NCBI GenBank assembly: GCA_029561455.1
Contig: JAKQIY010000076.1
Span: 81,838-145,837 of the forward strand
Length of the DNA stretch: 64,000 nt
Direction: 5' to 3'
From: a bacterium
GTDB taxonomy: Bacteria > Zhuqueibacterota > Zhuqueibacteria > Residuimicrobiales > Krinioviventaceae
Made by a program: the position numbers and the translations under genes
Notes under the pieces: model-generated
Databases searched by the model: none
What the model was told of the DNA's origin: nothing
Seen by the model: the letters and a program-made list of their open reading frames with translations, nothing else
In this document: piece after piece, positions 1-64,000 of the stretch
Numbering within the stretch: the stretch's first letter is position 1
Layout of the letters: every line of letters starts with the position of its first letter

Positions 1-740
1 TTCGACTCGCCAAGATTATAAATATGGTAACCGTTACATCGGTTAATAGCAGCCTCGATTCCCTGCAGAATATCCGTAATAAAAGTATAATCGCGCCGGC
101 TTTTACCGTCGCCGAACACCGGTATGGGTTTGCCCTTGTCGATCAAATTGGCAAATTTATGTATAGCCATGTCCGGTCGCTGCCTGGGCCCATAAACAGT
201 GAAAAAACGCAGGCAATTAATGGAAATTTTATAGAGTTTATGATAGGTATAACAAACCAGTTCGCCGGCTTTTTTAGTAGCTGCATAAGGCGAAATGGGA
301 TTATCAACGGAATCGCTTTCGCTGAACGGCACTTTTTTATTGGCGCCATAAACCGATGAAGAAGAAGCAAATACAAACCGCGAAATGCCATGCTCGCGGC
401 ACATTTCCAAAAGGTGCATGGTGCCCTGTACGTTTACCCGTTCATATAACAAGGGTTCCAAAATCGAAGGCCGCACCCCGGCACGGGCCGCCAGGTGGAC
501 AATGGCATCAAATTTATGCCCGGTGAATATTTTTTGCAGCAACGGCAGGTCAAGAATATCACCTTCAAGTAATTGATAATTTTTATGCGCAACCAGCCCG
601 GCGATGTTGTTCCGTTTTATGGCAGGATCGTAATAATCATTAAAATTATCAAGACAGACAATTTCATGCCCCTGGTTTACCAAACTTGCACTTAGATGTG
701 AGCCAATAAAACCTGCACCCCCGGTAACCAATAACTTCAT
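1..740 (-). CDS. NAD-dependent epimerase/dehydratase (UDP-sugar 4-epimerase-like), 5'-truncated by the window edge
   Basis: Reverse-complement translation from 740 gives MKLLVTGGAGFIGSHLSASLVNQGHEI... with a GxxGxxG Rossmann motif; the frame stays open to position 1; not in the ORF track because there is no in-window stop. Confidence 0.75.
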   Translation of the reverse strand, partial: MKLLVTGGAGFIGSHLSASLVNQGHEIVCLDNFNDYYDPAIKRNNIAGLVAHKNYQLLEGDILDLPLLQKIFTGHKFDAIVHLAARAGVRPSILEPLLYERVNVQGTMHLLEMCREHGISRFVFASSSSVYGANKKVPFSESDSVDNPISPYAATKKAGELVCYTYHKLYKISINCLRFFTVYGPRQRPDMAIHKFANLIDKGKPIPVFGDGKSRRDYTFITDILQGIEAAINRCNGYHIYNLGES

Positions 741-765
741 CATCAACCCTTATTAAGTCCAAACC

Positions 766-3084
766 CTAATAATGATAGTAACTATATGTATTATTCAATA
801 TCGCTGTTTCCGAACCATTCAGGATAACGCCAATCAGATTCACATTCACATTACCAAAAACTTCCAGTTTTTCCTGGGCTATCTTTCTGTCGGTTTGCCC
901 GGCTTTGACGACTACGGCCACGGCATCGACCTGGGTGCCGATGACAACACAATCGGTCGCCGCTTCCAGGGGTGGGGCATCGAACAGGATAAAATCAAAT
1001 TTCCGGCGCGCTTCATCGAGGAACTGGCGCATTTGCGGCGAACCCAATAATTCCGATGGATTGGGGATCATTGAACCGCAACTGATTATAGATAAATTGG
1101 GAATATGCGTCTGCTGCACCACGCTGGACAAGGTAACCCGGTTATTCAAATAATTGGTAAAGCCGGGATCCTTTTTCATACCAAATGTATTATGCAACAC
1201 ACCGCGCCGTAAATCGGCGTCGACCAGCAGGGTATTGGTACGCTGCTGGGCAAGGATAATCGCCAGGTTGCTGGCGGTAAACGATTTACCTTCTTCGGGG
1301 CTGATGCTGGTGAGCAGCAGGGTATGAATGCGTCCGGTATTTTTGGAAAACATTAAGTGCGTACGCAGGGCGCGATACGATTCACCAATTGGCGTGGGTG
1401 AATAATCGTGAGTGACCAGTTGCCGGTCGATTTGTTTGGCTTTTTCAAAATCCTGGTATTCTTTAATATTGCCGAACTTGACAATGGGAATAGCGCCCAG
1501 CACCGGTAAATTTAACAGCCGTTCCACATCGCTAAAGGAGCGGATTTTATGGTCGGAAATCTCTAAAAGAAGCGCTATGACCACGCCCAGTATCAAACCC
1601 AAGCCACCGCCGAGTAACACCCGCGACATTTTACTGGGATTGATTGGCGAAGTCGGCGTAATAGCCCGGTCCAGAATGGCAATTTCATTTTCTTCAACCA
1701 CATCGGCCAGCTCCATTTTTTGCATTTCCTGCAGCAACAGAAAATATTTATCTTCGGCAATTTTCTTTTTTCGCTCCAGTTCCATAAACCGGTACTGATC
1801 CTGCGGCAGTAAATTCAATTGTGTTTGAATGCCGGATAAATCGGTGCGGGATTCGGATTCCCGTTTTGCCAGGGTGTTGCGAAAGCTGGAGGCAAAATTG
1901 ATAATATCTTTTTGGGTAAGGCGTATGTTATCCCTGACCTGCAGTAATTCCGGGTGATCGGGCGAGAACTGTTGAAAAAGCCGGTCATATTCTTTTTGCA
2001 ATGCCTGTAATTGCTGTTTAAGGATAGCCATTTTGGTTTCGTTAGCAAACATGGAATTATTGGCAATTTCTGTAACAATAAAACTACGGTATTGGTCGGG
2101 GTCGGGCTCGGAATCGGCTTTATCCAACCGATCCAGGTATTCGGTGAGTTGATTACGTTGGCGGGGCAGATCGCGCAGGGCTTTATCATAATCGGTAAGC
2201 CGATCCAGCAAACGCTGCTTTTCGCCATCCAGACTCAGCGGATAACGTGAATAAAAGTTACGTAATTCCGCCTCGACCGCATTCACTTTATTTTCTGCAG
2301 TCTTTAATTGTTTGGAAATAATATCCCGTTTTAAATCAACATCGCGGGTTTTCAAGTTCATACTTTCATCAACATAAACTTCAGCAATACGATTCAGCTT
2401 TTGGGGCAAAAGTTCCGGATCGGTGCCATTCATTTGCAGGATCATATATGAACCGCCGCCAAAAAAATCCACGCTTAAATCGCGGGATATTGCATCGGCA
2501 GCTTTATCAATCGGTACTACTTTAAAACCTATTTCTTTGGGAAACTCAACAGCATGAGGCTGCAACTGGAAGGTAACTCCGTTGCCGCTGCGTTCTTCGG
2601 CTACAGCATCCCACACATTGGCGCTGTCAAGGACTGTTCCACCGGTGCTGTCCATAAAGACAAAATAGTAATTGCCGGCTTCATCGATTGTGATCTTGTA
2701 TTTGCCGGTTACCGGTTCCTCGCTGGTATAGTATTTAAAAAATAGTTCATCGGCGCTTTTAAGAGAAGTATCCTGAAGCACAATCGCCAAACCAAGCTGG
2801 GCCGTTACCCGGTTGATGAACGTACGGCTGCGGATTTCGCCTTTGCGCTCATTATTCCAAAACTGTCCCGCGTCCTGGTCGATCGAACGAATTTTCAAAT
2901 TTACATAAGCCCGGTAAATGGGCACCTGGTTCCTGGCCTTTAAATAAAAAGGAATGGCAACCAGTATCATGCACAAAATAATTAATATTTTTCTTTTCCA
3001 AATACCTTTAATATACTTTTGGAAATCTATTTGCGAAACACTTGCCGTCTCCGCAGGTGTATGCAGGCTATCTAATTCTTCCAT
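766..3084 (-). CDS. Polysaccharide chain-length determinant / BY-kinase (Wzc/GumC-like tyrosine autokinase)
   Basis: 772 aa; N-terminal TM plus Wzz-like coiled-coil region; C-terminal P-loop (SISPEEGKSFTASNLA); Tyr-rich tail NNTYSYYHY. Confidence 0.85.
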   Translation of the reverse strand: MEELDSLHTPAETASVSQIDFQKYIKGIWKRKILIILCMILVAIPFYLKARNQVPIYRAYVNLKIRSIDQDAGQFWNNERKGEIRSRTFINRVTAQLGLAIVLQDTSLKSADELFFKYYTSEEPVTGKYKITIDEAGNYYFVFMDSTGGTVLDSANVWDAVAEERSGNGVTFQLQPHAVEFPKEIGFKVVPIDKAADAISRDLSVDFFGGGSYMILQMNGTDPELLPQKLNRIAEVYVDESMNLKTRDVDLKRDIISKQLKTAENKVNAVEAELRNFYSRYPLSLDGEKQRLLDRLTDYDKALRDLPRQRNQLTEYLDRLDKADSEPDPDQYRSFIVTEIANNSMFANETKMAILKQQLQALQKEYDRLFQQFSPDHPELLQVRDNIRLTQKDIINFASSFRNTLAKRESESRTDLSGIQTQLNLLPQDQYRFMELERKKKIAEDKYFLLLQEMQKMELADVVEENEIAILDRAITPTSPINPSKMSRVLLGGGLGLILGVVIALLLEISDHKIRSFSDVERLLNLPVLGAIPIVKFGNIKEYQDFEKAKQIDRQLVTHDYSPTPIGESYRALRTHLMFSKNTGRIHTLLLTSISPEEGKSFTASNLAIILAQQRTNTLLVDADLRRGVLHNTFGMKKDPGFTNYLNNRVTLSSVVQQTHIPNLSIISCGSMIPNPSELLGSPQMRQFLDEARRKFDFILFDAPPLEAATDCVVIGTQVDAVAVVVKAGQTDRKIAQEKLEVFGNVNVNLIGVILNGSETAILNNTYSYYHY

Positions 3085-3101
3085 AATTCTCTTGATTCAC
3101 A

Positions 3102-3812
3102 TTATTGTTTTAATAGTGTTAAATACAAAATGATCAACGACATACCAAACTGGAAATATCGCATCATACTTCTAAAAGTCGGACGGTTAGCGCGGGGGAC
3201 AACCAATTCGTCTCCCGACTGGAAGCCCAGTTCATAGAGCGAAGTACCCTGCTGAATCGCCTCGACAAAATCTTTGTATATTATCTCATCCTTGCGCATA
3301 ATAAACATATCATTGAGAGCCGACAGAGCATCGAGCCCGCCGACCAGACCGCCGGCCTGTTTAATCATATCCCAAAACGACATATCCAGGCTCATCCGGT
3401 ACATACCGGGTTGCCCGAAATCACCACGCAAAGTTATACGTATTAAAGGCTTGACAACGACCATAGGTTCCCGGGCATAAGGTTTAAACTGTTCCGTCAG
3501 CAATAAACGTATCTCTTCTGCCGTCATTCCGGCGACATGTATACTGCCCAGGGTTAGCAGGTCAACCTGACCAAAGCCGTTTATGACAAACGCTTTATCA
3601 TGAAAATTGGCTACAAATTTGCCCTCGACCGGAGCAAATCCGCCATCGTACACATACAAATGAATAGCATCACCCGGACCGACAATTATTTCTCCCAGAC
3701 GGTCGTCCTGCGAATAGACGCTGCCGGTCAGTATCAAATGCAGTAGAAAACCAATTGCACAACCTTTCAACACTTTCTTCACTCTAAACCTCATACTTGA
3801 GCTGTTAACCAT
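3102..3812 (-). CDS. Polysaccharide export protein (Wza/BexD-like, SLBB domain)
   Basis: 236 aa with signal peptide; sits directly downstream of the Wzc-like gene; sequence is typical of polysaccharide biosynthesis/export family proteins. Confidence 0.7.
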   Translation of the reverse strand: MVNSSSMRFRVKKVLKGCAIGFLLHLILTGSVYSQDDRLGEIIVGPGDAIHLYVYDGGFAPVEGKFVANFHDKAFVINGFGQVDLLTLGSIHVAGMTAEEIRLLLTEQFKPYAREPMVVVKPLIRITLRGDFGQPGMYRMSLDMSFWDMIKQAGGLVGGLDALSALNDMFIMRKDEIIYKDFVEAIQQGTSLYELGFQSGDELVVPRANRPTFRSMMRYFQFGMSLIILYLTLLKQ

Positions 3813-3820
3813 ATAATCTT

Positions 3821-4546
3821 TTAGCGGGAACGGTAAAAACGATACCGTTTAGCTTTGGATTCAAGATTCATTTTCTTTAAAGTTGCCCGTAGTTTGAAAT
3901 AGCCGATTTTGGTAAATCCAAACCGTTGCGATTTCAACTCTTTACAAATACTCATCACTCCCCCCATTGGATTCTCGATAACTATCTTTTTGATCTTTTC
4001 AGTAACAGGCAGATCAGCTTCCTCAATAGCCAGTTTGCGTTTGCTGAAAGAAGCAGATTTGGGTACAGCAATACCTTTTTCATGACGGCGGGCAGCAATA
4101 GCTTCGATTTCATCTTCAGTGGGGGTTGAATCGCTTTCCTGAATTTCTGTTAAGGCGCCATTATGCGGTGAAGTAAATTTTAAACCACGGCAATAATCAA
4201 AATCATCTATTGCCTCTTCCAGAGAGTCATAACTGGTCAGGATGCGGTTGAATTCCAGCATTTCAAACACTTCATAAACATCGGGCGTCATTTGGGTAAT
4301 TTTAAGATCGCCGCCCTTTTCGCGCAAACCGCGAATTTCACCAACAAAGATACCCCACCCTGCGCTGCTGACATAATGCACACCACCCAGATCAATGATA
4401 AACTGGTTATTGCCCTGATTGATCTGTTCAGCCAGGGTCTTTTGCAGATCGGGTGAAGTTGTCGTATCGATATAACCGCTTACACGCAATAATATAATAT
4501 CTTTTAATGCACCTATTCTATATAAACTTTTCTCAATACCTTCCAT
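3821..4546 (-). CDS. STAS-domain protein (anti-sigma-factor antagonist-like) with a basic C-terminal extension
   Basis: N-terminal about 110 aa match the STAS/SpoIIAA fold motifs (LRVSGYIDTTTSPDLQ...FIIDLGGVHYVSSAGWG); the C-terminal 130 aa are unassigned and Lys/Arg-rich. Confidence 0.6.
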   Translation of the reverse strand: MEGIEKSLYRIGALKDIILLRVSGYIDTTTSPDLQKTLAEQINQGNNQFIIDLGGVHYVSSAGWGIFVGEIRGLREKGGDLKITQMTPDVYEVFEMLEFNRILTSYDSLEEAIDDFDYCRGLKFTSPHNGALTEIQESDSTPTEDEIEAIAARRHEKGIAVPKSASFSKRKLAIEEADLPVTEKIKKIVIENPMGGVMSICKELKSQRFGFTKIGYFKLRATLKKMNLESKAKRYRFYRSR

Positions 4547-4862
4547 GCCCTGCCCAAGTACGAATTCTTTATGTTTGTATGTAATTTATTTATTCAAAAA
4601 AAGCAAAGTTAATGCCAGTGATAAAACTGTTAATAATTAATTTATAAAAATTTTAAAATAGATTTCATTTATCATTCTTATTTTTATTGAACTTAGACAA
4701 CCAATCATTACGCCTGTTCATTGCGGTATTGCCCAAAAATCACAAGGGCATAAAAATGCCGTTCTTTTTTACTGATATTGTTATAGCGCGAAACACTTTT
4801 GACTCATACCAAAACAATATCAGTATGACAATAACATCCATCAAGAACGGCGCAAAAATAGT

Positions 4863-6356
4863 CTATTTATGTTTTTTATTATTTACCAGCGATAAATATG
4901 TTTTAACATATTTTTCTGCAGCTACAGACCATGAATAATCGGCGCGCATACCGCGTTTGATCAGCTTTTGCCAGTTCTTTTGATCATTATAAACAGCAAC
5001 AGCACGTTTGATGGCATCTACCATATCTTTTTTATTATATGGTGTAAACGAAAAACCATTACTGTTTTCCGGATCCTGATCATAATCGATTATTGTATCT
5101 TTCAAACCTCCTGTGCTGCGTACAATCGGTACAGTTCCATATTTTAAACTATACATCTGATTCAAGCCGCAGGGTTCATAACGGGACGGCATTAAAAACA
5201 TATCGCTGCCCGCTTCAATCAAATGCGCCAGGTCATTGTCGAACTGTAAAAAGAGCGCAACGTTTTTCGGAAAAGTTTTACAAATCTTTTGCAAGGCGTC
5301 GTGATAAGCCGGTTCACCCAAACCCAATATCACCAGACGAACATCCAGGGCGATAATATCTTTAATAGCAGCCTGAAGTAAATCAAAACCCTTTTGCCCT
5401 GCCAGCCGCGACACCATGCCGATCAGGGGTTTGTTGTCATTGGTCGGGAAATTACATTTTTCCAGTAATTTAAGCTTATTATGAGCCTTGCTTTCCGGTT
5501 TGTTATGGGAATATTTTTCAGCAATCAATGAATCCGTTTCGGGATTCCACTCGGAATAATCGACGCCGTTCAAAATACCTTCAAAATCTTTATTGCGCGA
5601 TTTTAAATAGTCGGTCATTCCAGCGCCAATCTCCGGATCGGTGAGAACTTCATCGGCATACGCCTGGCTGACCGTGACAATTTTATCGGCTGTGAGAATA
5701 CCGGCTTTTAAGAAATTTATACTATTATGATGTTTTAAATCGCTTATTCCATCCTTGTAATTATCACCAATTCCCAGTAATTCCAGGTTATCGGCTGTAA
5801 AGTTACCCTGGTAGGCCATATTATGAATAGATAAAACAGTAGAACAATTGGCATAAAAGGGATCTTTATTGAATTCATGTTTTAAATACCACGGTACAAG
5901 TCCGGTCTGCCAGTCATTACAATGGATAATTTGTGGTTCCCAATGCAGCAATTTTATTGTTTCCAGGGCTGCTTTACAAAACAAACCGAATCTTTCTGCA
6001 TTATCAGGCAGGTCGGTTCCAGTTTCGGGGTCGACATACAAATCATTACCACCGAAAAAAGGTTTGTATTCAAGAAAATAGACCTGTACTTTGGAATCGG
6101 GAATAAAAGCCGATTTGGCGCAGGCAATATGATCGTTTTCCCCCAATTTTATTTTAACCCGTTTCAAACGTATGACTTCACGCAAAACATATTTCCGGTC
6201 GTTAATACAACCATATTTGGGCATAATTACGCGAATATCATGCCCCATATCATAAAGAGCTTTGGGCAGGGCGCTGGAGACATCCGCCAGACCACCTGTC
6301 TTGGCAAAAGGAGCTACTTCGGATGATAAAAATAAAATTCTTAGCCTGGTTTTCAT
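4863..6356 (-). CDS. glgA: Glycogen synthase (ADP-glucose type)
   Basis: MKTRLRILFLSSEVAPFAKTGGLADV... N-terminal KTGGL motif; 497 aa, the typical GlgA length. Confidence 0.9.
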   Translation of the reverse strand: MKTRLRILFLSSEVAPFAKTGGLADVSSALPKALYDMGHDIRVIMPKYGCINDRKYVLREVIRLKRVKIKLGENDHIACAKSAFIPDSKVQVYFLEYKPFFGGNDLYVDPETGTDLPDNAERFGLFCKAALETIKLLHWEPQIIHCNDWQTGLVPWYLKHEFNKDPFYANCSTVLSIHNMAYQGNFTADNLELLGIGDNYKDGISDLKHHNSINFLKAGILTADKIVTVSQAYADEVLTDPEIGAGMTDYLKSRNKDFEGILNGVDYSEWNPETDSLIAEKYSHNKPESKAHNKLKLLEKCNFPTNDNKPLIGMVSRLAGQKGFDLLQAAIKDIIALDVRLVILGLGEPAYHDALQKICKTFPKNVALFLQFDNDLAHLIEAGSDMFLMPSRYEPCGLNQMYSLKYGTVPIVRSTGGLKDTIIDYDQDPENSNGFSFTPYNKKDMVDAIKRAVAVYNDQKNWQKLIKRGMRADYSWSVAAEKYVKTYLSLVNNKKHK

Positions 6357-6469
6357 ACTATACCTTATTTATCATGACAATGGGGCGTATCACTCTATTA
6401 CAGCAGAATTTATATTAATTCCATCAGAACAGATACTTATAATTTAGCAAAATTTCCATCAAAATCAAT

Positions 6470-6500
6470 AAAAAAGGGTAACGCCCGTTACCCTTGAATT
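6470..6500. terminator. Bidirectional rho-independent terminator
   Basis: AAAAAAGGGTAAC-GCCC-GTTACCCTT hairpin flanked by an A-run and a T-rich tract, between convergent/adjacent 3' ends. Confidence 0.6.
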
Positions 6501-6518
6501 ATTTCCATAAAAGACGGT

Positions 6519-7310
6519 TTACAACCGGGATAAATAAGTCTGCGCTCGTGAGACATATTCGCTATCGGGATAATTGGAAATTAATTTTTCGAATTCACTT
6601 CTGGCCCGGTCTTTATTGTCGAGACGTAAATAACATAACCCGACTTTTAATTGCGCGGAATCAAGTTTATTCGATGAACTATAGGTAAATACTTTTTGGA
6701 ATTCCAAAATAGCTTGATTAAAATCGCCCAGGGCATAATAACATTCACCCTTCCAATACTGGCAGTTATCAACCAAAGTATTAGCAGTGTTTCCGGTCAT
6801 TAATTCATCAAAACTCTGAATAGCCTGACGATAACTACGGTTTCTATACAAACTTAAAGCCGCTTCATAACGTCCTTTAAAAGAGTTGTCGGCAGCGCCG
6901 GCAGCGGGTTTGGACGGTGTCGTTGCCATCTGATTTTGCAATTCCTGAATGCGCCGGTCGCGTTCGGCCAACTCGGCTTTTAAAGTTGCCAGTTCTGTTT
7001 CTTTACGTTTAGCTTCAGCTTCTAATTGGTTGACCGGCACGGCGCCAGAATCGGAAAACTCGGTTTGCGGTATAGTTTGAGAGTTGTCGTCCTCGGTTAT
7101 CCCTAATAATCGCAATACTTCAGCCTCATCGGAAGAGGCGTCCAGATCGCTTAATGCCTGGTTATCCAATTCTTCCAGGCTTTCATCGCTAAACAATTCA
7201 TCATCAAAACCCTGGTTGCCGGCACCGGTACTGGCACAGGACCCCAGATATAACATGGAAACGATGCTTAACAGCAAAATGAGCCAGGGCATGTATTTTT
7301 TTGTTTTCAT
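6519..7310 (-). CDS. TPR-repeat lipoprotein with coiled coil (CpoB/YbgF-like)
   Basis: Lipobox LYLGSCAS; coiled coil (EAEAKRKETELATLKAELAERDRRIQELQNQ); C-terminal TPR repeats; architecture of Tol-Pal-associated CpoB. Confidence 0.55.
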   Translation of the reverse strand: MKTKKYMPWLILLLSIVSMLYLGSCASTGAGNQGFDDELFSDESLEELDNQALSDLDASSDEAEVLRLLGITEDDNSQTIPQTEFSDSGAVPVNQLEAEAKRKETELATLKAELAERDRRIQELQNQMATTPSKPAAGAADNSFKGRYEAALSLYRNRSYRQAIQSFDELMTGNTANTLVDNCQYWKGECYYALGDFNQAILEFQKVFTYSSSNKLDSAQLKVGLCYLRLDNKDRARSEFEKLISNYPDSEYVSRAQTYLSRL

Positions 7311-8473
7311 TCTTCACTCCTGCTTTGTTTTCGTAATACCAAAAAAGTTGCTGCGCCCCAGCTGATTGCGGTTAATGCTTTGACAGCAGTCCGCCAAATC
7401 GGGGCATTTTTTATTAAAGTAACTTCTATCGGTCTCTTTGGTAAACCGGAATAACCGATACCTGTTAAATCATCGGTAATTGCGACAATAAAATACTCCA
7501 AACCACCAACATCAATTTGATCTTTATCCAGAACTGCGCTGTAATCGGTGCCCTGGATTGTTTCCATTTTCAATACATTCCAGTTCTTATTTACATCTGT
7601 CCTGAACAGAACAGCGACTATGCGCAAAGGAATTGTGGAAAACACCTGCGCCTTTAATTTCAAGTCGCTTCCCTGCTCCGCCTGGAACACCGGTTTATGC
7701 TTGACCAGCGGCTTTTTATAGTCAAAATCTACCGGCACTCCCCCTTCAGGAATGCCATCATGATCCATATAAGCATTACGGTCTTCCGGGTGCATCGGGT
7801 CAACATCCAGCTTTATCGGTATAAAATCCCGATCCTGATCTTTTTTATTTTCAACCGGTAAATAATAGTTAATGCCGAGTGCAGCGCCGATAATACCATC
7901 ATTTTCATCGCCGCTGATGATCTGATCCAGGCGGTCGGTAAATGTATACTTGTAATCCACTTCAAGCAGGACGCTGAATTTTTCTTCAATACGGAACTCT
8001 AGTCCGCCGCCAAATTTTATAAAAGAGTTGAGTCGCTTTGTTGTTTGGCCATTTATGACAAGCAGTTTATTATCAAAAGTAGTTTGATACCATAAACCCC
8101 CGGCGCCGATAAAGGAATAAGGATTAACACGTTTTAGCGGTAATATATTCATACGCAGCGCCAGATCAAATGGCATTATACTGGTCTTGAATTTCTCTGC
8201 TTCAATGTAACTGCTGTTAAGACGTACCGCATCACGATTGGTGCGCAGAGTATTATAACCGACCTGGCTGCAAAGTAACAGATAGGGATTCGGACTATAC
8301 CCAACAAACAAGGAAATGTCGGGCGTTAATACCGGGCCGTTCCAATCACCTTCAAGCCTTGCCGCCCCAAATTTAAGGCCGGCGCCAAAACGGGGATCAT
8401 AAGCAAATACGATTGAATGATTGTTGTAACAAAATAAAATGAGAATCATTACTATCAGGAGTTTTTTTATCAA
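7307..8473 (-). CDS. Outer-membrane protein (OmpA-like N-terminal beta-barrel plus C-terminal domain)
   Basis: Signal peptide; alternating hydrophobic beta-strand pattern with aromatic turns over the first 200 aa; 4-nt overlap with the downstream TPR gene. Confidence 0.45.
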   Translation of the reverse strand: MIKKLLIVMILILFCYNNHSIVFAYDPRFGAGLKFGAARLEGDWNGPVLTPDISLFVGYSPNPYLLLCSQVGYNTLRTNRDAVRLNSSYIEAEKFKTSIMPFDLALRMNILPLKRVNPYSFIGAGGLWYQTTFDNKLLVINGQTTKRLNSFIKFGGGLEFRIEEKFSVLLEVDYKYTFTDRLDQIISGDENDGIIGAALGINYYLPVENKKDQDRDFIPIKLDVDPMHPEDRNAYMDHDGIPEGGVPVDFDYKKPLVKHKPVFQAEQGSDLKLKAQVFSTIPLRIVAVLFRTDVNKNWNVLKMETIQGTDYSAVLDKDQIDVGGLEYFIVAITDDLTGIGYSGLPKRPIEVTLIKNAPIWRTAVKALTAISWGAATFLVLRKQSRSEE

Positions 8474-8575
8474 TTGATAACTTTCCCTAGCAAGTCTTCA
8501 TGTTATTTTATTAAATTTATTAAAGTTATACTAAAAAGTCAAGAATTTTCTGAAAACAGAAAATTTGTTACTATT

Positions 8576-9391
8576 TCATTCTTTCTTTTTTGTATAACAG
8601 ACAATTAACAGCACAATTCCCAACATAATAAATACAAGGCTAATGCCCTGGTTTAAACTAATGCCCTTTTCACCAACGGTGAAAATAATCATACCGGACT
8701 CGTAAAAGCGGAATAAATCAATAGTAAACCGTTTTATGCCATACAAAATAAAAAACAGATACAATAAAAAGCCGTCAAATCTTTTCCATCTTTCTGCATA
8801 TAACAAAATTCCGAATATGATTAATCCAGCCAGGGAAGAATATAATTGCGTTGGAATGAGGGCGGTATCCGGAAATGTAAAACCTGCGGCGCTGTTGGAT
8901 GGAAAAATAAAGCAGAAATGACCAGGCCCGTGAGCTTCGCATGGTAAACCAAAACAACAGCCATTAAAAAAGCAGCCTATACGGGTTAAAAAGATGCCCA
9001 AACCGACGCTGGGTATGACCACATCGGCAAATTTTAAAAATGGCAGTTTTTTTACTCTTAAAAATATTATCGACGAGATAAAACAAAGGATAACACCGCC
9101 AAGCAGGGTAAGGCCGCCCATCCCGATAGTACCGTCGCTTTGAAACGGACTGATAGCATCAATCCAGTGACCGCGAAATTCTTCCGGGTGATAGACAACA
9201 TACAAAAAACGCGAACCGACTATGGCGCTGATAATCAATATCACCGATAGATCCATAATAGTGTTAGGATCGAGCCCAACTTTTTTTGCCCGACGAATGG
9301 CTAAAAATATTCCAAAAAGAAAAGAAAGCGCCAGCATAACGCCATAAGCACGAATCTCAAATGCGCCGAGTTTAACTAATACCGGGTGCAA
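8576..9391 (-). CDS. lgt: Prolipoprotein diacylglyceryl transferase
   Basis: MHPVLVKLGAFEIRAYGVMLALSFLFGIFLAIRRAKKVGLDP... canonical Lgt N-terminus and multi-TM profile. Confidence 0.9.
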   Translation of the reverse strand: MHPVLVKLGAFEIRAYGVMLALSFLFGIFLAIRRAKKVGLDPNTIMDLSVILIISAIVGSRFLYVVYHPEEFRGHWIDAISPFQSDGTIGMGGLTLLGGVILCFISSIIFLRVKKLPFLKFADVVIPSVGLGIFLTRIGCFFNGCCFGLPCEAHGPGHFCFIFPSNSAAGFTFPDTALIPTQLYSSLAGLIIFGILLYAERWKRFDGFLLYLFFILYGIKRFTIDLFRFYESGMIIFTVGEKGISLNQGISLVFIMLGIVLLIVCYTKKKE

Positions 9392-9407
9392 ATTTTCCTC
9401 CTGTTCT

Positions 9408-10628
9408 TTATTTGTAACGCTGCATTGCTGTATTTACAATCAAACCTATCATGACCATGTTAGTCAACAGCGATGAACCGCCGTAACTGATGAACGGTAA
9501 CGGCATTCCGGTGACCGGCATAATACCCATGGTCATGCCGATATTAACTACTACCTGAAACAAAAAAATGACCATAAAACCGAATGTCATCAGGCCGGCG
9601 AAATCGGTTTTGGCATTATAAGCAACGGTAATGATGCGGAGCAGAAAAATTAGAAATGTAACCAGCACTACCAAAGCGCCCAACAAACCCCACTCTTCCG
9701 CCAGAACCGAAAAAATAAAATCGGTATGCTGGGCCGGTAAAAAACGAAGTTGGGTTTGCGAGCCATGCAAAAAACCCTTGCCAATTATACCACCCGATCC
9801 GATGGCAACTTTGGATTGAATGATCTGATACCCTGATCCCTGTGGGTCAGATACCAGGCCAAGAAAACCAAGGACGCGCTGTTTTTGATAATCATGTAAA
9901 TGATGCCATAAATTGGGCGCGGCTATACCGGCCAGAATATTGACCAGAAATACCGCCCAAAACACAACAGCACGCTGACGACTGAGAATTAATATAGCAC
10001 AAATTATTAACATTATGAAAGAAAAAGTCCAGAAATTAAATGCAGCAACAAAAGTGACAACCGGGAAAAAAATGATCATAATAATAAACAAGCTTAATCC
10101 CTTCCAGTAAAGCATTGGTATTAGTATGACCAGAAATGTCAATGACGTACCTAAATCCGGTTGTTTCATAACTAATATGAATGGTACTAAAACAAGAGCA
10201 AATGCAGCTAAAAGATAACGTATTTTTTTCAAAGAGCAGTTTTGTGAACCAAGTAATGCCGCCAGGGTAATAACCATTACCGGCTTCATGAATTCCGAAG
10301 GCTGAAGCTGAAAACTGCCGATATTAATCCAGCGGCTGGGCTGACCGGTATCGGGCAAAAACAATAAAACAACTAAAAAACATAAATTAATAAAATACAG
10401 ACCACCCGCCGACATATGCACCCAATCGAGCGGGATTTTTGCCGTAAACACCATAATAACCAGGCCGATCATGATCCAGATCACCTGACGGAGAAAATAG
10501 CTCTTCCAGGCGCCGGGGGTTCCGGTCCATGTCGCGCTATATATGGCAACAAGTCCATACAGGCATAGCAGCAGGGTGGTAATGATCAACACCCGGTCAG
10601 TTTTGATTTTTTTTATAACAGTCATCAT
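9408..10628 (-). CDS. rodA: SEDS-family peptidoglycan glycosyltransferase RodA
   Basis: 406 aa polytopic membrane protein of the FtsW/RodA family, immediately downstream of PBP2. Confidence 0.85.
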   Translation of the reverse strand: MMTVIKKIKTDRVLIITTLLLCLYGLVAIYSATWTGTPGAWKSYFLRQVIWIMIGLVIMVFTAKIPLDWVHMSAGGLYFINLCFLVVLLFLPDTGQPSRWINIGSFQLQPSEFMKPVMVITLAALLGSQNCSLKKIRYLLAAFALVLVPFILVMKQPDLGTSLTFLVILIPMLYWKGLSLFIIMIIFFPVVTFVAAFNFWTFSFIMLIICAILILSRQRAVVFWAVFLVNILAGIAAPNLWHHLHDYQKQRVLGFLGLVSDPQGSGYQIIQSKVAIGSGGIIGKGFLHGSQTQLRFLPAQHTDFIFSVLAEEWGLLGALVVLVTFLIFLLRIITVAYNAKTDFAGLMTFGFMVIFLFQVVVNIGMTMGIMPVTGMPLPFISYGGSSLLTNMVMIGLIVNTAMQRYK

Positions 10629-10657
10629 ATTTCAATCAGGAACAAATTTAATTATGA

Positions 10658-12451
10658 TCAATGGGTATAATAAACAATACTATCACTTGCAGCCCTGCTC
10701 CGTGATTTATTAAAATACATTTGTAACAGATCGTGAGCAATAGGAGCGGCCTGGGCGCCGCCGCCGCCGCCATTTTCAATAAAAACACAAAAGGCAACCT
10801 CCGGGCGCTCAAATGGAGCAAAACCGATAAACCAGGCATGATCTTCGCCATGTGGATTTTGTGCGGTGCCGGTTTTTCCGGCAACCTCAATATCCGGCAA
10901 CCGACTGGCTCTGCCTGTGCCCCGGTCGCCATTAACCACCAGGCGCATACCGTTGCGAATAATTGCATAGGTGTGCGCTGATATACTGCCGGTTTGGTAA
11001 ACTTTTACCGAATCGCCAGGAATATCCCGGTTTTGAGTATCGACAAAACGTTTCACCAGGTGAGGAGTATACCACATACCGGAATTGGCCAGGATCATTG
11101 CAAACTGGGCCATTTGCAGGGGTGTGGTCAGTAAATCGCCCTGCCCGATTCCCAGATTCAAAAGCATACCTCTCGTCCAGCCGGTTTTTTGATAGGTATT
11201 ATTCAGGTAGGTACTGTCCGGTACATTACCGGCTTTTTCACCGGGCAGGTCGATGCCGGTTACCCGGCCAAAACCAAATTCGCAGGCAAATCTGGCCCAG
11301 GTATTGACATCAACTCCCAGGCTTACATTATATAAATAAACATTACACGACATTTTAATGGCATCGGTCAGATTATTAGTACCATGCCCGGCATGATTCC
11401 AGCAGTTAAAAGTAGCGGAACCGAAATGAAAATAACCCGGACAAGAATACATGGTATTTTCGGTAATTTTATTTTCCTGTAAAGCCGCTGCCAACATGAC
11501 CAGCTTGAAGGTAGAACCCGGGGGAAATTCCCCCTGGATCATTCTGTCAAACAACGGCTTGGCCGGATCGTTAAGCAGGTTTTGCCAGGTATTGTATGGA
11601 ATATTTCCGGCCAGCAATGCTGGATCATAATCCGGTTTGCTGCACAAAACCAACACTTCTCCGTTGCGGGTATCAATAAAAATAACGCCACCCTGCCGGT
11701 TGCTCAGTAAATCCTCCGCCAGTTTTTGCATGTCCAGATCAATTGTAAGGTAAAGATCATGCCCCGGCGCCGGGTCGCGTTCACCGGCAAAATCTTTATC
11801 GGCTACTTCCCTGCCCAGTGCATTCACTTCAATAAAATTATAACCGGCCAGGCCGCGTAATTTATCATCAAATGCTTTTTCAATACCTTTTTTACCGATA
11901 ATATCGCCCGGCGTAATATCTGCTTGCGGCAGGGTCTCCAACTCTTTTTTAGTCACCTCTGCTAAATATCCCAACAAGTGAGCGGACCAGAGATTATCCA
12001 GATACGTGCGTTTGGGTTCGATCTTGAAAAAAATTCCGGGCAGATTAAGCTTGTTTTCCTCAATACGGATCATGGCCTGGTACTGAATATCATTCCACAA
12101 TTTCACAGGAGTGAAAGGATTTACCGCTGCCGCTAACTTTTTGCGAATAACAGCGCCGGAATCGGCGAGTATGACGGACAATAAATTTATGACACTGTCG
12201 TTACGGCATTCAAATGGTACGGCATATACTGAATATGCAGGCTGATTCTTTACGATCAACTTGCCGTTCCGGTCATAAATATTACCCCGCGAGGGAATTA
12301 TACGAACCCTGCGGATACGATTCTTGTCGGAAAACTCACGATACTTTTGCCGTTCATAAACCTGTAACTGGAACAATTTAATAAACAGCAAAAACAATAA
12401 AAAGCTCACAACAGAAGCGGATAGTATTTTTTTATCTTCAAATAGCGTCAT
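10658..12451 (-). CDS. mrdA: Penicillin-binding protein 2 (elongasome transpeptidase)
   Basis: 597 aa; N-terminal TM, PBP dimerisation domain and transpeptidase domain (STFK, SCN, KTG motifs visible); mreD-mrdA-rodA order. Confidence 0.9.
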   Translation of the reverse strand: MTLFEDKKILSASVVSFLLFLLFIKLFQLQVYERQKYREFSDKNRIRRVRIIPSRGNIYDRNGKLIVKNQPAYSVYAVPFECRNDSVINLLSVILADSGAVIRKKLAAAVNPFTPVKLWNDIQYQAMIRIEENKLNLPGIFFKIEPKRTYLDNLWSAHLLGYLAEVTKKELETLPQADITPGDIIGKKGIEKAFDDKLRGLAGYNFIEVNALGREVADKDFAGERDPAPGHDLYLTIDLDMQKLAEDLLSNRQGGVIFIDTRNGEVLVLCSKPDYDPALLAGNIPYNTWQNLLNDPAKPLFDRMIQGEFPPGSTFKLVMLAAALQENKITENTMYSCPGYFHFGSATFNCWNHAGHGTNNLTDAIKMSCNVYLYNVSLGVDVNTWARFACEFGFGRVTGIDLPGEKAGNVPDSTYLNNTYQKTGWTRGMLLNLGIGQGDLLTTPLQMAQFAMILANSGMWYTPHLVKRFVDTQNRDIPGDSVKVYQTGSISAHTYAIIRNGMRLVVNGDRGTGRASRLPDIEVAGKTGTAQNPHGEDHAWFIGFAPFERPEVAFCVFIENGGGGGAQAAPIAHDLLQMYFNKSRSRAASDSIVYYTH

Positions 12452-12478
12452 AAATTACAAGATCGCAGGCCTCTTTAT

Positions 12479-12979
12479 TCAATAAGAATCAAATGTGTTA
12501 GTCATTGATTTCTTCCAGATCTTCTCAGGCGCAAAAAGAATGACAATACCCATTATGATCAGCGTATACAAAACCCGTGGTAAAATATTTTTCAACATAC
12601 CGGACCAGAATGAGGTCGACATAAAATTGATAAAAAAATGGGCCAGAAAAAAATACAGAAAGATGTAAACCGCAAACACCAACAATAATTCCAGTTTTTT
12701 ATGAAACACTCTTTTACTAAAAAGAGAACCGGCAATAAATCCACAAACAGAGAAAAGTAATGAACCGACGCCGGGAATACCATATCCCAGCACATCACGC
12801 AGGAAACCGGTAAGAAAACCGGCCAGCGTTGCATAATTACGGTTTGTACCCAGGGCTGCTAGTCCCAGCAGGATAATACTCAAATCGGGTATGATAGTGA
12901 ATAGTGCCAGATGATCGACAACAGCAACCTGCAAAATGACCGACAAAAGTAATAAAACTGAATAAATAAAAGCCTTCAT
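12479..12979 (-). CDS. mreD: Rod shape-determining protein MreD
   Basis: 166 aa hydrophobic protein between mreC and mrdA; 4-nt overlap with mreC. Confidence 0.7.
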   Translation of the reverse strand: MKAFIYSVLLLLSVILQVAVVDHLALFTIIPDLSIILLGLAALGTNRNYATLAGFLTGFLRDVLGYGIPGVGSLLFSVCGFIAGSLFSKRVFHKKLELLLVFAVYIFLYFFLAHFFINFMSTSFWSGMLKNILPRVLYTLIIMGIVILFAPEKIWKKSMTNTFDSY

Positions 12980-13773
12980 TGCTGCTCTTCTTTACTTTTA
13001 AGAATCAACACATGCTCAAGCCTGGAATAATCAACCTGGGGTTTGATGACAAGAATATGGAACAGGCGATTAGGGTCGCGCCTGATGCCGGTAACATGGC
13101 CGATGACTATCCCTTCCGGGAAAAACGAACTGGTTCCCGCGGTAATGATCTGTTCGCCGGTTTTTACATGAACCGTTTGCGGCACTCCCCACATGATCGG
13201 TTTTTCTTCGCCGGTGCCTTCAAAAATGCCGGTATAACGTGATTCGGTTAACCGGGCAGCGGCGCGAAAGTTTTTATCGACCAGCAACTGGCCGATGGAA
13301 TAAGAACCGGCAACGCGTATTATTTTCCCCGCCAGTCCGGCGCTGGCTATAAAAGGCATATTTTCTGCTATTCCCTTATCACGCCCGGCGTCCAAAATCA
13401 CTGCTTTAATTCCGCCTGCGCCCTCAAATCCTGTAACCCGCGCGGCGACATTATCGCCGGGCAGGTATTGTTGCAGATCGAGTAATGCCAAAAGCCTTTT
13501 ATTTTCAATTTCAACATTTTGCAATTGCGAATTGTCGTATAAAAGCCTGATGTTTTCTTCATGCAGGCGCTGATTTTCGGTACGCAGATCGTGCACCTGT
13601 CGCAGTTCGGCGACCGGTGATAAAACCTTGCCCAGAATATTCAGAGTAAATGTATATAGTGCGCTTTCTTGTCCGCTTTGGTGGGCGGATATAAGTATGA
13701 TCAATGAAGCGATTATAGTCATCGCCAGGACAAAGAAATCACCCCATGGTATTTTTTTTATGCGATTCGACAA
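12976..13773 (-). CDS. mreC: Rod shape-determining protein MreC
   Basis: The C-terminal two thirds match MreC. The longest ORF (to 13902) overlaps lpxH by 116 nt and its first 45 codons look non-coding. I place the start at TTG 13773 (GGGAA 6 nt upstream, 13 nt after the lpxH stop), which yields (M)SNRIKKIPWGDFFVLAMTIIASLIIL: a short cytoplasmic tail then a TM segment, typical of MreC. ATG 13722 is the alternative. Confidence 0.75.
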   Translation of the reverse strand: MSNRIKKIPWGDFFVLAMTIIASLIILISAHQSGQESALYTFTLNILGKVLSPVAELRQVHDLRTENQRLHEENIRLLYDNSQLQNVEIENKRLLALLDLQQYLPGDNVAARVTGFEGAGGIKAVILDAGRDKGIAENMPFIASAGLAGKIIRVAGSYSIGQLLVDKNFRAAARLTESRYTGIFEGTGEEKPIMWGVPQTVHVKTGEQIITAGTSSFFPEGIVIGHVTGIRRDPNRLFHILVIKPQVDYSRLEHVLILKSKEEQQ

Positions 13774-13786
13774 ATCATATTCCCGG

Positions 13787-14566
13787 TTATTTGCTTTGCA
13801 TATTGCCCGGCGGCAATGTAATTTGGAACCGCTCCCCCGCGCCGTTGCGCCAACGCAACACTTCCGGGACGCCATTTTCAATAACTGCAAAAGTAAAATC
13901 ATCCATCCAGTAACCGGGATTTATATACCATCCATTCCGGTATTGCTGAAGCGCCGGCCAGTGGGTATGTCCGAGTACTACAAAATCATAGCCTTCATCA
14001 ATGCGGGCAAAAGCGAATTCCCGATAATCCATATCGGAATAACCGGAACGGTCTTTGGAGGCTTCCCGGCTCAGATGTGAGCAAAACAGGGCTAAGGGTA
14101 TGCCCAGGTCGGGGTGCAGCATTCGGTACAGGAAGGTGTTCACTGGGCTGCGCAGTGTCTTTTTCATAGCCCGGTAGAGATGATCTTTTTTCAATAATCC
14201 ATCACCGTGTTTAATAAATATTTTATAATTATCATTAGCGATTACGTGGTCATCGGGGTGCAGGCGCAAACCGACCTCATTTTTCATAAACGAACCCAGC
14301 CAGAAATCATGATTCCCGGCCATATAATGAATCTCCTTACCTGACCGGCAAAGGTTAGCCAATAATGAAATAATATGAAAATGCCGTTGCGGTATAGCAT
14401 GCCGATACTCGAACCAGAAATCAAACAGATCGCCAACAATCACCAAAACAGCATTCTGACCGGCATAATATTCTAAAAAGGAAACAAGCTGTTCGGCTTT
14501 GCGGGCTTCTTTTTCCAGGCTCTGGGCGCCCAGGTGAGCATCGGAAAGAAAAAATATTTTACTCAT
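13787..14566 (-). CDS. lpxH: UDP-2,3-diacylglucosamine hydrolase-like metallophosphoesterase
   Basis: MSKIFFLSDAHLG...LVIVGDLFDFWFEY...GNHDFW metallophosphatase motifs typical of LpxH. Start moved to the internal ATG at 14566, which has a better N-terminus. Confidence 0.7.
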   Translation of the reverse strand: MSKIFFLSDAHLGAQSLEKEARKAEQLVSFLEYYAGQNAVLVIVGDLFDFWFEYRHAIPQRHFHIISLLANLCRSGKEIHYMAGNHDFWLGSFMKNEVGLRLHPDDHVIANDNYKIFIKHGDGLLKKDHLYRAMKKTLRSPVNTFLYRMLHPDLGIPLALFCSHLSREASKDRSGYSDMDYREFAFARIDEGYDFVVLGHTHWPALQQYRNGWYINPGYWMDDFTFAVIENGVPEVLRWRNGAGERFQITLPPGNMQSK

Positions 14567-14765
14567 CACATTTATCCATTTTTTTGAACTATTAAAATAA
14601 ACAAACATGGCTTTAAATGCAAGGCCGGAATGCAGTTAGCAAGCCAATTGCTGAAAATAAGCGCCGTGCCAGACCTGGATTACTTAAAAAGAGTTGACAA
14701 ATAATTAAAAGTTTATTACTTTTTAACTTACATACATCAATTTTTTAAAATAGCAGAATAAAAAA

Positions 14766-15068
14766 ATGGAGGCACAATTGACTATGGAAGCATTAGGACT
14801 GGTAGAAACTCGTGGATTTATTCCCGCCATCGAAGCGGCTGATGCAATGGTAAAAGCGGCAAACGTTCAACTGGTTGGCACCGAACGGGTAGGCAGTGGT
14901 TTAGTCACCGTTATTGTCCGTGGAGATGTCGGCGCAGTTAAAGCTGCAACCGATGCCGGCGCAGCTGCTGCTGAAAAAGTTGGCGAACTGGTTTCCGTTC
15001 ATGTCATTCCCAGGCCTCATTCCGATGTTGAACAGATTTTACCCAAAGCCAAAGCTGCTGTAAAATAA
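14766..15068 (+). CDS. Bacterial microcompartment shell protein, BMC-H (PduA/EutM/CcmK family)
   Basis: [86 protein letters not shown] is near-identical in motif content to canonical PduA; possible start at the second Met (14784). Confidence 0.85.
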
Positions 15069-15193
15069 TTATTTAAGGCTCTGAATTATTATTACACTAT
15101 TCAGAATATAACGGCTTGAATGAAATCCCGTCATATAATTATTGTCGGAAATATAATGGTAAACCTATGCCCATGCTGAAAACAGGAATGTGA

Positions 15194-16051
15194 GTGCAAG
15201 TTCAATCTTTTGCCAAAATAAACCTGGGTTTGAGAATTCTGGGAAGACGTAATGACGGCTTTCATGAATTGGAAACAATTTTTCAAACCATCAGCTTGCA
15301 CGACGACCTGGAAATAAACCCGGCGGAAAAAGAGATAACCTTACAAGGGGACTCGCCGGGTTGCACGCCGGAACAAAACCTGGTCTATAAAGCGGCGCTA
15401 TTATTAAAACAATACTGTAATGTCGAACGGGGGTGTGACATTACACTTAAAAAAAGAATTCCGGTCGGCGCCGGTTTGGGCGGCGGCAGCAGCAATGCGG
15501 CAGCAACACTTGTTGCCCTGAACACACTGTGGCATACCGGCCTAAGCACAGCAACACTTTTGCAGCTTGCTGGTAAACTTGGCTCCGATGTTCCTTTCTT
15601 TATTATTAATGGAACGGCTTTGGGTCAAGGCAGAGGGGAAATTTTAACGCCAATCGATCTTGCCCTGCATTATCATGGGGTGCTGGTATGCCCGGATTTA
15701 CATATAATAACAAAAACAGCTTATGAATTGCTTAATTTTAGCTTGACAAAGTCATTTAAAAAAAGTAAATTTAGTGTCTTGACAAGATGGAAAACCGATA
15801 TTAAGATCTGGAATTTAGTACTTGTCAATGATTTTGAACCAGTAATATTTGACGCTTATCCTGAACTGGGTGAGATATTTCAGGAATTAAAAAAGCAGGA
15901 TGCGTTTTATTACCGGATGTCAGGAAGCGGTTCAACACTGTTTGGTTTGTTTGAAAATGAACAAAAGGCATCACAAGCCCAGCAATATTTTCAGAAAAAA
16001 TATCAGACATTTGTTTTTACACCGCGTTACCAACATACAGAAAGTAACTGA
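15194..16051 (+). CDS. ispE: 4-diphosphocytidyl-2-C-methyl-D-erythritol kinase
   Basis: GTG start; FAKINLGLRILGRRNDGFHELETIF...PVGAGLGGGSSNAAA GHMP-kinase motifs. Confidence 0.9.
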   Translation: MQVQSFAKINLGLRILGRRNDGFHELETIFQTISLHDDLEINPAEKEITLQGDSPGCTPEQNLVYKAALLLKQYCNVERGCDITLKKRIPVGAGLGGGSSNAAATLVALNTLWHTGLSTATLLQLAGKLGSDVPFFIINGTALGQGRGEILTPIDLALHYHGVLVCPDLHIITKTAYELLNFSLTKSFKKSKFSVLTRWKTDIKIWNLVLVNDFEPVIFDAYPELGEIFQELKKQDAFYYRMSGSGSTLFGLFENEQKASQAQQYFQKKYQTFVFTPRYQHTESN

Positions 16052-16073
16052 ATCCGGGTTAATAAAATTATTT

Positions 16074-16145
16074 TGGGGCGTCGTCAAGCGGAAAGACTCA
16101 GGATTTTGGATCCTGCATTCGGAGGTTCGAATCCTCCCGCCCCAG
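16074..16145 (+). tRNA. tRNA-Gln (anticodon UUG)
   Basis: Cloverleaf folded by hand: acceptor TGGGGCG/CGCCCCA, U8, 3-bp D-stem GTC/GAC (as in E. coli tRNA-Gln), anticodon arm CAGGA-TTTTGGA-TCCTG (anticodon TTG), T-arm GGAGG-TTCGAAT-CCTCC, discriminator G; CCA not encoded. Confidence 0.85.
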
Positions 16146-16157
16146 CAAGGTTCTTAA

Positions 16158-16188
16158 AATGACGAACGTGTTTATTCGTCATTTTTTC
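16158..16188 (+). terminator. Rho-independent terminator after tRNA-Gln
   Basis: ATGACGAA-CGTGTTTA-TTCGTCAT hairpin followed by TTTTTT. Confidence 0.7.
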
Positions 16189-16281
16189 GTTACACTATAT
16201 TTATTAATGACTTTTTCAATGCCCTGCTGATTAAGGGTATTAATGAACTGATGTTTTGATAATCTTTAAATAACTTTTTGA

Positions 16282-17250
16282 ATGGTGAATTCATCAAAAA
16301 CGCCCGAAATAAAAATTTTTTCGGGGCGCTCAAATCCCGGCCTGGCTGAAAAAATAGCTTCAAGTATGAACAGACCTTTAGACCAGGTGGAAATCAAAAA
16401 TTTCTCCGATGGAGAAATTTGGGTCAAGTATAAAGAAAATATCCGGGGCACCGATGTTTTTATCATTCAACCGACAAATGCTCCGGCAGAGAATCTGCTG
16501 GAATTATTAATAATGATCGATGCGGCGCGGCGTGCATCGGCTTCCTCCATAACGGCGGTTATTCCCTATTTTGGCTATGCCCGTCAGGACAGGAAAGACC
16601 AGCCCAGAGTTGCGATTAGTTCCAAACTGGTAGCGAATCTGCTTACAAAAGCCGGCGTGAACCGGGTATTAACAATGGATTTGCATGCCCCGCAAATCCA
16701 GGGCTTTTTCGATATACCACTGGATCACTTGTATGCTGCAACAATATTTATCGATCATATTAAAAAGCAAAACCTGCCGAATCTGGTGGTAGCCTCGCCG
16801 GATATTGGCGGCATACATCTGGCCCGCGCGTACGCCAGCCGGCTGGGTTCAGACCTGGTCATGATGAACAAACGGCGCATTAAACATAATGTCTGCTGTG
16901 TTACGGAACTGATAGGCGATGTGCGGGATAAAAACGTTCTGGTTGTTGATGATATGATCGATACCGCCGGCACCTTGGTAAACGGGGTAAAAGTTTTAAA
17001 AGAAAAAGGCGCCAATGATATTTATGTAGCATGCACACATGCTCTGTTATCCGGCAACGCAGTGGAACTGATAAAAAATTCAGAGATAACTAAAATATAT
17101 TGCAGTAATTCCACCAATATACCGGAACATAAACAACTTGATAATATGGAAATCCTCTGTATCTCCAGATTATTCGGAGAAGCCATAACACGTATACATG
17201 AAGAGCGATCGATTTCCGATTTGTTTCCACAAAAAGGACCAATGCATTAA
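16282..17250 (+). CDS. prs: Ribose-phosphate pyrophosphokinase
   Basis: IKIFSGRSNPGLAEKIA...; PRPP-binding motif VVDDMIDTAGT. Confidence 0.95.
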   Translation: MVNSSKTPEIKIFSGRSNPGLAEKIASSMNRPLDQVEIKNFSDGEIWVKYKENIRGTDVFIIQPTNAPAENLLELLIMIDAARRASASSITAVIPYFGYARQDRKDQPRVAISSKLVANLLTKAGVNRVLTMDLHAPQIQGFFDIPLDHLYAATIFIDHIKKQNLPNLVVASPDIGGIHLARAYASRLGSDLVMMNKRRIKHNVCCVTELIGDVRDKNVLVVDDMIDTAGTLVNGVKVLKEKGANDIYVACTHALLSGNAVELIKNSEITKIYCSNSTNIPEHKQLDNMEILCISRLFGEAITRIHEERSISDLFPQKGPMH

Positions 17251-17295
17251 AATAAAAATACTGATACAAAGCAGATAAATATATGGAGATATGAA

Positions 17296-17943
17296 ATGTC
17301 ACAACTATCGTTGACGGTAGAAACCCGCAAAGAGACGGGCAAGCAATATGCAAAAAAATTAAAACGGGATGAAAAAATACCCGGCGTCTTTTACTTTCAT
17401 GGCAAGGAAAATATTCCTCTAACTGTAGGTCTGAAAGATGTCCAGGCGCTGGTGGGTAATGAAAGCGGTATAGTCAAAGTGCTGCTGGATGGCAAGCATG
17501 AAAAGAACTGTATCATCAGAGAAATTCAATATCATCCCATCACCGCCAGGCCGATTCATATTGACCTGATGGGTATTCTAATGACGGAAAAAATTCACGT
17601 CAATGTCCCTGTACATTTGACGGGTATAGCCAACGGCGTAAAGAATTTTTCCGGTATCTTGCAGCACAATACCCGCGAACTCGAAGTACTGTGCTTGCCG
17701 GCCGACATTCCCCAATTTATTGAAGTTGATGTAACCAATTTGGGAATTGGCGATTCGATTCATGTGTCGTCAATTAAAATGGATAAAATTGAATTCCTGA
17801 ACGACCCCGATACGGTAATTGCATCAGTCGGCGCTATGCGGGTAACTGAAGAACCTGTTGCTGCCGCTGCATTAACCACAGAAGACGCTGCAAAAGAACC
17901 GGAACTGATTACCAAGGCGCCGCAGGAAGAAAAGAAACCATAA
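17296..17943 (+). CDS. rplY: 50S ribosomal protein L25 / general stress protein Ctc
   Basis: 215 aa L25-Ctc form with a C-terminal acidic/Ala-rich extension; conserved order prs-rplY-pth. Confidence 0.9.
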   Translation: MSQLSLTVETRKETGKQYAKKLKRDEKIPGVFYFHGKENIPLTVGLKDVQALVGNESGIVKVLLDGKHEKNCIIREIQYHPITARPIHIDLMGILMTEKIHVNVPVHLTGIANGVKNFSGILQHNTRELEVLCLPADIPQFIEVDVTNLGIGDSIHVSSIKMDKIEFLNDPDTVIASVGAMRVTEEPVAAAALTTEDAAKEPELITKAPQEEKKP

Positions 17944-17969
17944 TCCGGTGATGCTAAACTGGTAAGTAG

Positions 17970-18551
17970 ATGTCCAATACATATTTGATAACCGGACTTG
18001 GAAACCCCGGACGCCGGTATAGCAAAACCCGTCATAATGCAGGATTCATGGTTATTGATAGAATTATATCAACATTTAATGGTTCTTTGGAAAAAACAGG
18101 CGGACTGGCGGAAGTTGCCCAAGTAACAATTGCCGATGTACCGGTGATGGTTGCAAAGCCGCAAACCTATATGAACAATAGTGGTTTAGCTGTCAAAGCC
18201 CTGTTACAACATCTAAATTCAAGTTACGATCACTTGCTGGTCATATATGATGATATTAATCTTGAATTTGGCCGTTTAAAAATTAAAGGCAAGGGCAGTT
18301 CCGGAGGGCACAATGGAATGGAATCAATTCTGTTCCATTTAGGGACAGATGAATTTGCACGGTTGCGTATCGGCATCGGTCAAACAGCAATGCCGCATGA
18401 TATGGTGCGCTTTGTGTTATCAGGCTTTACCGCAACTGAACGGCGCCAATTGCCTGATTTAATAGATTTTGCAGAAAAGGCCGTTATCAGTTTTTTAACC
18501 ACAGGTCTGGAAAAAACTATGAATACATATAATACAAAATTGAATAAATAA
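17970..18551 (+). CDS. pth: Peptidyl-tRNA hydrolase
   Basis: YLITGLGNPGRRYSKTRHNAGFMVID... canonical Pth. Confidence 0.95.
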   Translation: MSNTYLITGLGNPGRRYSKTRHNAGFMVIDRIISTFNGSLEKTGGLAEVAQVTIADVPVMVAKPQTYMNNSGLAVKALLQHLNSSYDHLLVIYDDINLEFGRLKIKGKGSSGGHNGMESILFHLGTDEFARLRIGIGQTAMPHDMVRFVLSGFTATERRQLPDLIDFAEKAVISFLTTGLEKTMNTYNTKLNK

Positions 18552-18571
18552 TCCTATCAGGAGGAGTAAAC

Positions 18572-19042
18572 TTGCGTAAATACGAAACCATATTTGTAAT
18601 TGATTCGTTATTGAAATCCGACGAGATCGAAAACATAATTACCAAATATGAAAAATTTATCTCAGCAAACGGCGGACAAATTGAAACCCTGGAAAAGTGG
18701 GGTAAAAAAAGATTAGCTTTTGAAATTAAAAAGAGACAATATGGATATTATGTCTTTATACGTTTCGATGGCAGCCCGTCGATGATCAAACCCCTGGAAC
18801 GGGAATATCGCTTGAATGAATCAATTTTACGCTATAAAACGATCATTTTATCTACCATGGCGTTGAAAGCGCTGGCTATACAACAGGCAATGGGATATAC
18901 GAAAAAGCATACGGAAGAACCTGCCGAAACCAGTCCCGCAGCAGCTTCGTCATCAGATAAAAACGATAGCGATATAATTTTACCGCAGGAGAGTGATTCG
19001 TCACGTGCCGATCAATTTGCTGAAGAAAAAACAGAAAATTGA
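18572..19042 (+). CDS. rpsF: 30S ribosomal protein S6 (with acidic C-terminal tail)
   Basis: TTG start after GGAGGAG RBS; MRKYETIFVIDSLL... typical S6; rpsF-ssb-rpsR-rplI operon. Confidence 0.9.
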   Translation: MRKYETIFVIDSLLKSDEIENIITKYEKFISANGGQIETLEKWGKKRLAFEIKKRQYGYYVFIRFDGSPSMIKPLEREYRLNESILRYKTIILSTMALKALAIQQAMGYTKKHTEEPAETSPAAASSSDKNDSDIILPQESDSSRADQFAEEKTEN

Positions 19043-19130
19043 ATGATCGCTTGATATTTGCAGATAAATTTTGTAATATTATTAAATATATCCAAACGGG
19101 TTTTATAAAAAAGGCCATAGGAGCAGGTAT

Positions 19131-19658
19131 ATGTCCGAATTGAAAATGCCTGATATCAATAATGTGCTGATTGCCGGGAATTTAACGAGCGATCCGGTAT
19201 ATAGAAAAACCAATAATGGAACAGCTGTTACAAATTTCTTTATTGCATCTAATCGAAAATACCGTGATAACTCCGGGATATGGCGGGAAAACCTTTGTTT
19301 TGTAGGTGTTGTAGCCTGGCATAGATTAGCGGATACTTGTAATGAAATTTTGAAAAAAGGTAGCGCCGTATTAATTGACGGAGAATTACAGAGCAGAAAC
19401 TGGCGCAACGAAGACGGTACCAGCAGAAATGTAGTAGAGATACGCGCCAGAAGAATCCAATTTCTGGATAAAGCGCTTTCTGCAGAAGTGGAAGAATTTG
19501 CCTCTCAGGAATTGGATGATAAAAATTTAGTATCAAACGATGAACGTGCCAATATATCACACCCGCTCCCGGAAGAGAATCTGCCTGTTGAACCGGTCAA
19601 GGAGATCAAGGTAGAACCAACGGAATTTGATTTTGGTTATAAAAATTTGAATCTATAA
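19131..19658 (+). CDS. ssb: Single-stranded DNA-binding protein
   Basis: OB-fold N-terminus; C-terminal acidic tip ...EPTEFDFGYKNLNL analogous to the DDDIPF tail. Confidence 0.9.
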   Translation: MSELKMPDINNVLIAGNLTSDPVYRKTNNGTAVTNFFIASNRKYRDNSGIWRENLCFVGVVAWHRLADTCNEILKKGSAVLIDGELQSRNWRNEDGTSRNVVEIRARRIQFLDKALSAEVEEFASQELDDKNLVSNDERANISHPLPEENLPVEPVKEIKVEPTEFDFGYKNLNL

Positions 19659-19679
19659 TTTATTATAAAAGGAGTGTTT

Positions 19680-19901
19680 ATGCTCAAAAAGAAAAGGATT
19701 TGCAGGTTTTGTGAAGAAAAAATCTTGTATATCGACTATAAAGACGACAAAAAGCTGCAACGCTTTACAACCGAACAGGGGAAAATAATTCCCCGCAGAA
19801 CATCGGGCACTTGTGCAAAACATCAGCGGCAGTTAGTTACTGCTCTGAAACTGGCCAGAGAAATTGCTTTGATCCCCTATGTTGCAGACTTGACCAAATA
19901 A
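19680..19901 (+). CDS. rpsR: 30S ribosomal protein S18
   Basis: [14 protein letters not shown]...[30 protein letters not shown]; start placed at ATG 19680 (AAAGGAG RBS 5 nt upstream) rather than the GTG at 19674. Confidence 0.9.
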
Positions 19902-19920
19902 AATTTACAGGAAAGGTAAT

Positions 19921-20364
19921 ATGAAAGTTATATTAAAAAAAGATTTTGATACTTTGGGTAAAGCCGGAGATATTATTGAGGTTAAACAAGGTTATGCAAG
20001 GAATTTCCTGATTCCCTCCAAAGTAGCAATAGCCGCCACACCCTCAAACCTGCAATCTTTTAAAGAAGAAAGAAAGTTACTTGAAAAACGCGAATTAAAA
20101 GGGAAAAAAGAAGCCGAGTTATTGGCAGCAAAACTGGATAAAGTATCCCTCACCGCAACTGTTCAGGTTGGTGAAGAAGATAAGGTTTTTGGTTCGGTAA
20201 CAAACCAGAATATCGCCGATATGCTAAAAGATCAGGGTTATGAAATTGATCGTAAAAAAATTCAGTTAGATGAACCCTTGAAGGCATTGGGCGTTTATGA
20301 TATTCCTATAAAGCTGCATCATGAGGTAGAAGCCAAAGTTAAAGTATGGGTGGTTAGAGACTAG
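19921..20364 (+). CDS. rplI: 50S ribosomal protein L9
   Basis: MKVILKKDFDTLGKAGDIIEVKQGYARNFLIP... canonical L9. Confidence 0.95.
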   Translation: MKVILKKDFDTLGKAGDIIEVKQGYARNFLIPSKVAIAATPSNLQSFKEERKLLEKRELKGKKEAELLAAKLDKVSLTATVQVGEEDKVFGSVTNQNIADMLKDQGYEIDRKKIQLDEPLKALGVYDIPIKLHHEVEAKVKVWVVRD

Positions 20365-20639
20365 TTTATTATCTCCGGCAATCAATTGCTGGTATGTGAA
20401 AATCAATTGATTGCCTTGCCGCCGGAAATCATGATAAAATTCTCAATACCATGGGGGGAGAGAACTTGATTCTTTTCTACCCCTTTTTGCATCTTTTAGT
20501 ATTAGTAAGTGTTTTATTATTTCCCCAAAAATCTAGATAAAAAAAGTTGATTTTAATAATCTAAACGATTATTTTAGAATATCATAAACTTGTCTGCCAA
20601 TTAATAAAAAATTTTACTAATATCAAAGAGGGACAAAAA

Positions 20640-20831
20640 GTGGAAGGTAATTTTCCGAAATGCCAGAAATGTAATAGCGGGATTCTTATTCCCCTGTCGG
20701 ATTATGGCCGAGATGGCGCTACCATTAAATACAAAGCGTGGGTATGCACAAATCCATCATGCGGATTTAATATCAGAATCGATAATGGTGAAATCAGCCT
20801 GGGTAAAGAAATTAAAGAATCCACAAAATAA
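20640..20831 (+). CDS. Small zinc-ribbon protein (CxxC...CxnC), hypothetical
   Basis: 63 aa; KCQKCNSG...WVCTNPSCGF gives four Cys in two pairs; AT-rich promoter-like region upstream. Confidence 0.35.
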   Translation: MEGNFPKCQKCNSGILIPLSDYGRDGATIKYKAWVCTNPSCGFNIRIDNGEISLGKEIKESTK

Positions 20832-20867
20832 CGCGGTGGTGGATTTTCCTGAAATTTTAGTGTTGGT

Positions 20868-21842
20868 TTGTATATTTTGAAACTGATAAAAAAAAATATC
20901 CTGTTTACCAGGGAAACAAATTTTTGGACACGACACAAAGTAAAAATTATTTCCACTCTAGTCGCTTTGTTTGTATGGTTCCTGATCGTATCCGGAGGAA
21001 CTTTTGATTACCAGGTGTCGATTCCAATTACCTGTACCAATTCTGAGGATAGTTATATTGTCGTCAATAAATTACCTCAAAACGGTCATGTAATATTACG
21101 GGGACAGGGTATTCATCTGTTAATTTTTTCTTTATTTAAAGAAGGGCGATTAAATATTGATCCGCAATGGGAGCCCGGACAAACCTTTTTTTTCCCATCC
21201 GAAAAAAATATAACTTTATTTGGTAATGCGCAAAAATTACAAATTGTCAAATTTATCGAACCGGATTCTATTGAAATACATGTAGAAAAATTGATCATCC
21301 GCGAAGTGCCGGTTATTAATCAGGTGAATATCGTTCCAACCATTGGTCATACAATTGTTGGCGATATTATTGTCGAGCCCGATATGGCGCTTATTAAAGG
21401 ACCCAAATCTGTAATAGATACGGTGACCAGTATTTATACAAAAAAAGCACAAGTTGAAAATGTGAAATATCCGGTACAAAAGCAAATCGATTTAATCAAA
21501 CCGGATATACTCCATCTTGATCTTTTGAATAAAAATGCACTGGTTTCTGCAGATATTCAAAAATTGATGGAGAAGAAGATTATCAATATCCCGGTAAATA
21601 TTATAAACCTTCCACCCAATGTTTCCGCATTGATTATACCGTCGCATATATCCCTGGTAATACAGGGCGGCGCCAACCTGGTTTTTCCGGTAACTGAAAA
21701 TGATATTGAAGCATATATCGATTATGCCAGACAGCGCCCTTCCAGCCAACAGGATTTTCCTGCCTATATTAAACCGATTACCGGTATTCGTTATCGCGAT
21801 ATTGAACCGAAACGATTCAAGGTAATCCTGGAACGAGAATAA
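20868..21842 (+). CDS. Membrane-anchored protein, YbbR-like repeat domains (tentative)
   Basis: N-terminal TM (IISTLVALFVWFLIVSG), then repeated beta-rich modules with a GP...V..V motif (PDMALIKGPKSVIDTV) reminiscent of YbbR/CdaR; no cdaA adjacent. Confidence 0.4.
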   Translation: MYILKLIKKNILFTRETNFWTRHKVKIISTLVALFVWFLIVSGGTFDYQVSIPITCTNSEDSYIVVNKLPQNGHVILRGQGIHLLIFSLFKEGRLNIDPQWEPGQTFFFPSEKNITLFGNAQKLQIVKFIEPDSIEIHVEKLIIREVPVINQVNIVPTIGHTIVGDIIVEPDMALIKGPKSVIDTVTSIYTKKAQVENVKYPVQKQIDLIKPDILHLDLLNKNALVSADIQKLMEKKIINIPVNIINLPPNVSALIIPSHISLVIQGGANLVFPVTENDIEAYIDYARQRPSSQQDFPAYIKPITGIRYRDIEPKRFKVILERE

Positions 21843-21856
21843 AGATTACAAGAAAA

Positions 21857-22867
21857 ATGAACATACTTGGTATAGAAACATCCTGCGATGAAACAAGCGC
21901 AGCCGTGGTCAACGAACAATCAATTTTGGCCAACATAATCGCAACCCAAAGCATTCATCAAAAATATGGCGGCGTGGTGCCGGAATATGCATCGCGGGCG
22001 CACATTATCAAACTGGCTCCCATTGTACAGGAAGCGCTGCATACTGCCGGAATGGATTTCCGCGATCTGGACGGCCTGGCGGTTACTTTTGGCCCGGGGC
22101 TGGCTGGTTCGCTTCTGGCCGGGTTATGTTTTTGCAAAGGTTTAGCGCTTTCACTAAATATTCCATGGATCGGTATCAATCATATTGAAGGTCACATTGT
22201 AGCCGTCCACGCCAATCAACAGAACATAGATTACCCGGCAATTTGCCTGGTGGCATCCGGCGGTCATACCATATTGGTTTATATCAAAGAACCACTCCAT
22301 TACCGGATTCTTGGCAGGACCATTGATGACGCAGCAGGAGAAGCATTTGATAAAGTCGCCAAAATTCTGGGACTGCCCTACCCCGGTGGGCCATCGGTAG
22401 AAAAATTCGCCCAAACCGGCAATGAAGCGGCAATCCGTTTTCCCCGCGCTCTGCTTGAGAACGATAATTATAATTTCAGTTTCAGTGGTCTCAAAACAGC
22501 AGTGCTTTATTATGTTGAATCGCTACATAAACAGGGCATTGAAGCGCCCATGGCAGATATCTGCGCCAGCTTCCAAAAAGCGGTAATCGATGTCCTGGCG
22601 CAAAAAAGTTTTAATGCGGTAAAGGAATACCGGTGTAAATCGCTTATTTTAGCCGGCGGCGTTGTCCGCAACACCCCCCTGCGGGAAAATTTCCGGGAAC
22701 TTGCCCGGCATTCTCAAGTACACTTTTATGCACCCGCGCCCGATCTGTGTACAGATAATGCAGCTATGATCGCCCGGGCCGGTTATATGCGTCTAATTCA
22801 AAACCAGCGATCTGATTTTATGCTGGATGTTGTTCCCAATCTGTCATTTACCGACAGCCCGAACTAG
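21857..22867 (+). CDS. tsaD: tRNA N6-adenosine threonylcarbamoyltransferase
   Basis: MNILGIETSCDETSAAVV... ; HxxH metal-site motif (GINHIEGHI). Confidence 0.95.
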   Translation: MNILGIETSCDETSAAVVNEQSILANIIATQSIHQKYGGVVPEYASRAHIIKLAPIVQEALHTAGMDFRDLDGLAVTFGPGLAGSLLAGLCFCKGLALSLNIPWIGINHIEGHIVAVHANQQNIDYPAICLVASGGHTILVYIKEPLHYRILGRTIDDAAGEAFDKVAKILGLPYPGGPSVEKFAQTGNEAAIRFPRALLENDNYNFSFSGLKTAVLYYVESLHKQGIEAPMADICASFQKAVIDVLAQKSFNAVKEYRCKSLILAGGVVRNTPLRENFRELARHSQVHFYAPAPDLCTDNAAMIARAGYMRLIQNQRSDFMLDVVPNLSFTDSPN

Positions 22868-23066
22868 CATAATGTATAAAGGTTGTTTTGAACCATCGCC
22901 AAGATACTGGTTTAATTTCAAGACTATAAATCCGGTTTTTGACTAAAACTTTTAACCAATTATATCAAACTTATAAATTGTCCGGTATTTTAAAAATTCC
23001 TGGTTTGATATTTATCATTTTGTTTTATCTATTATATGCCATATTGCCGGCAGGATATATTATTTT

Positions 23067-25241
23067 ATGACTTTATTAAATATTACTCAATTCCATATCG
23101 CAGTTAACAATATAATCTTGTTCCTGCTGTTCTCGCTGGGTGGATTAATATTTTCCTTGTACATATATCGCTATACGCTCCCTCCTGTCTCCAAAACGCT
23201 TAAAAGGATCTTAACCGGACTGCGAATTACTGTGTTGTTTTTATTACTGACCGTTTTGTTTGAATTATCAGTTAACCTGGTCAGAACAATAAAAGAAGAG
23301 GCCCAGTTAGCAGTTGCTATCGATACATCGGCAAGTATGGCGGTTATTGACAATGCCGGGGATCGTGCTGCACTTTTAAAAGAGGTATTACAAAACCCGG
23401 TGTTCGCAAAGCTGCAAAACAACTTTATTACTAATTATTATACCTTTGCCAATACAACACAAAAAATTACAGCCGATGACTCTATAACCTTTGTTGGCGA
23501 TGCTACCAATATAACATCCAGTTTGCAAGTTATTAAAAAAGAGTTGTCGGAAAAAAACCTTTCCGCTATTATTTTGATTTCCGATGGAAATTATAACCGC
23601 GGTGGTAATCCGGTACGATTAGCCGAACAAACGGGAGTTCCGGTCTACACAATTGGTCTGGGTTCCGATACACCGCTAAGGGATCTTGCCATTGCAGAAG
23701 TGGAAAACAATCCTTTCTGTTATCTTGAAGAATCGACTCCGCTAACCGTTACCATTCGCAACAATGGTTATAACCAAATCAGTACACCGGTAACCTTGTC
23801 TGTTAATGATGAGTTGGTAGATTCCCAAATTCTCACTTTACCAGCATCGCCATCAGAAACGATTATAACTTATAATTTTACACCAAAAACAACCGGATTG
23901 AACAGGCTGGTAATTAATTTGCCGGCGCAAAAAAGTGAACTGCTGGTACAAAATAACAGTCGTACGTTTTATATCGATGTTTTAAAATCCCGACTCTATA
24001 TACAAATTTATGCCGGTAGTATAACCCCTGATATTTCGTTTATCAGGAACAGTATAGAGTCATCAAAGCGTTATACTGTAGGTCTCAGGGTTGAAAAAAA
24101 CGGTGGAGGTTTTTATACTAAAGATAATAATAACTTGCAAGATACAGATATTTTGATTTTTATTGACTTTCCATCAGCCGCCACAGACCAGGCTACTTTA
24201 AATCAATTAAAAAGTACTCTGGAAAATAATAATACTCCGCTGTGGGTTATAACCGGGAAAAATACCAATTTAGCAAAATTAGCAAATTTTGAAAACTGGC
24301 TGCCCTTTAAATGTAATGCCAGTTACATAAATGAAATTCAAATATTAGCAGAACCGGATCAAGCCGGTAAAAGTCATCCTATTATGCAACCGGCGGTACC
24401 GGTTACATCCTGGTTTACAAACTGGACGAAACTACCGCCTATTTTTTCAGTACATCAAATAAAAGAATTATGGCCGCAAACCCAAACCCTGGTTTATGCC
24501 AAAACCGTTCGCGGCCAGCAGAGTACAAAACCCACCAATCCGCTTCTGGTGATCAGAAACAATAATAGCCATAAATCCGCTGCGTTTCTGGGTTATGGAT
24601 TATGGCGCTGGGAATTATTGATGTTGGGAACAGGCGACGAAAGTGATATTTACAATACCCTTGTAAATAATATGTTGCGTTGGTTAGAAACAAAACGGGA
24701 GACAAGCGCTTGGCAAATAAAAACCGATAAATCGCACTATCATTTTGGGGAACCAATTAAAATATCGGTCGATATAACTGATAAGACATTGGCAACGCCG
24801 GAAACGAGCGAATTAACCCTGCTGCTCGCTTATGAACAGGTGAGCGAATCAGTTACTGTAACCCGTTCAAGCGATAGGAGTTATACAACAGTATTATACC
24901 TGGATAAAGCCGGCGATTATACACTCTCCCTTAACAGGGATATAATGCCGCAAATTGCATCCGCTCCGGATGAAGCTTTATTTAGCGTTGGTGAGTACAG
25001 TATAGAATTGAACAATACGCAATTACAAAAATCTATATTACAGGATCTGGCAAACAATACAGGCGGCAGATATATAACACCGGACTCGACAGCGATGCTG
25101 GAATCGCTCGTCCATGGAGTAACAAAATCAAGTGTGCAAACCATAAACAAAGAAATATGGAATAATAAATATCTGCTTTTTTTATTGATCATTTTCTTAT
25201 CTCTGGAATGGTTTTTGCGAAAGAAAAAAGGAATGCTGTAA
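23067..25241 (+). CDS. vWA-domain membrane protein (BatA/two-anchor-like; N-terminal double TM plus C-terminal TM anchor)
   Basis: Two N-terminal TM helices, vWA MIDAS-like stretch (AVAIDTSASM...ILISDGNYN), long beta-rich middle, C-terminal TM LLFLLIIFLSLEWFLRKKK. Confidence 0.55.
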   Translation: MTLLNITQFHIAVNNIILFLLFSLGGLIFSLYIYRYTLPPVSKTLKRILTGLRITVLFLLLTVLFELSVNLVRTIKEEAQLAVAIDTSASMAVIDNAGDRAALLKEVLQNPVFAKLQNNFITNYYTFANTTQKITADDSITFVGDATNITSSLQVIKKELSEKNLSAIILISDGNYNRGGNPVRLAEQTGVPVYTIGLGSDTPLRDLAIAEVENNPFCYLEESTPLTVTIRNNGYNQISTPVTLSVNDELVDSQILTLPASPSETIITYNFTPKTTGLNRLVINLPAQKSELLVQNNSRTFYIDVLKSRLYIQIYAGSITPDISFIRNSIESSKRYTVGLRVEKNGGGFYTKDNNNLQDTDILIFIDFPSAATDQATLNQLKSTLENNNTPLWVITGKNTNLAKLANFENWLPFKCNASYINEIQILAEPDQAGKSHPIMQPAVPVTSWFTNWTKLPPIFSVHQIKELWPQTQTLVYAKTVRGQQSTKPTNPLLVIRNNNSHKSAAFLGYGLWRWELLMLGTGDESDIYNTLVNNMLRWLETKRETSAWQIKTDKSHYHFGEPIKISVDITDKTLATPETSELTLLLAYEQVSESVTVTRSSDRSYTTVLYLDKAGDYTLSLNRDIMPQIASAPDEALFSVGEYSIELNNTQLQKSILQDLANNTGGRYITPDSTAMLESLVHGVTKSSVQTINKEIWNNKYLLFLLIIFLSLEWFLRKKKGML

Positions 25242-25405
25242 AATAACGCCGGTATTGCGGAAAAGAAAATATACCGGGGTTATGTTAAAATAAATGTTGC
25301 AATTTATCTTTACTTGTTTTAAATTTAAAACTAAGATGTATAGTGTGTATTGACGATATTGCAATTGCAGATGTTAGTGTAGCAGCAAATTCCGGTTATC
25401 AGAAA

Positions 25406-26443
25406 ATGAAAGGATATACTTTGAAAAAGACAACGTTATTGTTGATAGTAATATTTTTTATTATCCCCTTGCGTTCCTTTTCCCAGGTATCATATTATGG
25501 TGGTAAAGGGCTTTTACGAATAATTGAAGCGGAAACAATTCATCCCGGAGTTCTGGCCATTAATGCGGTTTACAATGGTTACGCTGCAGGCGATAATTAT
25601 GATTTCAGTGAAGATCATTCCATGTATCTGGGCCTCACAGTCGGATTAACCGAGCAATTTGAGATTTTATCACAATTAGTGCCATACCAGGATGATCAAA
25701 AACATACCTGGGGGCCGATTGGCGATACCAAATTAGGCGTAAAATATCATATCCCCAACAACAGCACCTATGTAAAATTTGGAGTTGTTGGTTTTATCAG
25801 TATTCCAACAGCAGTCAATCATAATGTCCCTTTTGAATCATACAGCGATGATGCGATGGGCTGGGGTTTAATGAGTTTAACATCATTTGATCTGAAAAAC
25901 CTCTCATCCTCCATTCCGTTAAAATTAACTATAAATATTGGTTATCGCGATCATAACTGGGGCGATCAGTTCTTTGCAGCCCGTAAAGATCAGTTAATTG
26001 GTGGTATAGGTTTTAAATTTCCGATTCGCTCAAATTTACTTTATTCAGAAGTGAGCGGAGAATATTTTATCAATAACTCCGAAAATGTCAGTCCCAGCCA
26101 AAACTTTATCCGCTTCACCCAGGGGTATCGTTTTGTCGGCCCCTGGCACCTCATTTGTGACCTGGCTGCCGATATTGAATTAGGCGGTTATAAACCCGAT
26201 GCTAAAGACTTGTTCAAAGATTCCTATATTAAAGATTATGCCGATTGGAAAATAATATTTGGTGTTTCATACAGAACCACTCTATTTGCCGGCAAGACCA
26301 AGTCGGAAAAGTTACAGGAAGAAAAAGCCAGGTCTGAGCAACAGGAACTTGATACCATACAGGATAAAAGAGAAAAGGTAATTAAGGATCTTGAAGAATT
26401 AAGGAAACAACTGGAACAGGAAAAAAAGCCGAACGCTGAATAA
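25406..26443 (+). CDS. Outer-membrane beta-barrel-like protein with C-terminal coiled-coil tail, hypothetical
   Basis: Start moved to ATG 25406 (MKGYTLKKTTLLLIVIFFIIPLRSFSQ signal peptide); amphipathic beta-strand pattern; last 60 aa are a charged coiled coil (KLQEEKARSEQQELDTIQDKREKVIKDLEELRKQLEQEKK). Confidence 0.45.
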   Translation: MKGYTLKKTTLLLIVIFFIIPLRSFSQVSYYGGKGLLRIIEAETIHPGVLAINAVYNGYAAGDNYDFSEDHSMYLGLTVGLTEQFEILSQLVPYQDDQKHTWGPIGDTKLGVKYHIPNNSTYVKFGVVGFISIPTAVNHNVPFESYSDDAMGWGLMSLTSFDLKNLSSSIPLKLTINIGYRDHNWGDQFFAARKDQLIGGIGFKFPIRSNLLYSEVSGEYFINNSENVSPSQNFIRFTQGYRFVGPWHLICDLAADIELGGYKPDAKDLFKDSYIKDYADWKIIFGVSYRTTLFAGKTKSEKLQEEKARSEQQELDTIQDKREKVIKDLEELRKQLEQEKKPNAE

Positions 26444-26575
26444 TAATTAAGAATTTTTTACGTATTTTTTATGTTTTGTAGTATAATTTATTATTAACAA
26501 AAATTTAAAAAGGTATTTTCAGGTTTATCAGAAAAATGCCGCTAGTCTGTGATCACAAAGTTATTCCGATAAAAC

Positions 26576-27982
26576 ATGAATTTTGTAATACAAAAATTTT
26601 TTATTTTCATAAATATTCAATATAAATTCCGGGCTGTTCTCCTGGTCCTATGTTTTATATTTTCAATTAATACTTTTGCCTTTACCCCAACAGATTCCCC
26701 GGTAAAGCCAATGAGCCCGCGGCAATATGAGGATTTAGAAAAAGCCTCTGCTAAATTACATGCGGAAGCGCAAAAGTTATTTGAAAGCCAAAACTATTGG
26801 GAAAGCGCCCGCAATCTCATCATTTTACTGGATTTTAACAATAATTACTCCAGGATAGACGAGGTGCTTTTCACCCTGGGTGATTGTCTTTACGAAATTG
26901 GTCTTTATGAAGGTTCCAAAAAAATATTCAAATACCTGGTAAAGAAATTTATCTCCAGTGATCAACTACCCCGTGCATTACTCGGGTTACAACGTATTGA
27001 ATATGATAGTGAGAATTTGATTAAATGTATCGATTTTTATAAAGTAATTACCAGAGGAAGCCCCTCACAGGAAATTCTGGATTGTTCACGCTATTATGCA
27101 GGTCTCAGTTTTTATAAACTGAATGATTATAATAATGCCATAGATATATTGTCGCAAATCAGTAAATCAAATTCTTATTACGCTTTTGGGCAATATACCT
27201 GTGGTTTATCTTATCTGCGATTGAAAAAGGTGCGCAAAGCGGTAGATACCTTAAATGGTATTTTGCGTATTGCTATAGTAAACGATGAAATCCGCAGCAT
27301 TGTAGATGAAACCCATTTAACACTGGGTTATATTTATTATGAACTTGGCTATTATGAACATTCATGGCATCAGTTTAGTGCTGTATCTTCAAAACATACC
27401 AACTATCGCGATGCTTTATTATCGGCTGGATGGGCGGCTACCAAACTTCAGGATTATGAACGGGCCATTAAACCGTTAACACAACTGGTCAGCTTCCAAC
27501 AGGAAGACGAGAAAACCCAGGAAGGATTCTTTTTACTAGGCCAATGTTATTTAAAATTGGGGCTATATGATGATGCCCTAAAAATATATGAATTTTTGGT
27601 CAATATATTACCGAACCGAGAACTTGTGCCGGTAATAATTCAACAAGTTGGCAGCAGTATAGCCCAGGAAGAAAAAAAGATCGAAAAGATCAAAATGGAT
27701 TTGCTGGTTCTCGAAACTAAATTATTAAACCTGATTCAGCTATCACCCGATATGGATACCCCCTTATACCTGCAACAGGAAAAAGAGGGCATAACCCTGA
27801 CCAGAAATAACTTGTTAACTCAGATTCAAACCGAACGTAAATCATTCGAACAGTTCTCCATGCAAATCAAGGATATGAAAGAAAAAATCCAGATTAAAAA
27901 AGAACGTCAGGATTGGAGAGCATTTGCTGAATATGGTAAATCACGAGCCATGTTTCTCAAGAGAACAGAATCACAAAACTAA
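26576..27982 (+). CDS. TPR-repeat protein with N-terminal anchor and C-terminal coiled coil (GltE/GltD-like candidate)
   Basis: Hydrophobic N-terminus, multiple TPR units (YYELGYYEHSWHQF...), C-terminal coiled coil. Confidence 0.55.
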   Translation: MNFVIQKFFIFINIQYKFRAVLLVLCFIFSINTFAFTPTDSPVKPMSPRQYEDLEKASAKLHAEAQKLFESQNYWESARNLIILLDFNNNYSRIDEVLFTLGDCLYEIGLYEGSKKIFKYLVKKFISSDQLPRALLGLQRIEYDSENLIKCIDFYKVITRGSPSQEILDCSRYYAGLSFYKLNDYNNAIDILSQISKSNSYYAFGQYTCGLSYLRLKKVRKAVDTLNGILRIAIVNDEIRSIVDETHLTLGYIYYELGYYEHSWHQFSAVSSKHTNYRDALLSAGWAATKLQDYERAIKPLTQLVSFQQEDEKTQEGFFLLGQCYLKLGLYDDALKIYEFLVNILPNRELVPVIIQQVGSSIAQEEKKIEKIKMDLLVLETKLLNLIQLSPDMDTPLYLQQEKEGITLTRNNLLTQIQTERKSFEQFSMQIKDMKEKIQIKKERQDWRAFAEYGKSRAMFLKRTESQN

Positions 27983-30918
27983 TGTTGCTGATGAAAAACT
28001 GCCTTTTTAATAAAATTTTTTTATTTATAATCCTGTTTCTTTCCACAACCCCCTTTTACCTGCAAACCGGTTTTGCGCAGGAGAGCGCTTTTGTCTCCGC
28101 AATTTTAAAAGAAACCGGCGAAGACCTGGTAAAGCTGAGTGAAATAATCAGAGAACACGAAACCCTGCTGCAAAAATATCCCAAGGGGCCTTTTGCTTCT
28201 ACCATCATGTTCCAGTTAGCCGAGTTGGAAGCGCAAAAAAGTAATATAATCTATCAGCAGGAAATGCGGCTTTATGAAGAAGATTTAAAGAATTTCGACG
28301 CGGGCAAACTTGCCGTTGAACCCGAAATGCCCAAACTGAATATGGATAGAACTATACAATATTGCAATGTCTTACTCAAAGAGTATCCAAATTCAAAATT
28401 TCAGGACAAGATATTATACAAGCTGGGTATTTCATATTTTCAGGAAGGGGATAAATTAAGAGCCAAAGACTATTTTGAAAGTATTGTAGCCAATTACCCT
28501 GAATCTACAGTTTCCCTGGAATCTCATTTCCGTATCGGCGAATATTATTTTGATAAACGTGATCTTGATAACGCCATATTTCATTATAGCAAGTTACTGG
28601 TTGATTGGAATAATCCGTATTTCGATATGTCGTTATATAAACTGGGGTGGTCTTATTATAACCAGAATAATTATAGCAAAGCCATCAGCAGCTTTATTTA
28701 TTTAATTGAAGATATCTCCCTGGTAGAAAAAGCCAAAACTCAGGTGCTGAGTAAAAGTAAGACCGATTTACGGCTGGAATCGATACATTATATTGCGAGT
28801 TGTTTTACGGAATTTGGCGGCCCTAAAGGCGCCAAAGAGTTCCTGCTCAAATATAAAGATAAAGATTATACATTGCCAATTCTGCTGAAAATGAGCGAAC
28901 TGTATCAAAAAAGAAATTATTATGCTGAAGCTATAGAAACCTATAAAGCAATTTTGGAATTATATCCTTATTATTCTGAAGCCCCTGAAATTTATCATAA
29001 TATCATTACAAATTACGAAGCTGGTGAAGATTATTCCGGCGCAAATAAAACCCGTGAAGAATTGGTAGATAAACTGGGGCCGGGCAGCAACTGGATCAGT
29101 CAAAATCCCGATACCCAGGTTCAAAATACCGGGCTTGCAGCAACCCGTGAAACTCTTGTCTATCTTGGCGGATTTTTCCAGGCAGAAGCGCAAACCAACG
29201 GCAATAAAGAAACCTATCTAAAAGCAATAGCCAAATACCTGGACTATTTAAAGAAATTCCCGGATGATGAAAATGTGCCGAAGATTAATTATTACCTGGC
29301 GGAATGTTATTACAATATTCAGGGCTTTACCCAGGCCGCCGATTGTTATTACAATGTTGTAATTAAAGACTTTCTTGACAAGACCGGTTTCCGCGAAGAA
29401 GCAGCCTATAACCGTATTCTGTGCTACTATGAATTAATGGATGCTCCCGGCGCGACAGATGAAAAAATGACCAGCATTGCCAATTTTTTGGGTACCAACG
29501 ATACCCTGGTCATTGTGAACATCAATAAACCAGCCGAGATCAACATATTACAGGCCAGCAATGACTTTTTACTCACTTTTCCCAAAAGTAAGTGGCTGGA
29601 CCAGGTCATGATGAAATATGGTGAAATTCTACACAGTCTCAAATACTTTTTACCGGCAATAGAAGTTTATAAAAAAGTTTTACAATTAGGTAATACCCGA
29701 CCATACTATCTCACTGCGTCCATGAGTGCGGGGCAATGTTATTTTGACGCTGAATTATTCTATGAAGCGGAAATCTGGTTTAATAATATTGCACGAAATT
29801 ATCCCGATTCAACACGCTATACCAAAAGAGCGCAAATACTTGCTTCTTCAGCCAATTTTAAAATTGCCGAACAGCTAAGTGATGCGGGCAAAAACCAGGA
29901 AGCGGCTAAATTGCTAAGCACAGTTGCAGACAAAGCAGTTGAACCGGGTATTCAGGAGCGCGCAATTTTTGAAGCTGCTGCGCAATATCAAAAAGCCGGG
30001 CAACCAGCTCAGGCGGCAACGATCCTGGAAAGATTGATCACTCTGCAACCGTCATCAAAGCTGGCAGACGAAGCACTAAAAAATGCCGCTGAAATCAGGG
30101 AGAATAATAAAGAATCGGCATCGGCTGCTCACAACTACCTGCTTTTGGCCGATAACTATCCCTCCTCCAAATATACCAAACGTTCAATTATAAATGCCGC
30201 AGTATGTTATGAAAACCTGCAAGATTGGTTTTCCGCCAAGGCAACCTTTAACAAGTTTATCACAACATTTCCCGATTCCGGCGATGACTATATCGAATGT
30301 ATGTACAAAGTTGGCGAAATGAATTACAAGCTGAATGATTATTATAATGCTGAAAATTCATTTAAAAATACCATATTGGCGTACGACAGGATGGTTAATA
30401 ACGGACAGGAACTGGATACTTATTTCATAGCCCAGGCGCAGTTTATGCTTGGAGAGATATATTTTATTTCCTATAAACAAATAAATCTAATTCCCCCGCT
30501 GGAAACGAATTTAAAGCTCAAAGTTGCCAGTTTTCAAAAGGTTCTTAAAGCATATAAAGATGCCCTGCTCTACCAGGTAGCCGATTGGAGTACTGCTGCT
30601 ACATTTAAAATTGGCATGACTTTTGAAGAGTTATTTAGAGCATTCATAGAATCACCCCCTCCTGCGGAGTTGACCGGTGATCAGTTAACTGTTTATGTTA
30701 CCGCTTTGAAGGAAAAAGCCGAACCCTATAAACAACAGGCTTTAGAGACATACAAACTCAATGTAGAACAAGCGGCAACTAACAATATTTCAAATAACTG
30801 GATCGATGAAAGCAAAAAAAGGATAGAAGCCCTTTCCGGTGAAGCGGAAATTAATAACGATATATTGAACAGCGCCGACCAGGAAAGTGTAACGCAGGGA
30901 ATTAATGGAAAATCTTGA
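27982..30918 (+). CDS. Large TPR-repeat protein (978 aa), periplasmic
   Basis: Signal peptide/anchor; more than 15 TPR-like repeats throughout; ATGA start/stop overlap with the preceding TPR gene. Confidence 0.6.
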   Translation: MLLMKNCLFNKIFLFIILFLSTTPFYLQTGFAQESAFVSAILKETGEDLVKLSEIIREHETLLQKYPKGPFASTIMFQLAELEAQKSNIIYQQEMRLYEEDLKNFDAGKLAVEPEMPKLNMDRTIQYCNVLLKEYPNSKFQDKILYKLGISYFQEGDKLRAKDYFESIVANYPESTVSLESHFRIGEYYFDKRDLDNAIFHYSKLLVDWNNPYFDMSLYKLGWSYYNQNNYSKAISSFIYLIEDISLVEKAKTQVLSKSKTDLRLESIHYIASCFTEFGGPKGAKEFLLKYKDKDYTLPILLKMSELYQKRNYYAEAIETYKAILELYPYYSEAPEIYHNIITNYEAGEDYSGANKTREELVDKLGPGSNWISQNPDTQVQNTGLAATRETLVYLGGFFQAEAQTNGNKETYLKAIAKYLDYLKKFPDDENVPKINYYLAECYYNIQGFTQAADCYYNVVIKDFLDKTGFREEAAYNRILCYYELMDAPGATDEKMTSIANFLGTNDTLVIVNINKPAEINILQASNDFLLTFPKSKWLDQVMMKYGEILHSLKYFLPAIEVYKKVLQLGNTRPYYLTASMSAGQCYFDAELFYEAEIWFNNIARNYPDSTRYTKRAQILASSANFKIAEQLSDAGKNQEAAKLLSTVADKAVEPGIQERAIFEAAAQYQKAGQPAQAATILERLITLQPSSKLADEALKNAAEIRENNKESASAAHNYLLLADNYPSSKYTKRSIINAAVCYENLQDWFSAKATFNKFITTFPDSGDDYIECMYKVGEMNYKLNDYYNAENSFKNTILAYDRMVNNGQELDTYFIAQAQFMLGEIYFISYKQINLIPPLETNLKLKVASFQKVLKAYKDALLYQVADWSTAATFKIGMTFEELFRAFIESPPPAELTGDQLTVYVTALKEKAEPYKQQALETYKLNVEQAATNNISNNWIDESKKRIEALSGEAEINNDILNSADQESVTQGINGKS

Positions 30919-30929
30919 GGTAATACAAA

Positions 30930-31313
30930 ATGGTAATTAAAAATTTCAAATATGTTATTATGATAGCTGTTTATATAATGCTATCGATTAATGTGTCACT
31001 CAATGCGCAAACACAGGAAAATAATTTAATTGACGGCCAAACTGCACTGAACACTCCGGCAATTGCCAATGATTCTTTAACCATTGATAGCGCCAACATA
31101 AAAATGTTCATTGATAAAATTGAGGTTAATGTCCAGTTGGAAAAACCACAAGCAATGTTTATCCTGCCTGGTTCAACACCCGATATAGATGATATTCAAA
31201 TCGAACATTCATTTTTCAACGAAATTTTCCGACCAGTCGAAAAACGGGGAAGAATTCAATCAAGCTTAACAACAGAGCCTGCCATAGATCGTAAAGACTA
31301 TATTCCCTGGTAA
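30930..31313 (+). CDS. Small secreted hypothetical protein
   Basis: 127 aa with signal peptide (VIMIAVYIMLSINVSLNAQ); 12 nt after the giant TPR gene. Confidence 0.35.
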   Translation: MVIKNFKYVIMIAVYIMLSINVSLNAQTQENNLIDGQTALNTPAIANDSLTIDSANIKMFIDKIEVNVQLEKPQAMFILPGSTPDIDDIQIEHSFFNEIFRPVEKRGRIQSSLTTEPAIDRKDYIPW

Positions 31314-31383
31314 GCCTGAAACTAAAATATTGTATATTTTTTGATCTTAACTTTTTTAACAACAACTGATTAAGGAGGTATCC

Positions 31384-32001
31384 TTGGGTAGCATTATAAG
31401 TTTTTTTGTCAAGGGTGGAACGGTTATGTATCCAATTCTGCTGGCGCTCATATTTGGTATTGTGGTGATAATTGAAAGAGTAATTTTTATACTATTTAAA
31501 AACCGTATAGATTCAGCATTGTTCGTAAACAAAATTGCCGAATTGATTAAAAGCGGTAATATCAACAAAGCAATTGAATATTGCAATATATCCGATGCGG
31601 CGCTGCCAAATATCACCAAAGCCGGATTACAAGAACTCCATTCATCACCGGCAAATGTACAAAACGCCCTGGAATTAGCCGCAATGGTTGAAATACCCAA
31701 ACTGGAAAAAAGAATAAATTACCTGGCGATGATTGCCAACGTAGCAACACTGTTGGGACTGCTCGGTACGATTTTTGGTCTAATCAGTTCATTCGCCGCT
31801 GTTGCCCATGCTGAAGCGGCTGAAAAAGCCACTTTGTTAACCGCCGGTATATCAATAGCTATGAACACAACCGCGTTTGGGTTGGTAGTCGCTATCCCCT
31901 GCCTGATTGGTTATACCTATCTTACGGAAAAAACCAATGAAATTATTGATGAAATAAACGAAAACGTAGCTCGTCTTTACCGGATAATGACTTCGAGGTA
32001 A
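31384..32001 (+). CDS. MotA/TolQ/ExbB proton-channel family protein
   Basis: TTG start 6 nt after AAGGAGG; three TM helices; conserved ExbB/TolQ stretch TLLGLLGTIFGLISSFAAVA...GISIAMNTTAFGLVVAIP. Confidence 0.85.
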   Translation: MGSIISFFVKGGTVMYPILLALIFGIVVIIERVIFILFKNRIDSALFVNKIAELIKSGNINKAIEYCNISDAALPNITKAGLQELHSSPANVQNALELAAMVEIPKLEKRINYLAMIANVATLLGLLGTIFGLISSFAAVAHAEAAEKATLLTAGISIAMNTTAFGLVVAIPCLIGYTYLTEKTNEIIDEINENVARLYRIMTSR

Positions 32002-32004
32002 TGA

Positions 32005-32472
32005 ATGAATCTAAAAGAATCAATGCGGCGCAGGATGAAAGGTCATGCTGAAGATGTTGAATTAAATCTCACTTCAGTTATGAACATCTTTCTGATTCTT
32101 ATTCCTTTTTTATTATTGACTGCCGTTTTCGTTCGTATATCTGTACTTGAGCTCTCTTTGCCAAGCCTCGATTCCGGCAGCCGGGCAGCGCAGGTCAAGC
32201 AACAAAAAACGGCGATTATAAATATTCTTATTATCGATGGCAAGGGTTTTGAACTAAAAAGTCCCGAAATGAAATTTCCTCTAGTATCAAAGAAAGATGC
32301 CAGTTACGATTGGGACAGGTTGGCAATACAATTAAAAGAAATTAAAACTAAATATCCGGATTCGGAAGATATGATCATCTCCCCGGTTGATTCAATCAAA
32401 TACCAAATAATTATCAGTGTTATGGATAAATGCCGGGAATCCGGATTCCCCAATATTTCTATTTCAGGTTAA
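32005..32472 (+). CDS. ExbD/TolR-family biopolymer transport protein (paralogue 1)
   Basis: Single N-terminal TM (LTSVMNIFLILIPFLLL) plus periplasmic ExbD/TolR domain. Confidence 0.8.
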   Translation: MNLKESMRRRMKGHAEDVELNLTSVMNIFLILIPFLLLTAVFVRISVLELSLPSLDSGSRAAQVKQQKTAIINILIIDGKGFELKSPEMKFPLVSKKDASYDWDRLAIQLKEIKTKYPDSEDMIISPVDSIKYQIIISVMDKCRESGFPNISISG

Positions 32473-32484
32473 GAAAGTTAAAAT

Positions 32485-33000
32485 ATGAATATTGACGATA
32501 AAACCCATTTATTAAATTTAGCAAAAAATACCAAACACAGAAAACGTGGTACCGCCAGTTTAAAACTGACCTCCATGATAGACATGTTCACAATTTTATT
32601 GGTATTTTTATTGCACAGGTATAGCGCCGAAGGTCAGATCATGACCCTGACCAAAGATCTGAGTCTTCCGGAATCGACTTCGCAATTGCAGCCCAAGGTT
32701 ACCTCAATTATTTCTATTACCCGGGAATGGGTATTAGTAGATGGTAGACCGATTGAACGGATTGAAAATATTCTAGCGGAAGATAAATTGATTATTGCAC
32801 CGTTGCATACGGAATTGACCAAAATTAAAAGTATTACCCAGGGTATTAGTACAATTTCCGATCAGATGGGCGGCTTTAAAGGAAACATTACAATACAGGG
32901 TAATGAAGATATAACATTTAATTTATTAAAAAAGGTAATGCTTACTTGCGGAACTACCGGATATAATAATATGTTGCTGGCAGTTGCGCAAATCGAATAA
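32485..33000 (+). CDS. ExbD/TolR-family biopolymer transport protein (paralogue 2)
   Basis: SLKLTSMIDMFTILLVFLL TM plus ExbD/TolR periplasmic domain; second copy in tandem. Confidence 0.8.
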   Translation: MNIDDKTHLLNLAKNTKHRKRGTASLKLTSMIDMFTILLVFLLHRYSAEGQIMTLTKDLSLPESTSQLQPKVTSIISITREWVLVDGRPIERIENILAEDKLIIAPLHTELTKIKSITQGISTISDQMGGFKGNITIQGNEDITFNLLKKVMLTCGTTGYNNMLLAVAQIE

Positions 33001-33050
33001 TCCGATAATTAACAATGACGATATTTAAATAATTATAGAAATATATATTA

Positions 33051-34442
33051 ATGGCACATACGCGAAAACATTCAATACTGGCAACGAAAATTGTTCAGGG
33101 TAACAAGGAAATCGAACTGCAAATCAAACCGAACAACAAGTTGACCATTGGTCGTAGTCCTGATAATGATATTGTTATTTACAGCGATGCATACCCTAAA
33201 AAGCATACTCTTATTGAATGTAAAAAAGATACATGTGTTTTAAACATTACCCCGAACATGAGCGGCGCAATTGAATATAAAAATTCAAAACTTGATTTTA
33301 ACGATTTATTTCTGCACAATTTGCTGCCTCGAAAAGGGGAATTTTACAGTCTTGCTTTTGGTCATGGCAGGACCGGCGCAATAAAGATTGCCGATACAAT
33401 AGTATACTTTAATTATGACGGCGCCGGCTTGCAGCCAATAAAAGATATGCCGGGTTATACCTGGAAGCAATCCTTTTCTAAAACTTTTTCCAAAGACCTG
33501 TTGTTCAAATCGCTTTTAACGATCTTTTTCTGTCTGGAGATTTTCCTGGCTATAAAACTAAAGGGTTACCAGGTTCCCGATATTGAACCACCGGATATGG
33601 ATAAAATTCCGCAGCGCTTTGCAAAATTTATTATTAACAAGCCGACGCCCCCTCCTGAATTGGAATTAGCGACCTCATCAGGCGATGGTGATGGTTCCTC
33701 GGAAGAAGAACAGGGCGAGAAAAAAGAAAATGAACCTAAAGCTCAAAAATCAACCGGTGGCTCAGGTGGAGATCAAGGTAATAAACCGGTAGTTGCCCAG
33801 GGCTTATTAGGCCTTATAGGCGGCGCCGGAAGTTCAGATAATGCCAGCGCCACAGCAGACTTTTTAATTGAACAGGGCCTAGTCAAGGAACTGGATGAAT
33901 TGATCGGCAGCCAAAAATTGAATAATACCCGAGCTAACGGCAGAAGAGGCGACGGTTCCGGCTCCGGTTCCGGAACGGGCAGCGGTTCCGGTAGTGGCGA
34001 TGGCTTGGACGATCTTGTAGCATTAGGTCTGTCCGGCATTGATGACTTGCTTCCCGCCGGTGGTGGTGTGGAAAAAGTAGCGTTGCAGAAAAAAGGGAAT
34101 GTTAATATCGAACAACCCAAACAAATGCGCGGTTCGCAGGCAGCGCAGGCTCAACGCACACCCCAATCCGTTATGTCGATCATCAACTCGCAGGAGGGGC
34201 GTATTATGTATACCTATAATAAATACCTGCGCGAAGATCCGAACCTGCGTGGTAAAATCAATATCGATATTACAATTGAAGCGGACGGGTCAGTCAGTAA
34301 TGTTGCCGTTCTGGATACGGATATTCCGGTACAAGAGTTTATCCAGGATATAATCAGTATTTTACGACGCTTGAAATTTCCGGCAATTACCGAAGGGGCA
34401 ATTCAGGTCAACCTCCCCTTTGTGTTTAACCGGGTGAATTAA
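33051..34442 (+). CDS. FHA-like / TM / Gly-Ser linker / TonB C-terminal-like domain protein (GltG/AgmV-like)
   Basis: N-terminal FHA-like motif (KLTIGRSPDNDIVIYSD...KKHTLIE), one TM, Pro-rich and acidic segment, (GSGSGTGSGSGSG) low-complexity linker, C-terminal about 90 aa TonB_C-like (GKINIDITIEADGSVSNVAVL...AITEGAIQVNLPFVF). Confidence 0.6.
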   Translation: MAHTRKHSILATKIVQGNKEIELQIKPNNKLTIGRSPDNDIVIYSDAYPKKHTLIECKKDTCVLNITPNMSGAIEYKNSKLDFNDLFLHNLLPRKGEFYSLAFGHGRTGAIKIADTIVYFNYDGAGLQPIKDMPGYTWKQSFSKTFSKDLLFKSLLTIFFCLEIFLAIKLKGYQVPDIEPPDMDKIPQRFAKFIINKPTPPPELELATSSGDGDGSSEEEQGEKKENEPKAQKSTGGSGGDQGNKPVVAQGLLGLIGGAGSSDNASATADFLIEQGLVKELDELIGSQKLNNTRANGRRGDGSGSGSGTGSGSGSGDGLDDLVALGLSGIDDLLPAGGGVEKVALQKKGNVNIEQPKQMRGSQAAQAQRTPQSVMSIINSQEGRIMYTYNKYLREDPNLRGKINIDITIEADGSVSNVAVLDTDIPVQEFIQDIISILRRLKFPAITEGAIQVNLPFVFNRVN

Positions 34443-34450
34443 ATTAAAAA

Positions 34451-34478
34451 ACCCTGCTTCCGGCAGGGTTTTTTTTGG
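34451..34478. terminator. Bidirectional rho-independent terminator between convergent genes
   Basis: AAAAAA-CCCTGC-TTCCG-GCAGGG-TTTTTTTT. Confidence 0.8.
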
Positions 34479-34491
34479 TTACTTTATTTTC

Positions 34492-35925
34492 TTAAAGATT
34501 ACCATCACCAGGTTTAGTGATGTTTTTATAATCCAGCGGGTTTATTTGATAAATACGAATTTTTTGCTGTAAATATTGACGTTTGATTTCCAGTAATTTC
34601 GCCGCTTTGCTTACATTCCCGGCACTCAGTTTGAGCGCCTGATTGATCATATTCCATTCGAACTCGCGGATGACCAGGTCTTTGGCATTACTAAAAGAGA
34701 CCTCGCCCGGAGAAAGAGATATCCGGGATTGAGGTGATTTAGTTAGCTCCACCGGCAGTAAATCGGTAGTTATAAGCGGTTTATCAGCCAGTACCACACA
34801 TTGTTCCAGAACATGCATAAATTGGCGGACATTGCCGGGCCATTCATAATCCAGCAATTGTTGCATGGCGGCAGATTCAAACCCCTGAATCATTTTGGTA
34901 TGTTTTTCGGCATATAAATGCAGGAAATGGTTTGACAGGATAGGAATATCCGTTTTACGTTCGCGTAGGGAAGGTAATTGAATTTCCACAACTTTGATGC
35001 GGTAATACAGATCCTCCCGGAATCTTCCCTCCTCTATCTCTTTACGTAAATTTTTATTGGTGGCGCTGATCAACCTGACATCGGTTTGTAATACTTTTTT
35101 ACCTCCAAGCCGGGTAAAGGATTTTTCTTCTAGTATCCTTAATATTTTAGCCTGGGTATCGATACTCATATCGGCAATTTCATCCAGAAAAAGAGTGCCG
35201 CCATTGGCAATTTCAAATTTCCCCTGGCGTTGATTGATCGCCCCGGTATAGGCGCCCTTTTCGTGACCGAACAACTCGCTTTCGACCAGGTCTTTGGGAA
35301 TAGCTGCGCAATTCATGGTAATAAACGGGCCGGCAGTCCGGGCGCTGAATGAATGGATCGTTTTGGCGGCCAGTTCTTTGCCGGTGCCGCTTTCGCCGGT
35401 TAGTAATACGGTTATATCGGTCGGCGCTACTTTTTCAATCAATTTAATAACTTCAAGAATTTTAGGGCTTTCACCGATAATAGAGCCCCGATTTTGTCCG
35501 GCCAGTTGCTGGCGTAATAATACATTTTCGCGCCCCAGGGTGATCTTTTCCAGGGCTTTGTTCACTACCAGGCGTAGTTCTTCAATTTCAAAAGGTTTGG
35601 ACAAGTAATCATAAGCTCCGGCTTTCATGGCTTCAACGGCTATTTTTTCAGAACCGAAAGCAGTAAGAACAATGATAAGCGGTAATAGCCCGGTTTCACG
35701 CTCCTGCTTTTGTACCTGGCCGATAAACTCCAGGCCGTTCATTTCCGGCATGTTAATATCGCACAACACTACATCGGGCTTGAATTCAACCAGTTTTTCC
35801 AGGGCAATCCGGCCGTTTTCTGCCTCTTCCAAATGATAGCGTGACTTGCCGAGCGCTTTGCGCATTCCATAACGGGCGGCGTCTTCATCATCAACTATTA
35901 ATATTCGGGACTTTTCAGTATTCAT
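34492..35925 (-). CDS. Sigma-54-dependent two-component response regulator (NtrC family)
   Basis: REC domain (ILIVDDE...D), AAA+ sigma-54 activation domain (GESGTGKE Walker A, GAYTGA variant of GAFTGA, ESELFGHEKGAYTGA), C-terminal Fis-type HTH. Confidence 0.9.
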   Translation of the reverse strand: MNTEKSRILIVDDEDAARYGMRKALGKSRYHLEEAENGRIALEKLVEFKPDVVLCDINMPEMNGLEFIGQVQKQERETGLLPLIIVLTAFGSEKIAVEAMKAGAYDYLSKPFEIEELRLVVNKALEKITLGRENVLLRQQLAGQNRGSIIGESPKILEVIKLIEKVAPTDITVLLTGESGTGKELAAKTIHSFSARTAGPFITMNCAAIPKDLVESELFGHEKGAYTGAINQRQGKFEIANGGTLFLDEIADMSIDTQAKILRILEEKSFTRLGGKKVLQTDVRLISATNKNLRKEIEEGRFREDLYYRIKVVEIQLPSLRERKTDIPILSNHFLHLYAEKHTKMIQGFESAAMQQLLDYEWPGNVRQFMHVLEQCVVLADKPLITTDLLPVELTKSPQSRISLSPGEVSFSNAKDLVIREFEWNMINQALKLSAGNVSKAAKLLEIKRQYLQQKIRIYQINPLDYKNITKPGDGNL

Positions 35926-35971
35926 TTTGATCTCTGACTTTGCAATCTCACTTGTGAAAAATTTAAAACCA

Positions 35972-38116
35972 TCACTTTTTATTCACGGGGAAATAGACTA
36001 AAAATTCAGCGCCAGCATTAACATCGCTTTTAACATCAATAAAGCCACCCAGTTCCTCAACATTTTGTTTTACTATAGCAAGGCCGAGTCCTGTGCCTTT
36101 GGTGCGGGTGGTGAAAAATGGCTCGAATATTTGTTTAATATTCTCTTTGGTTATACCGGGTCCGTTATCTTTGACCTTTAATATAAACCAGTTTTTTACC
36201 TGTACAAGATCAACCCGGCGGGAGGCTTTTTTTATTTTATCAAGTCCTGCTTGTTGTTCAAGAGTGATGACAATTTCCCCCTTTGAACCAACCGACTGTA
36301 TAGCATTTAAAACCAGGTTGTAAATTATTTCACGAAGAGATTGTTTTTTAGCCCAGAAAACCATATTTATCTCCGGGGTCTGAAAAACAATACTTGTTTG
36401 ATTGCGGTTGGCCTGGTATTTAAGCAGGTCGACAACATCCTGAACAATTTCCGCCAGGGAGACTTCCTCGACATTGGCGGTTGAAGGCCGGGCAAAACTC
36501 AGCAATTTTTCCAAAACCGTATGCAGGCGGTTGATTTCTTCAATTACAATTTGCAGATCTTGCGCCTCATCGCCGTTGGCGTTTTCATGTAAAACCTGAA
36601 CAATACTTTTTATAGAAGACAATGGATTTTTGATTTCATGCGACATGGTCGTTGCCAGTTGCCCCAAAGAGTTTAACTTTTCCGCCTGGTAAACCCGCGC
36701 TTCCAGGTTCAACCGTTCCTGCACCAGCCGGGCATTTTCAATTGCCAGGGCAACCTGGTTGGCAAAGGTTTGCAGCATGTCAATCTCTTCTTCAGAAAAG
36801 GGATTTCCCGATTGTTTGCCGGACAGACAGATCATTCCGGTCATCTTTTTCCGATAAAAAATCGGTACGGCCAGTTCCAGTTTGTTATTCTTGAGCGCAT
36901 TGATAACCAGGTGAGTTTTGATCTGTTGGCGCAAGCGCAGGGCGCGGATCGAGGTAAAGGCATCGATAAGGGAGAAAAAATCTTTTAAATCCTGGTTGCC
37001 GATAGTTTTTAAAATTTCCTGCTTTTTGGCAGTTGACTGAAAAACAACAATGGTCAGCGATTTCACCTTGAAAGCAGATTTAAGGGATTCGCTGATGGTA
37101 TTGAGCAATTTTTCCAGATCGACAATGCCGATGATGTTGTCGGATAGTTCACGTAAAATTTGTTGATAAAAATAGCGATCCTTGAAAAAAATCCGGTCGA
37201 GTCGTTTTTGAAAAGCCTCGCGAAACGGCTGAAAAGCAAACACCAGGGCGACCAGCAGTAATCCTTCAATAAAGGTAGAATTGATCTCAGGGAACAGCTT
37301 TAAATATTCGCCCAGCCGGCGGATACCCAGCAAATAAACGGTCATCAGGGCGCCGTAGATGATGGAATAGATGAGACTTGGTTTGATGACCAGGCGGTAA
37401 AAATTATAGCGGTAAACATAATAACCAAGCACCGCCATGGGTAAGGTTGGCGAAAGCAGCATTAAAAGTCCCAGATAATAGCCAATATAAGAAATTTTAT
37501 AAGTCGGTATTATTAAAATAACAATGATGCCAACGCCGATCAGCGCCAGGGTGATACTCAAATCGCGGTAAAAATGCCGATCGGCTTCGTTCTCATGGGT
37601 TCGGGCCAGGTTTTCGGACAAGATCAGGGAAAAAGTGATAGCGAATAACATCCATAAATAATAGGGAAAACGGATCGCTTCGTCCAATTCGACATAAAGA
37701 GAGCGTATTTTCAGGTTATAATAGATGCCGAAATAGAGAAATACAAATACCGGTAAATAGGTGAACACAATTAACAGGGTATGATGGCGAACTATCCATG
37801 GTCTGAGTTTTCTTTTGGCGCGATGAAAGAACGCCGCCAGGGTGTTCATCATTGCAGAAGGGATGAGCGCCAGGCCCAGATACGAAATAACGATGAGGAT
37901 ATTAGTTTCGAGCAAAACAACTTTGCCAAACAACATGCGGTTTATCAGGGAAAGAAAATTTCCTCCCAGCCATAAAGCACAGGCTACCAGCAAGATCACC
38001 AGCGCATAATCGTCATAATGCTTGGGTTTCTTTTTTAAGGTCAGGCTGAAGATGATCACGGTCAGCGCGGTGCCAAAACCAAACCCCAAAGTGTTGATAA
38101 AAGTATACAAGGCCAT
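35972..38116 (-). CDS. Sensor histidine kinase with N-terminal polytopic membrane sensor and GAF domain
   Basis: About 330 aa multi-TM N-terminus, GAF-like region, HisKA H-box (MSHEIKNPL), HATPase_c N/G1/G2 boxes (NLVLNAIQ...DNGPGI...GTGLGLAIV). Confidence 0.85.
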   Translation of the reverse strand: MALYTFINTLGFGFGTALTVIIFSLTLKKKPKHYDDYALVILLVACALWLGGNFLSLINRMLFGKVVLLETNILIVISYLGLALIPSAMMNTLAAFFHRAKRKLRPWIVRHHTLLIVFTYLPVFVFLYFGIYYNLKIRSLYVELDEAIRFPYYLWMLFAITFSLILSENLARTHENEADRHFYRDLSITLALIGVGIIVILIIPTYKISYIGYYLGLLMLLSPTLPMAVLGYYVYRYNFYRLVIKPSLIYSIIYGALMTVYLLGIRRLGEYLKLFPEINSTFIEGLLLVALVFAFQPFREAFQKRLDRIFFKDRYFYQQILRELSDNIIGIVDLEKLLNTISESLKSAFKVKSLTIVVFQSTAKKQEILKTIGNQDLKDFFSLIDAFTSIRALRLRQQIKTHLVINALKNNKLELAVPIFYRKKMTGMICLSGKQSGNPFSEEEIDMLQTFANQVALAIENARLVQERLNLEARVYQAEKLNSLGQLATTMSHEIKNPLSSIKSIVQVLHENANGDEAQDLQIVIEEINRLHTVLEKLLSFARPSTANVEEVSLAEIVQDVVDLLKYQANRNQTSIVFQTPEINMVFWAKKQSLREIIYNLVLNAIQSVGSKGEIVITLEQQAGLDKIKKASRRVDLVQVKNWFILKVKDNGPGITKENIKQIFEPFFTTRTKGTGLGLAIVKQNVEELGGFIDVKSDVNAGAEFLVYFPVNKK

Positions 38117-38117
38117 A

Positions 38118-39137
38118 TTATTCAGCTAATTTGATATTCAAATATCGTAAAACATTGTCAATTGTATTGTAAACCGTAACAAAACCGGAACCGCTGCAGC
38201 ACAAGCCCACGGCCCGATTGTCTTCTGTTAACAGCAGCGACCCGGAATCGCCGGGATCGGCCATATCATTGGTTATGATTTGATCTTTAAAATATGCGGT
38301 GCGTCCGCCTGAATAACCGACTTCGATTTCGGCATTTATTATTTTAATCACACCGGTTGTACATCCGGTAGTTCGGCCGCTTTTTTTAACCTTCATGCCA
38401 ATTTCGGGTGCGGCAATGCCATTCACCTTGCCCAGGTCTCTGATTTCATCCGTCAGCACACCATCGTCATCAGGCTGGGCTAGCGCGGCATCGACAAAAT
38501 TGACCGGGCGCTTTTTTACCGGTTCCAGGCGGGTTTGCGAACCCAATACGGCAGCAACCAGGTTGAAAGGCAAGGCAACAATTTGCGCTATTTTACATTT
38601 CTCATCATTTTCCAGCCAGGTTGAAGAATTGGTATACTTTAAATTGACAAAACGCTCCAGCCTGGCCACACGATCGTTAGCAGGTTTGCCGCCATCGGCA
38701 GGGGCCGGCTGCAACACCGGGTCGCCGATCAGCGCGTCGTTGCCGTTGGCAAGAATGTGATTGTTGGACAGGAGCATTGGTTTGCCGCTATGCCCATCAT
38801 AAACCACCACCCCCAATGTACCGGCGTGCACAGCATAGTGGCCGATAGAAATGCCTGAATATAACGGCCTTGTCCGGGTACGGGTATCATACGCATTGAT
38901 CTTACCGACCTGCAATACATCTACAGGTATTTTATCAAATTGAGGTGGAATCTTGTCCCTTTTCTTTAATAAACTGAGCGGTAACTTTTCCCTGACCATA
39001 ACAATTAGCGCCAGTTCTTTGGTTGCAAGGCTCTGAGTTTCTTTGTATCCAAGACCAAGCCCCAGCACATTTGCTGCTTTGAGTATTGTGCTGCTTATGG
39101 CTTTTTGCAGCAGCATGATGTCTTCTTTTCTGGCCAC
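38118..39137 (-). CDS. Cytoplasmic trypsin-like (S1-fold) serine protease, putative
   Basis: No signal peptide; His context (LLSNNHILANG), Ser context GDSGS(LL) analogous to GDSGGP; stop abuts the HK start codon (operon with the two-component system). Confidence 0.5.
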   Translation of the reverse strand: MARKEDIMLLQKAISSTILKAANVLGLGLGYKETQSLATKELALIVMVREKLPLSLLKKRDKIPPQFDKIPVDVLQVGKINAYDTRTRTRPLYSGISIGHYAVHAGTLGVVVYDGHSGKPMLLSNNHILANGNDALIGDPVLQPAPADGGKPANDRVARLERFVNLKYTNSSTWLENDEKCKIAQIVALPFNLVAAVLGSQTRLEPVKKRPVNFVDAALAQPDDDGVLTDEIRDLGKVNGIAAPEIGMKVKKSGRTTGCTTGVIKIINAEIEVGYSGGRTAYFKDQIITNDMADPGDSGSLLLTEDNRAVGLCCSGSGFVTVYNTIDNVLRYLNIKLAE

Positions 39138-39403
39138 TTACTTCCCCTTACCTGTATTAAATATCTTACAGCTTTTCACAACTCTAATTCTCAGAAGAAA
39201 TATTAGTATTTTGTATTTAATGAAAACAAAAAAGAAGTCAAGTAAAGTTAATTAATATTTCCATATAATCAAGAAAAATTGCCTGTATATGTAATATAAT
39301 AAAAACTGACAATTCTTAAAAAGTAAATAGAGAGTTGAGCGCAACGAATTTTAAATCGGAATTGTATATTAAAATTGATTTTGAATGTTGTATTTTGTAA
39401 TAT

Positions 39404-39982
39404 ATGGGAAAAAAAATAAACACCATTATAAACAGAACTGAAACCATGAAAAGTCGCACAAACTATAATACCAGGTTGGTTATACTGATTTCGCTGACGC
39501 TCATTATTGAACTAATCGGCTTGCCTCAGCCGGCTACCGGGCCGTTGGTGAACATGATGTTATATTTAACCACGCTGCTGCTGGACATCAAAGCCGGGGT
39601 TATCCTCGGCTGCATCAGTCCTCTGGTGGCGGCGATGCGCGGCCAGCTGCCCCCCTTTTTAATACCGATGGTGCCCTTTATCATCGCCGGTAATATTTTG
39701 CTGGTGGTGTTGTTGGGGTTAATCGGTCAGGTGGGCAAATCAACCCGACCGGCGCAAGCCAATCCTATGTATTCATTTACAGTATGGCTGGGTGTGCTGG
39801 TGAGCGCGGTAGTTAAATTTGCATGGTTGTATACATCGGCCAAACTGTTATTACCGGTTTTATTCGGCAAGCATTTGCCGCCGCAGCTGGTGGCGATGAT
39901 GGCAATGCCGCAATTGATTACGGCCATTAGCGGCGGTATATTGGCGGTGATCATTGCCGGTATGTTGAAAAAAAGAACCTGA
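39404..39982 (+). CDS. Small polytopic membrane protein, ECF-transporter S-component-like (tentative)
   Basis: 5-6 TM helices; stretch LPQPATGPLVNMMLYLTTLLL resembles the IP..PVPITLQT motif of BioY/QueT-type S components; the true start may be Met15 (39446). Confidence 0.35.
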   Translation: MGKKINTIINRTETMKSRTNYNTRLVILISLTLIIELIGLPQPATGPLVNMMLYLTTLLLDIKAGVILGCISPLVAAMRGQLPPFLIPMVPFIIAGNILLVVLLGLIGQVGKSTRPAQANPMYSFTVWLGVLVSAVVKFAWLYTSAKLLLPVLFGKHLPPQLVAMMAMPQLITAISGGILAVIIAGMLKKRT

Positions 39983-40156
39983 GCATAACCAAAATAGAAG
40001 GACTGCTTGTTATAAATAAAATTATTTAAAATGGATCTCCTCGTTCCTAATTTCTGATCAGGAATGAGAGTGGTCAGGAATCTCCGATTCCCTACAAGCA
40101 GTTATTTTACTTTTAATATGTTCTTTGCATTTCAAATCAGAGAATTTATTCAAGCG

Positions 40157-40182
40157 GGTTCCCAATCGGGAGATTGGGAACC
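40157..40182 (+). promoter_or_regulatory. Perfect 11-bp inverted repeat (GGTTCCCAATC-GGGA-GATTGGGAACC) about 50 bp upstream of the aldolase start
   Basis: Read directly; candidate operator or leader hairpin. Confidence 0.4.
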
Positions 40183-40229
40183 GGAAGCTAAACAATAGCC
40201 GGAACACCATACACGAAAGAGAAAATACC

Positions 40230-41084
40230 ATGCCGCTAACCCCTTATAACATTTTATTGCAGGACGCCCGTAAAGGCAATTACGCCGTCGGTGCATTTAA
40301 TATATTCGGAATGGAATTTTTGCCCGCCATTCTGGACGTTGCCGAGGAGGAAAAAGCGCCGGTGATTTTGCAAATTGCGCCGCTGCATTTTTATTTATCC
40401 GATTTGCCCGAATACATCAAATACGTCAAATCGCAAATTGTTAAAGTAAAAGTTCCGGTGGCGCTGAACCTCGATCACGGCAAAACCCGGGAAATTATTA
40501 TCAAAGGCATTCGCAACGGCTTTCCTGCGGTGATGTTCGACGCCTCGCGGCTGCCGTTTACGCAGAACCTGGCGCAAACCAAAGAGATTGTCGAATTGTG
40601 CAAACCGCTGGGCATGACGGTGGAAGCGGAACTGGGCAGCCTGAATGACGAGGGTGCGGAATTGACGGCGGAAACTAAAGACAAGCTGTTTACCAATCCC
40701 GAACAGGCGGCAAAATTTGTCACGGAAACCGGCATCGACGCCCTGGCGGTCTCCATCGGTAATGCGCACGGTTTTTACAAGGGCGAACCGAAACTGGATT
40801 TTGCGCGCTTGCAGCAAATACGGGACAAGGTCCCTGTGCCGCTGGTGCTGCACGGCGGTTCGGGCATCAAAACGGATGATTTTAAAAAAGCCATTACCCT
40901 GGGCATTAACAAGATCAATATCTATACGGAAATGAGCGCGTCCGCCTCGCTGATGATGAAATCACTATTGAACGCCCACGATACCCCGGCGGACTTTCCC
41001 GCCACCCTGTACCAGGTGCGCCTGGCGGTGAAGGAAGTGGTACGCGAAAAGATGCACGTGTTTGGGAGCTGCGGGAAGGGGTGA
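40230..41084 (+). CDS. Class II fructose/tagatose-bisphosphate aldolase family protein
   Basis: Start at internal ATG 40230 (MPLTPYNILLQDARKGNYAVGAFNIFGMEF...); metal-site His motifs (LDHG, LHGGSG); notably GC-rich versus flanks. Confidence 0.85.
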   Translation: MPLTPYNILLQDARKGNYAVGAFNIFGMEFLPAILDVAEEEKAPVILQIAPLHFYLSDLPEYIKYVKSQIVKVKVPVALNLDHGKTREIIIKGIRNGFPAVMFDASRLPFTQNLAQTKEIVELCKPLGMTVEAELGSLNDEGAELTAETKDKLFTNPEQAAKFVTETGIDALAVSIGNAHGFYKGEPKLDFARLQQIRDKVPVPLVLHGGSGIKTDDFKKAITLGINKINIYTEMSASASLMMKSLLNAHDTPADFPATLYQVRLAVKEVVREKMHVFGSCGKG

Positions 41085-41092
41085 GGTATGGT

Positions 41093-41125
41093 TGCAGGAT
41101 GGGGTTTATGCCTCATCCTGCTATA
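41093..41125. terminator. Hairpin between convergent aldolase and hsdR 3' ends
   Basis: GCAGGATG-(12 nt loop)-CATCCTGC. Confidence 0.45.
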
Positions 41126-41128
41126 TAA

Positions 41129-44128
41129 TTAACCTACATCTGTTCTTACTTTATCAAACAACCAATCCAGTAAATACCTTGCAAAATTGCGATCATCGGT
41201 AAAGCGTTTGTACAAGTTAAAATTTGATTCAACAAACTCCTGCATACGTTCCTTGACCACATTATCAAAGGTAAGCCTGGCATTTTCCGGTGTATTCGCT
41301 TTAAGGCTGGCATGGATAACCGGATTTTCAACAAATTCCTGTTTAAGCTGTTGAAAAATAATTGTGTCTTTATCCGTAAAATTCGTACCGAACCGTTCAT
41401 TTAATTGTTTGATGATTTGCGACAAGGGTTCGATATCCTCATCCAACGGTTTGTGGGATTTTTCTTCATCTTCCGGGTTTAATACGCTCTGTTCCTGTTT
41501 TAATTTAATTGCTACACTTTTACCTTTTTTCACCCGGTAAGTAGCCATATCCACCATGCCCTGGATTTCCCGGGGCAGTTCATCTTTTAAAGGCGGTAGA
41601 TAACGAAGCAGCAACCGGGCGAATACATACATTTTTTCCAGATCGGCATCGACAAAGGTGATGATCTGGGATAAAAACGAATACAGCCGCACATAATCCT
41701 GCAGTTGTCCGCGCAAATCGGTTTGTTCTTCTGTGATTAAAAGTTTAAAGCGGTCGCTAAATGGGGCTAAAAAATGGTAAAGTTTATTCAGCTTGGCATT
41801 AGGCACAAAATATATTTGCGCGAATTTCTGCAAATCCATTTCGGAAATCAAGTGAAAATCCAAAATCCGCCGATACAGATCGTACAAGAGTTGTGGGTCG
41901 GTGGATTCGGAAAGAATTGTTTTTTCATAATAAGGCTGAAAGGCTTTTTGGATGTCATCCGCTTCATTACAAAAATCCAGTATCATGGTTTCGTGTTTAT
42001 CCGGGGGACAGATACGGTTCAGGCGGGATAAGGTTTGTACAGCATTCACCCCGCTAATTCGCTTGTCCACATACATGGTATGCAAAAGTGGTTGGTCAAA
42101 GCCGGTCTGGAATTTTTCCGCCACAATCATAAACCGATATTCCAGGCTTTTAAAAGTTCTGGCTGTCTGCGTTTCCGAAATACTATTCATATTGCCTTCA
42201 GTATATTCTTTTCCATCTAGAGGTATTGAACCTGAAAAAGCTACCAGCGCCTTGTATGGGTATCCCATTTCCTGAAAATATTGATCTATTGTTAATTTGT
42301 ATTGAACAGCATTAGCGCGAGACCTGGTTACGATCATTGCTTTTGCTTTATTTTGAATGCGATACGCTACGTTTTCATGAAAATGCTCGACCATAATTTC
42401 AAGTTTTTGCCGTATAGCATCGGGATGTCCCTCGACAAAGCGTTTTAATAAACTCGAAGCCTTGTTACGGTCAAACTTGGGGTCATCCTTAATTTTTTTC
42501 AGTAATTTCCAATAAGTTTTATAGGTAGTATAATTTTCCAATACGTCCAATATAAACCCCTCTTCTATGGCCTGGCGCATACTGTACAAACTGAAAGGTT
42601 CAAACGAGCCATCCGGTTGTTTAGCGCCAAAAAGTTCCAGGGTTTTAGGCTTGGGCGTGGCGGTAAAGGCAAAAAAGCTGACATTCGGTTGTCGACCCCG
42701 CGCCTTGATCTCGGCAACTATACGATCCTGCACGTCTGCCGCTTCTACCTCATCCTCTTGTTCGTTATCTTCACTGGTTGGGGAGGATAAAACTTTTTTC
42801 AGACTTTTGGTGGCCTCGCCGGTTTGGGAGGAATGGGCTTCATCGATGATTACCGCAAAGCGATGTCCGTCCATTTCTTTCATGTCATCTGCAATAACCG
42901 GGTATTTTTGCAAGGTGGACACAATAATATTTTTACCTTCTTCAAGGGCTTTTTTAAGTTGTTGGGCGGTACTGGTGATATTTTCCACAACTCCGAGCGT
43001 CTGTTCAAATTGCCGCATTGTGCTTTGTAATTGCCGGTCCAACACCCGCCGGTCGGTAATAACGACAATTGTATTAAATACCCGTTGATCCGCCTCGTCA
43101 TGCAGCACTGCAAGCTGGTGCGCCAGCCAGGCAATGGAATTGGATTTACCGCTACCCGCCGAGTGCTGGATCAAGTATCGGTGACCCGGTCCATGTTGCC
43201 GGGCATGATCTACAAGCCGCCGTACGCAGTCCAGTTGATGGTAGCGTGGAAAGATGATGGATTTTTCCCCGGTGAGTCTGCCGTCTTCATCTTCCATTTC
43301 GATTTCCGTTATAAACTGCTGGACAAGATTGAGCACACTATCCCGGGTCCAAATCTCATCCCATAAATATGAGGTGGCAAATCCCTGCATAGCCGGAGGA
43401 TTGCCGGCGCCGCCGAACTTGCCGCGATTAAATGGTAAAAACCGCGTGCGTTTCCCTTCCAGTTTTGTCGTTACATAAACCAGGTCGGGATCGATGGCAA
43501 AATGCGCCAGGCAGCGGCGGAAAGCGAATAATAACTCTTTGGGATCGCGGTCATTTTGGTATTGCTGAATAGCGTGCTTGACGTTCTGACCGGTTAACGG
43601 ATTTTTAAGTTCGGCGGTAATTATAGGTATGCCATTGAGAAACAACACCATATCCAGACAATTTTCGTTTTTGAGGCTGTATTTCAACTGACGAACGATA
43701 CTGAACTGGTTGGCAAGGTACAGCCGTCGGGTATCCTCGTTCAGGCCGGAGGAAGGTTTATAGTATGCCATTTGAAATTTACAGCCGTAACTACGCAAGC
43801 CGGAACGCAGTACTTTGAGCGCGCCGTATTTATCCAGATCCCGGCTCAGTAATTTCGCAAACTGGTTTTTGGCTTGCTCGCGGTGCTGATCGCAAAATTT
43901 CTGCCAGTCCTGCGGCTGGGTGGCGCGGATAAAGTTTATGGCGTCCTCCGCAATGATGCCCAGAGTACGGTCATAGTCTTCCGGTTGGCGTTTGATGTAC
44001 CCCTTGCTGTGCGGTATATTATAAGGAACGTCGGTCTCTTTAAAACGAGTATCGCTGCCGGTTTGTGGAACAGGATTAGTCAGAGACTCTTCAATTGAAT
44101 TTTCAAACGCTTTTTCAGAAATATTCAT
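41129..44128 (-). CDS. hsdR: Type I restriction enzyme R subunit
   Basis: 999 aa; SF2 helicase motifs (SAGSGKSNSIAWLAHQL Walker A; VIIDEAHSS DEAH box); N-terminal nuclease region; typical HsdR length. Confidence 0.95.
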   Translation of the reverse strand: MNISEKAFENSIEESLTNPVPQTGSDTRFKETDVPYNIPHSKGYIKRQPEDYDRTLGIIAEDAINFIRATQPQDWQKFCDQHREQAKNQFAKLLSRDLDKYGALKVLRSGLRSYGCKFQMAYYKPSSGLNEDTRRLYLANQFSIVRQLKYSLKNENCLDMVLFLNGIPIITAELKNPLTGQNVKHAIQQYQNDRDPKELLFAFRRCLAHFAIDPDLVYVTTKLEGKRTRFLPFNRGKFGGAGNPPAMQGFATSYLWDEIWTRDSVLNLVQQFITEIEMEDEDGRLTGEKSIIFPRYHQLDCVRRLVDHARQHGPGHRYLIQHSAGSGKSNSIAWLAHQLAVLHDEADQRVFNTIVVITDRRVLDRQLQSTMRQFEQTLGVVENITSTAQQLKKALEEGKNIIVSTLQKYPVIADDMKEMDGHRFAVIIDEAHSSQTGEATKSLKKVLSSPTSEDNEQEDEVEAADVQDRIVAEIKARGRQPNVSFFAFTATPKPKTLELFGAKQPDGSFEPFSLYSMRQAIEEGFILDVLENYTTYKTYWKLLKKIKDDPKFDRNKASSLLKRFVEGHPDAIRQKLEIMVEHFHENVAYRIQNKAKAMIVTRSRANAVQYKLTIDQYFQEMGYPYKALVAFSGSIPLDGKEYTEGNMNSISETQTARTFKSLEYRFMIVAEKFQTGFDQPLLHTMYVDKRISGVNAVQTLSRLNRICPPDKHETMILDFCNEADDIQKAFQPYYEKTILSESTDPQLLYDLYRRILDFHLISEMDLQKFAQIYFVPNAKLNKLYHFLAPFSDRFKLLITEEQTDLRGQLQDYVRLYSFLSQIITFVDADLEKMYVFARLLLRYLPPLKDELPREIQGMVDMATYRVKKGKSVAIKLKQEQSVLNPEDEEKSHKPLDEDIEPLSQIIKQLNERFGTNFTDKDTIIFQQLKQEFVENPVIHASLKANTPENARLTFDNVVKERMQEFVESNFNLYKRFTDDRNFARYLLDWLFDKVRTDVG

Positions 44129-44213
44129 ACCGTACTACCCCTTTAATCAGTTTATTTGCTCTTTAACCAGCTTCTATTTACAATTTAAGTGATTCCTGGA
44201 TATATTACAATAC

Positions 44214-44666
44214 TCAATTCGGTGTAAACAACTGTACATTAACCTCCGGTAGTTCCTGGAATACTTTTAAGATCATTTCATTAACCTTGTTCCAATTCAA
44301 GCCGCCCAGGCCGCAGCCAAGCGGCGTGATAGCAATGGAGCAAATCCCGTATTCTTTTATCACTGTTACCAGGTCTTGCAGGCCGGTTTGAATATCTTCA
44401 TATCGACTGTCCGATTTCCAGTGTTTTTTGGTCGGGAAATTAATAATATAACGGGGATTGATTAAGGTGTGCCGATCAAACACAAACATTTTACCTAATT
44501 GCAGTTCGTTTTGTATACAAGCATTTTCATAGGCATTAAAATTATCGGGAAATGCTTTTTTGAACTGCAAAGCTAATCCTTTACCCATAGTACCAACAGT
44601 ATTAACTGTATTGACCAATGCTTCCGCATCGGCTTTTAATATATCACCAGTTATAGATACAATCAT
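44214..44666 (-). CDS. Macrodomain protein, TARG1/DarG-type ADP-ribose glycohydrolase-like (150 aa, macrodomain only)
   Basis: GDILKADAEALVNTVNTVGTMGKGLALQFKKAFP...ITPLGCGLGGLNWNKVNEMILKVF parallels the TARG1/DarG macrodomain (catalytic Lys in the MGKG context; GCGLGGL phosphate-binding loop); ATGA overlap with the hsdS stop. Confidence 0.75.
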   Translation of the reverse strand: MIVSITGDILKADAEALVNTVNTVGTMGKGLALQFKKAFPDNFNAYENACIQNELQLGKMFVFDRHTLINPRYIINFPTKKHWKSDSRYEDIQTGLQDLVTVIKEYGICSIAITPLGCGLGGLNWNKVNEMILKVFQELPEVNVQLFTPN

Positions 44667-46015
44667 TCTACCATTTCCCGCACATCTATCTTGCCGGTAA
44701 CCGCCGCAGAGATAAGCGCCGCGCGGTATTCCTGCAATTTTTCAATACTGGCTTGGATTTTTCCGACAAGATTATCAATTTTAGCTGTTTCGTAATCAAG
44801 GTATTCTGCAATAGCGCGTTGTTCAAGATAGGGTGGAATTGGAATTTTAATATTTTTTAACTCAAAAGGGGTAATCGCTGGATAACTAACTCCGTTCGAT
44901 AGAGCAACAACTTTCTGAATAAAATATTCTGATTGAGCAAGTCTAAATAAATATTTCGGAAAAAGGTATATAGGTTGAAAAACAGCAAAACCAGTAGACA
45001 CTATAATTGTATCAGCATTATTAGTGATAAAAGAAATTGCTTTTAAATAAGTTCTAACAGTTGATAAGATAGTATCACCGATTTTAACACATCTTCTTGC
45101 TCTTGAAGGTGCTTCTTTAAAAGTTAGGGTATTACTAATATAATTTCCAATATTATCAACACTACTTATATCGATGTATTGGAATTCAAAATCTTGATAT
45201 GTTAATTCAGGTAATTCTTTATTGTTCACTAAAGCAATATATTTAACCTTTTTCACCTCCCACCCCTCCGGAATTTCTCCCAGCCACTCAATGCCGGAAT
45301 CTTTCATGGGCGCGGCGGGGTTCAGACCTTTGGTTACAGCGCGGGTAATGAGCGCGGCGCGTTTCTCCCGCAGCAGATCGATGAGCCGCTGCTTTTTTTC
45401 GATTAGCGCGTCCAGTCGGGCAGTTTCGTGGTCCAGGAAAGCGGCAATAGCGTTTTGTTCGGGGAGAGGAGGACATATTACATAAAGCTCCCGAAGTTCG
45501 GATTGATTAAATGTATTATTAACACCAGCCTTCACTGATTTAAAAAAACCAGTATATCTAAGATTATTAATAAACTGATGAAAATAATTTGAAGAATACA
45601 AAGTGTAATCAAATCTTATTCGTAATAAAAATGAAACATGTGTATATTTATCATTACTATAAAATACAGCTGTTTTCCCAACATGTTCTGAACTTCCATT
45701 ACGCCAATTAAATAATAAATCCCCATTTTGTAAAATTAATGATTTTTCAATATTTTCTTCAATTATTCCAGAAAAGGCAACCTCTTGTAAGTTCAAGTTC
45801 CCATCAATTAGAACATTAGGTAAACTTATAATAGGGATTCCAGTACTAATAGTTCTATCTAATTCTGTGCCTATTCCGTAGGATATGTTGGCGATTCTTT
45901 TTAATTTTAATGTTATCCAATGAACCGGAATTTTCCCCAGCCAGTCAATTCCGGAGTTCTTGTAAGCCGGACAAGGCCGGTGTTTATATAATGTATGGAG
46001 ATTTATGGCTGCCAT
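44663..46015 (-). CDS. hsdS: Type I R-M specificity subunit
   Basis: Two target-recognition domains separated by a conserved central coiled region; duplicated N-terminus/mid motif (GIDWLGKIPVHW / GIEWLGEIPEGW). Confidence 0.9.
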   Translation of the reverse strand: MAAINLHTLYKHRPCPAYKNSGIDWLGKIPVHWITLKLKRIANISYGIGTELDRTISTGIPIISLPNVLIDGNLNLQEVAFSGIIEENIEKSLILQNGDLLFNWRNGSSEHVGKTAVFYSNDKYTHVSFLLRIRFDYTLYSSNYFHQFINNLRYTGFFKSVKAGVNNTFNQSELRELYVICPPLPEQNAIAAFLDHETARLDALIEKKQRLIDLLREKRAALITRAVTKGLNPAAPMKDSGIEWLGEIPEGWEVKKVKYIALVNNKELPELTYQDFEFQYIDISSVDNIGNYISNTLTFKEAPSRARRCVKIGDTILSTVRTYLKAISFITNNADTIIVSTGFAVFQPIYLFPKYLFRLAQSEYFIQKVVALSNGVSYPAITPFELKNIKIPIPPYLEQRAIAEYLDYETAKIDNLVGKIQASIEKLQEYRAALISAAVTGKIDVREMVE

Positions 46016-48054
46016 TATTGATTCATCTCCCCCAGCATATCCAATATCTCTTTTTCAATCTTTTTAATATCCGCCTCGATCTCTTCCAGTGGGCGCGGCG
46101 GGGTATAGCGGTAAAAATAACGGTTAAAGTTGATCTCGTATCCCACCTTGCCCACCTCGCCATCCTTGTGATCGACAATGGCGGTATTGATCCAGGCGTC
46201 GGCGACAAACGGTTTGACTTCGCGGTCAAAATAATCATACACGGATTCGGACAGCGGTACGCTCTCGGTATCGCGTAGTTCCAGGTCCGCTTCGGGGTTG
46301 CCGTGGCTGTCCAGGCAGACATCGGCCGTTTCATCCCGCTCCGCCAGGGCGTTAAGTATGGCTTTTTTCAAAGGCGCTGCTGGTTTGACCGGTTTCAGAG
46401 CAGTGTCAATCAGTTCGCTGAATTCATCGCGGTTTTTATATAATGTATCCGGCAGGATGCGCAACAGGGCAAGTATCTGTTCCTGTAAATCTCGTCCGGT
46501 CTTTTCCTCCTGCTCTTTAATTTTCTTTTCTTTCTTTTTGCTGACGGCCAGGTTAATAAAGGCATTTTCACTACCCAGCCGTTGCAGGCGTTCTTCCGTC
46601 ACCTGAAAATTAAGGCGCAGCGGTCGTTCCACGGTGATTTTGCGAAAGCCGAAAAAGGTGGTCGGCACAATTTTACAATATTCATTTTCTTTAAAAAGTT
46701 GGTAGAGTTTTAATATTTCGGCAGCTTTTTCCGCAGGGATTTCCCGTCGTTTATCGCCCATGCTTTTGCGCATTTGCGTCCAGAAGGAAGAAGCGTCGAT
46801 CAATTGCACTTTACCAAGGCGTTGTTTTTCTTTGCGGTTACTTAATATCCAGATATAGGTAGAAATACCCGTATTATAAAATAATTGTTCCGGCATAGCA
46901 ATCAGCGCTTCCAGCCGGTCATTTTCCAGAATCCAGCGGCGGATTTCACTTTCACCGCTGCCGGCGTCGCCGGTAAACAATGGCGAGCCATTCATAATAA
47001 TTGCCACCCGGCTTTTATCATGTTCCGGGTTGTGAATATGGGACAACATGTGTTGCAAAAACAATAACTGGCCGTCGCTGATGCGGGGCAGACCGGCGCC
47101 AAATCGCCCTGCATAACCTTTTTCATATTCCTCCTGCACCGCGTCTTCATCCCGTTTCCAGTCCTTGCCGTACGGCGGGTTGGCGATGAGGTAATCAAAG
47201 TGTTTGCCGAGGTGACAATCATGGGCCAGGGTACTGCCGAAACGAATGTTTTCCGCATCACGTCCATCGGCAGATTTGATGTATAAATCGGATTTACAGA
47301 TGGCATACGTTTCAGGATTGACTTCCTGACCAAACAAGTAAATATCCGCCTGTGGATTGAGACCCGGTCGCCCGTCGCCGAGAATGTGGTCTTTGGCTAT
47401 AGTCAACATGCCGCCGGAGCCGCAGCAGGGATCGTAAACGGTAAGGGTCTTGCCGGGAATTGTAATTCGTTCCTCATCCCCGGCCAGTAACAGGTCCACC
47501 ATCAGGTGCACTACATCGCGCGGGGTAAAATGTTCGCCGGGGTTTTCGTTAAGCGATTCGTTAAACTTGCGAATCAATTCTTCGAATATAGTGCCCATCA
47601 TGACGTTGGAAACCTGGTCGGGTTGTAACCTGGCATTTTTAAAACGTTCCAGGACTTTAAATAACAAACCCGCATCATCCAGTTTATGAATGGTATTATC
47701 AAAATCGAATTTTTCCAAAACTTCGCGCATATTGGGAGAAAAGCCGTTGATGTAATTGCGCAGGTTGGCGGCCAGTCCTGAAGAATCATCTAATAATTTG
47801 CTAAAATCATATTGCGAGGTATTGTAAAATGCATATCCCGAAGCCTTGCGTAACAGTTGATCGGGATTATCCAGCTTACCGGCGTATTGGGCATTGGTCG
47901 CCAGGACTTGACGTTTTGTGGCTTCCAGCACACAATCCAGACGCCGCAATACGGTCAGGGGTAAAATAACATCCTGGTATTTACCGCGTTTAAAAGTATC
48001 ACGGATAAGATCCGCTACTCCCCAGATAAAACTGACAATTTCACTGTGATTCAT
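46015..48054 (-). CDS. hsdM: Type I R-M N6-adenine DNA methyltransferase subunit
   Basis: N-terminal HsdM_N domain; SAM motif I (DPCCGSGGML); motif IV NPPYG (ANPPYGKDW); 1-nt overlap with hsdS. Confidence 0.95.
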   Translation of the reverse strand: MNHSEIVSFIWGVADLIRDTFKRGKYQDVILPLTVLRRLDCVLEATKRQVLATNAQYAGKLDNPDQLLRKASGYAFYNTSQYDFSKLLDDSSGLAANLRNYINGFSPNMREVLEKFDFDNTIHKLDDAGLLFKVLERFKNARLQPDQVSNVMMGTIFEELIRKFNESLNENPGEHFTPRDVVHLMVDLLLAGDEERITIPGKTLTVYDPCCGSGGMLTIAKDHILGDGRPGLNPQADIYLFGQEVNPETYAICKSDLYIKSADGRDAENIRFGSTLAHDCHLGKHFDYLIANPPYGKDWKRDEDAVQEEYEKGYAGRFGAGLPRISDGQLLFLQHMLSHIHNPEHDKSRVAIIMNGSPLFTGDAGSGESEIRRWILENDRLEALIAMPEQLFYNTGISTYIWILSNRKEKQRLGKVQLIDASSFWTQMRKSMGDKRREIPAEKAAEILKLYQLFKENEYCKIVPTTFFGFRKITVERPLRLNFQVTEERLQRLGSENAFINLAVSKKKEKKIKEQEEKTGRDLQEQILALLRILPDTLYKNRDEFSELIDTALKPVKPAAPLKKAILNALAERDETADVCLDSHGNPEADLELRDTESVPLSESVYDYFDREVKPFVADAWINTAIVDHKDGEVGKVGYEINFNRYFYRYTPPRPLEEIEADIKKIEKEILDMLGEMNQ

Positions 48055-48185
48055 AAATTCCCTGTTTAGAATTCCCTGACAGAATATAATTTTTCATTGT
48101 AACAATATTAAATATTAAACGCCGGAAATATATAATTAAGAAATAAATATTAATTATCCAACATCTTTCTCATATCTCCCAACAA

Positions 48186-48210
48186 AAAAAGGCAGCTTGT
48201 GCTGCCTTTT
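48186..48210. terminator. Rho-independent terminator (strongest on the minus strand, end of the esterase transcript)
   Basis: AAAAAAA-GGCAGC-TTGT-GCTGCC-TTTT. Confidence 0.7.
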
Positions 48211-48253
48211 CATTACTTGAAAATTTTTAGAACTAAATGTCCTGCCTTTTTTG

Positions 48254-48368
48254 CGCCCTGGGATGGGATTCCCAGGGCGAGCAAATCACGGTTTTTAAAG
48301 AAATGGTGGGATAAAATCCCACCCTACATTTTTTTATGTAAATCGCGCCGGGTAATGAAACCCGGCGC
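48254..48368. repeat. Three consecutive GC-rich REP-like hairpins in the esterase 3' region
   Basis: CGCCCTGGGA-TGGGAT-TCCCAGGGCG (48254-48279); GGTGGGAT-AAA-ATCCCACC (48305-48323); GCGCCGGGT-AATGAA-ACCCGGCGC (48345-48368). The third shares the CCGGGT-ATGAA-ACCCGG core with a hairpin at 58946-58965. Confidence 0.5.
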
Positions 48369-48384
48369 TATCTGGAGTAATTTT

Positions 48385-50037
48385 TTATTTCTGCAATGTC
48401 ATCATCTTGCTGGAAACAAAATCCCCGGCGGTGATGCGGTAAATATACGTTCCCGATGCCAGGCCGGCGCCGTCAAAGGTCACCTGGTTCAAGCCCGCAC
48501 CTCTTTTGCCTTTGCACAAATCGCGGACTTTTTGTCCCTGAATATTAAACAACTCGATTTTCACTTCCAGCGGTTTGCTGAGAGAAAACTCGATGGTGGT
48601 AACGGGATTGAACGGATTTGGATAATTCTGCCGCAACTGGATGGAACTGACCGTTGCCGCGGCATTGTCATCAATCCGCACCGGTTCGGGATTGTTCAGC
48701 TTGTTCTGCGCAAACACCCAGGGGAACAGGTACGGATAATCATACGATTCCGCCCACATCACATGACTCTTGTTTTCCCATTCGGTATACAGCAGCCGGG
48801 CGCCGCCTTCGGTAACCGCCTGCACTTCGGCGTCGCTCATGCCGGTGCAGTCGCCATAATTGCAATGCGTGTACACGCAATCCAGGCCCTGGCGTTCCAG
48901 CGCTTCAATCATCTTGCGCGATTCCGAAACCGGTACGGTATTATCCACTTCGCCATGGAAATTCCAGATGGGAATGTGTTTGATGCGCTGCACCTGGGTG
49001 GAATCGCCGCCGCCGCTCATGGGAATGGCGCAGGCAAATTTATCCGGAAAACGCTGTATGGCGTCCCATGTGCCATAACCGCCCAGGGACAGTCCGGTAA
49101 CATATAGCCGGTTTTCATCGACCGGGAACTCGCGGATCAGCGAATCGAGCATATCCATGACGCAGGTCATTTCATTGCTGATCGGCACTTCAAAGATGCG
49201 ATATGAATCGCGATTGTTAAAGTCATAATCATTCCAGGCGCCATCGGTCGGGCATTGCGGCACCACCACAAAGCAGGGATAATTTTTCTGGTTGGCGCTA
49301 TCCGCCCAACTGGTTGCCAGGCGATGCACGGAAATCGGCAGTTCATTATCCGTACCGCATTCCCCGGAGCCATGCAGCGCCAGCACTAACGGATAGGATT
49401 GATTCGGATCATATCCATCCGGAATGCACAGGCGATATGGCAGGGTGGTTTCGGTAAAGGTGTGCGAGCGATAATGGAATTTCTCTTCGATACGGATATG
49501 ATTGGGATCATCAGTTTCCGTTAATACAATAGCGTCCAGGTTCACTGTAACGCCACTTGTACCACCCAGGTTAAACTGTACCCGGTAATTCTGGTCAGAG
49601 CCATAATAATTAAGAGTGTATGGGCCAAAGGTTTGCGGGGTAGTGGTAAGAACAAGTTCCGGAGAACTCCATATAACAGTGTAATCGCCTGAACTTTCCA
49701 TGAACATGGCATGAATGGGATGTTCCATACTGGCGGAAGCCATAAAGCTGAATTGATATATCCGACCTTGTTCAAAAGGCCGGGATTGGTATACGATAAC
49801 ATCGCCTTCTGCTGACCCACCATTGGTAATAGATATTGCAAGGTAATTGGGGCCGGAAAGTAACCCATCACTATTTACAACGCTGGTATAAGCAGCTGGA
49901 TTGATTTTTTTCATCAGCCAACCGGTTTTACCGGAATCGAATTCGGGATTGGAAATGATATTATCCTGCGCCCACAAGATAATGGGAGTTAAAAATAAAA
50001 GGACAAACAGAATGATTCTTTTCATATCATGCTCCAT
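48385..50037 (-). CDS. Secreted alpha/beta-hydrolase (PHB-depolymerase/feruloyl-esterase-like) with C-terminal T9SS (Por_Secre_tail) sorting domain
   Basis: Signal peptide; esterase nucleophile elbow GLSLGGYG with LALHGSGE oxyanion-region motif; C-terminal 80 aa carry the hallmark NYPNPFNPVTTIEFSL...GTYIYRITAGDFVSSKMMTLQK. Confidence 0.8.
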   Translation of the reverse strand: MEHDMKRIILFVLLFLTPIILWAQDNIISNPEFDSGKTGWLMKKINPAAYTSVVNSDGLLSGPNYLAISITNGGSAEGDVIVYQSRPFEQGRIYQFSFMASASMEHPIHAMFMESSGDYTVIWSSPELVLTTTPQTFGPYTLNYYGSDQNYRVQFNLGGTSGVTVNLDAIVLTETDDPNHIRIEEKFHYRSHTFTETTLPYRLCIPDGYDPNQSYPLVLALHGSGECGTDNELPISVHRLATSWADSANQKNYPCFVVVPQCPTDGAWNDYDFNNRDSYRIFEVPISNEMTCVMDMLDSLIREFPVDENRLYVTGLSLGGYGTWDAIQRFPDKFACAIPMSGGGDSTQVQRIKHIPIWNFHGEVDNTVPVSESRKMIEALERQGLDCVYTHCNYGDCTGMSDAEVQAVTEGGARLLYTEWENKSHVMWAESYDYPYLFPWVFAQNKLNNPEPVRIDDNAAATVSSIQLRQNYPNPFNPVTTIEFSLSKPLEVKIELFNIQGQKVRDLCKGKRGAGLNQVTFDGAGLASGTYIYRITAGDFVSSKMMTLQK

Positions 50038-50232
50038 TTGTTTAAAAAGGTGATTTCCGGGAATGCTGCATCAAAATACATTAAATTTTGAAAAGAACCA
50101 AAAGAAAATTTTTTAAAAATAAATGCAGGAATCATCAAAAAATAGTGGTTGGTTACAAATGCAAACAAGCGGGCCACGGAAAAGCTGCCCGCCGCGTAAG
50201 GTTACTGAAAAGATTAGCAATATAGGGTGAGA

Positions 50233-51231
50233 TCAGGCGGATTGACGAATTATAAATTCAAGTTCGAATTTACGCTTTTCGACAGGTTTGGTTTTATCCT
50301 GAATACGGGCAATTAGCAGATCAATGGCGACATCGACCATATCGTCCAGCGGTTGGCGTATCGTCGTCAACTGGGGTTCCAACAGCGACGCAAACCACAG
50401 GTCGTCAAAACCGACAATTGCAAAATCATCCGGCACTTTATAGCCCAGGAGTTTGATACGGGATAAAAATCCGGAAGCGACATAATCGCCGCATACCACA
50501 AAAACTGCGGAGGGTTTATCGGCAAGGCTGTGGAAATAATCGGCGGCTTTAATTCCTTCCTGCGGTGAATAACTGGAACCGATATAAACATGCTGTGGAT
50601 TCATCTCCAGGCCAAATTCCCTCATGGTTTCGGTTACAGCCCCAATACGGCTGTCGATTAAATTCTTGTTTATTGAGCAACTTACCGCGCCGATTTTTTT
50701 GTGGCCCTTGCGAATCAAATACTTGGTGGCAACTTTGACGCTGTTTTTATTGTCAATTGCCACACAATCGATCCAGTCCAGATCGTTTTCAAAGATCACA
50801 ATCGGCAGATTCATACGCGCAACCAACTCCCGGTCGTCATCGGTCATATCGATGGCTTTATGCAGAATACCATCCAGCCGGCCTTCGCTGTTGAGTTGGT
50901 GATACAGGTGCGAGCGCCAATCCTCGCCCTTGTAGGCGCCATAGAGGATAATGTCGTAACCGGTATTGGCTATTTTACGGGTTACCGCTTTAATGGTGGC
51001 GGCATTGATCGGTTCGGAGAGGCCGGAGATGAGCACACCCAGGGTGTTGGTCTTGGAATGTACCAAGCCGCGCGCAGAGATATTGGGGACATAATTATAT
51101 TCCCGCGCCAGGGCCAGAATTTTTTCCCGGGTTTCGGCGCTGATCTTGGCTTTATTGTTAAGTACCATGGAAACAGTTGCCGGAGTAACTTTGGCCATTT
51201 CAGCAATATCTTTGATGGTAATTCTTTTCAT
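50233..51231 (-). CDS. LacI-family transcriptional regulator
   Basis: N-terminal HTH (IKDIAEMAKVTPATVSMVLNN) plus periplasmic-binding-protein-like sugar-binding core. Confidence 0.9.
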   Translation of the reverse strand: MKRITIKDIAEMAKVTPATVSMVLNNKAKISAETREKILALAREYNYVPNISARGLVHSKTNTLGVLISGLSEPINAATIKAVTRKIANTGYDIILYGAYKGEDWRSHLYHQLNSEGRLDGILHKAIDMTDDDRELVARMNLPIVIFENDLDWIDCVAIDNKNSVKVATKYLIRKGHKKIGAVSCSINKNLIDSRIGAVTETMREFGLEMNPQHVYIGSSYSPQEGIKAADYFHSLADKPSAVFVVCGDYVASGFLSRIKLLGYKVPDDFAIVGFDDLWFASLLEPQLTTIRQPLDDMVDVAIDLLIARIQDKTKPVEKRKFELEFIIRQSA

Positions 51232-51786
51232 AATTGTCCTGCACAGTTTAAACGCTTAATCATGATAATGATCTTTTATGGGTATTTTAACAGTTATTTT
51301 CTTGCCAGCGATGATATTCAGATTCATGTAACAAATTGATGAACCGGTTTATAATGGTAAACCGTTTAATTAACCATCCGGATTCCTTGCAAAGGCGAGT
51401 TTTCCTGATATATTTATCATTCCGGTATTGAAATATATAAAGATTATCCGGCATTATGCAAGTAATTATTAACCAAAATCATTTTAAATTGTATAAATGG
51501 CAGGGATTGGTGAATGAAAATTGCAAACGATTGCAAAAAAATATCTTTAACAGTATCTACATCCGGTTACGGGAGAGGGGTATGATGGAGCCCTGACCAG
51601 TCATTTTCAAATCTTTCTAAAAGATGGGACAAAACTCCATTCCACGCCTTGCATAAAATGAATTATCCGCAGATCAACGCAGATGGGAAATGCAGATTAA
51701 TGAGATTATAATAATGCAGGGATTCAAATATCGATGCATTATTGTGCAATAATCCTTTTCACTTTTATGTATTTCGCCGGGCACAC

Positions 51787-54700
51787 CTAATCCCTGACCA
51801 GACGAACTGAAAGGCCAAAATGCGTACTGTCGCCGATACGGTTCACAACTGAAAGACCATAACTCAGTGAGCGCTGCCAGGAGTAATCAGTATGGTACTC
51901 ACTAGCAGTCCAAAAGTAAGCAAAGGAATAAATATTAAAAAAACCGCCAAACATGTCACGTTGGCCGCCAGGCCGTGCTGTAAAACCACTGTAATTGGTA
52001 GCGCCGGTATTGGGCTCTCTCCAATGCCTAGTTCCGGTTTCTTTCAACTTGCCGCCTTCAGTGACCCCGCGGTGGCCGCTTCTGTCCGCTTCATACTGGT
52101 TCATGCCCAATGTAATTTCAAGCAGTTTCCATTCCGCTTCCGTGGGTACATGCCAGCCAACCGGGGCTAAATTGCTACTGTCGTTTACCGCGAACCAGTT
52201 ATACAGAACGCCGTAATCTGCGGCATTAGCGATGTCATTATTATAATAACACCAGGCGCCGGTTGAAGAATTAAACCATTCTGAATCGTCTGTAATATTC
52301 GGTATAGCATCTCCGTTACGGTAATGCGTTACCTGCAGGTTTTCCGCCATCCACCACTGGTCGCCGATTTTTACAGTTTGATAGACATTACCGTCAATAT
52401 CGGTAACTGTTCCTCTTTCATATGTAATAGTTGTAAAACGCCAGTTTTGGGACCAAGCGCTTGTTCCGGCAGCATTAGTAGCATTAACACGCCAGTAATA
52501 AGTAGTATCTTCAGACAGATTGGTAAGCTGGAAACTGGTTGTTACCAGACCGTTTTCCTCCAGAACCGGGGTGGTAAAAAGCGAATCGTTTGCTACCTGT
52601 AAATTATAAAAATCTACATTAGCAACTTCACTCCAGATCAGATATGTATTTAGATCAATATTGGCAGACCCATTAACGGGTGAAACCAGACCGGGGGGAT
52701 TGGGTATAATATGAGGCACAGTATTTCTGACACATCGAACAGAAAATCCATAATGCTTATTCAGGTTACCACGTCCAATATCTGAACCGTTATAAACCAG
52801 CTTGCGGCGCCAGGCGTTATTGGCGTCACCCTCGGTTGCGGACCAATAGTGGGCATCGGTTCCCATTTTCGAGTACCCGCCGGTATTGCTGTCCCGGAAA
52901 CCGCCTGGCCGCGCTGTAAAACCGCTTTCATTGGTAGCGCCGGTGTTGGGACTGTTCCAGTGCGCCTCGCCGGCCTCTTTTAATTTGCCACCCTCGGTTG
53001 TGCCGCGCCAGCCTACCTTGTCCGCATCAGTCTGACTCATGCCAAGGGCCATCTCCAGTTGCTTCCATTCCGTATCTGTCGGCACATGCCAGCCGTCCGG
53101 AGCGATATTGTTGCTATCAATCAGCGCAAACCAGTTATACAACAAGCCGTAATCGGCGGCGTAATTATTATCGTTTTGATAACAGCCGTAGGCGCCGCTC
53201 GTTAATCCTGCCCACTGCGTACTGTCTGTTATACCGGCTATTTCTTCGCCATTACAGTAATGCGTAACTCGCAGGTTCTCCGCCATCCACCACTGATCGC
53301 CGATCTTGACGGTGTGATAAACATTGCCGTCGATATCGGTAAGAAAACCTTGTGCAGTTGTGGTAAAACTCCAAACAGCCGACCAATCGCTTACGCCAAC
53401 CGCATTGATCGCATTTACACGCCAGTAAAAAGTAGTCCCTTCGGTAAGATTAGTGAGCTGGAAAGTGGTAGTTATCAGGCTATTTTCCTCAACAACCGGA
53501 GTGGTAAAAATCGAATCGGTTGCCACCTGCAAATTATAAAAATCTACATTGGACACTTCATTCCAGGATAAATATGTATTGACCTCAATATTGGCAGCAC
53601 CGTTTACAGGTGCAACCAGGCTGGGGGGATTGGGAATAATTTGCGGCGCGGTATTTCTGACACAACGAACTGAAAATCCATAATGCTTATCGAGATTGCC
53701 GCGTGCGATATCTGCACCATTATAAACCAGCTTGCGGCGCCAGGCGGTATTGGCGTCGCTTTCTGTGGCGCTCCAATAGTGGGCGTCGGTTCCCATTTTT
53801 GTGTACCCGCCGGTATTGCAGTCCCGGAAACCGCTTGGCCGCGCCGCAAAACCGCTTTCATTGGTAGCGCCGCTATTGGGACTGTTCCAGTGCGCCTCGC
53901 CGCTCTCTTTCAACTTGCCGCCTTCGGTTGTGCCTCGCCAGCCGATTTTATCCGCATCGGCCTGACTCATACCCAGAGTCATCTCCAGTTGCTTCCATTC
54001 CGCATCCGTCGGCACATGCCAGCCGGCCGGGGCAATGTTGTTGCTATCAATCAGCGCATACCAGTTATACAACAAGCCGTAATCGGTGGCGTAATTGTCA
54101 TCGTTATGATAACAGCCGTACGCGCCGGTGAATAAATCGGCCCATTGAGTGCTGTCGGTTATACCGGCTATTACAGCGCCGTTATTATAATGTGTTACCC
54201 GCAGGTTTTCCGCCATCCACCACTGGTCGCGGATCTTGACGGTGTGGTATACATTACCATCAAAATCGGTAACGGTGCGCAGCACAGTGATATCATTGGT
54301 CATATTTGAAATAATTTGCAGATCATGTTGAATTATAGTCTCGATATCCGCGCCGCTCACCCGCAGCAGGTACAGGTCGGATGCAGTTTTACCCAACCCG
54401 ATTGACCCGCCCGGCGCCGATGCCGTGGTAGATTGTCCGACAGTTTCAATGACACCCGTATGGCCGTCCAGCAGCAGCATTTTGCGGGTGAGACGGGTAT
54501 CACCAGCAATTAATGAATAGATATAAACCCCGGCGGAGACACCCTGGCCCTGTTCATTAGTACCGTTCCATACAATCCGTCCGTAAAGCCCGGACTGATA
54601 GCCGTCAAACAAGGTTTTGATCTTTTGTCCCAGCACATTATAGATTTCAAGGCGAATAGGGGACGGCCTGGCTAGCTCATAACTGATGACTGTTGATGGA

Positions 54701-55002
54701 TTGAAGGGATTGGGGTAATTTTGATACAAAATGAAAGAACCGGGCTGCCGGGTGATGACGTCGCCAATGCCGGTGGGGATGATTTGAAGCGAGTATTCGC
54801 CCTGGTCATTGGTCACATTACTGAATACCCGTGTCGAATCCGCCTGGTCGATCAGTTCCACCAGGGCGCCTTCTACCGGTTCATTGCCATTATCTCGTAC
54901 CACGCCGGTGACAATAATGTTCGCGAACAGGGTTTGACAAAACATAGCCACAAATCCAGCTATGAGATAAAAACGCGCGCTGTTAAACATAAAACCTCCC
55001 AC
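51787..55002 (-). CDS. Secreted multidomain protein: CarboxypepD_reg-like, Por_Secre_tail-like (N-proximal), Fn3 domains and three FISUMP (Fibrobacter succinogenes major paralogous, TIGR02145-like) domains
   Basis: Signal peptide; QNYPNPFNPSTVISYEL...VWNGTNEQGQGVSAGVYIY...KMLLLDG at aa 90-180; three repeats of the FISUMP signature (W)WMAENL...LYNW.A...APxGWHVPTDxEW..LE..LG...GG.LKE.G..HW..PN.GATN.SGF.A.P.G.R......G..A.YWS.T......A........GFSVRCVRN. Confidence 0.8.
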   Translation of the reverse strand: MGGFMFNSARFYLIAGFVAMFCQTLFANIIVTGVVRDNGNEPVEGALVELIDQADSTRVFSNVTNDQGEYSLQIIPTGIGDVITRQPGSFILYQNYPNPFNPSTVISYELARPSPIRLEIYNVLGQKIKTLFDGYQSGLYGRIVWNGTNEQGQGVSAGVYIYSLIAGDTRLTRKMLLLDGHTGVIETVGQSTTASAPGGSIGLGKTASDLYLLRVSGADIETIIQHDLQIISNMTNDITVLRTVTDFDGNVYHTVKIRDQWWMAENLRVTHYNNGAVIAGITDSTQWADLFTGAYGCYHNDDNYATDYGLLYNWYALIDSNNIAPAGWHVPTDAEWKQLEMTLGMSQADADKIGWRGTTEGGKLKESGEAHWNSPNSGATNESGFAARPSGFRDCNTGGYTKMGTDAHYWSATESDANTAWRRKLVYNGADIARGNLDKHYGFSVRCVRNTAPQIIPNPPSLVAPVNGAANIEVNTYLSWNEVSNVDFYNLQVATDSIFTTPVVEENSLITTTFQLTNLTEGTTFYWRVNAINAVGVSDWSAVWSFTTTAQGFLTDIDGNVYHTVKIGDQWWMAENLRVTHYCNGEEIAGITDSTQWAGLTSGAYGCYQNDNNYAADYGLLYNWFALIDSNNIAPDGWHVPTDTEWKQLEMALGMSQTDADKVGWRGTTEGGKLKEAGEAHWNSPNTGATNESGFTARPGGFRDSNTGGYSKMGTDAHYWSATEGDANNAWRRKLVYNGSDIGRGNLNKHYGFSVRCVRNTVPHIIPNPPGLVSPVNGSANIDLNTYLIWSEVANVDFYNLQVANDSLFTTPVLEENGLVTTSFQLTNLSEDTTYYWRVNATNAAGTSAWSQNWRFTTITYERGTVTDIDGNVYQTVKIGDQWWMAENLQVTHYRNGDAIPNITDDSEWFNSSTGAWCYYNNDIANAADYGVLYNWFAVNDSSNLAPVGWHVPTEAEWKLLEITLGMNQYEADRSGHRGVTEGGKLKETGTRHWREPNTGATNYSGFTARPGGQRDMFGGFFNIYSFAYFWTASEYHTDYSWQRSLSYGLSVVNRIGDSTHFGLSVRLVRD
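52200..54060 (-). repeat. Intragenic tandem duplication (about 930-bp unit, two copies at roughly 90% nt identity, plus partial third) inside the FISUMP gene
   Basis: For example 52591-53130 aligns with 53521-54060 base-for-base with scattered substitutions (...ccaggcgttattggcgtcaccctcggttgcggaccaatagtgggcatcggttcccatttt... versus ...ccaggcggtattggcgtcgctttctgtggcgctccaatagtgggcgtcggttcccatttt...). Confidence 0.8.
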
Positions 55003-55394
55003 AAGAAATATAAATTTTATGAGAAATCACATTTTGCAAGGAGCAGCCATGTCATAATGGAAGGGGAATGATTAAATATCGTAAAGTTCCCGGTTGTTTG
55101 CAAGGGGAATTTGGCAAAACAGAAACTTTTTTATCTTTACGGTTGCGCCGGGATTCATATAGCGGGGCTGGAAATGGGTAGGATGAGATTCTATCCCACC
55201 ATTACAAAAACCAAAGTGTTCTGTATAAAATGATTTATCCGCAGATGACGCAGATTAACGCAGATTTGATTCTCAGAAACCTTGAAGTATATATAACAAT
55301 TACTTATGTAGAGACAAGGCATACCTTGTCTCTACAAAGAAGATCTTTTACGAACCGTGATATGAAACCCGGCCCGTTTGGTTAATAAAATAGC

Positions 55395-57623
55395 TTAATC
55401 CTTTACACAACGTATTGAAAAACCATTTAACTTGTAGTAATTGGCCCGATTTGTAGACGTGCTATTATAGGATAAAAGACGACCCTTGGCATAATACTTA
55501 TTGCTCCCGGTAACAGACCAAAAGTAAGCATAATTTCCCAAATTATTGAAACCACCAGGTCCATAACGATAACCGGCCGGTAATGCTGTAAAACCACTTT
55601 CATTATCAGCGCCGGTATTAGGACTCGTCCAATGTAACGTACCGGTTTCCTTTAACAACCCGCCGGCAACACTATTTCCGCCCAGGAAATCTACCAGGGT
55701 TTGCCATTCCGCATCTGTTGGTATATGCCAGCCTTCCGGGGCAAGATTGCGTTTGTCAACCACAGCATACCAGTTGTATAATTCACCAAAAGTATATGAA
55801 AGGCTAATGTCATTGTTGTAACTACAATACGCACCGGTACTGAGATTCGACCATTCCTTGTTATTTGTCACATTAGGAATTGGATCACCATTGCGGTAAT
55901 GGGTTACCCTTAAATTTTCCGCCATCCAAACCTGGTCGCCAATTTTAATAATCTTGTATTTATTTCCATCGATATCGGTTATGGTTTCAGAAGTATCCAC
56001 AAGAACAGAAAAACTCCAGGCTTCCGACCAGTCGCTTGAACCCGCAATATTGGAGGCATTGACATGCCAGTAATAGGTTACACCTGCAATGAGATTGACA
56101 AGCTGGTACTGGGTGGCAAAAATGCTGGTTTCATCCAACACCAGAGAGGTAAAATCAGAATCACTGGCAACCTGTATACCATAGTAATCGGTATTTTCTA
56201 CATTATTCCAGGACAGTAATGGATTTATATTAAAATCTATTGTTCCATCTTTAGGCAGCGCCAGTGTTGGCACAGAGGGTTTTACTGGTGGTTCTGTATA
56301 TTCCCGAACACATCGAACGGAAAAACCATTAAGTTTATAGTTATTGTTTCGATTTATCATCGTATTATTAAAGTATAATAGGCGACCTTTGGCGTAATAC
56401 TTGTTACTCCCAGTAATAGACCAAAAGTAAGCGTAATTTCCCATATTGTAGAAATTACCCGGGCCATAACGATAACCGCCCGGCAGCGCTGCAAAACCAC
56501 TGGTATTGGTAGCGCCTGAGTTAGGACTAGTCCAATGTTCCGTACCGGTTTCCTTTAACTTGCCACCGGCCACATCTTTTCCTCCCAGGAAATCGACCAG
56601 GGTTTGCCATTCCGCGTCCGTAGGTATATGCCAGCCGGCCGGGGCAAGATTGCGCTTGTCTGCCACAGCATACCAGTTATAAAGCGCACCAAAAGTTTGA
56701 GCGTAACTATTATCATTATTATAAAAGCTATATGCACCACTGGTAAGATTCGACCATTCCGTTTTATTTGTTACATTAGGAATTGGATCACCATTGCTGT
56801 AATGGGTTACTTTTAAATTTTCTACCATCCATTCCTGGTTGCCAATTCGTACTGTCTTGTATATGTTGCCGTCAATGTCGGTCATACTACCGGCAACGCG
56901 GATAATGGTTACATCCTGTTTCATATTTGCAGCTAGTAATACATTTTCCAGTTCTGTGCTTAAACAATCCACTCCGCTCACTCGCAACCGGTACAAGCTG
57001 GCAGTTGCTTTGCCCAAACCGGTTGGCCCGCCGGGCGCTGCTCCCGCAGCAGATGTTCCGGTTGACCCGGTTAAACCCAAATGCCCGTCGAGCAGCAACA
57101 TCTTGCGGCTCAATCTGATGCCATCAGCGGACAAGCAATAGATATATACACCGGCAGCCACTCCCTGGTTTTGCTCATTGGTCGCGTCCCAAACAACCCG
57201 GTTAAACAGGTTAGATTGAAAACCATCAAATAAAGTCCTGATCTTTTGCCCCAGCACATTATAGATTTCAATGCGGATATACGATGGACGTGGTAACTCG
57301 TAACTGATTACTGTAGAGGGATTAAATGGGTTGGGATAATTCTGAAGCAGATTAAAGGCGCCGGGTTGTTGTGTGGTAATATTACCAATGCCGGTTGCAG
57401 TGATTTGAATAGAATATTCACCCTGGGTATTTGTAACAGCGCTGAATACTAGTGTTGGATCTGTTTGATCTATCAACTCGACTACTGCGCCGGCAACAGG
57501 TTCGTTGCCAGTATCCCGAATTGTGCCGGTTACAATAGATTGCGAAAATAGATTTTGAGATAATAAAACCAGAGCGATGATAATGACATAAACACGTTTG
57601 CCGGTTAACATATACCCTCCCAC
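55395..57623 (-). CDS. Secreted FISUMP-family paralogue (742 aa): CarboxypepD_reg-like, N-proximal Por_Secre_tail-like domain, Fn3 and two FISUMP domains
   Basis: Same architecture as 51787..55002; LLQNYPNPFNPSTVISYELPRPSYIRIEIYNVLGQKIRTLFDG...GVAAGVYIYCLSADGIRLSRKMLLLDG; two GFSVRCV(K/R)(D/E)-terminated FISUMP repeats. Confidence 0.8.
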   Translation of the reverse strand: MGGYMLTGKRVYVIIIALVLLSQNLFSQSIVTGTIRDTGNEPVAGAVVELIDQTDPTLVFSAVTNTQGEYSIQITATGIGNITTQQPGAFNLLQNYPNPFNPSTVISYELPRPSYIRIEIYNVLGQKIRTLFDGFQSNLFNRVVWDATNEQNQGVAAGVYIYCLSADGIRLSRKMLLLDGHLGLTGSTGTSAAGAAPGGPTGLGKATASLYRLRVSGVDCLSTELENVLLAANMKQDVTIIRVAGSMTDIDGNIYKTVRIGNQEWMVENLKVTHYSNGDPIPNVTNKTEWSNLTSGAYSFYNNDNSYAQTFGALYNWYAVADKRNLAPAGWHIPTDAEWQTLVDFLGGKDVAGGKLKETGTEHWTSPNSGATNTSGFAALPGGYRYGPGNFYNMGNYAYFWSITGSNKYYAKGRLLYFNNTMINRNNNYKLNGFSVRCVREYTEPPVKPSVPTLALPKDGTIDFNINPLLSWNNVENTDYYGIQVASDSDFTSLVLDETSIFATQYQLVNLIAGVTYYWHVNASNIAGSSDWSEAWSFSVLVDTSETITDIDGNKYKIIKIGDQVWMAENLRVTHYRNGDPIPNVTNNKEWSNLSTGAYCSYNNDISLSYTFGELYNWYAVVDKRNLAPEGWHIPTDAEWQTLVDFLGGNSVAGGLLKETGTLHWTSPNTGADNESGFTALPAGYRYGPGGFNNLGNYAYFWSVTGSNKYYAKGRLLSYNSTSTNRANYYKLNGFSIRCVKD

Positions 57624-58229
57624 AAAAAATTATTTATTTTTAAAAAAAATGGATTGCCTGGTTAAGCTACGTCAAATTTAGCGAATAATAAAACAATATA
57701 GAAAAAATAATGATATATGCAAGAGAAAAATTGGGTGGAATATGGTTTTTTCCAGAAGAGATATAGAAAAACATAGGCAGAAGCGAGTTCTGCCCCTAAA
57801 TCATATCCCACCGTAATTGTAATCCCGTTTGTTCTTTATTAGCGTTCATTTGCGTGCATTCGTGGTTTAAATAACATGAAACGAAAGTTAATTGCGAAAG
57901 GACGCTAATAAACGCAAATGATAAATATAATATTGATCGCATCGGGATTCATATAGCAGGGCGGGAAACGGGTTTGGATGGGGCCACTGTCACATCATCA
58001 CAAAAAGATTGCCCTGAGTATTTGTGCCTCGCGTAAAATCAACAGGGATTTCAATTCTGGCTCATTTTTACAAACTGCAGGATAAATATCATACTCTATT
58101 GCCCGAACCGGACAGATGGCTGGCACGAATATTATTATATTATAAAATCAAATTGAGTGGTCGTTACCCCTTGTCCATAAATAATATATCGGAATTTGCA
58201 TAATAAAGCGGATTAATAGCACTGTTATA

Positions 58230-58445
58230 TTACACAAACTCAAACACCGGGGTTTTGATCGTTTTAACAGGTTTTAGTTGACTGTGAATAATATTATGAA
58301 TTTTTTCTACAGTGCCTGGTGAAAAATATTGCTCCCCGGTCTCCGGGTTCACGCGCGCCGGGACATTTTCAATGATATAAAATTTATCATCCATGAAAAT
58401 AGAGTAGGTCACTTTTTGTTCTACTAATTTCTCTTCCCGGAACAT
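58230..58445 (-). CDS. Small protein, putative partner (antitoxin-like) of the upstream DUF4258-like gene
   Basis: Abuts the stop of the upstream gene (1-nt gap if it starts at Met19, MFREEKLVEQ...); the longer ORF to 58499 would overlap by 53 nt; no recognisable domain. Confidence 0.35.
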   Translation of the reverse strand: MFREEKLVEQKVTYSIFMDDKFYIIENVPARVNPETGEQYFSPGTVEKIHNIIHSQLKPVKTIKTPVFEFV

Positions 58446-58446
58446 T

Positions 58447-58755
58447 TTATTTCTTCCTTTTCTTTTTATCATCACTCCATTCCTGAGCGGACGGCTCATA
58501 AATGGTTACAATTTTTATTATACTGCGACTCGGATAACTACAATGAATATGCAGCGCTCTGTTATTATTCGTATAGCCGAGAATCAGGCAGCTTGGGTCG
58601 TATTTGTCGTTTGGATAATCTTCTATTATTTCGCCATTCGATATAGCTTGACGAACTTCATCTACCTTAATATTACGTAAAACAGATTGATCCGTAGCAT
58701 GTTTGTAAAATTCAAATTCATCATTATTGATCTTATTTCTAATTGCAACAATCAT
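58447..58755 (-). CDS. DUF4258-family (RelE-fold toxin-like) small protein
   Basis: Start moved to ATG 58755 (AGGA 8 nt upstream): MIVAIRNKINNDEFEFYKHATDQ...NGEIIEDYPNDKYDPSCLILGYTNNNRALHIHCSY...IKIVTIYEPSAQEW matches the DUF4258 pattern (H...NGEIIE.YP.D...PS.LI.G.T...LH.V......I.I.T.YEP....W). Confidence 0.5.
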   Translation of the reverse strand: MIVAIRNKINNDEFEFYKHATDQSVLRNIKVDEVRQAISNGEIIEDYPNDKYDPSCLILGYTNNNRALHIHCSYPSRSIIKIVTIYEPSAQEWSDDKKKRKK

Positions 58756-58980
58756 AATATATCCTGAATTCCGAAATAAAATAAGTTGATTTATACAAAT
58801 TTGCAAGTAAAACTTGCTCGCGCCGGGTTTCACATGGAGGTGCGGGAAACGGGCCGGGGGTTTCCAATCCTGGATTGAAAGCATGATTGGCCGCAATGTC
58901 AATCCAGAGTGAACAATGGGTTTGAAACCCATTTCAAAATTACGCACCGGGTTATGAAACCCGGTTCGCTCCGGGGGCGC

Positions 58981-61900
58981 TCACACCCCGCTCGGCCACA
59001 GCGCCAGCTTGTCGCCGTCGAGTTCATAGCCTTTGGCGGTAAAAGCAGCCGCCAGGGCATGCTGGCTGGCCGGGGCGGCGTCGATACTCTCGATCTCCAG
59101 CTTTTTGCGGGGACGGTACATGTCCGGCAGGCGCAGCCAGATTTTCAGCGCTTCCGGCAGTACGGCATCGACATTCTGATTGTAATCCGCGCACAAGAAC
59201 AACCGCGCACCATAGTTTTCGCAATAGACGACCGGTCGGCCATTGTAAAACAACAGGTGATTGGACGCCGCCCGCGTAACGGCGATCCGCTCCCCCGCTT
59301 TATTGGCAATGCCCCAGTCGATAACTCCGCCGTACGGCAGCGCCGGGTCGATGGTCGCCAGCAGGCAGGAGGCGCCGGACTCGAACCCCGCGCCGGACTG
59401 GATTTTTTCCAGCAGCGTCACGGCATTGGGTAGCGCAAACTGCACACCGGACAAGCCCTGCACAAAATAGCCGCGCCTTATTTCGCCGCTCCACTCCATT
59501 TTACGCAGGGACTGGAATATCCTGGCCCAGGGCAGCAGTCCGCCTTCGAGCCGGTAAAATTCCTTGACCAAAATGCCGTAACGCTGCAACAGCAGTCTGG
59601 CCTGTTTATCGGCGCGGTCGTGGTCGTTCATTTCCTTACCATGCACGGCAAACGAGGTGGTCAAATACCAGCGGCCCTCGTGGCGTTGCTGCTTGTCGCG
59701 CAGTTCGCTGCGGGTGGGGCGTTGCCCCGCTCCTTTTCGCATGCCCGCGCTCCAGGCGGGACGGATTTGCTCATGCCAGTCCGGCACAGTTTCTTCTTCA
59801 CCTGCCTTTACGGTCATCCCAAGCAGGCGCAAAAAGGTATCGTAACGGTCGCAGCCGGCCAGACCGCTCAGGGCCAGGCGCCACAAGCCGGTTTCCGCCT
59901 GCAAAGCGGACAGTCCCGCGCCGTCGAGAATATCCTGGTAATGGCTGGCGCCATTGTCGCGTAAAAATTCGAGCACAGCGCGGGCGTCTTTATCCAGGTC
60001 ATCCACCCCGGCGAGCAGGCCGTCCTTGTCCGACAAAATATGCCCGTCGCCGCGCGCGGTAAAGTACAGACGGGTGCGACTCGCATCGCTGTCGCGTCCG
60101 GCGCGGACATTAATATCGCCGCTTTTGATATAGGCGTTCATGGCGTCGAGCAGTCCGGCCGCGCTTTGCTTGTCACCAAGAATGCGGCAGCGCAACAGTT
60201 CGCGCTCAAACACCCGCGGCGGCAAACCGAGGCCGCTGTACTGGCGCAGCAAATCCTGCACGGATTTTTGCGGTTGATTGATATGATGCCATGCAAACAA
60301 AAACTGCTGAAACGCCGGTCGCTCCGCCGGCCGGGCGGCTTCGCGGCGCAGCACAATCGCCTGGCGGTACAGTTGCGCAAAATTGGCCCGGTCGCAATAA
60401 AACTCGCCCTCCTCGCCTTCCACCAAAGAACCGCGTACAATTTCTTTGTCCGCCAGCAGTTTAACCAGCGCCGCTTCGGTTTCATCAACGGACAAGCCGG
60501 TACATGCCTGAATGAATGAAACCGTTACCGGGCCATGGGCGCGTAAAAAACGCTGCACAATGCGCAGGGAGTTATCCGGCTCGTGCAGGCTGCCAAACAT
60601 GGCGCTTTCCCCGGCGGCGATCCAGCCGCTCACTGCGCCCCGGTGAAGGACAATGCGCTTGTCCTTTTGTAGCATATCAAGCCACTGCTGCGGCTCCTGG
60701 CGGGAGCGTTCCTGCAACTGGACGTTATCTATCGGCCCCAGTTGTTCGATGACGGCGAACAGATCTTCTACATCCTTGGCGCGGGTTTCCGGCAGGGTGT
60801 GCTGCCAGCGCGCCTCCGCTTTTTCAATCACGGCGCGGGTAACGATGGCGGGGATGGTTTCTTTGAGCAGCACCTCGGCCAGCAATTCATTGCTCACCTC
60901 GGCGGCAAAGCCGATGGCGCGGGCCTTGTCATAATCGTACATATATTCCGCCAGCAGCCGGAACAGCAATCCCGACGCCATAGGCGAAGGCGTCGGCGTA
61001 TTCACATATTCTATCGTAATCTCGCCGTCCAGGATATGACGCAATACCAGGGCCAGGTTTTGCACATCGTACACCTCCTGCAGGCAATCGCGCACGGTTT
61101 CGATGACGATGGGGAATTCCGGTTCATTGCGGACGGCCTGCAGCAGGTCGGCGGCGCGCAGCCGTTGCAGCCACAACGGAATCCGTAAATTGGCGCGGGA
61201 ACGCGGCAGCAGCAGCGCGCGGGCGGCGTTATGCCGGAACCGTACGGCAAACAGGGGCGTCGATAACAATCGCTCTGCCAGTATCTTTTCCGCTTCTTCC
61301 GGCACCAGCGACAGCAGTTTATCTAGCGGCGGCGGTTCGGTAACATCCAGCAGCCGGAAGAGGATACCGTCCTCGTCGAAAGAGAACTGGGCCTGCACAT
61401 TATAGCGGTTTTCCAAAACCGCGCCCAGTACCACCGCCCAGGCGCCCAGCACCTTGCCGCCAAACGGCGCATGGATGACAAATTGCGGCTCACCCACCGA
61501 GTCCCGAAAAAATTCAACAATAATGCGGTTATGCACAGGAATATTGCCGGTGAGTTCCTGTTGCCGTTGCAAATAATCCATCAGGTTTTGCGCTGTGTCC
61601 GCGTCGGCATGGCAGGCGCGTGTCAGCCAATGGCCGGGATCGGGACGGCTGAGCAGGTCGGCGCGGAATTCGCCGGTTCTGATACTGGTGTAAAAATCGC
61701 GGTACAGGGGTTCGCTCTTCCAGAACGGTGGCCGGGCTTTGCCGGCGTTAAGCGGCGTAACCAGCAGCCGGTCGCGGGTAATGGCGTCGATGCGCCATTC
61801 GTTATTGCCGAGGAAAAATACATCGCCGACATTAGATTCAAAGACAAACTCTTCTTCCACCTCGCCAAGCCGGGCACCGGAATCCTGCAAATACACGCCA

Positions 61901-63489
61901 TAATAAGCGCGGTCGGCTATGGTGCCGCCGTTCATCACCGCCATCAAGCGGGAACCGCGACGGCTTATGAGCTTGTCGTTGACACGATCCCATGCCAGTC
62001 GCGGTTGCAGGGCGCGCATGGGGTTATCGGCAAACCGTCCCGCCAGCATATCGACAACCGAATTGAACACATTTTCGGAAAGATGGCGGTAACAATAACT
62101 CTGCGTATATAATTGAAATAATTCCAAACGCGACCAGTCGCGCATGGCCACTTCGGCGACGATCTGCTGCGCCAGCACATCCAGGCAGTTTTCCGGAATA
62201 TGGGTTTCTTCAATATCGCTGTCCAGCATAAAACGGGTAAAGGCAACGGCGTCGTCCATATCCGCCTGGTACAGGGGAATGATGCGGCCCTTGCTGGTGG
62301 CTTTGAGCAAGTGCCCGCTGCGGCCGACGCGCTGCAATGCGGAAGAGACGGTTTTGGGCGTTTCCACCTGCACCACCAGGTCGATGCTGCCGATGTCGAT
62401 GCCCAGTTCCAGCGAGGCGGTGGCGATCACCGCTGGGATGCGGCCATTTTTCAGGGTGTCTTCTATTTGGTAACGCACATCGCGGGAGATACTGCCGTGA
62501 TGCGCCAGGGCAATTTGGCTGCTATCGGGGTCGCCGATCCGTTCCCGGTGTAGTTCGTTAAGCTGCCGGGCGATCTTTTCCGTCTGCGCCCGCATATTGA
62601 CAAACACCAGCGTGGTTTTGTGCGCCATGATCAGATCATACAGCTTGTCGATCAGCGCCGGCCAGACGCTGGCATCCGGCAGATCGGTAAAGTCCGCCAC
62701 CGGGGAAATGACCTGCAAATCCAAATCCTTGCGCTGGCCGCAGTCCACAATGGTGACCGGCCGCGGCGCGGGACTGGTAACATTCGGCAGCCATTGCTGT
62801 CCCCCCAGAAAAGCGGCAATGCGTTCCAGGGGTCGCTGCGTAGCGGACAAGCCGATGCGCACCGGTTCCCGATCACACAACGACATCAAGCGTTCCAGCG
62901 ACAAGCTGAGGTGTACGCCGCGCTTGTTGTTGCAAACCGCATGAATTTCATCGACAATAATATAGCGCAGGTTGTGGAATATAGCCCGGCCTTTTTCCGA
63001 GGTCAGCAGCAGGTACAGCGATTCCGGCGTGGTGATGAGAATATGCGGCGGTTTTTTAACCATGGACTGCCGGACATTGGCGGGTGTATCGCCGGTGCGC
63101 ACTGCGGTGCGAATGAGCGGCGCCGCCAGGTTCATTTCCTGCGCAGTGCGGGCAATACCTTGCAGCGGCACCTGCAGGTTGACGTGAATATCGTTATTCA
63201 GCGCCTTGAGCGGCGAAATGTACAGGGTATGCACCCCGCCGGAATTTTTAGTATCCTTGCTGTATTGCAAAGAGCGAAACAGGTCGTCGATGCACCACAA
63301 GAACGCCGCCAGGGTTTTACCGGACCCGGTGGGCGCGAGAATGAGCGAATGTTTGCCTGAGGCAATCACCGGCCAGCCCTGCACCTGCGGGGGACTCGGC
63401 GCACCGAATTTATTGCTAAACCAGGTTGATACTACCGGGTGAAAATCCTGTAATATAGACAGGCCCGTTTTCTCTGTCCCCTCACTCAT
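58981..63489 (-). CDS. lhr: Lhr-family large ATP-dependent helicase (1502 aa)
   Basis: SF2 motifs LILAPTGSGKTLAAFL (Walker A) and IIVDEIHAV (DEIH); length and domain order of full-length Lhr (helicase core plus long C-terminal extension); markedly GC-rich. Confidence 0.9.
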   Translation of the reverse strand: MSEGTEKTGLSILQDFHPVVSTWFSNKFGAPSPPQVQGWPVIASGKHSLILAPTGSGKTLAAFLWCIDDLFRSLQYSKDTKNSGGVHTLYISPLKALNNDIHVNLQVPLQGIARTAQEMNLAAPLIRTAVRTGDTPANVRQSMVKKPPHILITTPESLYLLLTSEKGRAIFHNLRYIIVDEIHAVCNNKRGVHLSLSLERLMSLCDREPVRIGLSATQRPLERIAAFLGGQQWLPNVTSPAPRPVTIVDCGQRKDLDLQVISPVADFTDLPDASVWPALIDKLYDLIMAHKTTLVFVNMRAQTEKIARQLNELHRERIGDPDSSQIALAHHGSISRDVRYQIEDTLKNGRIPAVIATASLELGIDIGSIDLVVQVETPKTVSSALQRVGRSGHLLKATSKGRIIPLYQADMDDAVAFTRFMLDSDIEETHIPENCLDVLAQQIVAEVAMRDWSRLELFQLYTQSYCYRHLSENVFNSVVDMLAGRFADNPMRALQPRLAWDRVNDKLISRRGSRLMAVMNGGTIADRAYYGVYLQDSGARLGEVEEEFVFESNVGDVFFLGNNEWRIDAITRDRLLVTPLNAGKARPPFWKSEPLYRDFYTSIRTGEFRADLLSRPDPGHWLTRACHADADTAQNLMDYLQRQQELTGNIPVHNRIIVEFFRDSVGEPQFVIHAPFGGKVLGAWAVVLGAVLENRYNVQAQFSFDEDGILFRLLDVTEPPPLDKLLSLVPEEAEKILAERLLSTPLFAVRFRHNAARALLLPRSRANLRIPLWLQRLRAADLLQAVRNEPEFPIVIETVRDCLQEVYDVQNLALVLRHILDGEITIEYVNTPTPSPMASGLLFRLLAEYMYDYDKARAIGFAAEVSNELLAEVLLKETIPAIVTRAVIEKAEARWQHTLPETRAKDVEDLFAVIEQLGPIDNVQLQERSRQEPQQWLDMLQKDKRIVLHRGAVSGWIAAGESAMFGSLHEPDNSLRIVQRFLRAHGPVTVSFIQACTGLSVDETEAALVKLLADKEIVRGSLVEGEEGEFYCDRANFAQLYRQAIVLRREAARPAERPAFQQFLFAWHHINQPQKSVQDLLRQYSGLGLPPRVFERELLRCRILGDKQSAAGLLDAMNAYIKSGDINVRAGRDSDASRTRLYFTARGDGHILSDKDGLLAGVDDLDKDARAVLEFLRDNGASHYQDILDGAGLSALQAETGLWRLALSGLAGCDRYDTFLRLLGMTVKAGEEETVPDWHEQIRPAWSAGMRKGAGQRPTRSELRDKQQRHEGRWYLTTSFAVHGKEMNDHDRADKQARLLLQRYGILVKEFYRLEGGLLPWARIFQSLRKMEWSGEIRRGYFVQGLSGVQFALPNAVTLLEKIQSGAGFESGASCLLATIDPALPYGGVIDWGIANKAGERIAVTRAASNHLLFYNGRPVVYCENYGARLFLCADYNQNVDAVLPEALKIWLRLPDMYRPRKKLEIESIDAAPASQHALAAAFTAKGYELDGDKLALWPSGV

Positions 63490-64000
63490 CGGTTAAAGCT
63501 CTGACCGATAAATTTCAGGCCGTCGGTAATACCGGTGCGCCAATACAGCCAGTTATGCTCGCCGTCGCGCACGCGGAATTCGTGAGGGATGTTGCGGTCT
63601 TTGAGAACCAGGTGCAGGGCGCAGTTGCCTTTGATGAGGAAATCGTCATCGCCGCAATCCATGTAAATGCGCACTTTTTTCAGGGATTCTACCGGCAGGG
63701 ATTTCGCCAGGTCCAGGGAATGGCGTTCTTGCCAATGTTTGGTTAAACGTTCTTTTCCTTTTAAATTTTTACCGAGCAGATCGGTGAACATAAAATTGTA
63801 ATCATTATCATTCCAGGCAATCATTTCTTCATCCGTCCATATAGCGCTGCTGAATGCGGCGCAGGCAGCGAACATGTCCGGGTAGCGCAGGGCATATAAC
63901 AATGTGCCGAATCCGCCCATAGAAAGACCGGCCACGCCGCGGTATTCCTTGCCGCCGCGAATGCGGTATTCTTTTTCAATGTAGGGAATGAATTCCTTGA
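63486..64000 (-). CDS. Esterase-family alpha/beta hydrolase (putative esterase / S-formylglutathione-hydrolase-like), truncated at the window edge
   Basis: Reverse-strand frame stays open to the window end: ...KEFIPYIEKEYRIRGGKEYRGVAGLSMGGFGTLLYALRYPDMFAACAAFS... (GLSMGG nucleophile elbow); 4-nt overlap with the lhr start. Confidence 0.75.
   Translation of the reverse strand, partial: KEFIPYIEKEYRIRGGKEYRGVAGLSMGGFGTLLYALRYPDMFAACAAFSSAIWTDEEMIAWNDNDYNFMFTDLLGKNLKGKERLTKHWQERHSLDLAKSLPVESLKKVRIYMDCGDDDFLIKGNCALHLVLKDRNIPHEFRVRDGEHNWLYWRTGITDGLKFIGQSFNR

Follow-up and report, generated by a model that had tools for sequence, protein, structure and literature searches.

The position between hsdS and hsdR in type I restriction-modification (R-M) operons holds passengers such as the PrrC anticodon nuclease (EcoprrI locus), an effector under the control of the R-M complex, and Rlo genes. 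DarTG2 has been published in this same position (PMC5179494, Jankevicius 2016), as has the DarTG of the EPEC RptR-RMS-DarTG-M48 island (NAR 2025, PMC12255303), and the position has been described as a hotspot at which unrelated passengers generally insert (PMC12255303). The isolated DarG macrodomain is an active hydrolase and suffices as an antitoxin (PMC5179494); a strain carrying the T. aquaticus DarG macrodomain on its chromosome (DH5alpha-macro, Schuller 2021) appears in the key resources of PMC11543638. Macrodomains without a toxin partner are also known: the macro-only, DarG2-like protein AdfM of chimalliviruses, which are phages, counteracts DarT2 (PMC13309987), and for SCO6735 of Streptomyces coelicolor the authors proposed protection against foreign DarT-like toxins (PMC9411070).

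The locus described here lies in a 64-kb stretch of bacterial DNA, which we refer to as the window. It shares with the DarTG2-bearing R-M cassettes the slot between hsdS and hsdR, the clade of the DarG macrodomain and the translational coupling to hsdS, and its hsd genes fall in one subfamily with those of 13 cassettes identified here, the set used for that comparison in place of the EPEC proteins. It differs from them in lacking darT, the C-terminal DarT-binding domain of DarG, RptR and the M48 peptidase. It thus cannot work as an abortive-infection toxin-antitoxin (TA) module. The first-pass annotation of this DNA knew of no description of the arrangement, but its novelty is not supported, DarTG between hsdS and hsdR having been published; our literature search found no description of a DarG reduced to its macrodomain, and lacking DarT, within a type I R-M operon. 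The locus is not a new kind of system but a decay product of the described DarTG-in-type-I-R-M cassette.

A complete R-M operon with a DarG macrodomain

The ORF coordinates give the minus-strand order hsdM-hsdS-macro-hsdR. Features of the operon and its edges are as follows, with L004 denoting the sister locus discussed below.

46015-48054, minus strand: hsdM, type I R-M methyltransferase subunit, 679 aa, intact (Pfam HsdM_N and N6_Mtase; PADLOC MTase_I, 907 bits, full length)
44663-46015, minus strand: hsdS, specificity subunit, 450 aa, with two target-recognition domains (TRDs) (Pfam Methylase_S in two stretches; PADLOC Specificity_I, 384 bits)
44214-44666, minus strand: macrodomain-only darG gene, 150 aa (NCBIfam, PADLOC, PDB, fold, catalytic residues)
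41129-44128, minus strand: hsdR, restriction/translocase subunit, 999 aa, intact (Pfam HSDR_N, ResIII/SWI2_SNF2 and T1R_D3-like; TIGR00348)
44138-44144, minus strand: Shine-Dalgarno-like AAAGGGG 5' of the hsdR ATG, also kept in L004 5' of its hsdR-start remnant
48055-48384, minus strand: upstream (promoter) region of hsdM and left edge of the island
41085-41128, no strand: right edge of the island, from hsdR to a convergent aldolase gene (40125-41084, plus strand), in a flank syntenic with L004

The hsdM and hsdS genes overlap by 1 nt and hsdS and the macro gene by 4 nt (ATGA), as the first-pass annotation had it. An 85-nt spacer separates the macro gene from hsdR, and a promoter/terminator scan found no minus-strand terminator-like site within it. 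Two sigma-70-like sites (48182-48153 and 48111-48083) lie 5' of hsdM and are consensus-level matches only. Searches with Pfam, NCBIfam and PADLOC models bear out each of the three Hsd subunits as well as the DarG-type macrodomain. The type I R-M system is complete: a single operon encodes HsdM, a two-TRD HsdS and an HsdR comprising an HSDR_N nuclease and an SF2 motor, and each of the three is intact. Over their full lengths, the window HsdM is 37-46% identical to the HsdM of DarTG-bearing cassettes and of a further locus, L171, and the window HsdR is 39-46% identical to the HsdR of DarTG-bearing cassettes. No ORFs for an RptR-like regulator or an M48 peptidase, as in the EPEC island, flank the operon.

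By sequence and predicted fold, the 150-aa protein is the ADP-ribosyl-DNA glycohydrolase domain of DarG2. The NCBIfam DarG model (NF048014) matches it with 250 bits over profile positions 3-149 of 338, which is the N-terminal half only, and PADLOC scores it as DarG with 247 bits. A sequence search of the PDB returned DarG (5m3i and 5m31) at E values of about 1e-51 and 1e-49 and TARG1 at about 1e-10 (5.8e-10, against 7.7e-51 for DarG). An AF2 model of the protein (pLDDT 91) was placed by Foldseek at a TM of 0.96-0.97 and an rmsd of ~1 A from the DarG macrodomains 5m31, 5m3i and 5m3e, against TMs of 0.83 for TARG1 and 0.73 for YmdB. The TARG1-like N-terminal macrodomain of DarG is present with the substrate-binding residues N22, K29 and G119 and with K80, all common to the window protein and the crystallized DarG macrodomains, and the protein stops at residue 150, without the ~200-aa DarT-binding domain. 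TARG1 belongs to the same broad clade, yet the protein is by these comparisons no TARG1/OARD1 orthologue, DarG being nearer.

The T. aquaticus and M. tuberculosis DarG constructs (5M31, 5M3E, 5M3I) are of the same length as the window protein and 53% identical to it; they are engineered truncations, whereas the truncation in the window is natural and is accompanied by a change of P114 to T. The first-pass assignment to a DarG/TARG1-type macrodomain is upheld, as is its identification of the GCGLGG loop (G117-G122). Its catalytic lysine needs correction: the lysine of MGKG is K29, which is substrate-binding, and the catalytic one is K80 in FPTKKHW (T. aquaticus DarG numbering, PMC5179494).

A housekeeping O-acetyl-ADP-ribose deacetylase of the MacroD/YmdB type that sits in the operon by chance might be suggested by JGI automatic names of homologues ("O-acetyl-ADP-ribose deacetylase (regulator of RNase III)"), but the MacroD/YmdB-type NCBIfam models reach only 18-34 bits, all below their cut-offs of 215-252, the fold is far closer to DarG than to YmdB, and the protein carries FPTKKHW, a DarG-specific motif that includes K80. 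Sequence and fold comparison rule this identity out, and we give it almost no credence; the MacroD/YmdB clustering that the first-pass annotation had named as evidence against its own assignment was not seen.

Deletion scars and the sister locus

DarTG2 requires an adjacent darT (PF14487) upstream of darG, a place that is empty here, hsdS directly abutting the macro gene. No DarT ORF was found in the 64-kb window, adjacent or elsewhere, and a jackhmmer-derived DarT HMM and a DarG C-domain HMM, each run against the six-frame translation of the window, returned only matches with E>3. The earlier observation that no DarT partner is adjacent thus extends, by both searches, to the full 64 kb.

The closest relative of the window locus is L004 (80% aa identity), which contains remnants of hsdS and of the hsdR start, a darT with a frameshift and a full darG. 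Its right flank is syntenic with that of the window at 90.6-91.6% nt identity. The same island is eroding differently in these two sister genomes. By blastn, window 41117-40220 corresponds to L004 13622-14519 (90.6%) and window 48245-48368, at the left edge, is homologous to L004 6834-6958 (77.6% over 125 nt); the 3' end of the window hsdS is homologous to the L004 hsdS remnant. Between these anchors, the comparison with L004 gave three features.

44662-44667, minus strand: darT-deletion junction, ...GAATGATT..., at which the hsdS stop (TGA) overlaps the macro start (ATG) (L004 comparison)
44173-44213, minus strand: AT-rich spacer from the new macro stop to the darG-tail scar, at which the window lacks ~595 nt that code for the darG C-domain
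44152-44172, minus strand: non-coding scar of the last darG codons, AGC TGG TTA AAG AGC AAA TAA (blastn and pairwise alignment)

At the junction, ~715 nt of L004 (darT, 7295-8011) have no counterpart between window positions 44680 and 44655; in intact cassettes, the boundary of hsdS and darT reads ATGA or GTGA, and the start of darG reads ATGAT. Downstream, nothing in the window corresponds to L004 8447-9041, and the alignment resumes between window 44169-44111 and L004 9042-9101 (blastn and pairwise), where L004 reads GGT TGG TTA GAG AGC TGA (...GWLES*) in place of the scar. Based on the comparison with L004 and the darG-tail scar, we conclude that darT and the DarT-binding C-terminal domain were removed by two deletions. 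Descent from an hsdMS-darTG-hsdR cassette is supported by the scars, by the synteny with L004 and by the hsd subfamily common to ~13 intact cassettes, and the locus is very probably a deletion-derived DarTG remnant.

We propose that the ancestral cassette was a type I R-M operon with DarTG2 between hsdS and hsdR, and that the toxin was lost in the window lineage. The first deletion would have removed darT cleanly, plausibly from the ATGA of the hsdS stop and darT start to the ATGA(T) at the darG start, by what may have been a microhomology route. The second would have taken ~200 codons, the DarT-binding C-terminal domain of darG. The remaining macrodomain would be translationally coupled to hsdS and cotranscribed with hsdR, and by homology would use K80 as its catalytic lysine to hydrolyze ADP-ribose off the thymidines of single-stranded DNA.

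Intactness and recurrence of the macro-only form

The macrodomain appears complete and undamaged. A residue check found N22, K29, K80, H82, W83, G119 and G121 all kept, 42-43 of 43-44 conserved columns are retained, and the family-HMM score of 242.5 lies close to the family mean (247.8, sd 9.6). The only oddity is P114T, at a proline invariant in the other 165 sequences; this residue adjoins the loop that grasps ADP-ribose, and the substitution could impair activity. The enzyme is probably still active.

Evidence on selection was drawn from several comparisons. The pairwise dN/dS is 0.154, a value averaged over the two lineages compared. A relative-rate test gave no excess on the window branch (7.5 versus 5.8; 8 versus 8). 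Flank dS was 0.28-0.36 against 0.84, and the outgroups were saturated at synonymous sites. All three measures take in the periods before and after the deletions together. In three other metagenomes, the copies match exactly or show differences of 1-2 nt over 20 kb and therefore offer no polymorphism to use for selection. The darG-tail scar is ~76% similar to L004, equal to the coding sequence, and the deletions may therefore be recent. Whether the macrodomain has been kept for its usefulness, or has simply not had time to decay, is a near-even question on which we lean slightly towards the negative.

To place the window among related loci, we used 160 similarity-ranked genomic loci and a count over 80 GTDB loci. 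Full-length DarG is encoded by 152 of the 160, and darT lies directly upstream of darG in 76 of the 80 GTDB loci. The order hsdM-hsdS-darT-darG-hsdR occurs in ~13 loci, whose HsdM and HsdR belong to the same subfamily as those of the window. These counts speak for the intact module as the ancestral state. A broken darT stands beside an intact darG in ~8 of the 80 GTDB loci, L004 among them, and frameshifted darG genes occur in L158 and L136. A list of homologues of <=250 aa had suggested a large stand-alone macro-only family; this was an artefact of candidate selection, the genomic loci being 95% full-length DarG and an exhaustive HMMER search giving many proteins of 340-360 aa.

Among the 160 loci, hsdS-macro-only-hsdR is confined to the window's own species. 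Two independent operons of this type, L171 and L169, each carry a darT scar (IYHITHVQNLP and ...EEWYY, respectively), along with further passengers between hsdS and hsdR, which are a VapBC-like pair for L171 and, for L169, an AlbA_2 gene. For 12 of the 14 short forms, the closest relatives are full-length DarGs. All 14 keep the catalytic residues and match full-length DarGs in the number of conserved columns retained, and truncation points fall within ~22 residues past the domain boundary in 14 loci, with L136 alone ending in the middle of the C-domain. These counts lean towards intact copies, since short length was itself part of how the short forms were selected, and every one of them was found through high similarity. 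Macro-only forms also occur outside type I R-M systems, beside MmeI, BREX, Fic and HicAB genes. The macro-only reduction arose independently at least 3 times in the R-M cassette family and ~10 times over the sampled loci.

Function of the remaining macrodomain

With its cognate DarT gone, the macrodomain is an orphan antitoxin, and the somewhat likelier reading of its sequence and context is a still-active ADP-ribosyl-DNA hydrolase that would provide, at most, immunity against foreign DarT. It would have no toxin of its own to neutralize, and it would not need the intact R-M enzymes, which would act independently. Any benefit may lie in immunity in trans against DarT2 toxins of other mobile elements or in the repair of such lesions. 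Removal of DarT2 adducts in trans is what AdfM does and is the mechanism we propose for the window gene, if it has any role. Both are stand-alone DarG-type macrodomains without a toxin partner, and phage orphan antitoxin-like enzymes also include AdfA, against DarTG1. Unlike AdfM, a phage-encoded counter-defence, the window gene is chromosomal and inside a host defence operon: its flanks are housekeeping genes syntenic with L004, giving no sign of phage encoding, and it is 80% identical to a bacterial DarG against 53.7% to its best phage match. SCO6735 and human TARG1 are likewise macrodomain hydrolases without a partner and act on DNA ADP-ribosylation linked to thymidine, but they belong to different macrodomain subfamilies and do not derive from a local DarTG module.

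The most serious competitor, although a fairly unlikely one, is a functionless relic, in which darG became neutral once darT was lost and the macrodomain ORF is what mutation has not yet reached, persisting in part through an operon under selection in which disruptive mutations could affect hsdR expression. The common pairing of broken darT with intact darG speaks of ongoing module decay and, with the frameshifted darG genes, the still recognizable scars of possibly recent deletions, the unique P114T at an invariant site and the restriction of the window's arrangement to one species among the 160 loci, fits such a relic. Retention of every catalytic residue in 14 of 14 macro-only proteins, the clustering of truncations just past the domain boundary and the repeated arrival at the same end state in R-M cassettes all argue against it, each weakened by the ascertainment bias described above. 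A trans-acting antitoxin for a DarT encoded elsewhere in the genome, in a split or second DarTG system, is much less probable. The macrodomain by itself does neutralize DarT (PMC5179494), and split arrangements exist, L170 having an intact DarT beside a macro-only ORF with the DarG C-domain on a separate protein; however, neither search of the window detected DarT, unlinked pairs would be unusual given how regularly darT lies immediately upstream of darG, and the scars show deletion of a local darT.

The first-pass annotation had offered an orphan antitoxin and a composite function with restriction as readings; the former fits best, and a purpose-built composite is unsupported, the locus being a deletion derivative of the DarTG cassette. 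Such a composite, for example one that frees phage or host DNA of ADP-ribose and thereby lets restriction or methylation go ahead, would suit the tight operon integration, the coupling to hsdS, the missing terminator before hsdR and the recurrence of macro-only genes in R-M cassettes, and Jankevicius et al. posed cross-talk between methylation and ADP-ribosylation as an open question (PMC5179494). We nevertheless consider it highly improbable. The coupling came with the architecture of the ancestral cassette, as hsdS overlaps darT likewise in intact cassettes; the slot is a hotspot for unrelated passengers (PMC12255303), as the L171 and L169 genes illustrate; and macro-only forms are found equally outside type I R-M. 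The literature search gave no report of DNA ADP-ribosylation as anti-restriction, and the sequence, locus and literature comparisons gave no evidence of cross-talk between the macrodomain and restriction. The PrrC and Rlo loci use the same insertion slot, but control by the R-M complex, as for PrrC, is not indicated for the window gene.

A stronger version of the orphan-antitoxin reading, in which reduction of R-M-embedded DarTG2 to the macrodomain is recurrent and selected and the hydrolase serves as a dedicated immunity gene against DarT-carrying invaders, strikes us as unlikely. If true, an anti-addiction or antitoxin arm would be coexpressed with restriction, directed at plasmids, ICEs, phages and competitors. 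Were retention selected, bacterial chromosomes would carry the same kind of orphan anti-DarT enzyme as phages use in counter-defence, with an effect on the spread of DarTG-based defence and addiction between genomes. 

The loci also suggest an order of decay for TA defence modules, the toxin going first and the toxin-binding domain next, with the catalytic antitoxin domain repeatedly left intact. To automated defence-system finders, such loci would look like an ordinary type I R-M system accompanied by a "macro domain protein" that they leave unexplained. Outside the window, a protein with SLFN_AlbA_2 and HATPase_c_4 domains is encoded directly upstream in 3 of the 14 macro-only loci versus 0 of the 152 full-length loci, which raises the possibility that the macrodomain has been reused there with a new partner.

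The operon and its embedded protein

Our ORF calls agree with the first-pass annotation on the positions of four minus-strand genes, of which the three hsd genes are complete by Pfam, NCBIfam, and PADLOC:

46015-48054, minus strand, hsdM, 679 aa
44663-46015, minus strand, hsdS, 450 aa, two target-recognition domains
44214-44666, minus strand, macrodomain gene, 150-aa ORF
41129-44128, minus strand, hsdR, 999 aa

hsdM and hsdS overlap by 1 base, hsdS and the macrodomain gene overlap through an ATGA motif, and 85 nt separate the macrodomain gene from hsdR; a scan of this spacer found no minus-strand terminator-like site. At least three other metagenome assemblies contain the identical operon, on contigs of 8 to 173 kb that show 0 to 2 mismatches over as much as 20 kb. 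G+C content dips to 0.36-0.39 over hsdS and the macrodomain gene (window 44000-46000), versus 0.43-0.50 in hsdM, hsdR, and the flanks. The window and L002 both have an unbroken gene for an NtrC-type response regulator (477 aa; window 34492-35925, minus strand), which is called as two genes of 106 and 370 aa in a JGI contig (L001:18742-20175) that differs from the window by just 2 nt across 20 kb.

The NCBIfam DarG equivalog matches the 150-aa protein at 250 bits, covering profile positions 3-149 of 338 only, and the PADLOC DarG model at 247 bits over positions 1-146 of 329. The top PDB sequence matches are the DarG macrodomains of M. tuberculosis (E = 7.7e-51) and T. aquaticus (E = 4.4e-49); TARG1 reaches only 5.8e-10, and the remaining macrodomains lie above 1e-3. 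An AlphaFold2 model (pLDDT 91) gives TM scores of 0.96-0.97 and an rmsd of ~1 Å against 5M31, 5M3I, and 5M3E, versus TM scores of 0.83 against TARG1 and 0.73 against YmdB. These profile, PDB, and fold comparisons bear out the earlier assignment to the DarG/TARG1 clade, specifically to DarG, and refute a MacroD/YmdB-type deacetylase identity.

Residue numbering is the same as in T. aquaticus DarG, and N22, K29, K80, H82, W83, G119, and G121 are all present. In DarG, K80 is the catalytic lysine, and N22, K29, and G119 matter for turnover (Jankevicius et al., PMC5179494). In that numbering, the MGKG lysine that the first-pass annotation took to be catalytic is the noncatalytic K29; the catalytic lysine is K80, in FPTKKHW. 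The protein ends at the macrodomain/linker boundary of the alignment, at about the length of the crystallized domain constructs. It has the DarG macrodomain, but the C-terminal DarT-binding domain and an adjacent DarT are both missing, so we call the locus a DarG-macrodomain remnant and not a DarTG system.

Origin from a DarTG2 cassette

Our sample comprised 80 reference-genome and 80 metagenome loci, chosen by similarity to the window protein. Full-length DarG (~345-360 aa) is encoded at 152 of the 160 loci, and a DarT gene (PF14487) lies directly upstream of the homolog in 76 of the 80 reference loci. The order hsdM-hsdS-darT-darG-hsdR is found in ~13 loci (L021, L029, L035, L037, L054, L057, L065, L073, L107, L117, L121, L146, and L155); DarTG inside type I restriction-modification (R-M) has already been published (Jankevicius et al., PMC5179494). 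HsdM and HsdR in most of these cassettes are 37-46% identical to those of the window over their full length, which places cassettes and window in one type I subfamily, and the distant phyla involved indicate a mobile composite cassette. The cassette of L035, an archaeal Candidatus Syntrophoarchaeum MAG (hsdS-darT-darG-hsdR), has junction sequences identical to those of the metagenome locus L107, suggesting either a composite cassette that crosses domains or a binning artifact.

The closest relative of the window protein (80% amino acid identity) lies in L004, a MAG labeled uncultured Cytophagia. Because the two loci share a right flank (aldolase gene, 90.6%; ECF-transporter gene, 91.6% nucleotide identity) and ~125 nt upstream of hsdM (77.6%), the island and its location in the chromosome are the same in both genomes, L004:6834-13737 being syntenic with window 41002-48368. 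L004 has lost hsdM and all of hsdS but the last ~70 codons; its darT is frameshift-split into two ORFs, both PF14487; and darG is full (360 aa). Its hsdR is cut to the first ~12 codons (MSFSEK..., versus MNISEK... in the window), and in its place stand an HTH gene and a Gabija pair (GajA, 736 bits; GajB, 663 bits) on the opposite strand. Alignment with L004 found no counterparts in the window of L004 7295-8011 (darT) and 8447-9041 (the darG C-terminal domain). The window spacer holds a scar at 44172-44152 (AGC TGG TTA AAG AGC AAA TAA) homologous to the final L004 darG codons, GGT TGG TTA GAG AGC TGA (...GWLES*), and in both loci an AAAGGGG ribosome-binding motif follows. These complementary remnants indicate a common ancestor with hsdM-hsdS-darT-darG-hsdR. 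The window locus derives from the DarTG2-in-type-I-R-M cassette: its lineage shed darT and the darG C-terminal domain, whereas in the L004 lineage hsdM and most of both hsdS and hsdR were lost and darT was inactivated.

The hsdS stop/darT start overlap of intact cassettes is ATGA or GTGA, and their darG starts ATGAT. A deletion between two ATGA motifs, the route we infer, would yield exactly the ...GAATGATT... junction of the window. Since such junctions already exist in intact cassettes, the translational coupling of hsdS to the macrodomain gene, stressed in the first-pass annotation, is inherited from or recreated out of the cassette architecture and is no evidence of a new functional link.

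Frameshifted or truncated darT adjoins intact full-length darG in ~8 of the 80 reference loci (L004, L010, L014, L020, L021, L050, L071, and L082), in most of them at about 7200-8000, and three further loci (L089, L095, and L141) lack any darT match beside a full darG. Toxin-first decay looks common; some broken-darT cases, such as L021, may be long-read assembly errors. The L021 hsdR is also broken, into at least eight pieces.

Other macrodomain-only forms

Besides the 160 similarity-chosen loci, we gathered short forms by sampling short homologs on long contigs, and these show that the reduced state is not confined to the window. Two of these belong to the hsd subfamily of the window (HsdR 40-43% identical) and retain darT scars. 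One, L171, has the order hsdM-hsdS-macro(165 aa)-85 aa-PIN-hsdR, with the first ~15 codons of darT (MTDIYHITHVQNLP) between hsdS and the macrodomain gene. The other, L169, has hsdM and hsdS, an SLFN_AlbA_2/HATPase_c_4 gene, a macrodomain gene (176 aa), and hsdR, with the last ~40 codons of darT (...IGVYSTKELGRVSEAVL...EEWYY) just upstream of the macrodomain gene. The 85-aa ORF and PIN-domain protein of L171 (5495-6158) are a VapBC-like pair, a further passenger of the hsdS-hsdR slot. In other settings, a macrodomain-only copy adjoins a broken darT and an MmeI-type enzyme (L086), BREX BrxL (L173), Fic (L084 and L172), or a HigB/SecB-type module (L087). A Planctomycetes MAG (L170:4314-7828) has a split DarG: an intact DarT (216 aa), a macrodomain-only ORF (165 aa), a 263-aa ORF, and a 382-aa protein that carries the DarT-binding domain of DarG as its C-terminal half (276 bits).

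Truncation has occurred many times independently, as the nearest relatives of 12 of the 14 short forms are full-length DarGs. Every catalytic residue is present in all 14, which equal full-length proteins in conserved columns (41-43 of 43) and end no more than ~22 residues past the domain boundary; an end in mid-C-domain is seen at just one other locus, L136. This pattern suggests that the macrodomain is preferentially retained, but only weakly, since similarity and in part a choice of short proteins determined which short forms entered the sample, a real bias; the unbiased 160 loci contain only three or four clean macrodomain-only forms. A large stand-alone family of short proteins was rejected: the first, all-short homolog list was an artifact, and an exhaustive HMMER search gives mixed lengths. 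We doubt that the repeated reduction is selected; if it were, hosts would gain an anti-DarT immunity gene coexpressed with restriction.

An SLFN_AlbA_2 plus HATPase_c_4 protein lies directly upstream of the macrodomain-only DarG at L051:4486-8489, L083:6498-8474, and L169:3170-5531, that is, at 3 of 14 short-form loci versus 0 of 152 full-length ones (Fisher P = 5e-4). None of the three macrodomains is the closest relative of another, and in L169 the gene occupies the former place of darT, whose 3' scar is still there. This protein may be a new macrodomain partner or a gene that repeatedly replaces darT.

State and possible role of the retained macrodomain

The window protein scores 242.5 bits against an HMM built from 80 relatives, which themselves average 247.8 (SD 9.6). 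dN/dS between the window and L004 macrodomain genes is 0.154, and derived amino acid changes on the two branches number 8 and 8 relative to the consensus, or 7.5 and 5.8 in relative-rate tests. Of 44 columns conserved at ≥95%, 43 are kept. These figures show no decay of the macrodomain, yet, with the deletions undatable, they do not prove selection since then. Similarity to L004 is ~76% in the scar and 82% in the coding sequence, close enough that both deletions may have happened recently. The sole lost column is P114T (codon 114, window 44325-44327), just before the G117-G122 loop that closes on ADP-ribose; the residue is proline in all 165 other DarG macrodomains compared, and the change could reduce activity or mark relaxed constraint. 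Overall, we regard a relic as a minority possibility. dS from L004 is 0.84 in the macrodomain gene, compared with 0.28-0.36 for the aldolase and ECF-transporter genes of the flank (window 39616-41117), which points to an island that is older than its flanks, faster evolving, or exchanged by allelic recombination.

We favor, with moderate confidence, a reading in which the type I R-M system works alone and the gene inside it encodes an orphan antitoxin that has no toxin. The macrodomain protein would be made from the hsd operon transcript and, with K80 as the catalytic residue, would probably still hydrolyze ADP-ribose linked to thymidine in ssDNA. If the gene benefits the cell today, it would do so by protecting against foreign DarT2, comparable to the anti-addiction role proposed for SCO6735 (PMC9411070). 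A macrodomain alone can act in trans: the isolated T. aquaticus DarG domain rescues cells from DarT (PMC5179494), PMC11543638 lists among its resources a DH5alpha strain carrying that macrodomain chromosomally, and phage AdfM, a macrodomain-only DarG2-like protein, removes DarT2 adducts (PMC13309987). By analogy, the window protein would work like AdfM, SCO6735, and TARG1, as a partner-less DNA de-ADP-ribosylase, though it is a member of none of their families. That it serves as antitoxin to a DarT encoded elsewhere in the genome strikes us as improbable. The cooperation with restriction proposed in the first-pass annotation is unsupported and very improbable, given that the hsdS-macrodomain coupling is inherited, the hsdS-hsdR slot also hosts unrelated passengers, and macrodomain-only genes are equally found outside type I R-M. 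Our literature search found no description of the reduced, macrodomain-only DarG form inside an R-M operon.

DarG-like macrodomains occur in 641 phage records, at no more than 54% identity to the window protein (best, Thermus phage phiMa, 53.7%). In several Streptomyces phages, a gene next to the DarG-like match carries an ADP-ribosyltransferase annotation.
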